Source of the DNA: a virus
Strand: one strand, 5' to 3'
DNA length: 42,237 nt
Virus record (IMG/VR): IMGVR_UViG_3300037467_000907
Location: 1 to 42,237 of that record
Below, in pieces: positions 1 to 42,237 of this stretch. The notes beneath the pieces are model-generated. The model did not search any database and was not told the origin of the DNA. It saw only the letters and a list, made by a program, of their open reading frames with translations. A program made the position numbers and the translations under genes. The stretch's first letter is position 1. The number at the start of each line of letters is the position of its first letter.

Positions 1-127
1 AGATGGATTGGGTGTCTTAGGCTCGCTGACAAACAATGATATCAATGTAGGTTCAGACCATAACCATTCTGGAGTTCAACCCGGTAGTGGTGATTCTGGT
101 CCACCAAAACCATAAATAAATGAGGGG
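1..127. repeat. Terminal overlap, identical to 42111-42237 (circular-assembly overlap)
   Basis: Base-by-base identity read from the sequence. Positions 2-115 re-encode the last 37 codons plus stop of the spike CDS that ends at 42225. Confidence 0.95.
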
Positions 128-149
128 TCGCCGAAAGGCGGCTTTTTTT
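127..149 (+). terminator. Hairpin GTCGCC-GAAA-GGCGGC followed by T7, directly abutting the ATG at 150
   Basis: Stem 127-132/137-142 with one G-U pair, GAAA loop, T-run 143-149. Member of the late-operon hairpin series. Confidence 0.5.
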
Positions 150-503
150 ATGCGCTATAGAAAGTTAGATGATGATGGGGATTATAGCTTTGGCCAAGGT
201 CAAAACAATTTCCATATAAATACACCTGAGGGTGTAGCGCAGGCGGTAATGACTCGCCTTAAATTTTGGGTAGGTGAATGGTTTGCTGATACTTCAGACG
301 GCACAGGATGGAGCACTGATGTTTTAGGGAAATTCACCGACCATTTGTTTGAGCTCATGATTCGACAGCGCATTTTAAGCACTCAGGGTGTTTTAAGAGT
401 CGATTCGTTTGATAGTCAATTTGATGGTGAGACACGAAAGCTATCGATTCAATCAACCATTACAACGATTTACGGTTCAGCCAGTTTACAAGGGGAGATT
501 TAA
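150..503 (+). CDS. Small baseplate protein (gpW/gp25-like position between spike and baseplate J)
   Basis: 117 aa starting MRYRKLDDDGDY. The ATG at 120 would translate through the hairpin, so the 150 start is preferred. Sits between the spike gene and the J-like gene. Confidence 0.5.
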   Translation: MRYRKLDDDGDYSFGQGQNNFHINTPEGVAQAVMTRLKFWVGEWFADTSDGTGWSTDVLGKFTDHLFELMIRQRILSTQGVLRVDSFDSQFDGETRKLSIQSTITTIYGSASLQGEI

Positions 504-505
504 AG

Positions 506-1690
506 ATGGCATTAACTAGCATAGCCCCTGTAATTAATCAGTATGGTGCTACAGCTGCAACTTATAGTGAAATTGTCGAGTACCTAAAGGATAAGTACCG
601 AGGAATTTACGGCCAAGATGTTTACTTGGAAAACGATAGTCAAGATGGTCAGTGGATTGGTGTTATCGCACGTGCAATTGCTGACTGTAATGCTGAAGTT
701 ATAAATGCTTATAACTCTATGTCGCCGAGTACTGCCGATACTGATGCGCTATCGCGTAATGTAAAGATTAATGGTATTCGCCGTGCAGTGGCTACACAAT
801 CAAGTGTTTCGGTGGTATTGGTTGGTGTTGCAGGGACAATCATTAATAACGGTATTGTGAGCGACAAAAATAATAATCGTTGGTTATTGCCGGCACAGAT
901 TCTTATCCCAGCAGAAGGGGAAATTGTTGTATCTGCTATAGCTGAAAAAGCTGGAGCAATTCTAGCGCTGCCCAATGCTATTACTACTATTTCAACACCT
1001 ACGCGCGGATGGCAATCCGTAAACAATCCGCAGGCATCCACCTTAGGTGCTCCGGTCGAAAGCAACACTAAATTACGTCAACGCCAAGCATTATCAACGG
1101 CCATTCCTTCGCGTTCTTATACAGAGGGGATTCTAGGAGCTCTATTTAGTCTTGATGGTGTGAGCCGTTGTAAGGTTTATGAAAATCAAAAATCATTTAA
1201 TGATCCGCTAGGCTTGCCGCCAAACTCTTTGGCCGTTGTCGTAGCTGGTGGAGATGATCAATTGATTGCTGAGACGATTCGAGTAAAGAAGGCACCTGGT
1301 TGTGATCTGTACGGAAATACTACTGTGATTCGTCCAACGGTATACGGTGATCCTGTCTCAATTGAGTATTGGCGACCTATTCAGAAGTCTATTGGTATCC
1401 GTTTTGAATTAACGACTAATTCAGATTACACGGTAGATATTGGGGAGCAAATAAAGAGTGCTTCAGCTGATTACATTAACCAGCTCGATATCGGGGACCG
1501 GATCGCAATTAATAAGCTGTATGTACCAGCAGGTTTATACGGTGCATTAGATGCAAGGTCTTATGAAATTGAAAGCCTTCAATTAACTGTAGATGGTGTA
1601 CCGGTAGAAGGTGATTACACCTTAGATTTTAACGCCGTGGCCTATTGTGATTCAGACAATATCGAGATCAGTGTTGCTGGAGGTGGTTAA
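506..1690 (+). CDS. Baseplate J-like protein
   Basis: 394 aa. Size and position follow the Mu gp47/P2 gpJ order: hub, spike, W, J, I. Confidence 0.65.
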   Translation: MALTSIAPVINQYGATAATYSEIVEYLKDKYRGIYGQDVYLENDSQDGQWIGVIARAIADCNAEVINAYNSMSPSTADTDALSRNVKINGIRRAVATQSSVSVVLVGVAGTIINNGIVSDKNNNRWLLPAQILIPAEGEIVVSAIAEKAGAILALPNAITTISTPTRGWQSVNNPQASTLGAPVESNTKLRQRQALSTAIPSRSYTEGILGALFSLDGVSRCKVYENQKSFNDPLGLPPNSLAVVVAGGDDQLIAETIRVKKAPGCDLYGNTTVIRPTVYGDPVSIEYWRPIQKSIGIRFELTTNSDYTVDIGEQIKSASADYINQLDIGDRIAINKLYVPAGLYGALDARSYEIESLQLTVDGVPVEGDYTLDFNAVAYCDSDNIEISVAGGG

Positions 1691-2280
1691 TGCAAACAGA
1701 TGATTACTTGAATCTGATCATTAATGAACACCGGTCAAAACCAAACTTTAATGAGACGGTCAAAGTATCGATCGAGCCGATTATTGATTGCATGAACGTG
1801 CTGCAAAGCATGAATGAAAAGTTTGATTTAGATACAGCAAGTGGGGATCAATTAAATATTTTGGCTGAATGGGTGGGAGCTCCAACTGTTGTACCTGACA
1901 TTGTGCCTCTTCCTTTCTTTGGCTTTGAGGGACAACCTGAGTCACTAACATTTGGTGAGACGGATGATCCTGATATTGGCGGCTTTTGGCGTGAATCAGG
2001 TGTAAGCAGTTACCGTGGCCAAAGTATCCCACCTCAAAAATTACCCTCTGTAGTGAAAGCAAAGATTTTGCTTAATAACTGCGATTGCACACTCGATGAA
2101 GCATTTGAAATCTGCAAGTTATTGACTGATGTGCCTTTCAAATTAAAAGACAACAGAGATATGACTGTTATGTTTGAATTTCTTGCCGAGTTTCAACCCA
2201 TAGATAAAGAACTAGTTCGCTTGTTGTTTCCATTACCAAGCGGAGTTGAGCTAATTTTTTCGGATGAAGTAGATGGATAA
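1690..2280 (+). CDS. Baseplate/tail-fibre adaptor protein (gpI-like position)
   Basis: 196 aa. ATG overlaps the stop of the J-like gene (TAATG). Precedes the fibre genes. Confidence 0.45.
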   Translation: MQTDDYLNLIINEHRSKPNFNETVKVSIEPIIDCMNVLQSMNEKFDLDTASGDQLNILAEWVGAPTVVPDIVPLPFFGFEGQPESLTFGETDDPDIGGFWRESGVSSYRGQSIPPQKLPSVVKAKILLNNCDCTLDEAFEICKLLTDVPFKLKDNRDMTVMFEFLAEFQPIDKELVRLLFPLPSGVELIFSDEVDG

Positions 2281-2881
2281 GTTAGAAGAATTTAGCCTTA
2301 ATGGGCCAAAAAATACCGATGGGTTAACTTTATTGAGCGGCTTCCCATCAAATAAAAAGCCAGCTCGTCAATGGTTCAATTGGTTATTTAACTCACTAAC
2401 CAAAAAGATCAATGAAATTGTTGATGGCAAACTAGATGCAAGTGCTAATGCTGTTTCTGCAGCAAAATTAGAAACAGGTCGAAAGATTACTTTTACAGGA
2501 GTTGTAAAAGGAGAAGGAACTTTCGATGGATCTCAAGATATTACGATTGATACTAAAGATGGTGGAACTTTAGGCGAGAAAGCAATCGCAATTATCCGGC
2601 TTAATGGCGCAAGCTTTGATTTAGTCAAAAGTCGTGGATTTGCTTCGGTAACTAACAGCGGAAATGGCCAGATTGAGTTCACATTAAGTGAAAATGCCCC
2701 AGACACTGATTACGGAGTTATTTGCACTGGAACGAGTAATCGTGCTGATGCTGTCAGCTTACAAGAGCGTGAAGACTTCGCACGGACATCTACTAAATTT
2801 CGCTTAATGGGCGCCTTTGGTGGCGATAACACCCAAGGTGCTTATACTCCCAAAATTTGTACAGTAGTTGTCTATTACTAA
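2273..2881 (+). CDS. Short tail fibre protein
   Basis: 202 aa. N-terminal QWFNWLFNSLTKKINEIV motif is typical of fibre N-termini. Overlaps the upstream gene by 8 nt. Confidence 0.55.
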   Translation: MDKLEEFSLNGPKNTDGLTLLSGFPSNKKPARQWFNWLFNSLTKKINEIVDGKLDASANAVSAAKLETGRKITFTGVVKGEGTFDGSQDITIDTKDGGTLGEKAIAIIRLNGASFDLVKSRGFASVTNSGNGQIEFTLSENAPDTDYGVICTGTSNRADAVSLQEREDFARTSTKFRLMGAFGGDNTQGAYTPKICTVVVYY

Positions 2882-2900
2882 TTTTATTTAAAAATTTAAT

Positions 2901-2923
2901 AACCGCCTTCCGGCGGTTTTTTT
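2901..2923 (+). terminator. Hairpin AACCGCC-TTCC-GGCGGTT plus T-run
   Basis: 7-bp GC-rich stem and T7. Followed by a GGAGA SD and the ATG at 2945. Confidence 0.55.
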
Positions 2924-2944
2924 GTTGCGTGGAGATCCTAAAAG

Positions 2945-5890
2945 ATGGCAACAAACTGGAATGCGGTTTTAGCAAATATTAATAATGCTTCCGATATCCT
3001 GGCAATTCTACGAAAAGTCCTTGGCTTGCTCGATGGTAAAGTAGATTTAACTAAAATCGATGAAATTATTGCCGATATTTCTAATATGCAGACTAATGTG
3101 GATACAGCATTAACTAATGTTAATTCTGCATTATCTGAATTTGATACAGAAGCCCAAGAAGCTATTCAGCAAGTTATCGCTGCGGGTTTAATGGAGGGTT
3201 TTACAACTGAAGCTGAATTACTTGCAACTAGACCTTTAGAACCAAAAAAATATGCTAAAGCTGAAGATACGGATGTTATTTGGTTCTGGAACAAGCCAGA
3301 TGGTTCACCATCAGGCAGTTATTGGACTAGTACCGGATTAAGTGAATATAACCGGGCAATTAACTTTGTAAATGCTAATCCACTATTTAAGCCAATTAAA
3401 ATTGTTGCTGGTGACGATTTTAATAACTTTACAAAGCAAGGTATTTACTACCACTGGGGAGCAAATCTATCGAGTACTCAAGTAGTAAACGGTCCTTTGT
3501 ATGTGGGAGGGAACTTAGCACAAGGTGTTCTTATAGTTTATAACCCTGACTCAGCAGGTGCTAAAAGTTCGGGCCTTACTCATATATTTTATCCTTACAC
3601 AGATGGATACGCTCCTTTCTTCCGTAAGGTATTGCAGTCTAGCGGTAACTTTCCTACAACATGGGATAGTTATGTTCTACAGTCTACGCAGTTCTCAACA
3701 ATGACTGCTCTGACGACAGGTCAAGACGTCTTAGCGCTGCCAGTAGGTCGCTATAACATACCTTTAATAACAATCGGCAACTCATTGCTTAATATGCCGA
3801 CTATGCCATTGAAGTTTGGTAAGGTGGAAGTAGGCTATACAGCAAATAGTGGGTACAAAGAAGTTCGTATTACTCCATACGGGCAGGACAAAGCGTTCTA
3901 TGTAAACAAGCAATATGAATCAGGCGTATGGCATGGCTGGATAACATTTAAAGATGCAGCTACGCTTAAAGCTGAGAATGACTTGCTATACACAGCTAAG
4001 ACTGAGCTAGCATCGGCTATTGCTGGGGCACTAAACAATATATCGCAAGATAAATACTTTGGTAAGCAATTCACTGCAAGTGAACTAACTGGCTCAGTTC
4101 TTTGGAACACTTCCCCTTATGTTGGCTATAACAATAATAGTGGAGCTGGTGGCGTAAACTTTAACTACATCAAAGCAAACATGTGGTGTACTACAGCTGA
4201 GCCTATTCAGTACCGAGTGTATTACGGAGCTAAAGTTCAAACAGACTTTCGCGGCGGATCTGTACTACAGGCTAACGTAAACAGTCCTGACTACTCAGGC
4301 TTATGCAAGAACTTTCCTACTGCTGATTCAGGTGCAGCACAAGAGATACAGCTAGATCAAGTAATTTCCATACCGCCAAACACACCATTTGTTATTGTGT
4401 TTAGATCAGAGACAATTAAGATTATCAATCTCAGATATTTCGGTACTGCTACTGGCAACTTAGAGTCTCGCGGCTTTAACATATCTTCAAGTACTGCTGA
4501 TTGGGGCGCAGCAGGTATATCGGTTACGTCAATACCTAATCCGCCGACTACACCGACAGCGTTTGTCAGCGCTGGCTTTCAGTTACTATTTAAGCTGCTT
4601 AACAGCGGTGGTGGAACTCCACAGCCCACATTTACACCTAAGCTCGTATTGCCGCCTAAAATTTACGCTTTAGAAGGTCTACAAAGTAATATTTTCTTAC
4701 CGCATACAATCGGTATCGATCATACGCTTTATGACTATGACTTTACGTGTACCAAAGGCGCTCATCAGGTTAGTGGCTGGCGCTGGACACCGGCTAGCAC
4801 AGATGCTGCTGGCACATATGCGTTGACGCTAGCGTGTCTTGATAAGCGAACCGGTGACGTTCTAGCAACTGCCTCTACGCAAGTAATTCTTGTTGCCAAA
4901 ACAGCTAACGCAGGTAACACCAAGAAGATACAAGTAATTGGCGATTCACTTGTTGCGGCTGGATCTATTACACAGGGTATCCTAAACAATGCTAGCGCTG
5001 ACTCTATGGCGGTAACGTTGATAGGAACTCGTGGAACTGGGCTAAATAAACATGAAGGTCGCGGCGGATGGACGATTAACGACTATACAACAGCGGGTAG
5101 AACGTACTACTTATTTACAGTTAGTGGTATTACTACAGCGCCAGCTATTAACGCCACTATATATACGTATAACGGCGGTGAGTTCACTATTCAAGAATCA
5201 AATTTGTCTGGCGGTGCGGGTACATTGTTATGTAGCTATACTGGTACTGCGCCTGTTAATGGCTCTACTGGCACTTTGACTAAAAAAGATGCCGCTGCGG
5301 TAGGTGATACCTCTATTTCATTTAGTAATGTGCAATCGCAATCGGGGAATCCCTTCTGGAATGGTACAGCCATTGACTATCAAAACTACTTGACTGTTTA
5401 CGGCCTAACTGCTCCTGATGTTGTAATTATTCAGCTCGGTATCAATGACACTTTTGGCCTAACGTCAGATCAAGCAGTAACTGATTTCTGTGCTACTGCT
5501 TTTCCTAAGTTAGATTTATTGATTAACTCAATACTTGCTGTAAATGCAAATATAAAAGTGGCTGTATGTGCTCCACCTAGTTACGCGAGCCAAGATGCAT
5601 TCGGCAACAACTATCTTAATGGCCAAACGTCACGCCGTGCATGTAAGAATATTACCGCATTCAATGACGCTCTTTTCGCATACTACAAGCCAAAAGAAGC
5701 TAATAGAATTTACACTCTAAGTGGAGGTATTAACGTAGATTCAGCAAATAACTTCCCAGAAGCTTCTGTAGCTGTCAATTCACGTAACACTAAGACTGTA
5801 ATTAAACAAACGAACGGTGTGCATCCTGATACTGGTGGTTATTACGAAGAAGCGGATGCTATTACACCACTCATTAAGCTAATTGCATAA
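2945..5890 (+). CDS. Large tail fibre/tailspike with C-terminal SGNH (GDSL) esterase domain
   Basis: 981 aa with a coiled N-terminal fibre anchor. The C-terminus carries the SGNH blocks: IGDSL (GDS at 4940-4948), GRGGW, LGINDT and NGVHPD. Confidence 0.65.
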   Translation: MATNWNAVLANINNASDILAILRKVLGLLDGKVDLTKIDEIIADISNMQTNVDTALTNVNSALSEFDTEAQEAIQQVIAAGLMEGFTTEAELLATRPLEPKKYAKAEDTDVIWFWNKPDGSPSGSYWTSTGLSEYNRAINFVNANPLFKPIKIVAGDDFNNFTKQGIYYHWGANLSSTQVVNGPLYVGGNLAQGVLIVYNPDSAGAKSSGLTHIFYPYTDGYAPFFRKVLQSSGNFPTTWDSYVLQSTQFSTMTALTTGQDVLALPVGRYNIPLITIGNSLLNMPTMPLKFGKVEVGYTANSGYKEVRITPYGQDKAFYVNKQYESGVWHGWITFKDAATLKAENDLLYTAKTELASAIAGALNNISQDKYFGKQFTASELTGSVLWNTSPYVGYNNNSGAGGVNFNYIKANMWCTTAEPIQYRVYYGAKVQTDFRGGSVLQANVNSPDYSGLCKNFPTADSGAAQEIQLDQVISIPPNTPFVIVFRSETIKIINLRYFGTATGNLESRGFNISSSTADWGAAGISVTSIPNPPTTPTAFVSAGFQLLFKLLNSGGGTPQPTFTPKLVLPPKIYALEGLQSNIFLPHTIGIDHTLYDYDFTCTKGAHQVSGWRWTPASTDAAGTYALTLACLDKRTGDVLATASTQVILVAKTANAGNTKKIQVIGDSLVAAGSITQGILNNASADSMAVTLIGTRGTGLNKHEGRGGWTINDYTTAGRTYYLFTVSGITTAPAINATIYTYNGGEFTIQESNLSGGAGTLLCSYTGTAPVNGSTGTLTKKDAAAVGDTSISFSNVQSQSGNPFWNGTAIDYQNYLTVYGLTAPDVVIIQLGINDTFGLTSDQAVTDFCATAFPKLDLLINSILAVNANIKVAVCAPPSYASQDAFGNNYLNGQTSRRACKNITAFNDALFAYYKPKEANRIYTLSGGINVDSANNFPEASVAVNSRNTKTVIKQTNGVHPDTGGYYEEADAITPLIKLIA

Positions 5891-5903
5891 GTTAAAAACA
5901 TTG

Positions 5904-5927
5904 AAGCCCCTTAATAGGGGCTTTTTT
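5904..5927 (+). terminator. Hairpin AAGCCCC-TTAATA-GGGGCTT plus T-run
   Basis: 7-bp stem and T6. Followed by a GGAGA SD and the holin ATG. Confidence 0.55.
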
Positions 5928-5953
5928 ATTATTTATATTTTCTGGAGAAGTAC

Positions 5954-6343
5954 ATGGAACCAGTTTCCACTAGCGGTTTAACAGCATTATTAAAATTTTA
6001 TGGTGCAGCAATTATGGTGACTTTAGCAGTCGCTTTAGTTGCGGCAGTTGTATTAATGACCCGTATGCCACGCTCACCTCAAGAGTGGGCTGTCGGTCTT
6101 ATTTGTACAGTCGTATCAAGTTTAGCAGGTGGCTCATTCATTATTGTGAAGTGGGGTCTTCATGAATGGATTACTGATGTATGGGGGATGATGGCACTTG
6201 GTGGATTCTTCTTCGTTTGCGGTATTCCTGGTTGGGCTTTAGTACGGTGGACATTTAATTTTATCAATAAGCAGGAAGGTAAAACGATTATTGAAGTAAT
6301 CAAAGAAGTTAAGAAAGCCAGAAGTGATATCGAAAACAGTTAA
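5954..6343 (+). CDS. Holin (three predicted TM segments, charged C-terminus)
   Basis: 129 aa with hydrophobic stretches AAIMVTLAVALVAAVVLM, GLICTVVSSLAGGSFIIV and MMALGGFFFVCGIPGWALV, then a K/E-rich tail. Lies immediately upstream of the endolysin. Confidence 0.6.
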   Translation: MEPVSTSGLTALLKFYGAAIMVTLAVALVAAVVLMTRMPRSPQEWAVGLICTVVSSLAGGSFIIVKWGLHEWITDVWGMMALGGFFFVCGIPGWALVRWTFNFINKQEGKTIIEVIKEVKKARSDIENS

Positions 6344-6344
6344 T

Positions 6345-6367
6345 GCCGCCTTCGGGCGGTTTTTTTA
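6345..6367 (+). terminator. Hairpin GCCGCC-TTCG-GGCGG plus T8 between holin and endolysin
   Basis: The stem overlaps the holin stop codon. T-run 6360-6367, then AGGAAAAG SD and ATG 6385. Confidence 0.5.
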
Positions 6368-6384
6368 TTTTTAGGAAAAGTGAA

Positions 6385-6963
6385 ATGAACTTTAGTAATT
6401 TACAGAAAACCCTTGGTGTTGCAGTCGATGGGAAAATAGGACGTGGCACATTGACAGCTTTATTCAAGAAGCTTGGTGCAAATCAAAGCCGAGCTGAAGA
6501 ACTTGCTTTAGCTGCAAATGTGCATTTAAAAGAATATGCAATTTTGTATAACGAGTTACGCTTTGCTCATTTCATAGCTCAGCTTACACATGAGTCAGGT
6601 AACTTTCGATATATGGAAGAAATCGCAACTGGTGCAGCGTACGAGGGCCGTAAAGATCTCGGTAATGTTATGGCTGGTGATGGAGTCCGCTTTAAGGGCC
6701 GTGGACCTATCCAATTAACTGGACGAGCGAACTATCAAAAGTATGGCAGAGTATTAGGTATTGATTTTGAAGCTCATCCCGAACTTGTAGCAATACCAAG
6801 TATTGGTTTTCTGGTTGCCTGTAAATTTTGGGTAAACAATGGGCTGAATGAGCTTGCTGATCGTGATGATGTGCTAACTATTACACGCCGTATTAATGGC
6901 GGTACAAATGGCTTGGATGATCGTAAAGCCAATCTAACTAAAATTAAAAGCTGGATGTCATGA
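6385..6963 (+). CDS. Endolysin: N-terminal peptidoglycan-binding repeat plus GH19 chitinase-like muramidase domain
   Basis: GKIGRGTLTAL (PG_binding-like) and FIAQLTHESGNFRYMEE...GRKDLGN...KGRGPIQLTGRANY...INGGTNG (GH19 signature). The start was moved to 6385 because the longer ORF reads through the hairpin. Confidence 0.85.
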   Translation: MNFSNLQKTLGVAVDGKIGRGTLTALFKKLGANQSRAEELALAANVHLKEYAILYNELRFAHFIAQLTHESGNFRYMEEIATGAAYEGRKDLGNVMAGDGVRFKGRGPIQLTGRANYQKYGRVLGIDFEAHPELVAIPSIGFLVACKFWVNNGLNELADRDDVLTITRRINGGTNGLDDRKANLTKIKSWMS

Positions 6964-7058
6964 AAGCTTTAATATTGCTGTGCATTCTATTATCAGGATG
7001 CACAGCCCACACGATCAATAACAATGTGAGTGTCGGCATTTGTGTAAAAGCCCTCTAA
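6960..7058 (+). CDS. 32-aa lipoprotein ORF coupled to the endolysin stop (possible minimal spanin-like lysis accessory)
   Basis: ATGA overlap with the endolysin stop. Sequence MKALILLCILLSGCTAHTINNNVSVGICVKAL has lipobox LLSGC. Below the 60-aa ORF-track cutoff. Confidence 0.4.
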   Translation: MKALILLCILLSGCTAHTINNNVSVGICVKAL

Positions 7059-7067
7059 GGAGGGCTT
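7048..7067. terminator. Bidirectional terminator between the late operon and the convergent moron
   Basis: Perfect 8-bp stem AAGCCCTC/GAGGGCTT with TAAG loop, T-rich on both sides. Lies between convergent genes. Confidence 0.7.
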
Positions 7068-7076
7068 ATTTATGTA

Positions 7077-7709
7077 TTATTTAAGTTTGTGACACCACTT
7101 AGCTTTTTTCCCACTTCCACAGATACATGGATCATAGTTCGTAAGAGGTTTAATTAGTCGACTTATTTCTATTCCCAACATACACAAAGCATGCGTTATA
7201 TTTTCATATTCTATATGCTCATCAGGATCTGTTAAATGTACTTCACCATGCATTCCTTTTCTGTTACCTCTATTTTTAAACTCATATTCATAGTCTTTAA
7301 CTTTTAAAAAATCATGTACGTTCTTATTATTAGTTAAAGGTAGGCGGATATTATTTCTCTGATATCCTTCATAAAGTAAATCTGGTTGAGGTAAAAATAA
7401 GATATTTTCGGTCGTATGAGGACGATAGTTTAAATCCAAATAATTACCTTCTGGTGATTTCCATATAGCATGAAATTCAGCTTCAATATAAAGACCAGGT
7501 TGTTCCCAAAGTGACCATCCATTAATTCTTTCTCCTCCATGATCTTGAACGTATTGATCAACTAAGGGAAAGCACTCATTCTCAATCCCTAATAGGTTTG
7601 GCTGGCATCTAACATAAAATGGCATTGACTCAGAATCTATTTTTTTCAATAAAGCCTTTACAGATTCGCCTTCTAGGCAAGGTGTAAGTGGAACTAAAGG
7701 TTTTGTCAT
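7077..7709 (-). CDS. SEC-C zinc-motif protein of unknown function
   Basis: 210 aa. C-terminus CICGSGKKAKWCH closely matches the SecA C-terminal SEC-C metal-binding motif. The N-terminal ~190 aa is unrecognised. A TATAAT hexamer lies upstream on the minus strand (7744-7749). Confidence 0.6.
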   Translation of the reverse strand: MTKPLVPLTPCLEGESVKALLKKIDSESMPFYVRCQPNLLGIENECFPLVDQYVQDHGGERINGWSLWEQPGLYIEAEFHAIWKSPEGNYLDLNYRPHTTENILFLPQPDLLYEGYQRNNIRLPLTNNKNVHDFLKVKDYEYEFKNRGNRKGMHGEVHLTDPDEHIEYENITHALCMLGIEISRLIKPLTNYDPCICGSGKKAKWCHKLK

Positions 7710-7757
7710 AAAATCCCTATTACTAATATTTATGTTTCACCATATTATAAAATGTTT

Positions 7758-8579
7758 TTATTGCCTTTCCATTTCTGTGACTTTTAAGTGTTCTATGCAA
7801 TAGTCTCGTATTTCATCGTGAAGTTTAATAGTCTCATTTAACCATGTTTCGTAAGTGGTATTCTGGGGTTTGTTATCTATAATCGCTACCAGTTCATCCT
7901 TTTCGAAGAATCTTAAAATTTCTGCAATTTCAATACGTAGTGAATCTTTTCTATTTTCACTATAGGGTCTATAAATATCATAATTACGTTTTGAATTAGA
8001 CGAACCCGCTTTGATGATTGAGTTTACCTCTTCTGTTAAGTCATAGTATCTTTGATACTTTTTAAAGAAAAGATCACGATAAAAATCATCCATAATAAAA
8101 CAATGTTTATCAAAAGAATGGTAGAGGTTAATTAACGTATCATCCTTTTTAATCTCGCTATAGATCTTTATATTGGGGAAAAGACTAATTATGGATTTAT
8201 AAATATCAATTCTTTCTCTTTCTAAATAATCTGTTTTAATAATTAAAAATTTATCAATTTTTTTGAGGTTGTGAGAGTCCGATCTAATTTTATGTAATTC
8301 AACATATATGAGTTTTAGGTCGATTAAAATGTTTGTTAATATGGAATTTTCTAAGTCATAATTTTTTTCATCTCTCCAATCATTAAACAAATAAGCAGCT
8401 ACAGCAGCTGCACCTAAAGTCCCGATAACACCAAAGAGGCTTCCTGTGGTCGATAGACTATCTTGTACAGCTTTAAAATCGCCCCAATAGAAGTATAAAA
8501 TTCCAAAAATACTAAAAAGAAGAAATGCTAAAATTAAGCCTATAATCAAAATACTTATGGAAAATGTATTTTTATTCAT
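7758..8579 (-). CDS. 2TM membrane protein with ~205-aa K/D/E/Y-rich helical cytoplasmic domain, unknown function
   Basis: 273 aa. TM1 is SISILIIGLILAFLLFSIFGILYFY and TM2 is GSLFGVIGTLGAAAVAAYLF. Very AT-rich codon usage. Confidence 0.6.
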   Translation of the reverse strand: MNKNTFSISILIIGLILAFLLFSIFGILYFYWGDFKAVQDSLSTTGSLFGVIGTLGAAAVAAYLFNDWRDEKNYDLENSILTNILIDLKLIYVELHKIRSDSHNLKKIDKFLIIKTDYLERERIDIYKSIISLFPNIKIYSEIKKDDTLINLYHSFDKHCFIMDDFYRDLFFKKYQRYYDLTEEVNSIIKAGSSNSKRNYDIYRPYSENRKDSLRIEIAEILRFFEKDELVAIIDNKPQNTTYETWLNETIKLHDEIRDYCIEHLKVTEMERQ

Positions 8580-8800
8580 TAATCACCAACCGTACCCAAA
8601 ACAGGAATCATTTGTGGCCCAGTCATCCGAGCCTTACTGATAATTTCAACAAGTTCATCATAAGTTAAATTAAAAGAATCTTCACTATCAAAAACATAGA
8701 CCATATTTTTCCCTTCATATTCTAGTGGGGTAGGTGGGACGAAGCGCTTAGGGATAAGTGTTTGTGTTAATTGTTCGTCTGTTAGTCGTGTAAAGTTCAT
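8579..8800 (-). CDS. 73-aa acidic protein, translationally coupled to the 2TM gene
   Basis: TAATG stop/start overlap at 8579. GAGGA SD 8 nt upstream of the ATG at 8800. Confidence 0.5.
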   Translation of the reverse strand: MNFTRLTDEQLTQTLIPKRFVPPTPLEYEGKNMVYVFDSEDSFNLTYDELVEIISKARMTGPQMIPVLGTVGD

Positions 8801-8823
8801 ACTACATTCCTCTTTAATGAATT

Positions 8824-8843
8824 AATTGAGCAAATATTTGCTC
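8824..8843. promoter_or_regulatory. Operator-like element containing the perfect 16-bp palindrome GAGCAAATATTTGCTC
   Basis: Palindrome at 8828-8843, about 30 bp upstream of the 73-aa gene. Copy 1 of the 20-nt direct repeat AATTGAGCAAATATTT(G/T)CTC. Confidence 0.5.
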
Positions 8844-8864
8844 GAAAACAATAAAAATAATTAA

Positions 8865-8884
8865 AATTGAGCAAATATTTTCTC
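8865..8884. promoter_or_regulatory. Second copy of the element (GAGCAAATATTTTCTC, one mismatch), overlapping the umuC stop
   Basis: Lies 41 bp from copy 1. On the minus strand it is followed by a T-rich tract, so it could also be a weak umuC terminator. Confidence 0.4.
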
Positions 8885-10187
8885 ATTTTGTTATCAATGG
8901 CAGCTCATCCCACCGAAACGGATTTCTACTCAATTTATCTCTCGACATTGACCAATTCCGACCAGGAACAAAACATGGACCGACACCTATTTTTTTCTTT
9001 CCAAATTTACTATGGATACCATCCATAGCCTTCATTAAACATTCCTTTTTCTCTATGTGTGCAAAATCAGTAAGCAGGTCATATGTATGGCCAGACTTTG
9101 GCTCCAGACATGTAAGTATTACGCCACATTTTTTATATTTAATTCCTCCTTTATAAATTTCGTTCAACATCCTTGTAGCCGCTTTAACAAAATCAATTGC
9201 GCAGTCAGTGGGTTCTGAAAAAGAGCCTGTAATAGATTTATTGTAAAATGGCACATTGGGGTCGAAAGGGTTTGACTGTACAAAAGCAATCATACAACCG
9301 CATAACAACTCTTCATCTCTCAAGCGTTTACACGCATCTTGAGCATACATCGAGATAGCTTCTTTTAGATCCGTTAGTTCGGTTACACGACCACCGAAAG
9401 ACCTGCTTGCAACAATTTGTTTTTTAGAAGGGGGAGTGTGCTCGATCTCGATGCATGAGATACCCTGAAGCTCATAGATTGTTCTTGCCATCACAATTGA
9501 AAATTTCTTTTGCATCTCTCGAGGTTCAGCACAAGCTAAATCAAGCACCGTATTAATACTCATACCTTGCAGCTTTTTAGTGTGCTTACGGCCAACACCC
9601 CAAACTTCTGAAACATCGATATTCCCAAAGTAATATTCTTTGTTGCACGGATCCATATTTACGAGATCGCATACACTGTTAAAACCCGCATTCTTTTTAG
9701 CAATATGATTCGCAATCTTCGATTCTGTTTTGCTTCTACCGATACCAACGCACACTGGTAAACCAAGCCATTTCCATATTTGCTGGCGCATCTCTTGGCC
9801 AACTTTTTCTAAATCAAAGTTCTTCTCATAAGCTGTGAAATCAACAAAGCACTCATCAATCGAGTATGACTCAACTTCTTCATCTGTTACGTATGAACTA
9901 AGGATCTTATGAAATCGCCGTGACATTTCTGCATACATTGCATAATTGCTTGAAAGTACGATTACCTTATTTTGCTGAACAATTTCTTTGATCTGGAATA
10001 GAGGAACGCCCATTTTAATGCCTAATGCTTTTGATTCATTGCTGCGAGCAACGGCACATCCGTCATTATTGCTGAGCACAATAACGGGCTTATCATTCAA
10101 AGATGGATCAAAGACTCTCTCACATGAAACGTACATGTTATTTACATCGATGAGAAAGAAGACTTTGTTCTCATGTTTCATGATCAT
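8883..10187 (-). CDS. umuC: UmuC-like Y-family translesion DNA polymerase subunit
   Basis: N-terminus [51 protein letters not shown] parallels E. coli UmuC. The start was set at the ATG forming an ATGA overlap with the umuD stop. Confidence 0.9.
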
Positions 10188-10675
10188 TTTCTTGTATTTT
10201 TTAGAATATAAGTAACAACACCCCAAATTATTAACTCTTGGCCATCCGACAAATAAATATTTTTATATTCAGGATTTTCTGCCTTGAGCCATTTTCTCTC
10301 ATCAATCATTAAGCGCTTAACAGTGAAGTCATTATCAATAAGAGCAACAACAATATCGTTGTGTTTCGCTTCAAGGCTACGATCTACAACAAGCTCGTCA
10401 TCAATATCAATACCTGCATTCAGCATTGAAAGGGAAGCAACTTTGACAATGAAGGTTGCAGTTTCATTTTTTATTAGGTGCTCATTCATATCGAGAGCTT
10501 TGTCGATGTAATCTTGTGCTGGGCTGGGAAAACCTGCTGAAATCTTCTCTAGAGCATAGGGGACAAGCATGTGAGTGGTTGGTATAACTTGCTTGATTGA
10601 TAAGGCTTCAGATAAAACAATACTACTTTGTAAATATGGTTTTATCTGGATGATGGATGGTGCAATTTCGCTCAT
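10184..10675 (-). CDS. umuD: UmuD-like S24 self-cleaving protein
   Basis: [11 protein letters not shown] cleavage region (Ala-Gly), SLSM serine motif and FTVKRL lysine motif. Start placed at MSEIAP with an AAGGGG SD 6 nt upstream. The longer TTG-start ORF would run through the operator. Confidence 0.85.
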
Positions 10676-10690
10676 AGAATACCCCTTAAC

Positions 10691-10711
10691 TTGAATTTGT
10701 AACATATTCAA
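10691..10711. promoter_or_regulatory. TTGAA-N11-TTCAA palindromic operator just downstream of the umuD -10
   Basis: TTGAATTTGTAACATATTCAA read directly. It matches the form of the UmuDAb/SOS box I recall for Acinetobacter baumannii (TTGAA-N11-TTCAA). Confidence 0.6.
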
Positions 10712-10712
10712 G

Positions 10713-10742
10713 ATGATATGCTAGAGCTTAGTTGAATTTCAA
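10713..10742 (-). promoter_or_regulatory. Candidate umuDC promoter (TTGAAA - 18 bp - TATCAT)
   Basis: Minus-strand hexamers at 10742-10737 and 10718-10713. The -35 sits in a TTGAAtTTCAA mini-palindrome (10732-10742). Confidence 0.45.
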
Positions 10743-10753
10743 ATTTAAAAACC

Positions 10754-10762
10754 TGTGGATAA
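10754..10762. promoter_or_regulatory. Perfect consensus DnaA box (TGTGGATAA)
   Basis: Exact 9-mer, read directly. Confidence 0.7.
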
Positions 10763-10930
10763 ACAAATAGAAGTCAAAAGTTGACGCGTGTTAATCTGCG
10801 TTTGGTCGGAATTTCTTCAAATTAAATTACTTTGTAAACTTGGAATTATAGGGTGAAAACAGTAACAAGAAAATTATAACAAAATGAGTCACTTTATAAA
10901 TCGATTGTAACTAAGTTATTGATATTGGAC

Positions 10931-10939
10931 TTATCCACA
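10931..10939. promoter_or_regulatory. Perfect consensus DnaA box (TTATCCACA), inverted relative to 10754
   Basis: Exact 9-mer. A 7/9 copy, TTATCTAAA, follows at 10943-10951. Confidence 0.7.
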
Positions 10940-11136
10940 AAGTTATCTAAACGTGTTTTTTAATAGTTTTGCTATGGTATATACCGATATATCAAAAAGA
11001 TAAAAAATTACTAAAAAGTCAAGATTGCTCTACTGGAAAAAATCCCATATCTTAACCACATAGAGGCACAATGCTTCTAGATTCCAAGCCATCAAACTCG
11101 GTAAGTAATTATTGATTAATTTTGGAAGGAATGGGG

Positions 11137-11184
11137 CTACCCTCAGTTGACTACTTCTTGCAGGAACATATCAACTGAGGGTAG
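11137..11184. repeat. Perfect 14-bp inverted repeat (CTACCCTCAGTTGA / TCAACTGAGGGTAG) with 20-nt spacer
   Basis: Read directly. It lies in a stop-codon-dense non-coding region and could be an RNA hairpin or a protein-binding site. Confidence 0.7.
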
Positions 11185-11399
11185 TGAAACTTAGCTGCAT
11201 TGCTTTACAACACAGTTCGCTGAAGTCTTTAACGCTGACTACGTTACTGACTTTAACGATGGGGATTGCGATATGAAATTTAACTCTAGTCTCCGACGCG
11301 CTAAGGCGACGCTGACTACGGCGATAAATTTCGCTACGCAGTAAGGTTATTAAAGCGCAAAACTTTGCATAAGGCAATGCTCTTTTAAGGAGAGCGACG

Positions 11400-11486
11400 A
11401 TGGTTAACCAAGCGTTAATCGTTTGCTTGCGAGTATTAAGCTTTATAGCTGACTTACTCCAAGTAGCTGATCTTATTATTCGTTAA
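11400..11486 (+). CDS. 28-aa amphipathic/hydrophobic peptide ORF (candidate type I toxin-like or membrane peptide)
   Basis: MVNQALIVCLRVLSFIADLLQVADLIIR. Strong AAGGAGA SD 6 nt upstream. Sole plus-strand unit among minus-strand genes, followed by a weak hairpin and T-run. Confidence 0.35.
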   Translation: MVNQALIVCLRVLSFIADLLQVADLIIR

Positions 11487-11516
11487 TAAACTTGCTACTT
11501 AAGATACATTGTTTAA

Positions 11517-11545
11517 AGCCGCTGACTTAGGTTGGCGGTTTTTTG
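11517..11545 (+). terminator. Weak hairpin (AGCCGC/GCGGTT) plus T-run after the peptide ORF
   Basis: 6-bp stem with one G-U pair and a 12-nt loop. It overlaps the 3' end of the convergent SRAP gene, so the T-run is also coding. Confidence 0.3.
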
Positions 11546-12165
11546 TTAGCTTTTGGAAAATAATTTGATGTAAATTCACCTAATGGCATTTCAAAGAAAA
11601 ACTGATTTGCATCATCATTTTTGCAATTTAGCCAGTCTTCTCGGAATTCTTCAGGGATAACAATAATCGATCGTTTCTCGTCTTCAGGTTTATGGAACTG
11701 GCTCATGAAGGGGTGATTGTCTGCATTGATAGTCAACATCGACATAGATCTTACTTGCTTACCATCAATCACAGTAGAGTCGTAAATAGCGGCTACCGTA
11801 AAAGGTAGGCCATCTTCGCGGTATATTCCCCAACGTTCTGCTTTGCCATTCACATAACGTGGTTCATAAATCTTTTCGACTGGTATTAGTGCAAACTGAC
11901 TTTTAGACCATGCGTGGCGAAAGCTAGGCTTTTTATCTACAGTTTCAGTTCTAGCGTTGTATGTATACTTGGAGAACTTTAAATCGTGCTGCCAAGGTGG
12001 GATCATACCAAACTTAACTTGGCGCCATTCTATATGGCCATCTTTAGAAAAAATAAGAGGGCAGTCGTAACCCGGGTAAACATCGGCCTTATAGTCGAAG
12101 GTAGGTTCGAGTAAATCTAAAAGGTGTACCCGGTCTTTTGATATTGGTTCGTAGTTAGCACACAT
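11527..12165 (-). CDS. SOS-response-associated peptidase (SRAP/YedK family)
   Basis: N-terminal MCANY with catalytic Cys2, and NARTETVDKKPSFRHAW...ALIPVEKIYEP matching the SRAP core motifs. Confidence 0.8.
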   Translation of the reverse strand: MCANYEPISKDRVHLLDLLEPTFDYKADVYPGYDCPLIFSKDGHIEWRQVKFGMIPPWQHDLKFSKYTYNARTETVDKKPSFRHAWSKSQFALIPVEKIYEPRYVNGKAERWGIYREDGLPFTVAAIYDSTVIDGKQVRSMSMLTINADNHPFMSQFHKPEDEKRSIIVIPEEFREDWLNCKNDDANQFFFEMPLGEFTSNYFPKANKKPPT

Positions 12166-12389
12166 ATTAAGATCCCTCTAAAATTATTTAATCAATCCTA
12201 TGTCAACTATGTATTAAACTTACTACCATATAATTATTACTTAAACCCAATGACCATCCTATCTCTTTGTAAAATGGCTCACCATATTTTATTGTGTATT
12301 CAATATAAAAGTAGACCCAATCTTTCATTTGCTAATTCTCAATTATGTAGTAAGCGATTTAATATTTAGGACCATCTTAACCAGCCCAA

Positions 12390-13742
12390 CTATTCACGAT
12401 ATCTGCTTATAATAATATTGTTATGCTCAATCCACTTTTCTTGCATATTCCTTATTGATTTTTGTTCAAAGTAGATTCGGTTTTTGATCAAAGCTTTTGA
12501 AATGCCAGATAACACAACATTTTCAATCATATTCATAGCTTTGCGAAGATCATCAAAAGTTACTTGGACATATCCATCGGTTACATCGTTGTCATCATCA
12601 CCAACCATGTGATTGATGAGTTTTTTAATTGTGTAACTACCAATCGCTAGACTATTTGCGATAGTTCCGAAGGTTCTCCGCAAGTCGTGAAATGTAAATT
12701 CAATGCCAGTTGCTTCAGTTATCGTATGACGAGCTTCACGCTTATCAACGATATGTGAATCAAGCGTATCACCAGCGAAAACGTATTTATTGTTGCCAGC
12801 AAGTTTTTTGCGTTCTGACAAGATATACCAAAGCATTTCTCCCATGGGGAGAAGTAGATCTTCATGATTTTTCGGATCCTGAATTTTTATAGTTCCATAT
12901 TTTAAGTCAACATTTGTCCATTCTAGTGTTTCACCTTCTTCTCTTCTGAATCCGGTTAGGATCAATAGGAGTAAGAAGTCCTGATTTGTGTAGGCACGAT
13001 GATTTAAATTTTGATTGCCTGCCCACCAAGTGGTACACACAGCAAGTGACCAGTCATGTATCTGGTCTGCTCGAATATACCCCTTACGACGTTTTATCTT
13101 GTTCCATTTCTTCTCTTTATAAATAACCCCAACAGGGCTTTTTTCTGTAATAATTTTTTCATCATTATCGTTATAAAGAATCGAAGCATTGAAGTTGTAG
13201 ACAGCTGATAAAAACTTCATTGCAAGGTTTGCCTGCGCTAAACTTCGCTCAGATAAATCCATGTGCTTGTTTAAAGTCATTTTCTGAGAAATTTCAGTAA
13301 TTTTGATGTTTTTCCAATCTTTAAAATAATCATTAGCACATCGGTCGTAAGCATTGATTGTATTAGCACTTAGCTTCTTTTTACTTTTGTAGACTTCATA
13401 TGCTTGTTCAAGCGTTGGAATTAATTCATTTGCTTCTTTTTCGGATTTAAAGTCATTCTTTAATTGTCTTTTTTGAGCAACTGGATCAATGCCCTGGTGC
13501 ATCATTAACAATATTTTTTTTGCTTCTGTACGTGCTTGTTCAAGAGTATATACACCATGTTTACCAATAGACTTTCTTTTATTTCTACCGTCAGGCATTC
13601 TCGTTTCAACAAAATATGTTTTTGACTTTGTGGCAATTAAGCCAAAACCAATAGTAACTGAGTCACGATAAAATTTACTTCCGCTTTCTTCGAGGGGGAT
13701 GCTATCGATAAATGTTTTAGTAAGCTTATATCTTTGGGTCAT
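12390..13742 (-). CDS. int: Tyrosine integrase, P4-like with N-terminal arm-binding domain
   Basis: 450 aa. The N-terminus LTKTFIDSI...FYRDSVTIGFGL resembles a DUF4102-type arm-binding domain. C-terminal FHDLRRTFGT (HxxR) and a DGYVQV tyrosine. Confidence 0.9.
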   Translation of the reverse strand: MTQRYKLTKTFIDSIPLEESGSKFYRDSVTIGFGLIATKSKTYFVETRMPDGRNKRKSIGKHGVYTLEQARTEAKKILLMMHQGIDPVAQKRQLKNDFKSEKEANELIPTLEQAYEVYKSKKKLSANTINAYDRCANDYFKDWKNIKITEISQKMTLNKHMDLSERSLAQANLAMKFLSAVYNFNASILYNDNDEKIITEKSPVGVIYKEKKWNKIKRRKGYIRADQIHDWSLAVCTTWWAGNQNLNHRAYTNQDFLLLLILTGFRREEGETLEWTNVDLKYGTIKIQDPKNHEDLLLPMGEMLWYILSERKKLAGNNKYVFAGDTLDSHIVDKREARHTITEATGIEFTFHDLRRTFGTIANSLAIGSYTIKKLINHMVGDDDNDVTDGYVQVTFDDLRKAMNMIENVVLSGISKALIKNRIYFEQKSIRNMQEKWIEHNNIIISRYRE

Positions 13743-13796
13743 GGTGACTTAAAAAGTACGAAACGATACGCAGCAATATACCACAATATTTTTGAA

Positions 13797-13817
13797 GCCT
13801 ACTATAAGCCTATTTTT
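13797..13817 (+). repeat. Arm-type site pair GCCTACTAT-AA-GCCTATTTTT (int-proximal arm)
   Basis: Near-identical to 14091-14111. Confidence 0.6.
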
Positions 13818-14090
13818 GATTAATTTGGTGAAAAATAATAGGTTTTGAAATTGATATTTCTTGAGTTAAGTTATTGTTTTTATATTAAAATAAATGCTCC
13901 GAAGATGCCGCTGCATGTGTCGTTACCCTGAACCCGATGAGTTCTCGGGTGAAAATGATTCTATAGCAATATGAAACGATATTAGACTATATATAATCAC
14001 ATGAAAAGTATTTTTAAGTATTTGTATTTTAATAGAAATGCCTGAAACAATACTAAAGTTCATGTCATGATACGACAATATACTTTATTT

Positions 14091-14160
14091 GCCTACTATC
14101 TGCCTATTTTTGTAATTTTGCCTATTTTTATTAGTTTTAAGCCTATTGTTTGCCTACTAA
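14091..14160 (+). repeat. Five direct arm-type sites (GCCTACTAT, GCCTATTTTT x2, GCCTATTGTT, GCCTACTAA), xis-proximal arm
   Basis: Sites at 14091, 14102, 14120, 14141 and 14152, all in one orientation. Confidence 0.6.
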
Positions 14161-14171
14161 ATTTTTACAAT

Positions 14172-14192
14172 AAAAAAGGCGGTTAAACCGCC
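14172..14192 (-). terminator. Terminator overlapping the xis stop (GGCGG-TTTAA-CCGCC + T6 on the minus strand)
   Basis: 5-bp GC stem with the stop codon in the loop, followed by a T6 run. Confidence 0.55.
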
Positions 14193-14431
14193 ATTTGTGA
14201 TGTTGATTGGATGCGCTGCCGTTCAATATAAGCTAAAACATCAGCTTTTTTATAAATAATTTTTCGATAGTGAACTTTTGCAAAAGGAATGCCGCCACCT
14301 TCACAGCGCTTTTTCTGCAACCAAGAAGTCGAAACATCAAGTATTGCCGCAAGTGATTCTGGTGAAAATTCTTCATTATCATTGGCGGCATTGAACTTAT
14401 CTATCTCAGCTTGTTTATTAATACTTTTCAT
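14183..14431 (-). CDS. xis: Excisionase / AlpA-type DNA-binding protein
   Basis: 82 aa with the helix-turn-helix-like segment LAAILDVSTSWLQKKRCEGGGIPF. Lies adjacent to attP. Confidence 0.65.
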   Translation of the reverse strand: MKSINKQAEIDKFNAANDNEEFSPESLAAILDVSTSWLQKKRCEGGGIPFAKVHYRKIIYKKADVLAYIERQRIQSTSQMAV

Positions 14432-14441
14432 TTAGATTACC

Positions 14442-14510
14442 TCACCAAAACACTGCAATTAAAAAAGCTAAAAACCATAAAATATTTGTTCCGTAGAGCG
14501 CTTCTTTCAT
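14442..14510 (-). CDS. 22-aa hydrophobic mini-ORF coupled by ATGA to the upstream gene
   Basis: MKEALYGTNILWFLAFLIAVFW. Its ATG overlaps the stop of the 195-aa gene. Confidence 0.25.
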   Translation of the reverse strand: MKEALYGTNILWFLAFLIAVFW

Positions 14511-15094
14511 TCTCTAGCTCCTGATTTGCTTGGCACCTTATGGAAGTACATCCAGTGAGAAGGAGGATCATTGTCAAAATTAGCCCAAATATGATTTAAG
14601 TCTTCATCTGTAGTCATGTAATCAATTTCAGGTTCAATATCTGGCGCGTCAGCCCAGCAAATAAGCACCATTTTGTCGATTGGTGGCTCGTCATTTTCTA
14701 AGCTAATCCAAGTTGGCACAGCCTTAGCTTTAGCTGCCCCCCAAATTAATCGACCTGCAACTTCAATAATGTCATTAACATCATTTTTACTGAGATGAGC
14801 TGTAGCCTGGCGAAGCGTGGCCATATTTTTAGACAGCCAATTATCATAAATTGGAAACTGAGGAGTTGAGGGAATTGGCTGTTTAATCTTTAATAAATAA
14901 ACATCGCCGTTTTTCTCAACTTCAAGTTCAGCCAATATTTGCTTAATAGTTTTCGCGCTAAGTTTGCATACGGTCGCCAATTGAGAAACTGTTAAACCGT
15001 AAGTATCCTTTGCTAGAGCCTCGTAAACCTTCGCTTTGTATTTTTTGAAATTAGTCATTTCATTTGCTTTTTTAAGTTCAGTAGCAGTACTCAT
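14507..15094 (-). CDS. Early protein with N-terminal winged-helix-like segment
   Basis: YGLTVSQLATVCKLSAKTIKQILAELE. Start set at MSTATE, which has a GGAGA SD. The longer start at 15109 is also possible. Confidence 0.5.
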   Translation of the reverse strand: MSTATELKKANEMTNFKKYKAKVYEALAKDTYGLTVSQLATVCKLSAKTIKQILAELEVEKNGDVYLLKIKQPIPSTPQFPIYDNWLSKNMATLRQATAHLSKNDVNDIIEVAGRLIWGAAKAKAVPTWISLENDEPPIDKMVLICWADAPDIEPEIDYMTTDEDLNHIWANFDNDPPSHWMYFHKVPSKSGARE

Positions 15095-15096
15095 AT

Positions 15097-15240
15097 TCAC
15101 TTTCTCCATGTGGCTTCTTTAAGCTTTACATTCACTAAGCAATATTCAATTTCAGAAGGGTTTACGTTGTCGAACTGATGATTCATATGAGCACCAATCA
15201 CAAGTAAAGTGCGGGTCATTGTTGAGTAGCGATATTTCAT
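15097..15240 (-). CDS. 47-aa early protein (below ORF-track cutoff)
   Basis: ATGA overlap with the stop of the 486-aa gene. Fills an otherwise empty gap in a tightly packed operon. Confidence 0.4.
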   Translation of the reverse strand: MKYRYSTMTRTLLVIGAHMNHQFDNVNPSEIEYCLVNVKLKEATWRK

Positions 15241-16697
15241 TGGCTAATCTCCATTGGTGCGCCAGGTAATTGAGCTTCACGGTTTTTGTATGCTGTCATT
15301 GCTTCATACTTTTGAGTCCCGTTTTCAAGCAGACGGATCTCGGCGAATAAAGCACGTAAAACATCTATGTTTTGTGCTGCATGGATTCGCTCAATTAGTG
15401 GTCTGCCTTTTAACTCATTAAGGCGTTTATAAGAAGCATCTAGTAAAGGTTTGCGTTGTGCTTCTGACCATTGGCGAGTGCGGTCAAAGATTGCATTAAC
15501 TTCCTCAGCGTTCCCAGCCATATCTATATCAAATGCTAATTCGTCTACTAGTTCTTCAGAGTATGCGAACGAAGGGTAATCCGGATCAGAATCAATTAAA
15601 TCAAGCTGAGAAAGTTGTTCTTTGCGTTGCTCGCTCTTAATTTTCAATTCACTTAAATCTTCAGAAGTAAGATTTTTTGAGCTTGCTAAAATAGTGTCAT
15701 TAACTTTGGCTAACTCATCTAATGTGTTGGCCTGATCAATTAGACTTATAAGGACTGCTTTGGGTGCCGATGTCGGTTTATCACTGAAAGTTCTTTCTCG
15801 AATAACTTCCATTAAATTTTCGCGCTCTTGATCTTCTAAATGACCATTTGCTCCAATCTTATTTTTAACGGCATTAAGTTCTTCAGCAGAGGTACAAGAT
15901 TCAATCTCGCTAATAAATGAATCGTATAAAACAGAAAATACTTGATCACCAACTTCATCAGCTGCATCCATTTCAATAAAATCGAGCTCAGTTAAACGAG
16001 TCTGTTTAGCAACCTCAATTTCAACTAACTGCTCTTGAGTAAAGCCTTCTTTTTCAAGACCTGAGCAAATGTTCTCGACTTCATGTTCTGTATTAGCAAT
16101 TTTCAAAGCGTCCAATAAAACTTGGTGTTGTAAATTACTTGTAGGCTGGGAAGCTGTGTTGTTTGTAGAAGGGGATCCCAACACTTCAGCATGAGTTGGA
16201 TCCTCAGCCTTAGTTTGCTCAACCTGTTTTGCTGATGCAGCTTTTGTGGTTTTTTTCTTACCAGTTTTTTGTTTATCGGCACCACCGATAGGTACGACAA
16301 GTGTTTCTCTTGTATCTACATCACGACCAATGGCAGCACAAAATGCTTTTAATTGAAGCCGGGCATTTTCTATATCTGCTTGAGCAAAACCATTTGTAAT
16401 AGCATTTTTAAGAGCAGCGGTTTCATTGAATTTGTACCAGTAAATGCTTCCGGTTGGTTCAATAAGGTAAATGTCTTGATCTGGCTTAACATCATCAAGC
16501 GTAAGAGGTTGAGTAAAAGTAATGCCAGCCAATTCAATTTTTGGCAGTTGAATACAATACTCATAGCCAGGCAATGAAAATACTGTAGCTGGGAACTGAT
16601 CCAGCGTATCAAACTCACCATCGATGTGACGGCAAAGAATAACTTTGCCAGACATCAAAGCATTAAAGGCTTCTTGGTTTGAAATTAAATTAGTCAT
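15237..16697 (-). CDS. 486-aa early protein: N-terminal globular domain, K/T/S-rich linker, five ~40-aa helical repeats
   Basis: Repeats of the form (L/F)Ixx(I)xxAxxxxE(L/V)xxhxxxI...L recur from about residue 194 to 478. Confidence 0.55.
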   Translation of the reverse strand: MTNLISNQEAFNALMSGKVILCRHIDGEFDTLDQFPATVFSLPGYEYCIQLPKIELAGITFTQPLTLDDVKPDQDIYLIEPTGSIYWYKFNETAALKNAITNGFAQADIENARLQLKAFCAAIGRDVDTRETLVVPIGGADKQKTGKKKTTKAASAKQVEQTKAEDPTHAEVLGSPSTNNTASQPTSNLQHQVLLDALKIANTEHEVENICSGLEKEGFTQEQLVEIEVAKQTRLTELDFIEMDAADEVGDQVFSVLYDSFISEIESCTSAEELNAVKNKIGANGHLEDQERENLMEVIRERTFSDKPTSAPKAVLISLIDQANTLDELAKVNDTILASSKNLTSEDLSELKIKSEQRKEQLSQLDLIDSDPDYPSFAYSEELVDELAFDIDMAGNAEEVNAIFDRTRQWSEAQRKPLLDASYKRLNELKGRPLIERIHAAQNIDVLRALFAEIRLLENGTQKYEAMTAYKNREAQLPGAPMEISQ

Positions 16698-16716
16698 GTT
16701 TAGTTCCTGCCTTTAA

Positions 16717-17463
16717 TTAATGATGGAGTGGTTGAGTTAGGTTTTGTTGCTGGTTTCGGCTAGGGTTGGTTTTCCAGCCCATTTGATCTGCACGAGCTCG
16801 ACAAGCTGTTTTGATGCCGGCTTCGTAGGTTGTGCCTTTAAAACGATTTGCCGCAGCCTTAAGGATTGTTGTATCAGGCGCATCTTTAATTGCTTTTAAA
16901 GCATCCTGATAAAGTTGATCTTGTGTTCGTTTTGGCTGAGGATTCTGCGTTTGGTTATTTTTAGATACAGGTACAGAGGTATTTTGCTCAAGATAAGCAA
17001 AGTCATAGTTGTATAAATATTTGCTACCATCAAAATTACCCAGGTAAATATCAGCAGCTATACCAATAGCTTTAAATGCAACCCCAAGCGCATCTGTTAC
17101 AGCCTTTTTATAGCCTTCATCAATAGCGACTAATTTGCCTTTTTGAAGTTCAACAATTGCTGAACCTCCATTGCCAAAGAACTCCTCACCCCACACACCG
17201 TCTATTTTTGTTTTTACTGCCACCTCGGCAAATGCCATCATAGTTCCATCGGGTGCAGTTTCTGACCATAAGCGAACATGTCTATACGTCCACCCATGAC
17301 CAACGGGGCCAAAAGCTTGAGTCATAGCCATAAAACGCCATTGAGGATTAATATCTGATTTGCCTTTTAAATAACCAAACTCAATTTTTTTTAGAAAATT
17401 GGTAGGAGTCTGTTTAACTGCATTCCAGATGTGTAAGTTGTCTTTTGAATTTTCAGTAGTCAT
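16717..17463 (-). CDS. Rad52/Sak-family single-strand annealing recombinase
   Basis: FGPVGHGWTY...DEGYKKAVTDALGVAFKAIGIAADIYLG matches the Rad52-type K-A-x-TDAL...GIG..Y motif. Confidence 0.7.
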   Translation of the reverse strand: MTTENSKDNLHIWNAVKQTPTNFLKKIEFGYLKGKSDINPQWRFMAMTQAFGPVGHGWTYRHVRLWSETAPDGTMMAFAEVAVKTKIDGVWGEEFFGNGGSAIVELQKGKLVAIDEGYKKAVTDALGVAFKAIGIAADIYLGNFDGSKYLYNYDFAYLEQNTSVPVSKNNQTQNPQPKRTQDQLYQDALKAIKDAPDTTILKAAANRFKGTTYEAGIKTACRARADQMGWKTNPSRNQQQNLTQPLHH

Positions 17464-17474
17464 TTTTATTATCC

Positions 17475-17801
17475 TTATCTTGAACCAGTGAAGCCGCGTT
17501 TTTGCTTATAAGCTTTGCGGTCATATGACGAAATGTGTGAACCACCTAGATCTTTAGCTAGTTGCTTAGAGCGCTGGGATCTAATTTCTTGAGTTAGAAC
17601 TTCCCAAACTGCTGGGCTATCTTTTTTAAATTGCTCAACATCTAAAGGGGTTTTAACGTCATCCTTGCTGATTTTGTAAAGCACTTTGCCATTAGCGTTT
17701 GAAGCAAATACTTGCCAACCTATGCGAACTGAATAGAGACCAGTTTCATCACGGCCTAAATATGACTTGTAGCCGTCAGGGTGTTTCTTGAAATTAGTCA
17801 T
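17475..17801 (-). CDS. 108-aa early protein, unknown
   Basis: ATG with a GGAGG SD 7 nt upstream. The TTG extension is rejected. Confidence 0.5.
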   Translation of the reverse strand: MTNFKKHPDGYKSYLGRDETGLYSVRIGWQVFASNANGKVLYKISKDDVKTPLDVEQFKKDSPAVWEVLTQEIRSQRSKQLAKDLGGSHISSYDRKAYKQKRGFTGSR

Positions 17802-17803
17802 GA

Positions 17804-18244
17804 TCAAGCCTCCACCAACTTATTACGTTCGATGAAGCCTTTAAGAAGAGCATTGATATTGCGGTGATCGTTGTAATCAGTGAAATCACTGTAAGATTTA
17901 CCGTTTATATCGGTAATCTCATTAATTGTGAGCTGGGTTACATCAACGGCTGTAAATTCTGAACCAGGTACTCCGAAGCTGTCAGGATGTGTTTCAAAGT
18001 CAAAACTAACGTTTACACGAAAGTCATCAAGTTTGATAACAGCAACACCAGAGGTTTTACCTGTGATTTTTGCCGTTTGTACGCCGTAATCACTCGGCTG
18101 TATTTGTGGTGTAAATGTGTAGGGTTTAGAAGCGAAGCCTGATTGTGCAGTTTTATATTCACAAGATGCTAAACCAGCAATCAAAAACAAAGCTGTGAAG
18201 CCTGTCACTTTGATGTGGTTGAAAGGAATTGTATTTACGTTCAT
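17804..18244 (-). CDS. Lipoprotein, first gene of the PL-type operon
   Basis: MNVNTIPFNHIKVTGFTALFLIAGLASC has a signal peptide and lipobox. GAGG SD. The longer ORF start (18328) lies upstream of the predicted PL start site. Confidence 0.6.
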   Translation of the reverse strand: MNVNTIPFNHIKVTGFTALFLIAGLASCEYKTAQSGFASKPYTFTPQIQPSDYGVQTAKITGKTSGVAVIKLDDFRVNVSFDFETHPDSFGVPGSEFTAVDVTQLTINEITDINGKSYSDFTDYNDHRNINALLKGFIERNKLVEA

Positions 18245-18266
18245 AATTGACCTCATGTAAGTGAAG

Positions 18267-18298
18267 AGCCCTGATTGCCGTGGAAAGTTGTCAGGGCT
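18267..18298 (-). other. PL leader hairpin (AGCCCTGA / TCAGGGCT, 16-nt loop)
   Basis: 8-bp inverted repeat in the 5' UTR between PL and the lipoprotein ATG, with no U-tract. Confidence 0.45.
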
Positions 18299-18317
18299 TT
18301 TTGCTGTCCATGAGAAA

Positions 18318-18346
18318 AATATACCCATAAGGTAAAATAAAGTAAA
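18318..18346 (-). promoter_or_regulatory. PL-type early leftward promoter (TTTACT - 17 - TATATT)
   Basis: About 24 nt are homologous to the PR core (TTTATTTTACCTTATGGGTATATT versus TTTATTTACCTTGTGGGTATATT). Confidence 0.6.
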
Positions 18347-18392
18347 TACCCATGAGGTAAAATTTATTGATTATTTTTTTACTCTTAAGGTA
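18322..18392. promoter_or_regulatory. OL: three TACC-N5-GGTA operators (18322-18334, 18347-18359, 18380-18392)
   Basis: TACCCATAAGGTA, TACCCATGAGGTA and TACTCTTAAGGTA, read directly. Confidence 0.65.
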
Positions 18393-18409
18393 AATAATTA
18401 TAAATAATA

Positions 18410-18435
18410 ATAAAAAACCCACAATTAAGTGGGTT
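18410..18435 (-). terminator. Terminator downstream of the repressor gene
   Basis: AACCCAC-TTAATT-GTGGGTT followed by a T-run on the minus strand. Confidence 0.65.
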
Positions 18436-18466
18436 GTTCAAATCTTTAATTTTTAATAAAAGGAAA

Positions 18467-19255
18467 TTAAATAGATCTAGGGTGCTGTTGTCTATGCTGA
18501 CTAGGTGGAACAATATCTGTAATAGCCGTAATACTTTCAACATCTTCCATGTCAAAGGTCAGCCTTTCCCCGCCATTTACAGCAAGTAGGTTTAAGACAT
18601 TGTTATGAATACCAATCAATTCTTTGATAGTGCAGCGGCCATCTTTTAGACATACCTGGACAAACTCACTAGGAGTTAATTCTGCGTCTGGATCACAAAC
18701 AACATACCATCCATTTCTAATGGCTGGATACATTGAGTCTCCAGTTCCCTTTATTGCGTATGAACGTTCTCCTGCGGTATGTGTAGGCACATAGCCATCT
18801 CCAGCATTCCCTTCATACCCCATGTCTGTAAAGTAACCGTCCATGCCCATCTTACTGTATGCCTTAACTGGAACCCATCGTTTAGAAATAACTAAAGGTT
18901 TTTCAATAGTATTTGTAAAAAGTACTGCATCTTCACTATCTGGAATATTGTATTTTTTCTTAAACTCTTCAATGTCAAAATTTGTGAAGTTAGCTGCGAT
19001 ATTCTTATTTTGTACAGTTTCACTCTGAGTATCTGATTGGTCTAAATAGCCCCGTGGTTTATTGAAAGCCTCTTCAATCTTTACAGCTGTTTCATCACCA
19101 ATATTCTTACTGGGGTTCTTGCCAATATATTGGCTCAATAAGTTGTAAGACATTTCTATCTTATCGGCAAATTCAGAACGAGTTAGTCCCGATTCCTTCA
19201 TTAATTTCCTTGTATTACCAAGTCGAATTTCATGAATAGTCTTTAATTCACTCAT
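18467..19255 (-). CDS. cI: CI-type repressor (XRE HTH + S24 LexA-like autopeptidase)
   Basis: The N-terminus LTRSEFADKIEMSYNLLSQYIGK is HTH-like. The C-terminus carries KGTGDSMYP and CTIKEL, the Ser/Lys dyad. Divergent from cro. Confidence 0.85.
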   Translation of the reverse strand: MSELKTIHEIRLGNTRKLMKESGLTRSEFADKIEMSYNLLSQYIGKNPSKNIGDETAVKIEEAFNKPRGYLDQSDTQSETVQNKNIAANFTNFDIEEFKKKYNIPDSEDAVLFTNTIEKPLVISKRWVPVKAYSKMGMDGYFTDMGYEGNAGDGYVPTHTAGERSYAIKGTGDSMYPAIRNGWYVVCDPDAELTPSEFVQVCLKDGRCTIKELIGIHNNVLNLLAVNGGERLTFDMEDVESITAITDIVPPSQHRQQHPRSI

Positions 19256-19288
19256 TTTTCAATTCACCTCTAGCGCTGAATCCAAAAA

Positions 19289-19378
19289 TACCTGACAGGT
19301 AGAAAAAATAAATACCCTGACAGGTTGTATTTTATTTACCTTGTGGGTATATTTATTTAAGTATTTACCGTTAAGGTG
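19289..19378. promoter_or_regulatory. OR: TACC-N5-GGTA operators at 19289-19301 and 19337-19349, variants at 19313-19326 and 19366-19378
   Basis: TACCTGACAGGTA, TACCCTGACAGGTT (N6 variant), TACCTTGTGGGTA, and TACCGTTAAGGTG. The last overlaps the cro SD and is doubtful. Confidence 0.6.
19325..19353 (+). promoter_or_regulatory. PR-type promoter (TTGTAT - 17 - TATATT)
   Basis: The hexamers are overlapped by operators at 19313 and 19337. Confidence 0.6.
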
Positions 19379-19383
19379 TATTT

Positions 19384-19605
19384 ATGCTTACCCTTTATAG
19401 CTTTTGGCGTGGACTAAGTGAGAGTGAACGTAAGCAATTCTGCGAAAAAGCTGAAGTTACTTATGGATATATGGAAACTCATTTAATCCATGGCCGCAAA
19501 AAACCAAGAATGGAAACCATCCAAAAAATGGTTGACGCAAGTAATCAAAAATTAACTCACAAAAGCCTTTTTGATTTCTTTTTAGGAACTTCAAAAACAG
19601 CTTAG
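19384..19605 (+). CDS. cro: Cro-like small DNA-binding regulator
   Basis: 73 aa, first rightward gene, divergent from cI. Confidence 0.55.
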   Translation: MLTLYSFWRGLSESERKQFCEKAEVTYGYMETHLIHGRKKPRMETIQKMVDASNQKLTHKSLFDFFLGTSKTA

Positions 19606-19613
19606 GAATCATT

Positions 19614-19976
19614 ATGAGCAAAGTATCAACCGAATTGAGTGCAACTGCGAGAAATAGCATTACAAGGGTTTTACGCATCCTTGCAAACTGCAATAACTCC
19701 CAGATTGCAGAAAAGTTGGGATTAGATCCAACTACATTTTCAAGATTTAAAAATGACAAAAAAACCAATGGCTTGTCAGATATTGAGAATGTTTGCGCAA
19801 TGTTGGATTTGCTTGAATTAAAAATCGTACCGAAGAAATACAAGTTAATTCATAAGGAGAAACTGGCAGCACTATTGAATTTATCAAAAGCGTATATGGG
19901 ACGCCTAGGTTCAGTCGATGACTTGTTTCAAGACGACATCGAAGACTTTGGTATTAACGAAGAGCTTGGATATTAA
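19614..19976 (+). CDS. cII: CII-like transcriptional activator
   Basis: NSQIAEKLGLDPTTFSRFKNDK is HTH-like and resembles the phage CII family. Position follows cro. Confidence 0.55.
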   Translation: MSKVSTELSATARNSITRVLRILANCNNSQIAEKLGLDPTTFSRFKNDKKTNGLSDIENVCAMLDLLELKIVPKKYKLIHKEKLAALLNLSKAYMGRLGSVDDLFQDDIEDFGINEELGY

Positions 19977-19978
19977 AA

Positions 19979-20007
19979 AACCACTTCCTGCGCGAACAGG
20001 AGTGGTT
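19979..20007. other. Bulged 11-bp hairpin after cII (AACCACTTCCTG / CAGGAGTGGTT)
   Basis: The A6 upstream gives a U-tail only on the minus strand. Could be a tR1-like signal or the terminator of a leftward oop-like RNA. Confidence 0.4.
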
Positions 20008-20039
20008 AGTCATTCAATTACTGGCTAGAGGAATCGAAT

Positions 20040-20369
20040 ATGCAAACTAATTTATCAAATCAAACGACTAAAGACAATCTGCAAGAGCAGAAACGCCAGC
20101 AAAGTTATCAATCCTGGCATGAGCCTGCTTTAAGAACCTTAGCTGGTTTACTTAAAAAACGTAAGGAAAATTTAGCTCGCCAAAATCGTGATGAAAAAAA
20201 TGCAGCCGTAACACGGGATGAGTTTATGCAGTCGCGTGTAGATCAACATGGTGTTCACGGGATTAATCTTTATCACGCCGGGGTGATTATTTCGAGTCTT
20301 TATAGAGCTAAGCGGATCCGCTATTTAGGCTCCTTCATTCAGATCATTGAAGAAGGTGAATTTAAATGA
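20040..20369 (+). CDS. 109-aa protein, unknown
   Basis: ORF in operon context. Overlaps the next gene by 4 nt. Confidence 0.45.
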   Translation: MQTNLSNQTTKDNLQEQKRQQSYQSWHEPALRTLAGLLKKRKENLARQNRDEKNAAVTRDEFMQSRVDQHGVHGINLYHAGVIISSLYRAKRIRYLGSFIQIIEEGEFK

Positions 20370-20587
20370 CGAATTCACCTTTGCCAAAAACCATTCAAAC
20401 TGAATTGGGTACAGAAAAACTCTGTATCCATTGCAATGAGTATTTCCCATTAGATGAGGAATTTTTCTGGCGTTCTGGTTCAAAAAGAAAAGATGGCTCA
20501 GCTATTTTCTGTGCAACTTGTAAGGCTTGCTATGACATTCGTTATAAGCGCAGAAATCATAAAAATCATGAGGTTCAAACATCATGA
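20366..20587 (+). CDS. 73-aa CxxC...CxxC zinc-ribbon protein
   Basis: CIHC and CATCKAC cysteine pairs. ATGA-type overlaps on both sides. Confidence 0.5.
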   Translation: MTNSPLPKTIQTELGTEKLCIHCNEYFPLDEEFFWRSGSKRKDGSAIFCATCKACYDIRYKRRNHKNHEVQTS

Positions 20588-21693
20588 GTAAATACATCCC
20601 TAATTCCTTTCAAGTAGCCAATGCTTTTGTTGACGATGCAATGAGTAAAATCTCAGATGCATCTGTCAAAATCTATTTAATTATTAATCGTAAAACACGT
20701 GGCTGGGCAAAAGATTGTGACGCACTTTCTCTTACCCAATTAGAAGTGCTGTCTGGCAAAAGTCATCCTACTGTTGTTAGGTGTACAAAAGAGCTCATCA
20801 AAGTTGGGTTAGTAAAGAAACATGAGCAATCTGTATACGGGAATGTTTACTCATTAATAGACAATTATTTTGTAGGAGAGTATATAAACTTCCCAAATAA
20901 AAGCTCAGTACTTATTCAATCTTTTAGTTTATTTAATGGTCAGCTAGTTAAAAATTTTAACTACCAGAAACCTGCACCCAAAAAATTACTTAAAGTAAAA
21001 AAGAGTAAAAATCTCTGTTTAAATTTCCCTCAGAAATCACGCTTGCTAGTTAAAAATTTTAACTACCTTGAAAACACTTGCCAGTTAAAAAATTTAACTA
21101 CTGCTAGTAAAAAATTTTTACCCCTGCTAGTTAAAATTTTTAACACACAAAACACACTATCAAAACCAACTTATCAAAATAAAAAAAATACATGGTTTGT
21201 TTTGGAAAATTTGAAATTAGAAATTTGTTCTATCAATCCGTCAATTGATACCAACGAGATTTTTAGTGCATCTTGGTTTGAGAGAGAGTTAAAAGCATTT
21301 AACGGATTTAATGAAGATCGAAATCACTCAGATGATTACATGGTTAAATTTTTTGCAGAGTGGATGCTTAAAGCTCGCGCTAAATACGCAAAGATGAAAA
21401 CACCAGCACCACGTTCTTTTGAAAACAAAAGCTCAAATGGACAATCAGTTCAATCTGAAAACCAAGTTCCTAATGTGATCACCTTCGCATCTGATAAACA
21501 GCTATTCACGTTTGCACGACGTCTTGTAAACCATCCTGATTTCAAAGATTCATTTTGTCATTCCGGAGAATCTTGGATGGATGCTGGTAAGCGCATGGCT
21601 CAAAAGCTGGTAGATCCTGAGCAACAAAAACCATTCATTCCGTATTTGATAGATATGGGTTTTAAAACTCCATCCAAAGGGGCGGCAGCATGA
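20584..21693 (+). CDS. Replication initiator, lambda O-like N-terminal domain, with origin iterons inside the gene
   Basis: FQVANAFVDDAMSKISDASVKIYLIINRKTRGWAKDCDALSLTQL resembles the phage rep-O N-terminus. The middle of the gene holds the iterons. Confidence 0.75.
   Translation: MSKYIPNSFQVANAFVDDAMSKISDASVKIYLIINRKTRGWAKDCDALSLTQLEVLSGKSHPTVVRCTKELIKVGLVKKHEQSVYGNVYSLIDNYFVGEYINFPNKSSVLIQSFSLFNGQLVKNFNYQKPAPKKLLKVKKSKNLCLNFPQKSRLLVKNFNYLENTCQLKNLTTASKKFLPLLVKIFNTQNTLSKPTYQNKKNTWFVLENLKLEICSINPSIDTNEIFSASWFERELKAFNGFNEDRNHSDDYMVKFFAEWMLKARAKYAKMKTPAPRSFENKSSNGQSVQSENQVPNVITFASDKQLFTFARRLVNHPDFKDSFCHSGESWMDAGKRMAQKLVDPEQQKPFIPYLIDMGFKTPSKGAAA
20944..21146 (+). repeat. Origin iterons: five copies of about 21 bp, CTAGTTAAAAATTTTAACTAC (internally palindromic AGTTAAAA-A-TTTTAACT)
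   Basis: Copies at 20944, 21046, 21081, 21104 (degenerate) and 21127, followed by an A-rich tract at 21176-21190. Confidence 0.75.
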
Positions 21694-21848
21694 GTACTCG
21701 AGTAAATTTCGATTTAGCTGAAGCAGTTGCTCGCAGTGAAAAATTAAGAGGTAGATACAACCGTAGTGGTTTATCTAACACTGATTACAACGAATTACTT
21801 CGATTAGAAAAAGCAGTTAAGGAAGCGGTTAAGGAAGGTGAAAAATGA
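21690..21848 (+). CDS. 52-aa protein (below ORF-track cutoff)
   Basis: ATGA overlaps with the O-gene stop and with the next gene's start. Confidence 0.45.
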   Translation: MSTRVNFDLAEAVARSEKLRGRYNRSGLSNTDYNELLRLEKAVKEAVKEGEK

Positions 21849-22303
21849 GTAAGGTTTTAATCGGTGTTGATACAGGGGTGCATACTGGTTTTGCTGTAGC
21901 CATTGACCAGGGGAAAGGTGGCGAGCTTCAGGATGTTGGTTCTCTCACAATTACTCAAGCTATGAGCCGAGTTTTAGAGCTTGTTGAATCGCATGGTAAG
22001 GCAAACATCATGCTGTATATCGAAGATGCTCGTTTACGCACTTGGTTTGGAAATGCCGATGCCCGACAAGCGAAAAGTGGGGCCGGTGTACGTGAGGGGA
22101 TTGGTTCAGTTAAGCGTGATGCTCAAATTTGGGAAGATTGGTGCAAAGAGCAAGGTCTGAATTACAAGATGATTCACCCAGCAGCGAACAAAACCAAAAC
22201 CGATGCAAAGTATTTTTTAAAACTTACAGGGTGGGCAAAACGTACAAATGAACATGCACGAGATGCAGCAATGCTTGTATTCGGGCGATATGCAAAGTTT
22301 TGA
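21845..22303 (+). CDS. RuvC-like Holliday-junction resolvase
   Basis: The N-terminus VLIGVDTGVHTGFAV resembles the RuvC ILGIDPG motif. Also has the acidic YIEDARL motif, and is 152 aa. Confidence 0.55.
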   Translation: MSKVLIGVDTGVHTGFAVAIDQGKGGELQDVGSLTITQAMSRVLELVESHGKANIMLYIEDARLRTWFGNADARQAKSGAGVREGIGSVKRDAQIWEDWCKEQGLNYKMIHPAANKTKTDAKYFLKLTGWAKRTNEHARDAAMLVFGRYAKF

Positions 22304-22365
22304 TGTGTTAAAGGTTTTTAGAAGTTGTTTTTTAATCATGGTAAAGGGTAAATAGGAAGGCGATT

Positions 22366-23100
22366 ATGTTAGTTGAAAAGTTTGATTTTATTGAGTTACT
22401 TCGCCTTGCTATTGCTCAGAGCGAAGGTAAGGGGAAAATTACAAAGCATGTTGTATTGGGGGAAATTGCATTATTACCTGCAGGTGCAAAAAAATGGGCA
22501 GAGCTCCTGCTTGAGCGAGTTGATTTTGAACGCATAACAGAGGTGACTGAATCAAAGAAAATTTATGAGACCAGGATAATTAACGGTCAGGAAGTAAAAA
22601 AGCGTATAGGTGAAATACCTGGCAAAGTGGAATTTAAAAAAGGTGAAATTAATTCTGCTGATTTTTTCCGTGTAAGAAACTTTTTGGCTGGGAAGATCCA
22701 CAGGGAAATGATTAAAAAGAATTTCAAGCCGAATAATTGCCAGGGCGATTTATCCAATGTGGCCAAGGGAATAGCAGAAGTTGTTTTGCGTGGCCGATTA
22801 TTTACTAAGGCAATGTGTGGTCATTGTCAGGGTATTGGTAAACTAGAATTGTTTAATCAAAAGGGATATCCGGATGGATCTAAATTTTGTGAAAAATGCG
22901 CAGGTACAGGGAAGCGACCATACACATTGCATGAAAAAATTACGATCGCAAAATTAAAAGTTTCTAAGTCTGGTTATTCTGAGCGATATGAGCCATATGA
23001 AATAATTGCTGAAGCATGTATCGAAAATTGGGAAAACAGCATTAGAACTAGCCTAGCTAGATCGTTTCATTTTGAACCAGAAGAAATATCATTAGCTTGA
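22366..23100 (+). CDS. Q-like late antiterminator candidate (double CxxCxGxGK zinc motif)
   Basis: CGHCQGIGK...CEKCAGTGK. It is the last gene before a strong promoter plus terminator and the late operon. Confidence 0.45.
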   Translation: MLVEKFDFIELLRLAIAQSEGKGKITKHVVLGEIALLPAGAKKWAELLLERVDFERITEVTESKKIYETRIINGQEVKKRIGEIPGKVEFKKGEINSADFFRVRNFLAGKIHREMIKKNFKPNNCQGDLSNVAKGIAEVVLRGRLFTKAMCGHCQGIGKLELFNQKGYPDGSKFCEKCAGTGKRPYTLHEKITIAKLKVSKSGYSERYEPYEIIAEACIENWENSIRTSLARSFHFEPEEISLA

Positions 23101-23125
23101 CTTAAACAGAACGGTTGAGTATAAG
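23097..23125 (+). promoter_or_regulatory. PR'-type late promoter (TTGACT - 17 - TATAAG)
   Basis: Near-consensus sigma70 hexamers overlapping the Q-like stop codon. A -10-like TAAAAT at 23132-23137 sits about at +1 to +6. Confidence 0.65.
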
Positions 23126-23176
23126 TATTTCTAAAATGGGCGCTTTATACATAGATCGCCTGAAAAAATTTAAAGA

Positions 23177-23200
23177 GCTCGCCAAACGGTGGGCTTTTTT
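23177..23200 (+). terminator. tR'-type intrinsic terminator about 50-70 nt downstream of the late promoter
   Basis: GCTCGCC-AAAC-GGTGGGC (7 bp, two G-U pairs) plus T6, with an A-tract upstream. Confidence 0.6.
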
Positions 23201-23243
23201 AATGTGTGCTATATTCCCGTTTAATTTAAAACTGGTAAATATC

Positions 23244-23462
23244 ATGACACTTTGTGTTGGCGGTGAATTAGATGGTCAAGAGATTGAAAAAGATGTGAAG
23301 ATATTTAAAGCTTCAGAAATTGATCCAAACTACCCATCAACTTATTACCTTCAAATTTATAATCGCGACAACGTGTTTTATAAGTTTTGGCATCCTCACG
23401 GCGTTGATCTTCACGATCTAACAAACAAAGTATTAGAGATTCTTCGCACATCTAAAAGTTAG
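23244..23462 (+). CDS. 72-aa protein, unknown
   Basis: Start moved to the ATG after the terminator. Alternative in-frame starts at 23115 (TTG) and 23136 (ATG) would read through the hairpin. Confidence 0.4.
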   Translation: MTLCVGGELDGQEIEKDVKIFKASEIDPNYPSTYYLQIYNRDNVFYKFWHPHGVDLHDLTNKVLEILRTSKS

Positions 23463-23498
23463 TTTTATCGTTTGCCGGACGTATTACGGCGCAAAATG

Positions 23499-23533
23499 GC
23501 CCCGCTAAATATCGATTATTGGCGGGGCTTTTT
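23499..23533 (+). terminator. Hairpin GCCCCGC-N16-GCGGGGC plus T5
   Basis: 7-bp GC stem, read directly. Confidence 0.55.
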
Positions 23534-23554
23534 CTATTTGTATTTGGAGATGCC

Positions 23555-23827
23555 ATGCTTCAAAATATTGATGTTGAAATTCGGGAAACCGAGCAAGAGT
23601 TAAACCATATAGGCAGTTGCACAACAAAAGGCCTCACAGAAGAACAGATCGCTCACTTAGATGAGCGATTTTTTTTAGCCATTAAAAAATTAAATTGGTT
23701 GAAAGGTCGCCGTGATGTAAGGGTGTTTATATGGAAGCCGGTAAATATTTCAAGCTCACAGGAAAGCGCCCACAGAAATCGAAACCAAAAAGTACGCCGT
23801 TGCCGAAAGCCAAGCAAAACTATTTAG
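23555..23827 (+). CDS. 90-aa protein, unknown
   Basis: GGAGA SD. The 3' 97 nt overlap the next ORF. Confidence 0.4.
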   Translation: MLQNIDVEIRETEQELNHIGSCTTKGLTEEQIAHLDERFFLAIKKLNWLKGRRDVRVFIWKPVNISSSQESAHRNRNQKVRRCRKPSKTI

Positions 23828-24165
23828 AAGCTGAAGCTACGCTTAAAGAAGAATTAACAGATTTGGCAATTGGTTTTGAAAGTAAGTTTCAACCTATACA
23901 CACAAAACATTGGCGCTTTGATTTCCATGTTGTGAAATTACGCTTGTTGATTGAGATTGAGGGTGGGCCTTGGTCTGGAGGACGCGGTGGCAAGTTGGCT
24001 AATAAAGCATGGAGTCTTGATCGATACGATAAAGCAGAAGATATGGGTTTCAAGATTGAACGATTTCACCCAGATTCTATTTTATCCGGATATGTCATTG
24101 ATTGGATTAAAGGCGAATTAGAGAGACTTGAAGATGGAACAAGTAAGACCATTTCCACCGACTGA
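23731..24165 (+). CDS. Nuclease-like protein (PD-(D/E)XK / Vsr-DUF1064-like pattern)
   Basis: RFDFHVVKLRLLIEIEGGPW resembles the R-x-DF...E-x-(D/K)G core of small phage endonucleases. Weak call. Confidence 0.35.
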   Translation: MEAGKYFKLTGKRPQKSKPKSTPLPKAKQNYLEAEATLKEELTDLAIGFESKFQPIHTKHWRFDFHVVKLRLLIEIEGGPWSGGRGGKLANKAWSLDRYDKAEDMGFKIERFHPDSILSGYVIDWIKGELERLEDGTSKTISTD

Positions 24166-24775
24166 TTTTATTGATCAAGCGGATGATGAAGAAGCTACAC
24201 GCTTAACACCAGCACAAGATCTAATGGATTGGGTTATTAAAAATTATTTAACCATTGAAGGTGAACTCTACAATCCAGACCATGATCATATTGCTGAGCT
24301 CATACATGAGAATGAGGGCTTTATTGCATTTGCATGGGCATCACAAGCTTGTACCGTGAAAAAACAAATGGTTTCTGGCCAATGCGAGAAAGTCATGTTT
24401 AACGTTGGTGGTTGGCGTAAAGCAAGACAAGAGCAACAGATGCGCGACTGGTTCGGCTATGTTCCAGTTTATTTGATTACGATCGATGCAAGCTTTTGTG
24501 AGCAAGCTACGGACCGAGACTTTTGCGCTTTAATCGAACATGAGCTTTATCACATCGGCGTTGAGCGTGACGAAGACGGCGAACCGCTTTATAGCGATAT
24601 GACAGGTTTACCAAAACATTATTTGGCTGGCCATGACGTTGAAGAGTTTGTGGGCGTAGTTAAACGATGGGGAGCAGACGAGAACGTGAAGCGACTTATT
24701 GAAGTGGCGAAGCAAGCGCCGTTTGTATCTGATGTAAATATTTCCAAGTGCTGTGGAACTTGCCTAATTAGTTGA
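24128..24775 (+). CDS. HExxH metallopeptidase-like protein (SprT/phage metallopeptidase type)
   Basis: Contains an ALIEHELYHIG motif. The start is uncertain (24128 or 24134). Confidence 0.5.
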   Translation: MKMEQVRPFPPTDFIDQADDEEATRLTPAQDLMDWVIKNYLTIEGELYNPDHDHIAELIHENEGFIAFAWASQACTVKKQMVSGQCEKVMFNVGGWRKARQEQQMRDWFGYVPVYLITIDASFCEQATDRDFCALIEHELYHIGVERDEDGEPLYSDMTGLPKHYLAGHDVEEFVGVVKRWGADENVKRLIEVAKQAPFVSDVNISKCCGTCLIS

Positions 24776-24796
24776 GCCGTTTGGCTCATTTTTTTT
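24773..24796 (+). terminator. Hairpin TGAGCC-GTTT-GGCTCA plus T8 upstream of terminase genes
   Basis: The stem begins at the stop codon of the previous gene. Confidence 0.6.
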
Positions 24797-24834
24797 GACT
24801 TGTTTCCTTGATGAGCCTTGATGGATTTTGAATT

Positions 24835-25341
24835 ATGGCGAAGCTAAAAAAAGCCGAGCAACTCTTTATAGTTCGGTCACTTGCGCAATTCATGACACCC
24901 ACAGAAGTTGTTAAGGCCATCAAGGAAACTTTCAACATTATTGTGTCGCCGCAGCAAGTGGAAGCATACGACCCGACCAAGGTTGCTGGGCGTGACCTAA
25001 GGAAAGAGTTCAAGGAAGTTTTTGAGACTACGCGAGAGGAATATCTCAAACAGCCAATTCACAACATTAGCGGGGCTAACGACATTGTTCAGTTAAAAAT
25101 CTTGAGCGATCTACTTTTCGCCAAAAAAAATAACGTGACCATGACCATTAAGATCGTGGACCAAATGCAAAAGATTGTGAAAGGTTTTTACGAGAAGCGA
25201 TTAGAAATTACTGGAGCTGGTGGCGGGGCGATTAAAACAGAAAATACCCAATTGCCACCTACGCCAGCATATAAACCTGAGGAGCTTGCAAAACTCACAC
25301 CGGCTGAGCTTTCGCGCTTAGTGATTAATGGAAAGCTATGA
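24835..25341 (+). CDS. terS: Terminase small subunit
   Basis: 168 aa, immediately upstream of and overlapping the large terminase. N-terminal HTH-like IVRSLAQFMTPTEVVKAI. Confidence 0.6.
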   Translation: MAKLKKAEQLFIVRSLAQFMTPTEVVKAIKETFNIIVSPQQVEAYDPTKVAGRDLRKEFKEVFETTREEYLKQPIHNISGANDIVQLKILSDLLFAKKNNVTMTIKIVDQMQKIVKGFYEKRLEITGAGGGAIKTENTQLPPTPAYKPEELAKLTPAELSRLVINGKL

Positions 25342-26996
25342 CATACGCACTAGATGAAATAGCCCCTTTAATTAAAGAGTGGACTATTAACGTACGCTTG
25401 CCTGAAGTAATGACTGAGATGACACGGCGTTATTACTACAAGGCAGCCATTGAGCAAAACGAACTTAGCATTCAGGCAGAGTTATATAAGTGCCGCACAG
25501 ATCCGGCACATTGGTTTAACAATTGGATCTGGACATACGACCCGCGCGGTATGTCATTTGGATTGCCCGCAAATATTCCCTTTGTGTTGCGACCTAAGCA
25601 AGTCGAGCTTGTAGATTGGTTGATTGAGCGGGAGAGCACACAAACACACGGCTTGATTGAAAAGTCGCGTGACGAAGGGATGAGTTACGTTGTACTTGGG
25701 TTTTTCTTGCATCGTTGGTTGTTTGTTGAAGGCTTCGCGGGTGGAGTGGGTAGCCGCAAGGAAGAGCTTGTAGATAAGAAGGGCGACCCTAAAACCCTAT
25801 TCCACAAATTCCGCGATATGTTTAGCAAAATGCCCAATTGGTTGAAGCCTAAGGGCTTTGTCGAGAAAGTGCATGATAACTACATGCGCATCATCAATCC
25901 TGATAACGGCGCAACCATTACCGGTGAAGCTGGCGACAATATCGGCCGTGGTGGTCGTACTACCATGTACTTTTTAGACGAATGGGCATTCGTAGAGCGG
26001 CAAGAAGCTGTAGATGCTGCTATTTCTCAAAACACGAACGTCCACATTAAAGGATCTACTCCAAACGGTATCGGCGACCGATTTCACCAGGATAGATTCA
26101 GCGGCCGTTACGCCGTCTTTACTATGCCTTGGCGAGCTAACCCAGATAAAAACTGGACTGTTACGTATAACGGCAAAGAGATTCATCCTTGGTATGAAAA
26201 GCAGTTGGCCACATTGGATGATGTGGTACTTGCCCAAGAGGTCGATATTAACTATGCCGCTTCTGTAGAGGGTGTATTGATCCCTAGCGCTTGGATTCAA
26301 GCTTCATTAGATGCGCACAAAAAGCTTCTAATTGAGCCAACTGGTGATCGTATCGGTGGCTTAGACGTTGCCGATGAAGGTAAGGATAAAAACTCATTTT
26401 CTGGTCGTCACGGCGTTGTCATGAAGTACTTGGCCACATGGTCGGGTAAAGGTGATGACATCTTTGGAACCACGCAAAAAGCTATGGATCTTTGCTTTGA
26501 TCAATCTATAGACACGTTGTTCTACGATGCTGATGGTCTTGGTGCGGGGTGTCGTGGTGATGCCAGGGTAATTAATGAAAAGCGCCGTGAACTGGGATTA
26601 CCCGAAGTAAATGTCGAATCCTTCCGAGGATCTGGTTCAGTTTATGACCCTGAGGGTGAAATGGTAGAGAAACGTCTTAATAAAGACTTTTTCGCCAATC
26701 TTAAAGCCCAATCATGGTGGTCTTTGCGTTTGCGCTTTCAAGAAACTTTTAGAGCAATCGAAGGCCGTGAATATGACCCAGATATGATCATTTCACTATC
26801 CACTGAAGATATTGATGCCAAGGAATTGGCATTGCTCACTACTGAGCTATCACAGCCAACATATACAAAAAATGGTGTTGGAAAAATCCTTGTCAATAAG
26901 CAGCCTGATGGCACGGCGTCACCTAACCGGGCAGATAGCGTCATGATTTGTTTTAACCCACAGATTGGCGAGCTCAGTATTTGGGGCAAGCTATAA
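25338..26996 (+). CDS. terL: Terminase large subunit
   Basis: 552 aa with the Walker B-like MYFLDEWAFVE motif. Position is before the portal. Confidence 0.8.
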   Translation: MTYALDEIAPLIKEWTINVRLPEVMTEMTRRYYYKAAIEQNELSIQAELYKCRTDPAHWFNNWIWTYDPRGMSFGLPANIPFVLRPKQVELVDWLIERESTQTHGLIEKSRDEGMSYVVLGFFLHRWLFVEGFAGGVGSRKEELVDKKGDPKTLFHKFRDMFSKMPNWLKPKGFVEKVHDNYMRIINPDNGATITGEAGDNIGRGGRTTMYFLDEWAFVERQEAVDAAISQNTNVHIKGSTPNGIGDRFHQDRFSGRYAVFTMPWRANPDKNWTVTYNGKEIHPWYEKQLATLDDVVLAQEVDINYAASVEGVLIPSAWIQASLDAHKKLLIEPTGDRIGGLDVADEGKDKNSFSGRHGVVMKYLATWSGKGDDIFGTTQKAMDLCFDQSIDTLFYDADGLGAGCRGDARVINEKRRELGLPEVNVESFRGSGSVYDPEGEMVEKRLNKDFFANLKAQSWWSLRLRFQETFRAIEGREYDPDMIISLSTEDIDAKELALLTTELSQPTYTKNGVGKILVNKQPDGTASPNRADSVMICFNPQIGELSIWGKL

Positions 26997-27006
26997 AGAG
27001 AAAGTT

Positions 27007-28422
27007 ATGGGCTTAGTTAAATTTACAAAAGATTCATTCCAGAACTTTGCCGCTCGCGTTGGCTTAGGTACTGGAAACCAGCATGATCAGTCTGGATATG
27101 GTTTTAACTTTTTAAGCCGTAACCGTTTAAAGCTTGAAGCAATGTATCGATCCTCTTGGGTTGTTGGCCAAGTGGTTGATGTTGTAGCTGACGACATGAC
27201 ACGTAAAGGTGTCAAATTGAATGGCCTGTCAGATCCAAAAGAATCGGAAAAGATAGATCAGGAGATGGATCGCTTACAAGTATGGGGGCGACTTAATAAA
27301 ACAATTAAGTGGTCCCGTCTTTATGGTGGTGCCATTGCTGTCATGATGATCGATGGTCATGACGTGTCAACGCCGTTAAACCCCAGCACTATCGGCAAAG
27401 ATCAGTTTAAAGGTTTATTGGTTCTTGATCGATGGATGGTTCAGCCAACATTACAAGATTTGGTAACAGATTTAGGGCCTGATTATGGCACTCCTCGCTA
27501 TTACGATGTCATTACCGATTCAGTTGGCTTATGTAATCAAAGTGTCCATTATTCGCGCGTCATCCGTATGGATGGCGTTGAGCTACCATACAACCAATCA
27601 ATTGCTGAAAACCTTTGGGGGCAATCAGTCATTGAACGGATGGAAGATCGTTTAACGATTTTTGATAGCGCTACTTTAGGCGCTGGTCAGTTGGTCTATA
27701 AGGCACATCTACGGACATATAAAGTAAAAGGGCTGCGTAGTCTTATCGCTGGTGGTGGGCAACTTTATGAAGCTCTCGTTAAGCAAATCAATTTGATTCG
27801 ACAATGGCAGTCAAATGAAGGTTTGACCTTGATGGATGCTGAGGATACCTACGAATCCCATCAATATAACTTTTCTGGTTTAGATAATATCTTGCTGCAA
27901 TTTGGGCAACAAATTTCAGGCGCAACCGGTATCCCACTTGTACGTTTATTTGGTCAGTCACCAGCGGGTTTAAATGCTACAGGTGAATCTGATCTAGCTA
28001 ACTATTACGACAATATTAATCAGCAACAGGAAGGCCGTTTACGGACGCCGTTGCAGATCCTCTATGCCGTGGTTCATATGTCAGTACTTGGTAAACCTAT
28101 ACCTGATTCATTTAGTTTTATATTCGCGTCTCTGTGGCAGTTGGATGATGAGAAAAAAGCTAACGTCGCGAAAGGAGTAACTGATGCAGTACTTGCAGCT
28201 GAGGAAGGCGGGCTTATTAAACGTTCTACTGCATTAAAAGAATTACGCCAATCGAGTGAAGTTACAGGTGTTTTCTCTCATATCTCAGATGAGGAAATTA
28301 AAGATGCAGATGGTGAGGAACCACCGCCACCTGGTGAGGGTGTAGATGATGAAGAGACAAATAAATCGGATAACTCCGCACCTAGCGAGAAAGACCGAGA
28401 TACGGTACAGCCAGCAGCTTAG
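27007..28422 (+). CDS. Portal protein
   Basis: 471 aa from MGLVKFTKDSFQNFAARVGLGTGN, a DUF1073-type portal N-terminus. Acidic C-terminal tail. Confidence 0.75.
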   Translation: MGLVKFTKDSFQNFAARVGLGTGNQHDQSGYGFNFLSRNRLKLEAMYRSSWVVGQVVDVVADDMTRKGVKLNGLSDPKESEKIDQEMDRLQVWGRLNKTIKWSRLYGGAIAVMMIDGHDVSTPLNPSTIGKDQFKGLLVLDRWMVQPTLQDLVTDLGPDYGTPRYYDVITDSVGLCNQSVHYSRVIRMDGVELPYNQSIAENLWGQSVIERMEDRLTIFDSATLGAGQLVYKAHLRTYKVKGLRSLIAGGGQLYEALVKQINLIRQWQSNEGLTLMDAEDTYESHQYNFSGLDNILLQFGQQISGATGIPLVRLFGQSPAGLNATGESDLANYYDNINQQQEGRLRTPLQILYAVVHMSVLGKPIPDSFSFIFASLWQLDDEKKANVAKGVTDAVLAAEEGGLIKRSTALKELRQSSEVTGVFSHISDEEIKDADGEEPPPPGEGVDDEETNKSDNSAPSEKDRDTVQPAA

Positions 28423-29089
28423 AAAAATCGCTGGCTATGTCGATACCATTGTTAAAGGCTTCGATGTAAATGACCCTCGCACGTATCCTTTAATGGCAGC
28501 TTCATTAAATGATTACGCTAACACCCTCCATCATTGGGCACGGAATGCAGCAGGGCGAATTATTACCGATGTTGCATTACGTGATGAGAAAACTTGGCTC
28601 ATCTATGCAAATGATCTTTCACGTGGAGTTAGAGAGCAGATCCGCAATACTGATACTGGTGCCGTATATCAACAGCTCTTAAATGATCAAGTGCGACTTA
28701 TTCAGTCTCTGCCGCTTGATGCTGCTCAACGCATCCATGACCTATCCACACGGTCGCTAATTGAAGGCAATCGTTCAAGTGAGATAGCTGGATTGATAAT
28801 GGCCACTGGTCGTGTGACTAGATCCAGAGCAAATACAATTGCCCGTACAGAGGTTAGTCGGGCTTCAACTCTATTCACCGAAGCACGTGCTTTAAATCTT
28901 GGATCTGAGGGTTATACATGGCGTGATTCAGAAGATGGAGATGTCCGTATGGACCATGAGGTATTGAACGGGAAATTTATCTATTGGGCCAACCCGCCAA
29001 TAGTAGATAAAAAATCTGGTCGAAGGGCACATGCAGGCTGTGATATTAATTGCCGTTGTTATCCTGAACCGTCCATACCGGAGATTTGA
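28346..29089 (+). CDS. Head morphogenesis protein (Mu F / SPP1 gp7-like)
   Basis: RTEVSRAST...WRDSEDGDVRMDHEVLNGK...HAGCDINCRCYPEP matches the minor-head-protein motif. Overlaps the portal 3' end by 77 nt. Confidence 0.75.
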   Translation: MMKRQINRITPHLARKTEIRYSQQLRKIAGYVDTIVKGFDVNDPRTYPLMAASLNDYANTLHHWARNAAGRIITDVALRDEKTWLIYANDLSRGVREQIRNTDTGAVYQQLLNDQVRLIQSLPLDAAQRIHDLSTRSLIEGNRSSEIAGLIMATGRVTRSRANTIARTEVSRASTLFTEARALNLGSEGYTWRDSEDGDVRMDHEVLNGKFIYWANPPIVDKKSGRRAHAGCDINCRCYPEPSIPEI

Positions 29090-29090
29090 A

Positions 29091-29402
29091 ATGCAAATTT
29101 TCTTTACCATTTTTGGTGGTCCACATGATGGCTATAGGATTTCTCTAAGTACTCCAATGGATTGCGTGAACTTAGAGGATAGCCCTCTAAACCGCAATTA
29201 TTGTGCTTCCATTAGCTACTGGCCTAGACCCAAAAAAATTATTCGATACACAAAACGAAGAGTGTTTGTTCAAAAGTATGGAAGGATATTTTTTAAAGAT
29301 GTCTATGCCTCCACTGAATATGATTTCAAAGAAGCATTAATAGAGTTCCAGCATTACTTCAATCCAGTTTACAAACACAGCCACCTTCGGGTGGTTTTTT
29401 AA
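29091..29402 (+). CDS. 103-aa protein, unknown, inserted in the head module
   Basis: GGAGA SD. The C-terminal codons are formed by the terminator hairpin. Confidence 0.45.
   Translation: MQIFFTIFGGPHDGYRISLSTPMDCVNLEDSPLNRNYCASISYWPRPKKIIRYTKRRVFVQKYGRIFFKDVYASTEYDFKEALIEFQHYFNPVYKHSHLRVVF
29381..29400 (+). terminator. Hairpin CCACC-TTCG-GGTGG plus T6
   Basis: Read directly. Followed by TGCCTGAAAAAAGGTGA and the ATG at 29423. Confidence 0.55.
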
Positions 29403-29422
29403 TGCCTGAAAAAAGGTGAACC

Positions 29423-30748
29423 ATGTTTAAAAGCAAAAAAGCTAAGGGCAAAAAAACAGTAGATCGGTCCAACATTTTTACCTCAGGACAGATTGGCCGT
29501 ACCCGAGAAATTACGCCAGAAGGTTATTTACTTTGCCGTGATGTTCGATTGGCCAGAACTGGAATTTTAATCTATGGCCATGGTGAGGTGCCAATTGAAC
29601 CTGATAACACTGGGTTGATTCAGGTTTTCCGTGGAGATGATGTTTTATTTTCCCCCACGACTATTGCCAGCACTGAAGGTAAGCCCGTAACAGATGATCA
29701 TCCAAAAGATTGGGTAACACCTAAAAATTGGCAAGTTCTATCAAAAGGATCTAGTCATAACGTTCACCAAGGTGAAGGTGAAGACGCAGAGTATTTAATG
29801 GGCGATTTGTTGATTATGGATGAGGCGACCATTGAAGCTGTGCAAAAAGGCAAGGTGGAAATTTCCCTTGGCTACGATGCTGAATATACACAAGTCAGCC
29901 CGGGCAAAGGGGTTCAGAGCAATATTGTAGTTAACCATATTGCATTAGTTGATAAAGGGCGATGCGGTTCTCGCTGCTCGATTGGAGATAGTTTTATGAC
30001 GACCAAGGTCAAAAAGAAAAAAATCAGTTTTGCTGACCGTATTCGCAACTTGGTGAAAACTGGTGATGCGGAAGAAGCTGAAAAAATCGCACAAGCTGTA
30101 GAAGATGAAGATTTAGATCTACCTACAGAAGATGAAGAGCCAGAAGATGATAAAGGCAAAACTAACGATGCCGCTATTAATCGTGAAATTCTCAAAATGC
30201 TCAAAACTATGGATTCTCGTTTGGTTAAGCTAGAAAAGAAAACCAAAGATAGTGATGATCCTGAAAAGAAAACGGAAGATGACGATGACGATCCCGAAAA
30301 TAAAACTAAGGATGATGGCGATCTGACGGATCCAGAACCAGCAAAAAAACTGGATGAATCGGGTACTCAAACTTATACCGGTGATTCATTAAAAGAAGTA
30401 ATTTCACGTGCTGAAATTCTATCGCCTGGTTATCGCATGCCTACCTTTGACAGTGCGAATAATGGCAAGGCTGTTTTAAATACTAAACGATCAGTTTTAA
30501 AGGCTGCATTTGCTACTGAGGATGGTCAGAAAGCTATCACTCCATTTGTCGGTCAAAATCCTGATTTTGATAATTTGCCTACTCACACCATTGATGCTGC
30601 ATTTGCTGGAGCATCTGAACTCATCAAACAACAGAACAATGCCAAAGGGGTTCGTTCTGGAATTAAAACAAGTGATTTCGGTCGTTCAGCTCCAACGCCT
30701 GCCGAAATTAATAAACGCAACCGTGAATTCTGGACCAATCAAGGATAA
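29423..30748 (+). CDS. Scaffold-type head protein (DUF2213-like) with D/E/K-rich central tract
   Basis: 441 aa. Sits between the portal/morphogenesis genes and the capsid gene. Acidic low-complexity middle region. Confidence 0.55.
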   Translation: MFKSKKAKGKKTVDRSNIFTSGQIGRTREITPEGYLLCRDVRLARTGILIYGHGEVPIEPDNTGLIQVFRGDDVLFSPTTIASTEGKPVTDDHPKDWVTPKNWQVLSKGSSHNVHQGEGEDAEYLMGDLLIMDEATIEAVQKGKVEISLGYDAEYTQVSPGKGVQSNIVVNHIALVDKGRCGSRCSIGDSFMTTKVKKKKISFADRIRNLVKTGDAEEAEKIAQAVEDEDLDLPTEDEEPEDDKGKTNDAAINREILKMLKTMDSRLVKLEKKTKDSDDPEKKTEDDDDDPENKTKDDGDLTDPEPAKKLDESGTQTYTGDSLKEVISRAEILSPGYRMPTFDSANNGKAVLNTKRSVLKAAFATEDGQKAITPFVGQNPDFDNLPTHTIDAAFAGASELIKQQNNAKGVRSGIKTSDFGRSAPTPAEINKRNREFWTNQG

Positions 30749-30753
30749 GAATT

Positions 30754-31242
30754 ATGTCTAATGCATTTTTATATCGTATGCCGAGTGGTATCCCTGGTGA
30801 TGTCTCTCGTAAAAGCCAATCAACAATTGAATCGCATCCGGTCGGAGCGCAATTCTCTGCATTTGGTTTATTCGGCAAAATTAGCAAAGTGAATGGAAAA
30901 TTTATTCTATTAGAAGCGGCAGATACCGCAGCAGATATTTATGGACTATTGGTCCGTGCTTATCCAACGCAGTCAGCTCAAAATGAACTTGGAAAAGCTA
31001 CGCCTTTACCTAACGGCATTCAGGACCAACTACGCCGTGGTTATATGACGGTGAAATGTAATGCCGGTACTGCAAAGAAAGCAGGAGCAGTATATGTGCG
31101 TATCACAGCAGGCACTGAAGCTAAACCAATTGGAGGTATTGAAGCCGCAGCTGATGGAGCAAACAGCATTATCTTACCGAATGCATTCTTTATGCATGAT
31201 GCTGATGCTCAAGGCAACGTAGAAATCTCATTTAACATTTAA
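30754..31242 (+). CDS. Head decoration/cement-type protein
   Basis: 162 aa, immediately upstream of the major capsid gene. Confidence 0.45.
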   Translation: MSNAFLYRMPSGIPGDVSRKSQSTIESHPVGAQFSAFGLFGKISKVNGKFILLEAADTAADIYGLLVRAYPTQSAQNELGKATPLPNGIQDQLRRGYMTVKCNAGTAKKAGAVYVRITAGTEAKPIGGIEAAADGANSIILPNAFFMHDADAQGNVEISFNI

Positions 31243-31261
31243 AAATTATTGAACAGCACGG

Positions 31262-31283
31262 CCACCGACTAGGTGGTTTTTTT
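31262..31283 (+). terminator. Hairpin CCACC-GACTA-GGTGG plus T7
   Basis: Read directly. Followed by TGCCTGGAGAAAAG and the ATG at 31304. Confidence 0.55.
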
Positions 31284-31303
31284 GTGCCTGGAGAAAAGAC
31301 AAT

Positions 31304-32329
31304 ATGAGTAAGCTATTAATTGCGAACACTATGGCTCAAGCTTTGGCCATGGGGACAGCAACACCTGTACGCGCTCGTACTCGTGACCATATGATGACTT
31401 TTGATTCGCGAACTATTGATAGTACTGGTGCTTTCATGGTTGGTGAATTAGAACGTCTTGATCAAACAATGCATGAGCCTTTGGTAGACGTAACCTGGGG
31501 GCGCGATGTGGACTTGCGTTCTGATGTATCAATTGCAGATGAGATTTCGAGTTTCTCAAATGCCACATTTGCAGCAGCTGGAGGTGCTTCACCTCAAGGT
31601 AAATCTTGGGTTGGTAAAAATGCAGATGCTATCCAAGGTATTGCGTTAGATATCGGTAAAACCGCATTGCCTTTAACTCTTTGGGCTAATCAAATTGGCT
31701 GGACCATTCCAGAGTTAGAGTCTGCTCGTCAAGCTGGTCGTCCAGTTGATGCCTTAAAACACAGTGGTTTAATTCTTAAGCACAATATGGATACCGATGA
31801 GCAAGTCTATATCGGTGATGAAGTTATCGGTGTGCAAGGCCTTCTTAATTCTGACAAGGTTGGTGCTACCAACGTTAATAAGAGCTGGAAATTGGCAACA
31901 GCAGACGAAATGCTGGCCGATGTGAACTTGATTCTCTATAACGCTTGGATTGCTTCAGGATTTGCAGTTTGTCCTTCTAAATTGTTGTTGCCACCTGAAC
32001 AGTTTGGCTTAGCAGTAACACGCAAAGTTTCTGAAGCTGGCAATATTTCAGTTTTGGAATACATCAAAATTAACTGTATCTCAATGGCTAAGAATGGCAA
32101 GCCATTAGACATCCAGCCTTCTAAATGGTGTATGGAACGTGGCACGGCGGGAACTGACCGCATGATGTGCTATACGCAAAATGAAAACCGTGTCCGCTTC
32201 CCAATGGTCCCGTTACAACGCACGCCGGTTGAATATCGTGATCTACGTCAATTAACTACCTACTACGGTCGTTTAGGTGCAATTGAATGGATTTATCCTG
32301 AAACTGCATTCTATGCAGATGGTCTATAA
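31304..32329 (+). CDS. Major capsid protein
   Basis: 341 aa. Position follows scaffold and decoration genes, with a strong SD after the hairpin. Confidence 0.7.
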   Translation: MSKLLIANTMAQALAMGTATPVRARTRDHMMTFDSRTIDSTGAFMVGELERLDQTMHEPLVDVTWGRDVDLRSDVSIADEISSFSNATFAAAGGASPQGKSWVGKNADAIQGIALDIGKTALPLTLWANQIGWTIPELESARQAGRPVDALKHSGLILKHNMDTDEQVYIGDEVIGVQGLLNSDKVGATNVNKSWKLATADEMLADVNLILYNAWIASGFAVCPSKLLLPPEQFGLAVTRKVSEAGNISVLEYIKINCISMAKNGKPLDIQPSKWCMERGTAGTDRMMCYTQNENRVRFPMVPLQRTPVEYRDLRQLTTYYGRLGAIEWIYPETAFYADGL

Positions 32330-32342
32330 GGAGAATTAAGAC

Positions 32343-32828
32343 ATGAGCAAACAAGTACAAATTCTTCTTTCTCGTCCATTAACGGTTAATCTCGGAACCG
32401 ATGAAAATGGGCAGGCCAGAACACATAAATTAGCAGTTGGTTTGCAGCATGTAGATGCCGAAATCGCGGATAACTGGTTTGTGAAAGCGCATTGCCAAGA
32501 GATTTCAAATAACGATATCCAAACAGGTGAGCTTCAAAAGCAACTAGAAATAGCGAATGAAGAATTAAGTATTCTTCAAACGCAATCTGATGCGGCCACA
32601 AAGAAAATCGGACAACTTGAAGGGACTATTAAAGACCGCGACACTGAAATCGCCAACCTTAAAATCCAGTCTGTTAAAGATCTTCAGGCTCAAGCGGAAG
32701 AGTCAAAGTCTGCTCTTGATCAAGCTCAAAAGGTGCTTAAAGAACGTGATGCTGAAATCGCCAAGTTAAAAGCCGATGCAACCAAAGCGGTTCCAGCCAA
32801 AGAAAAAGACACCCCAAAGGAAACCTAA
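32343..32828 (+). CDS. Coiled-coil head-associated protein
   Basis: 161 aa with heptad-rich QKQLEIANEELSILQ...AEIAKLKAD. Confidence 0.4.
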   Translation: MSKQVQILLSRPLTVNLGTDENGQARTHKLAVGLQHVDAEIADNWFVKAHCQEISNNDIQTGELQKQLEIANEELSILQTQSDAATKKIGQLEGTIKDRDTEIANLKIQSVKDLQAQAEESKSALDQAQKVLKERDAEIAKLKADATKAVPAKEKDTPKET

Positions 32829-32831
32829 CCC

Positions 32832-33218
32832 ATGATCAGTGAATCCTCTTTTCGTGAAGAAATGCCGGCTTTTGCTGATACAACGCAATATCCATCATTT
32901 CAGTTTAATTTTTATTTAAACCTTGGGAAAAAGTTACTTCGCCCAGAACGTTGGGAGGATACGCTTGATTACGGATTGACATTGTTTATTGCTCATTATC
33001 TTACGCTTTATCGGCGTACGATGGCGATGACTGCCGTTGGTGGCGATGCTGGAAAGATTGTGGGGAATGAAACGTCTAAATCCGTTGATGGTGTTGCTAA
33101 ATCAATGGATGTTTCAGGCGTTCTCATTACTGATGCTGGCCACTGGAACCAAACCACATGGGGCGTTCAGTTTTTTCAGTTATTGCTGATGGCTGGCGCT
33201 GGAGGCATTCAGCTATGA
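32832..33218 (+). CDS. Head-tail connector/adaptor
   Basis: 128 aa. Assigned by position. Confidence 0.45.
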   Translation: MISESSFREEMPAFADTTQYPSFQFNFYLNLGKKLLRPERWEDTLDYGLTLFIAHYLTLYRRTMAMTAVGGDAGKIVGNETSKSVDGVAKSMDVSGVLITDAGHWNQTTWGVQFFQLLLMAGAGGIQL

Positions 33219-33775
33219 GTAGTGGTGTTAAATCTTCTGGTAAAGGTCTTGCAGATATCTTTCAAGCTTTCGCTGAATTGTCGCAAATGGATGTGTTAGT
33301 TGGTATTCCTCATGGTGAAGCCAGAACTGATGGTGATGGTCTCACTAATGCGCAAATTGGATACCTTCAGGAAAATGGCTCACCAGCCATGAATATTCCT
33401 GAACGACCTTTCCTTGTGCCAGGTGTTGAACAGGTCCAAGAAAAGGTTGGCGATAAACTGGTTAAAGCCGTTGATGCTGGTTTAGCTGGCAATAGTCAAA
33501 GAATGATGATGTTGCTTGAATCCGCTGGGATGATTGCAATGAATTCGGTCAGAGCCTATTTCGTGAATGGAGAGTTTGCCCCTTTATCTTTGACCACTAT
33601 CCGTGCCCGAGCACGGCGTGGACGCAAGGGCGCTAAGACGTATCTTAAGCAGCTTGAATCGGGAACGGCTGAGTCTGGTCTTGTTCGGCCGTTGATCGAT
33701 ACAGGTGAGCTCAGAAAGTCGGTAACTTACATCATCATGAAAAAGGACAAGGAGATTAAACGTGCCTCAACTTGA
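33215..33775 (+). CDS. Head closure/neck protein
   Basis: 186 aa from MSSGVK. ATGA overlap with the upstream stop and a GGAGG SD. Confidence 0.45.
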   Translation: MSSGVKSSGKGLADIFQAFAELSQMDVLVGIPHGEARTDGDGLTNAQIGYLQENGSPAMNIPERPFLVPGVEQVQEKVGDKLVKAVDAGLAGNSQRMMMLLESAGMIAMNSVRAYFVNGEFAPLSLTTIRARARRGRKGAKTYLKQLESGTAESGLVRPLIDTGELRKSVTYIIMKKDKEIKRAST

Positions 33776-34130
33776 TGTCTCAGATGTTCTCTTAGATCCT
33801 GACTTTATTTACACGGGCATTATTTGCAAGCGTACAGAAGTCATCGTAGGAAATAATGGACGGCCGCAAGAGACAACCATTTCAAAACCTTTTAATGGTG
33901 TCGTTACTACAAATAACGGTATCAAGATGGACCGTCGACCAGATGGGACATTAATCAAAGGTGCCATCAATATTCATACGCAGTTTATTTTGATTCCTGG
34001 CGATAAAAAAACCAAAGCTGATGAGATTACTTGGAAGGGTAAAACTTACATTGTGGCTCAGGTTTCGGATAACTCGCATTATGGCCAAGGTTTCATAAAA
34101 GCAATTTGTGAGCTTAAACCACTGGGGTAA
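33762..34130 (+). CDS. Tail completion/neck protein
   Basis: 122 aa. Assigned by position. Confidence 0.4.
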   Translation: MPQLDVSDVLLDPDFIYTGIICKRTEVIVGNNGRPQETTISKPFNGVVTTNNGIKMDRRPDGTLIKGAINIHTQFILIPGDKKTKADEITWKGKTYIVAQVSDNSHYGQGFIKAICELKPLG

Positions 34131-34133
34131 TTC

Positions 34134-34679
34134 ATGGGTGACTCGGCTTTAGGGGGATATATCACCCCTAGTGGCGGATCTGCTTATGACCAAGAACTTG
34201 AGGATATTTTTCAAGCTTTCATTGTCGGGATTACTTCTTTGCCTGGTGCGATGGTTCGTCCACGCTTTCAGAGAGATCCGCCGCCATTTCCTGAGATTGG
34301 TGAGAATTGGTGCGCCTTCGCTGTAAAGAACATACAAACTGATGAAGGGCCTTACTTCGACCAGAAAGACGAATCAATGGATTCAATTCGACATGAAGAA
34401 TTGACGCTATTTTTATCGTTCTATGGTGACCACGGCCAATCGATCGCAAACATCCTTAAAGATGGTCTAGCAATTCCGCAAAATATCGCGCAGCTCAAAG
34501 CGCAAAAAATCAAATTTATCAGTACCGGTGAGATCATCACCGCGCCTGACTTTCTCAATAATCAGTATGTACATCGATATGACCTAACCGCAGTATTCAA
34601 GCGGAAAACATTCCGCACGTTTGCTGTTAAGTCATTTGTAGATGCTGGACCTATAGAATTTCCTAGGAGTAATCCATGA
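34134..34679 (+). CDS. Tail terminator/sheath-stabiliser type protein
   Basis: 181 aa, immediately upstream of the sheath gene. Confidence 0.4.
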   Translation: MGDSALGGYITPSGGSAYDQELEDIFQAFIVGITSLPGAMVRPRFQRDPPPFPEIGENWCAFAVKNIQTDEGPYFDQKDESMDSIRHEELTLFLSFYGDHGQSIANILKDGLAIPQNIAQLKAQKIKFISTGEIITAPDFLNNQYVHRYDLTAVFKRKTFRTFAVKSFVDAGPIEFPRSNP

Positions 34680-36151
34680 CATTGTCCACCTCTGATGTTG
34701 TTAATGTCTCCATTAGTTTGGCGGCTTTAGCAGCAGGGCCACGTAGCTTTGGCTCTTTGCTTGTATTGGGGGCTACCGATGGCGTAGTAGATCCAGTTGA
34801 GCGTTTACGTGAATATTCAGATCCAACGCCAGTATCATTAGATTTTGGCACTGATGCGCCAGAATACAAAGCTGCTCAAAAATACTTTGGGCAAGTGCCA
34901 AAACCTCGAGTTTTATACATTGGCCGTTGGGTTAAATCGGCTAGTTCAGCAGTTTTAAAAGGTGCTGTTTTATCTACAGCTCAGCGAGATATTGCGAACT
35001 TTACAGCTATTTCAGATGGTTCGATGAAAATCACCATTAATGGCGTTGAGAAAGTAGTAACTGCCTTAAACCTTTCAGCAGTAACTAACCTTAATGGTGT
35101 AGCGTCAGCATTGACGACAAAGCTTGGTACCGCTTCAGTAACTTGGAACGATGTATATAACCGCTTTGAAATTACCTCATTAACCACTGGTGCTGCATCA
35201 ACGATTTCTTACGCTATTGCGAATGCAACCGGCACTGATGTTTCTTCATTGATGGGCTTAACAGTTGGCCATGCTTCGGTACCAGTAAATGGTTATGCTT
35301 CAGAACCTTTAATGGATGCTATTACGCACTTAGCTGATAAATCCCTTAAATGGTATGGATTAGATATCGCTGAGCCAATTTCGGATGCTGATGTTGAGGC
35401 AGTAGGTGAATTTATTCTTTCTGCAAATCCACCACGTATTTATGGCCAGACAATTACGAACGCTTTGGCTTTGGATGGTACCAGCACAACTGATCTGGCT
35501 TATAAGCTCAGCAAAGCCAACAATGGCCGAGTTTTCACAATCTTTTCTGGTGATACTCCGCATGCAGCGGCATCGGTGTTTGGACGAGCATTTAGCGTCA
35601 ACTTTAATGGCACTAACACAACCATTACATTGAAGTTTAAACAACTACCTGGTGTAGAAGCTGAAGATTTGCAAGTCTCGCAAGCGAAAGCCTTGAATGC
35701 TAAAAATTGCAATGTATTTGCTGGATATAACAATGACACGGCCATTTTACAAGAAGGCGTGATGTGTGACGGTTCATTCATTGATGAGCGTCATGGTCTT
35801 GACTGGTTGCAAAACCATTTAGAGACAGCTCTATGGAATCTTTTTTACACCACTCCAACTAAAGTTCCGCAGCTGGAGAGTGGCGTAAATCGCCAATGTA
35901 CGGTGCTTGAACGAGCATTAGAACAAGCTGTAACTAATGGTCTTATTGGTCCTGGTCAATGGAATGGTGATTCTTTTGGGGCATTAGAAACGGGTGATTA
36001 TCTTCCAAAAGGATATTACGTGTTTGCCAATAGTCTGGATGATCAAGCTCAATCAGAGCGTGAAGCTCGTAAATCTCCAGTTTTTCAGATTGCAATCAAA
36101 TTGGCTGGTGCAACACATTTCTCTGATGTGCTTGTCTCAGTAAATCGCTAA
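34676..36151 (+). CDS. Tail sheath protein
   Basis: 491 aa. Lies before the tube gene. The N-terminus STSDVVNVSISL is typical of DUF3383-type sheaths. Confidence 0.7.
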   Translation: MTLSTSDVVNVSISLAALAAGPRSFGSLLVLGATDGVVDPVERLREYSDPTPVSLDFGTDAPEYKAAQKYFGQVPKPRVLYIGRWVKSASSAVLKGAVLSTAQRDIANFTAISDGSMKITINGVEKVVTALNLSAVTNLNGVASALTTKLGTASVTWNDVYNRFEITSLTTGAASTISYAIANATGTDVSSLMGLTVGHASVPVNGYASEPLMDAITHLADKSLKWYGLDIAEPISDADVEAVGEFILSANPPRIYGQTITNALALDGTSTTDLAYKLSKANNGRVFTIFSGDTPHAAASVFGRAFSVNFNGTNTTITLKFKQLPGVEAEDLQVSQAKALNAKNCNVFAGYNNDTAILQEGVMCDGSFIDERHGLDWLQNHLETALWNLFYTTPTKVPQLESGVNRQCTVLERALEQAVTNGLIGPGQWNGDSFGALETGDYLPKGYYVFANSLDDQAQSEREARKSPVFQIAIKLAGATHFSDVLVSVNR

Positions 36152-36166
36152 TAAGGACAAGAAAAT

Positions 36167-36610
36167 ATGTCTACATATTCATTTATGGATACTCAGTGCA
36201 CACTTGCCAGTGATGACGGGGTAATTGACCTAGGGTACGGCGCTGGCGTTGCAGATGAGGGTATTACCATTGCTATGGCTGCTGATGCCAACCAAATGAC
36301 TATTGGCGCAGACGGTGAAGGGATGCATTCATTAAGTGCTAATAAGTCTGGTACTGTGACTGTACGATTATTAAAAACATCTCCGGTTAATGCCAAACTT
36401 TCCAATCTTTACCACATTCAGCGTTCAAGCACGAAGAAGTGGGGTAAGAACACAATCACATTGAACCATACAGGTTCTGGGGACAATGCCACAGCCACAA
36501 AATGTGCTTTTAAGAAACATGCTGATCTAGCTTATAAGTCAGTCGGTGACTTTAACGAATGGGCTTTTGATGCAATCAAAATCGATCAGAAGTTAGGAGC
36601 GTATGACTAA
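36167..36610 (+). CDS. Tail tube protein
   Basis: 147 aa, between the sheath and chaperone genes. Confidence 0.65.
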   Translation: MSTYSFMDTQCTLASDDGVIDLGYGAGVADEGITIAMAADANQMTIGADGEGMHSLSANKSGTVTVRLLKTSPVNAKLSNLYHIQRSSTKKWGKNTITLNHTGSGDNATATKCAFKKHADLAYKSVGDFNEWAFDAIKIDQKLGAYD

Positions 36611-37074
36611 TGCAAATTGGTAATCATAATTACGAAATTGGCCGCTTAGATGCTTTTGATCAATTTCACGTATCGCGAAAAATTGCACCTATTGTTCCTA
36701 CGATTGTTCCTTTCATGACTGAGATTCTGAAAAGCAACATTATGGACCTATTGGATAAATTCGGTGATGATCCAGATAACCCAGATCTAAGCGCTTTAGA
36801 AGATTTTGACCTAAATAGTTTTGGCGCGGCAATTCAGCCTTTTATCGATGCATTTGCAGAGATGCCCGAAGAAGATGCTAACTACGTTATGAAAAAGTGC
36901 TTATCAGTCGTTACACGCGATGGTGCAAGATTAGTAGTTAAAGATGCATTGATGTTTGACGACTTGGGTATCGAGCACATCCTTCCGCTAACAATTGCAG
37001 CGATTCGTATTAACTTGGGAAATTTTATTCAAGGGCTGCTTACGAAGGCATTGAGCAAGAAACAGCCCACATAA
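36610..37074 (+). CDS. Tail assembly chaperone (G-like, zero-frame product)
   Basis: 154 aa, acidic. Directly upstream of the tape measure gene. Confidence 0.65.
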   Translation: MQIGNHNYEIGRLDAFDQFHVSRKIAPIVPTIVPFMTEILKSNIMDLLDKFGDDPDNPDLSALEDFDLNSFGAAIQPFIDAFAEMPEEDANYVMKKCLSVVTRDGARLVVKDALMFDDLGIEHILPLTIAAIRINLGNFIQGLLTKALSKKQPT

Positions 37075-37262
37075 AATTTAAGCATTTACCAGACCACGAG
37101 GACTGGCTTTTACGGCCTGTGATTCGTGGTCTTTGTCGTTTTGAATCTTTAAAAGATGGAACAGTAGATCTGGCCGATATTGCATTGATGAACGATGCAT
37201 TAGATGTGCAGTCAGATAACCAGCTTTTACTTGAACAATATAACGAACAGAAAAAAAGTTGA
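36610..37262 (+). CDS. Tail assembly chaperone, -1 frameshift product (GT-like)
   Basis: The -1 frame is open from 37014 to the stop at 37260-37262 and has no start codon. It encodes ...LRPVIRGLCRFESLKDGTVDLADIALMNDALDV.... Confidence 0.6.
37017..37023 (+). promoter_or_regulatory. Slippery heptamer G GGA AAT for -1 programmed frameshift
   Basis: X XXY YYZ pattern in the zero frame. Lambda G/GT uses G GGA AAG. An overlapping A AAT TTT follows at 37020-37026. Confidence 0.55.
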
Positions 37263-37269
37263 GATAGAC

Positions 37270-39258
37270 ATGAGTGATACAGTTATTCGTGATTTCTTAG
37301 TGTCCTTAGGTTTTTCTACAGACAATGAAGGCGCTAGAAAAATGGGTGATGCCCTTAAAGGGGTAGAGCTCAAAGCAACATTGCTACATAAAACATTATT
37401 GCTTTTGGCAACTGGTGCCGTTGTTGCTGTGGCAAAGACAGCTAGCGAGTTAGATAAGCTGTATTACTCATCTCAACGTATTGGCGCTTCTGCATCAAAC
37501 ATCAGAGCATACGGTGATGCAATTTCTCAGATGGGTGGTAATTCCCAAAATGCTTTACAGTCGCTTGAGAATGTAGCGCAGAAGATGCGTAATTCACCCG
37601 GCTATGAAGGCATGCTAACAGGCATGGGTGTTGCTACCCGTGACGGTAACGGCCAGTTACGTGACCGCGTCGAAGTAATGAAAGACCTTTCTAAAACAAT
37701 GAAAGGTATGGATTACTACCAGGCAAATGCATATGCCAGTTCTTTGGGTATTGATGAAAATACTCTTATGGCCATGCGCGATGATAAGTTCATCGGCAAC
37801 ATGGAGAAATATCAAAAATTACGGCAGGACGTTGGTTTAACCGATGAACTAACTAAATCTGGTACAGAGTTCATGGTCCAGTTCCGTGATATTACGATGA
37901 CGACTAAGGCAATTACTGAAGTTGTTGTAATGACCGCAGGGCAGGCACTTATACCTATCCTTAAGATGATTAATAACTTTTTGCGAAGTGCTATTGCTTG
38001 GTTCGCTGAACTAGATCCAAGGTTTAAAGCAATTCTGGCCACTGGATTAAAGTTTGCCTTACTCGCCGTCATCTTTGGTGGTTTTATTGGAACGATTGCT
38101 AAATTGGCCTCAGTATTGCCAATGTTGAAAGGGCTACTTTTCCTGATCAAGTCGTTACGTTTGGCTTTCTTAGCTTCACCTATCGGTATTGTATTAGCGC
38201 TTGCCGCTGCTATTGCTGCATTGTGGGATGACTACCAAACTTGGAAAAATGGTGGAGAGAGCTTAATTGATTGGTCCAAATGGGAAGGTGGTATTGAAAC
38301 GGCGATTGCTCGTATTAAAGAATTGGCCGAGTTAATCAAAAACTTAAAAGATAGAACTGTAGAGTTCGTTACCAAGGCAATTGAAGATCCAGCAGGAACT
38401 GCAAAAGAAACAGTAGCAACAGTAACTGAAGCTGCTAAAACAGGTGCGGCCGCGGTGGTTAGTGCTACGCAATCCACTGTTAATGCTATTAAGGAAAATG
38501 TTTCTGCTTCTTCTTCTAGTTTCTCTCAAAAATATAAGAGCAAAAACTTCACTTCCAATAAAGCAAAAATGATTGAAGCTGTTGCAAAAAGTATAGGTGT
38601 AGATCCGAATGATTTAGCAGCTGTAATTTCTTTTGAAACAGCAGGTACTTTTAGCCCTAGTGCGAAAAATCCAAAATCTTCAGCTACCGGGTTAATCCAA
38701 TTTATGGAAGGTAGCGGTGGCACAAAAGGAAAGTACTATGGTATGAGTCGAAAGAAATTTGCCTCCTTATCGTTTGATGAGCAAATGGTATATGTTGAAA
38801 AATATTTTAAAGAAAGAGGGTTTAAATCATCTAAAAAACGAAATGTTGCGGATCTATATACTGCTGTCACTGGTTATGGTTACAAAAAAGGTAGTAGGGC
38901 TTATGAGCTTAATAAAGTGTGGGATTCAAACAAAGATGGTTATATTGCAAAAGGTGAAATGGTGCAGAACAAGGATTTTAAAAAGCATCAAAGAAATTAT
39001 TTCGCCCCTAATATAAGCACAACCCCAAATATTAATATTAGCAACACAAAAAACTTAGCAAACGTTAGTAATCCTCATAAAGAGCAGGTGAACAATTCAA
39101 ATGCTAGTTCTGCTAATATAACTATCTATCAGTCACATAAAACTGACATGACTATTAATGGCGCAGATAATCCAAAAGAAACTGCTCAGGTTGTACAGCG
39201 TCACAATGAAAATACAATGATTCAAATGGCTAGAAATGTGAAGCCATTAATTGGGTAA
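37270..39258 (+). CDS. Tape measure protein with central TM segments and C-terminal lytic-transglycosylase-like domain
   Basis: 662 aa from MSDTVIRDF. Hydrophobic block ILATGLKFALLAVIFGGF...LALAAAIAALW. The C-terminus carries VISFETAGTFSPSAKNPKSSATGLIQFM. Confidence 0.75.
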   Translation: MSDTVIRDFLVSLGFSTDNEGARKMGDALKGVELKATLLHKTLLLLATGAVVAVAKTASELDKLYYSSQRIGASASNIRAYGDAISQMGGNSQNALQSLENVAQKMRNSPGYEGMLTGMGVATRDGNGQLRDRVEVMKDLSKTMKGMDYYQANAYASSLGIDENTLMAMRDDKFIGNMEKYQKLRQDVGLTDELTKSGTEFMVQFRDITMTTKAITEVVVMTAGQALIPILKMINNFLRSAIAWFAELDPRFKAILATGLKFALLAVIFGGFIGTIAKLASVLPMLKGLLFLIKSLRLAFLASPIGIVLALAAAIAALWDDYQTWKNGGESLIDWSKWEGGIETAIARIKELAELIKNLKDRTVEFVTKAIEDPAGTAKETVATVTEAAKTGAAAVVSATQSTVNAIKENVSASSSSFSQKYKSKNFTSNKAKMIEAVAKSIGVDPNDLAAVISFETAGTFSPSAKNPKSSATGLIQFMEGSGGTKGKYYGMSRKKFASLSFDEQMVYVEKYFKERGFKSSKKRNVADLYTAVTGYGYKKGSRAYELNKVWDSNKDGYIAKGEMVQNKDFKKHQRNYFAPNISTTPNINISNTKNLANVSNPHKEQVNNSNASSANITIYQSHKTDMTINGADNPKETAQVVQRHNENTMIQMARNVKPLIG

Positions 39259-39266
39259 GGTGCTTA

Positions 39267-39653
39267 ATGAAAAAGGTTTTAGTAATGTTAATGTCTTGTA
39301 TATCCATACAAGCTTTCGCTCATGAATATCCTGATGTAAAAGGTCAATGCTTTGTTGTGGATGGGAAAAACATTACTAAGCCTTGTATAGTTTCTTCTGG
39401 CGGTGGTGCTGGAGGCATGTATACAGCTTTAAAAATTGGAAAACAAAATTTCTTAGTCGAAGAATCGACCATGAATCCAGATTCTGAAGAACGGTCAATA
39501 GTCATGGGTAAAGATTCGGATCACTTAATGGATGCAGTAGATTATTCGCGTGATTTTAAAACCAAGAAAGTGATTAAAACTTATAAAGATGATTCATGGT
39601 CATGTTATAAGCAAATTAAAGGCAAACTGGATGCTTGCTATAGAACGCGTTAA
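39267..39653 (+). CDS. Secreted cysteine-containing 128-aa protein, unknown (moron inside tail module)
   Basis: Signal peptide MKKVLVMLMSCISIQAFA. Four cysteines in the mature part. AT-rich, followed by its own hairpin. Confidence 0.55.
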   Translation: MKKVLVMLMSCISIQAFAHEYPDVKGQCFVVDGKNITKPCIVSSGGGAGGMYTALKIGKQNFLVEESTMNPDSEERSIVMGKDSDHLMDAVDYSRDFKTKKVIKTYKDDSWSCYKQIKGKLDACYRTR

Positions 39654-39670
39654 TTTATTTATTTGATTTT

Positions 39671-39695
39671 AAACCCACTATTTGGTGGGTTTTTT
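39671..39695 (+). terminator. Hairpin AAACCCAC-TATTTG-GTGGGTTT plus T-run
   Basis: 8-bp stem. Followed by TGCCCGGAGAAAAGC and the ATG at 39713. Confidence 0.6.
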
Positions 39696-39712
39696 AATGC
39701 CCGGAGAAAAGC

Positions 39713-40306
39713 ATGGCTATCACTGAAACAGTTGGCTCCCTCTTACTGGGTGGTCATCGTTCAATAATGGGTTTATTTGCTGATGTGGTGATTGAAGAAA
39801 ACCTTTCTGATGAGCTTGTTATTACAGAGCATCCAGTAGAAAAGGGCTCACCTATTTCTGACCATTGTTATAAAGCACCACCAGAAGTAACAATGAAAAT
39901 AGGATGGTCTGAAAGTGCTGGCAGGATGAATGGACTTATTGGGAATACGTTCATTGGTTCTGATTTATCTCTACTAGGGATCTACCAAGGATTACAGGCT
40001 TTACAAGGCCAGCGTCTCGTTATCTCTACTGGCAAACGCCTTTATACAGATATGCTCATTAAGTCTTTAAAGAACGTCACAGAGGAGACTTCCGAAAATG
40101 CATTAATGATTGATATTGTTTTTAAGAAAGTTTTTATTTCAACCACTAAAGAAACATTAGTTTCTATTGCTGATCAGAAGAATCCAGAAGTTACCTCTGA
40201 TGTGGTTGACTCGGGATCTAAACAGCCTAAACAAGTTGAACAGTCTATGTTGTCTCAAATAACTGGTTTAGGGCAGGTTGGCGGTGCTTATATGGTAGGG
40301 CTTTAA
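39713..40306 (+). CDS. Baseplate/tail-tip protein
   Basis: 197 aa. Lies between the tape measure and hub genes. Confidence 0.4.
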   Translation: MAITETVGSLLLGGHRSIMGLFADVVIEENLSDELVITEHPVEKGSPISDHCYKAPPEVTMKIGWSESAGRMNGLIGNTFIGSDLSLLGIYQGLQALQGQRLVISTGKRLYTDMLIKSLKNVTEETSENALMIDIVFKKVFISTTKETLVSIADQKNPEVTSDVVDSGSKQPKQVEQSMLSQITGLGQVGGAYMVGL

Positions 40307-40307
40307 A

Positions 40308-40601
40308 ATGTCTTTGTATGAAATCCCTTTACTCGATCGCAATCAAAAGTTTTTTATCAAACTGAACAAGGTGAATTACCAGCTCAAACTTGTTTATCGA
40401 AAACGATGGTACCTAGATATTTTTCAAACTAATTCTGAGCCTGTTGCCTTAGGTATTCCCTTAGTCTCAGGTATCGATATTTTGAGCCCTTTTAGTCATG
40501 TAATTAGCGGCTCAATGTACGTTCAAAACCTCAATGAAGATGAGAGCCAATCATTTAGTGATTTAGGTACCAACATAAAGCTTTTTTGGCAGGATCCTTA
40601 A
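40308..40601 (+). CDS. Small baseplate-associated protein
   Basis: 97 aa. Assigned by position. Confidence 0.35.
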   Translation: MSLYEIPLLDRNQKFFIKLNKVNYQLKLVYRKRWYLDIFQTNSEPVALGIPLVSGIDILSPFSHVISGSMYVQNLNEDESQSFSDLGTNIKLFWQDP

Positions 40602-41561
40602 ATGACTGAACAATGGAAGCGAAATTGCCGGCTAACCGTCCAGCTTAAATATGGGGAGCCAGAGGCATTAGATTTATCAGAAATGCGGATTGTTTTTCGT
40701 ATTAATCAACCTACAGCTGAAACACCCAAAGCAGCGGAGTTTTATATCTATAACTTATCAGTCGATACCATGAACCGGCTTGCTGGCGAGGATAATTCCA
40801 ACGTGGGGGCAATGGTTACTTTCGAAGCTGGTTATGGTGAAGAGTTGGCCACAATTTTTAAAGGTTCAACATTCCAATATCGCCGTGGACGTGAAAGCCC
40901 AACTGATACCTTTTTATGCATTCTGGCTCAGTCAGGTGATAAAGCTAAAAACTATGCGCTGGTTAATAAAACCATTGCAGCGGGTACTTCAGTCGATCAA
41001 GTCAAGAATGAGCTCGCAAGAGAGTATCAAGCGAATGGGGTGGAAACTGGTGAGCTGCCACAGCTTAGTGATCAGAAATATGTTCGCGGCAAAGTAATGT
41101 TCGGGTCATTAGACGACCAGATCAGACAGTTTTGCAAAGACACAAACACCGAGTACTTCATTGACGATGAATACTTATACATGGTGGGTATCAGTAGCTA
41201 TTTACTTGATTCAGTTTTTGAAATGGATGCCAGCTCGGGGATGATTGGAATGCCTCAGCTTACAACAGAGGGGCTTATGGTGAATTGCTTGCTCAATCCG
41301 CAATTGCGCCGTGGTGGGCGAATTCATGTTGACACAACAAGCATCCAAACTCAGGCTTTTGATATTGATTATCAAAGTCAGGGGGTGGACCAGCCGCAGA
41401 AAGATCTTAAAACAGCTGGAGGCATTAATGGCATTTACATCATTAAAGCAGTCGAGCATTACGGCGATACACGTGGCGATGATTGGTATACAAGCACAGT
41501 TTCAGTTGGTCAGGGTGCTGTAGTTCCTAAATCGGGTATTACAATTACGGCGGTGGATTGA
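40602..41561 (+). CDS. Baseplate hub protein (Mu gp44 / P2 gpD-like position)
   Basis: 319 aa, directly upstream of the spike gene. Confidence 0.55.
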   Translation: MTEQWKRNCRLTVQLKYGEPEALDLSEMRIVFRINQPTAETPKAAEFYIYNLSVDTMNRLAGEDNSNVGAMVTFEAGYGEELATIFKGSTFQYRRGRESPTDTFLCILAQSGDKAKNYALVNKTIAAGTSVDQVKNELAREYQANGVETGELPQLSDQKYVRGKVMFGSLDDQIRQFCKDTNTEYFIDDEYLYMVGISSYLLDSVFEMDASSGMIGMPQLTTEGLMVNCLLNPQLRRGGRIHVDTTSIQTQAFDIDYQSQGVDQPQKDLKTAGGINGIYIIKAVEHYGDTRGDDWYTSTVSVGQGAVVPKSGITITAVD

Positions 41562-41562
41562 T

Positions 41563-42225
41563 ATGGCTTTGAGTAATAACGAAAGATCGCCTCATTTACT
41601 CAACATCATTAATGATGCGATTAAATCAGCCTTGGCCGTAGTCTGGACCAATCTTCCTTGTATTGTTGAATCTTATGATCCAGATAAACAAACGGTATCT
41701 GTTACCCCAGCTATTCAAATACCTGTTATGCGTGAAGATGGTTCAATGGATTTAGTGGATCTGCCATTAATACCAGATGTGCCAGTGTGCTGGCCGAAAG
41801 CTGGAGGATTTGCTTTAACATTTCCAGTTAAGCGGGGGGATGAGTGTCTAGTACATTTCTCATCTAGATGCATTGATTTGTGGTGGCAAAACGGGGGTAT
41901 TCAACCACCGTTTGAAAACCGCAAGCATGATCTATCTGATGGCTTCGCTACATTTGCGCCGCAATCTCAGCCTAAACGTTTAAAGAGTGTGGCCACTGAT
42001 GCGGTTGAATTAAGAAATGATGCCGGTAATGCCAAGATCCGGATTAATGATGCTGGCGAATTAGAGTTTTTCGGTACCAAGGCATTTTTTAATTGCCCTG
42101 TTGAAATGAAAGATGGATTGGGTGTCTTAGGCTCGCTGACAAACAATGATATCAATGTAGGTTCAGACCATAACCATTCTGGAGTTCAACCCGGTAGTGG
42201 TGATTCTGGTCCACCAAAACCATAA
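41563..42225 (+). CDS. Baseplate central spike (gpV / Mu gp45 / Gp138-N-like)
   Basis: 220 aa with RKHDLSDGFATFAP and a Gly-rich C-terminus. The C-terminal 37 codons are duplicated at 2-115 by the assembly overlap. Confidence 0.6.
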   Translation: MALSNNERSPHLLNIINDAIKSALAVVWTNLPCIVESYDPDKQTVSVTPAIQIPVMREDGSMDLVDLPLIPDVPVCWPKAGGFALTFPVKRGDECLVHFSSRCIDLWWQNGGIQPPFENRKHDLSDGFATFAPQSQPKRLKSVATDAVELRNDAGNAKIRINDAGELEFFGTKAFFNCPVEMKDGLGVLGSLTNNDINVGSDHNHSGVQPGSGDSGPPKP

Positions 42226-42237
42226 ATAAATGAGGGG
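42111..42237. repeat. Terminal overlap, identical to 1-127
   Basis: Exact identity, read directly. Confidence 0.95.

Follow-up and report, generated by a model that had tools for sequence, protein, structure and literature searches.

Three genes at the 3' end of a prophage umuDC unit: a candidate DNA-damage-induced operon tail with a putative pol V accessory protein and exchangeable phage-competition cargo

What are the three uncharacterised ORFs that lie between the late/lysis operon and umuDC in the viral record IMGVR_UViG_3300037467_000907, and do they form a system of their own? The ORFs were analysed within the whole stretch of 42,237 nucleotides (the window) and in related viral, plasmid and chromosomal loci. 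The best reading is that they form the tail of a DNA-damage-induced operon in an Acinetobacter phage, which would carry a pol V accessory protein and swappable phage-competition cargo.

The gene models proposed earlier from the letters alone (the sequence-only reading) were borne out. The three minus-strand ORFs, encoding proteins of 210, 273 and 73 aa, were found at the positions given for them (Table 1), as were the TAATG by which the small73 stop and the 2TM start overlap by one base, the 48-nt gap with its TATAAT, the hairpin beyond the SEC-C gene and the duplicated palindrome. The acidity of the 73-aa protein and the two hydrophobic segments of the 273-aa protein (within residues ~4-66) were also confirmed. 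The 2TM and SEC-C genes are AT-rich (GC 29.0% and 33.5%, respectively, against 39.8% in the window); small73 has a GC of 37.4%, matching umuC. The dN/dS ratio was 0.02-0.39 across the three ORFs, indicating that all are real genes under purifying selection. The view of the region as a moron (accessory) slot beside the lysis genes was supported, and the hairpin is probably a bidirectional terminator.

Table 1. Features of the umuDC unit and its tail; positions are those of the window.
Feature	Position	Strand	Description
umuD promoter region	10713..10749	-	sigma70-like TTGAAA-18-TATCAT, 10742..10713 (promoter scan)
UmuDAb operator TTGAATTTGTAACATATTCAA	10691..10711		perfect; between -10 hexamer and umuD RBS/ATG
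umuD	10184..10675	-	S24 peptidase, 163 aa from ATG at 10675; Pfam Peptidase_S24, E = 6.6e-25
umuC	8883..10226	-	Y-family polymerase; Pfam IMS, IMS_C, DUF4113
Two palindrome copies (AATT)GAGCAAATATTTGCTC	8824..8884		at 8824-8843 and 8865-8884; 41 nt start to start
small73	8579..8800	-	73-aa acidic protein, pI 4.45; third gene of Acinetobacter umuDC operons
2TM gene	7758..8579	-	273 aa; anchor (residues 1 to ~72) and 'C0'-type 205-aa C-terminal domain; phrog_17209
Promoter-like TGGAAA-16-TATAAT	7744..7771	-	in 48-nt gap before SEC-C gene
SEC-C gene	7077..7709	-	210 aa; uncatalogued ~175-aa N-domain and C-terminal SecA-type SEC-C zinc knuckle
GC-rich hairpin	7048..7067		8 bp, loop of 4; common to convergent late/lysis operon and umuDC tail

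The same reading had described the three genes as an isolated, counter-oriented block. They are indeed counter-oriented relative to the late/lysis genes but not relative to umuDC, since umuD, umuC and the three tail genes are all on the minus strand. The block is not isolated: the tail lies directly downstream of umuC, and a terminator scan of the window predicted none between umuC and small73. The umuC frame opens with a TTG at 10226, the probable start being the ATG at 10181 (MKHENKV). From this gene layout we infer that the tail may be co-transcribed with umuDC. The sequence-only reading had overlooked that the block continues a umuDC operon with a perfect UmuDAb operator, and that the 73-aa gene appears primarily to be a partner of umuC.

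The UmuDAb box at 10691-10711 is the only zero-mismatch match within the window to the consensus TTGA-N4-GTnAC-N4-TCAA (PMC11332147), and 61 related loci carry the same box a short distance ahead of umuD, on the strand of the gene. The umuDC promoter thus has the operator expected of a UmuDAb/DdrR regulon member. [quoted passage not shown] Membership of the published loci KZA74_12655 and KZA74_07745 in the small73 family was not demonstrable by sequence. As part of the whole explanation, we consider it somewhat probable that the prophage umuD-umuC unit and its tail are part of the UmuDAb/DdrR DNA-damage regulon of the host. Overlapping the umuD promoter is an inverted repeat rich in A/T, TTTAAATTTGAAATTCAA (10749-10732), which, judged by eye, resembles the published EppR site (oligonucleotide sequence from PMC12242105, Table 2).

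The palindrome pair between umuC and the tail bears on how tightly the two are coupled. The second copy runs into the umuC stop codon. A search of the window with up to 3 mismatches allowed gave three matches where chance predicts 0.02; two of the three are these copies. The palindromes are kept in the related loci L094-98 and L040, where the spacer between the copies diverges. As RNA the two copies fold into a single hairpin (-18.4 kcal/mol, z = -2.07) without a U-tract, and the palindrome matched none of the published UmuDAb, EppR and DdaA motifs. The element may be a double operator or a hairpin formed in the RNA, and could act as a terminator/attenuator or as a separate operator, uncoupling the tail from umuDC.

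The association of small73 with umuC extends over the genus. Homologues fell into 297 clusters with 75-96% identity; in most species about 10 nt separate the gene from umuC, and in prophage, plasmid and chromosomal settings alike it starts 4-10 nt past the end of umuC. umuC was found upstream in 55 of the 80 viral loci, and small73 was present on 100 plasmids, every one from Acinetobacter, many umuDC-small73 loci being copies of one mobile element and not independent. The gene is strongly constrained (dN/dS 0.02-0.04), its product is about 80% identical even where UmuC identity is only about 48%, and its sequence does not depend on whether the 2TM gene is there. In one cluster (P0228) small73 is fused in frame to the C-terminus of UmuC, which points to UmuC, not RecA, as its partner. 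The AlphaFold2 model had a pLDDT of only 52, consistent with folding on a partner. The family is restricted to Acinetobacter and appears to be primarily a umuC partner; small73 would be a pol V operon accessory peculiar to the genus, which most likely binds UmuC or a different component of the mutasome and folds upon binding.

An EF-hand-like loop was also noted in small73, with D38, E40, S42 and E49 at positions 1, 3, 5 and 12. The family profile retrieved true EF-hand repeat proteins from 1.84 billion representatives searched; Pfam EF-hand gave no match in small73 at E <= 1, and the model (pLDDT 52) showed the exiting helix only, without the helix-loop-helix.

By role, small73 would be a functional analogue of the small SOS modulators DinI and ImpC. 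These are small accessory proteins of SOS operons, ImpC being encoded by the impCAB operon of plasmid TP110, and, as generally known, they share with small73 a length of ~70-80 aa, acidity, an occurrence in umuDC-type error-prone polymerase operons of mobile elements and probable co-regulation with those operons. Unlike them, small73 is encoded downstream of umuC and not upstream of umuD, is confined to Acinetobacter and is fused to UmuC in one cluster; Pfam DinI gave no match in small73 at E <= 1. DdrR is likewise small, genus-restricted and tied to the UmuDAb polymerase regulon (PMC11332147, PMC7273328), but it is encoded divergently from umuDAb whereas small73 follows umuC, a gene position that sets the two apart. 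The authors of the DdrR work list the genes following umuDC as separate 'hypothetical genes', their role unexplored (PMC10808703).

The 2TM protein presents a different pattern, with a conserved anchor that ends in an invariant LFNDW and a C-terminal domain that is exchanged. The family comprised 11 N-terminal and 33 C-terminal clusters, the types being shuffled among lineages; no homology was detectable in 34 of the 36 C-domain profile pairs, and close to the N-terminus there is a recombination junction. C0-type proteins had a dN/dS of 0.16-0.22 with no sign of positive selection, and the hypervariability of the C-domains may stem from relaxed constraint or from recombination and not from an arms race. 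By the positive-inside rule the C-terminal domain would probably be cytoplasmic. umuC was upstream and co-directional in 37 of the 55 2TM loci, one lineage begins 17-18 nt past umuC without the small gene, small73 is missing from 16-17 2TM loci that follow umuC, and essentially no 2TM gene was found on plasmids. The 273-aa protein would represent a single allele within a polymorphic family of inner-membrane proteins that join a two-helix anchor to one of many unrelated domains. Such a family would most likely supply the prophage with a specificity factor for exclusion or defence, produced when DNA damage indicates the induction of neighbouring prophages.

The 210-aa protein ends in CICGSGKKAKWCH, which the sequence-only reading had taken for an almost exact SEC-C zinc motif. 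The motif is present, with C195, C197, C206 and H207 as knuckle residues, and the family profile matched the metal-binding domain structures of SecA (E = 1.3e-5) and YchJ (~1e-5); the single sequence, on the other hand, scored 17.5 bits (E = 0.004) against Pfam SEC-C (PF02810), below the cut-off of 20.4 bits. Several homologues have a precomputed PF02810 annotation. The likeness to the SEC-C domains of SecA, YecA and YchJ lies in the C-terminal CxCxSGxKxKxCH knuckle and covers only the last ~20 residues, to which matches with PDB sequences were also confined, whereas the first 175 aa have no relationship to SecA, YecA (UPF0149) or YchJ; homologues in P2 phages have no knuckle at all. The YecA/YchJ name given by NCBI to some homologues was rejected, since the NCBIfam models match no more than residues 190-207 and score 12-17 bits where the cut-offs are 120-158.

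The N-domain contains residues that are invariant across phyla (C46, G58-G59, G64-W65, E76-A-E-F-H80, D92, F105, N120 and R122; alignments A2, A3 and A6). In the AlphaFold2 model (pLDDT 89.7, pTM 0.86), C46 starts helix 46-57, H80 lies in strand 74-84 and D92 in strand 90-92, a papain/transglutaminase-like placement. Foldseek found no structural neighbour in the PDB (best E 0.08, TM <= 0.16, no peptidase), and the best BFVD structural matches were uncharacterised phage proteins; C46/H80/D92 is thus a candidate catalytic triad that the fold searches do not back. The gene travels independently. It occurs alone across many phyla, on 23 plasmids of genera other than Acinetobacter and, in a Xanthomonas plasmid, in an accessory region with an AbiEii toxin gene. 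Knuckle-less homologues of the N-domain adjoin the portal gene gpQ in P2-like phages, whose gpA-gpQ region is a validated anti-phage hotspot (PMC9122126). The gene possibly has its own promoter: a -10-like hexamer is found at the place of the TATAAT in loci L013 (TATACT) and L056 (TATAGT), although the AT-richness of the region makes this weak evidence. The SEC-C protein would be an independently mobile, enzyme-like moron. Its zinc-knuckle tail is optional, its invariant Cys, His and Asp/Glu residues sit in a fold without a solved relative, and it too probably takes part in phage-phage or phage-host conflict.

The proposal that none of the three proteins belongs to a virion, lysis, replication or regulatory family was upheld by profile searches. 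Nor were they recognised as defence proteins: in PADLOC-DB v2 small73 and the 273-aa protein had no match, the SEC-C protein had only weak 'E2' matches on the zinc-knuckle tail (E = 0.001-0.025) and 14 2TM variants gave two isolated weak single-member matches. Membership in a known or candidate PADLOC-DB v2 defence system was rejected, there being no significant component match. The locus has several traits in common with the P2 old/tin locus (PMC9122126) and, as generally known, with Sie proteins: it is a prophage slot for accessory genes with a high turnover of alleles, it encodes proteins anchored in the membrane whose soluble domains vary, and homologues of the SEC-C N-domain lie in the P2 gpA-gpQ region. 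It differs in that the slot is a UmuDAb-regulated umuDC tail, not cos- or att-proximal, and is known from sequence alone.

Do the three genes act together? The sequence-only reading had proposed an abortive-infection (Abi) or superinfection-exclusion module, which would amount to one autonomous system of a small regulator, a membrane effector and a zinc-motif sensor, expressed from the prophage independently of umuDC. The complete gene order does recur in A. pittii prophages, in Acinetobacter sp. ANC 3929 and in one IMG/VR contig; A. radioresistens holds all three families around umuDC in a different order, and in A. baumannii SEC-C lies ~450 nt from a small73/2TM pair without umuDC. The 2TM C-domain and SEC-C have equally low dS relative to locus L114, suggesting that they moved together in that lineage. 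Against an obligate unit, the full trio was present in only 2/80 small73, 2/55 2TM and 2/33 SEC-C loci of viral contigs. Both other genes were missing from 28 of the 33 viral SEC-C loci and from all 33 SEC-C loci of non-Acinetobacter genomes, small73 was without them on the 100 plasmids and in most species, and C0-type 2TM, found with SEC-C in four lineages, was without it in three that have room downstream. Under the refuting condition that the sequence-only reading itself set, a failure to co-occur elsewhere, the three-gene system does not stand as an obligate unit. Together with the PADLOC result, the locus counts make an autonomous trio the least probable of the explanations considered. 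An exclusion or defence role is still plausible for 2TM, given its conserved anchor and hypervariable C-domains, and for SEC-C, given its P2 hotspot homologues, but not for the trio as one system. We lean towards the view that the ORFs are the 3' tail of the prophage umuDC unit and comprise three separable modules.

Small73 and 2TM could instead be a pair of DNA-damage effectors directed at the host itself, as a division inhibitor, a lysis-timing regulator or a toxin-antitoxin-like pair. Their stop/start overlap persists across several lineages whose C-domains differ, adjacent locus tags pair them in four further genomes, and the UmuDAb box implies DNA-damage control. Small membrane proteins that are induced by SOS and inhibit division occur in other bacteria (YneA, SidA, SosA), and Acinetobacter is not known to have SulA. 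The pair is, however, not obligate, small73 standing alone in most loci and one 2TM lineage lacking it; at least 33 unrelated C-domains are hard to square with a conserved host target, and small73 does not vary with the presence of 2TM. We regard a host-directed pair as very unlikely. A type II-like toxin-antitoxin pair was rejected on the same co-occurrence data. An unlikely explanation, though less so, is that the gap is merely permissive for recombination, 2TM and SEC-C being unrelated passengers expressed constitutively in the lysogen from their own promoters and their position after umuDC meaningless. The GC of these two genes (29-33.5%) is well below that of umuDC (36-38%), dS values are mosaic, SEC-C has its promoter-like TATAAT and is found on other phages and plasmids at unrelated places, and the conserved palindromes could insulate the tail. 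Yet 2TM either starts within 18 nt of the umuC stop or overlaps that of small73, so close that there is no room for a promoter and translational coupling is implied; most 2TM loci are co-directional with umuC, the family is virtually absent elsewhere, and genes after umuDC are reported to be under UmuDAb/DdrR control (PMC10808703).

A bolder form of the operon-tail reading would make the 3' end of the UmuDAb-controlled pol V operon of Acinetobacter prophages a DNA-damage-triggered immunity locus. Small73 would be a hitherto unrecognised mutasome subunit or regulator, and the LFNDW family, with its more than 30 domains, and a new Cys-His-Asp enzyme domain would act as exclusion or defence factors, switched on when damage induces competing prophages in neighbouring cells. 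We hold this form to be doubtful, though worth stating.

In Acinetobacter baumannii, the antibiotic resistance that DNA damage induces is driven by the error-prone pol V, whose control there is unusual: it involves UmuDAb, DdrR and EppR, and the species is not known to have LexA. Being constrained, genus-wide, linked to umuC and once fused to UmuC, small73 appears an obvious candidate for a pol V accessory; in the passages searched on recent biochemical pol V reconstitutions from A. baumannii (PMC13062779) it is neither mentioned nor included. The SEC-C N-domain, conserved over several phyla, absent from Pfam, without a solved structural relative and recurrent in phage accessory hotspots, is a reasonable candidate for functional screening. 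If the 2TM family is a defence module, anti-phage immunity would be wired to the DNA-damage regulon through the mutagenesis operon, which would complement the link between damage and defence reported for DdaA in Moraxellaceae (PMC12392091).

The window is a temperate Acinetobacter phage, circularly permuted and about 42 kb long. It encodes an integrase, a CI-like repressor and a GH19 endolysin, and also carries umuD, umuC, an SRAP gene and structural genes. The three minus-strand ORFs analyzed here, the small (73 aa), 2TM (273 aa) and SEC-C (210 aa) genes, had been proposed in a sequence-only reading to be a single exclusion/defence or lysogenic-conversion module isolated from umuDC. The ORFs agree fully with their description in that reading, and the TAATG coupling, in which the 73-aa stop and the 273-aa start have a single base in common, the 48-nt gap with its TATAAT, the hairpin and the duplicated palindrome were each present. 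The block was also found to be AT-rich, with a GC content of 29.0% in the 2TM gene, 33.5% in the SEC-C gene and 37.4% in the small gene, compared with 38.5% in umuC and 39.8% in the window. Comparison with orthologues gave dN/dS values of 0.02-0.39, showing purifying selection on all three, which are therefore genuine genes.

Features of the umuDC operon and its tail in the window
Feature	Position	Strand	Remark
A/T-rich inverted repeat TTTAAATTTGAAATTCAA	10732-10749	minus	Shares bases with the umuD -35 hexamer; the UmuDAb box is about 20 bp downstream
umuD promoter, TTGAAA-18-TATCAT	10742-10713		
UmuDAb operator match TTGAATTTGTAACATATTCAA	10691-10711		3' of the umuD promoter; zero mismatches to the published consensus
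umuD	10184-10675	minus	Immediately upstream of the tail
umuC	8883-10226	minus	Immediately upstream of the tail
Palindrome GAGCAAATATTTGCTC, two copies	8824-8843 and 8865-8884		Between umuC and the 73-aa gene
Small ORF, 73 aa	8579-8800	minus	
2TM ORF, 273 aa	7758-8579	minus	
TGGAAA-16-TATAAT			Within the 48-nt gap ahead of the 210-aa ORF
SEC-C ORF, 210 aa	7077-7709	minus	
GC-rich hairpin	7048-7067		3' of the 210-aa ORF

Elsewhere in the window, a 981-aa tail fibre or spike protein (2945-5890) gave a weak C-terminal match to GDSL/SGNH esterases (E = 1.6e-4, under the Pfam cut-off). A 129-aa ORF without a Pfam match (5954-6343) may encode the holin, judging from its place directly before the GH19 endolysin.

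The isolation of the block from umuDC was not borne out, since it lies on the same strand directly after umuC and no terminator was predicted between umuC and the small gene. On this sequence evidence the umuDC operon has the block as its tail, and we infer that it is co-transcribed with umuDC. The UmuDAb operator consensus is TTGA-N4-GTnAC-N4-TCAA (PMC11332147), and among the loci fetched, 61 related ones have a single exact box shortly before umuD and on its strand. The inverted repeat resembles by eye the EppR binding oligo of PMC12242105, a study that places an EppR site in umuDC promoters at that spacing of about 20 bp from the UmuDAb box. The phage umuDC promoter may thus carry both host repressor sites, UmuDAb and EppR, and all three tail genes appear to be positioned for expression from a UmuDAb-controlled promoter. 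Two newly annotated hypothetical genes are reported by the Hare laboratory to "follow" both umuDC operons of A. baumannii 17978; damage induced them in the wild-type but in neither ddrR nor umuDAb mutants, and the role of both was called "unexplored" (PMC10808703). These two genes are probably members of the tail families; the names of cluster members gave no link from the 73-aa family to KZA74_12655 or KZA74_07745.

The main uncertainty in co-transcription of the tail with umuDC comes from the palindromes between umuC and the small gene. A search allowing up to 3 mismatches returned 3 matches, of which these copies are two, where chance would give 0.02, and both copies are kept in the close UmuC lineage (loci L094-L098, near 4737-4752, and L040) while the spacer diverges. 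No match to the UmuDAb, EppR or DdaA motifs was found, and a known operator was therefore rejected. The two copies are predicted to pair in RNA into one long hairpin (-18.4 kcal/mol, z = -2.07), but a terminator was also rejected, given that z-score and the lack of a U-tract. The palindromes may be a pair of operators, an attenuator, or an element for RNA processing or stability.

To define how far the three genes travel together, searches anchored on each covered plasmids, IMG/VR viral contigs and a single genome for every species. Among the best 80 viral loci of the small gene, umuC was upstream on the same strand in 55, the 2TM N-terminus downstream in about 27 and SEC-C present in 5, and the full order umuC, small gene, 2TM, SEC-C occurred in only 2. 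The 2TM gene had umuC upstream in 37 of 55 loci on viral contigs, 16-17 of them without any small gene, and in a second lineage of its N-terminal anchor (MRLNKDNVVN...SLFNDWK) it starts 17-18 nt past the umuC stop. SEC-C was found without either other gene within 5 kb in 28 of 33 viral loci, and without both in all 33 genome loci outside Acinetobacter, which came from Gemmatimonadota, Clostridia, Bacteroidota, Patescibacteria and one Nanoarchaeote. Plasmids separate the genes as well: the small gene was on 100, every one from Acinetobacter, as the last gene, after a 4-nt gap, of a module SRAP, umuD, umuC, small gene; the 2TM gene was on essentially none; and SEC-C was on 23, from Xanthomonas, Agrobacterium and other genera. 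A specific pairing of SEC-C with 2TM proteins that have the window's type of C-terminal domain (C0) was likewise rejected, since four lineages with this type carry SEC-C and three lack it despite having at least 4 kb downstream.

In Acinetobacter prophages, however, the three families do tend to lie in one neighbourhood, although their order varies: the window, A. pittii and ANC 3929 have umuDC, small, 2TM, SEC-C; A. guillouiae has umuDC, small, SEC-C; A. radioresistens has int, 2TM-like, umuDC, small, SEC-C; and A. baumannii has SEC-C ... small, 2TM, with no umuDC. Several gene orders in one neighbourhood fit the pattern of a shared cargo slot, not that of an obligate system. The earlier interpretation is retained as regards an accessory slot of uncharacterised proteins, for which a competition function is plausible, but not as regards the three genes forming one system, since each was found without the others. 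In the A. pittii prophage trio (L013-L018, 5780-5968) an early stop shortens the 73-aa gene to 62 aa, with 2TM and SEC-C intact. On the A. pittii plasmid pOXA58_005046 (NZ_CP028573.2; L275, 954-8732), genes for ImmA/IrrE, SRAP, an S24 peptidase (UmuD), a Y-family polymerase and the 73-aa protein converge on a 1066-aa site-specific integrase; this arrangement is repeated in many Acinetobacter species and is therefore a mobile element with a four-gene damage-tolerance unit.

Megablast of the region against deposited phages returned nothing, and tblastn gave one weak match to SEC-C and none to the small or 2TM genes. In Pfam, NCBIfam and PADLOC, none of the three tail proteins matched an informative family, nor did 14 + 10 2TM variants or distant relatives of the small protein, and the small protein itself had no relative in Pfam, NCBIfam or PDB. 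The functions of all three tail genes given below are what we infer.

The small gene is a genus-wide, strongly constrained umuC partner. Homologues were found in 297 clusters at 75-96% identity, every one of them from Acinetobacter or a probable Acinetobacter metagenome bin, and when 1.84 billion representatives were searched exhaustively by profile, only 41 clusters came up, mostly fragments. The protein is about 80% identical where the neighbouring UmuC is only about 48% identical, and its dN/dS is 0.02-0.04 at a dS of about 0.65. It is acidic (pI 4.45), and the stretch FDSEDSFNLTYDEL fits positions 1, 3, 5 and 12 of an EF-hand loop; searching with the family profile brings up genuine EF-hand repeat proteins, a likeness below Pfam detection. 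The AlphaFold2 model (pLDDT 52, only two short helices) was too poor for a fold search, as would be expected if so small a protein takes its fold on a partner. A 115-aa protein of the representative library (P0228) is an in-frame fusion of the UmuC C-terminus (DUF4113) to the 73-aa protein from residue 15, a possible Rosetta-stone link between the two, although this single cluster may be a fragment or a sequencing artefact. The 73-aa protein would serve as an accessory of the pol V operon by binding UmuC or some other part of the mutasome, a role analogous to that of DinI/ImpC, to which it is not homologous.

The 2TM genes form a membrane family that is polymorphic and linked to umuC. The anchor (residues 1 to about 72) comprises two hydrophobic helices with invariant T54, L55, A58, A61 and L64-F-N-D-W68, and past W68 the homologues diverge completely. 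The 64 unique proteins in the loci sampled form 11 clusters by anchor and 33 by C-domain; the main anchor cluster carries at least 19 C-domain types, and 7 types are shared between anchor lineages. When profiles of the nine largest C-domain clusters were compared with one another, 34 of the 36 pairs showed no homology, and the other two aligned over only 24-39 residues. All 14 variants scanned match phrog_17209; DUF4760, the UniRef name of one homologue, was unsupported by any Pfam match. Against its closest relative, the window has a dS of 0.70 in the small gene, 0.29 in the anchor and 0.07 in the C-domain and SEC-C, which puts a recombination junction at the anchor or close to it. Comparisons inside the C0 type gave a dN/dS of 0.16-0.22, with no direct sign of positive selection. 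A prophage membrane anchor with interchangeable soluble domains is the architecture that would be expected of an exclusion or defence specificity factor. On an A. baumannii chromosome (L090-L093, about 4787-5678), away from any umuDC or prophage genes, a 225-aa variant with a degenerate, uncalled 73-aa gene remnant upstream adjoins a PAAR-motif gene, followed by an uncharacterised 203-aa ORF.

SEC-C has an N-domain that is new, conserved and enzyme-like. In cross-phylum alignments the invariant residues are C46, G58-G59, G64-W65, E76-A-E-F-H80, D92, F105, N120 and R122, together with a CxC...C(H/C) knuckle. The AlphaFold2 model is confident (pLDDT 89.7, pTM 0.86) and places C46 at a helix N-terminus and H80 and D92 on adjacent strands, which looks like a Cys-His-Asp catalytic set. 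Foldseek found no neighbour in PDB (best E = 0.08, TM at most 0.16), and the protein is therefore placed in no peptidase fold; membership of the transglutaminase/papain fold was dropped. Against BFVD only uncharacterised phage proteins were matched, the top one, "GIY-YIG_COG3680" (TMq 0.40), not being interpretable. Sequence matches in PDB and NCBIfam covered the last ~20 residues only, the SecA/YchJ metal-binding domain (zinc knuckle). Homologues of the N-domain in P2-like phages (179-181 aa) keep every invariant residue without the knuckle and adjoin portal and terminase genes, with an XRE-type HTH gene upstream in 10 loci. In two such contigs (L264, 4056-5423; L253, 4132-5540) the homologue and its upstream XRE-type HTH gene lie next to portal, terminase and GPO, the position of the gpA-gpQ interval, an experimentally validated anti-phage hotspot of P2 (PMC9122126). 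On a Xanthomonas plasmid the SEC-C gene is found among AAA ATPase, NYN-domain and AbiEii toxin genes. These two contexts are no more than circumstantial evidence for a role in phage conflict; no partner of SEC-C was conserved across phyla outside groups of related phages.

A small umuC partner, a polymorphic membrane family and a new enzyme-like domain are a more interesting outcome than the single system that had been proposed.
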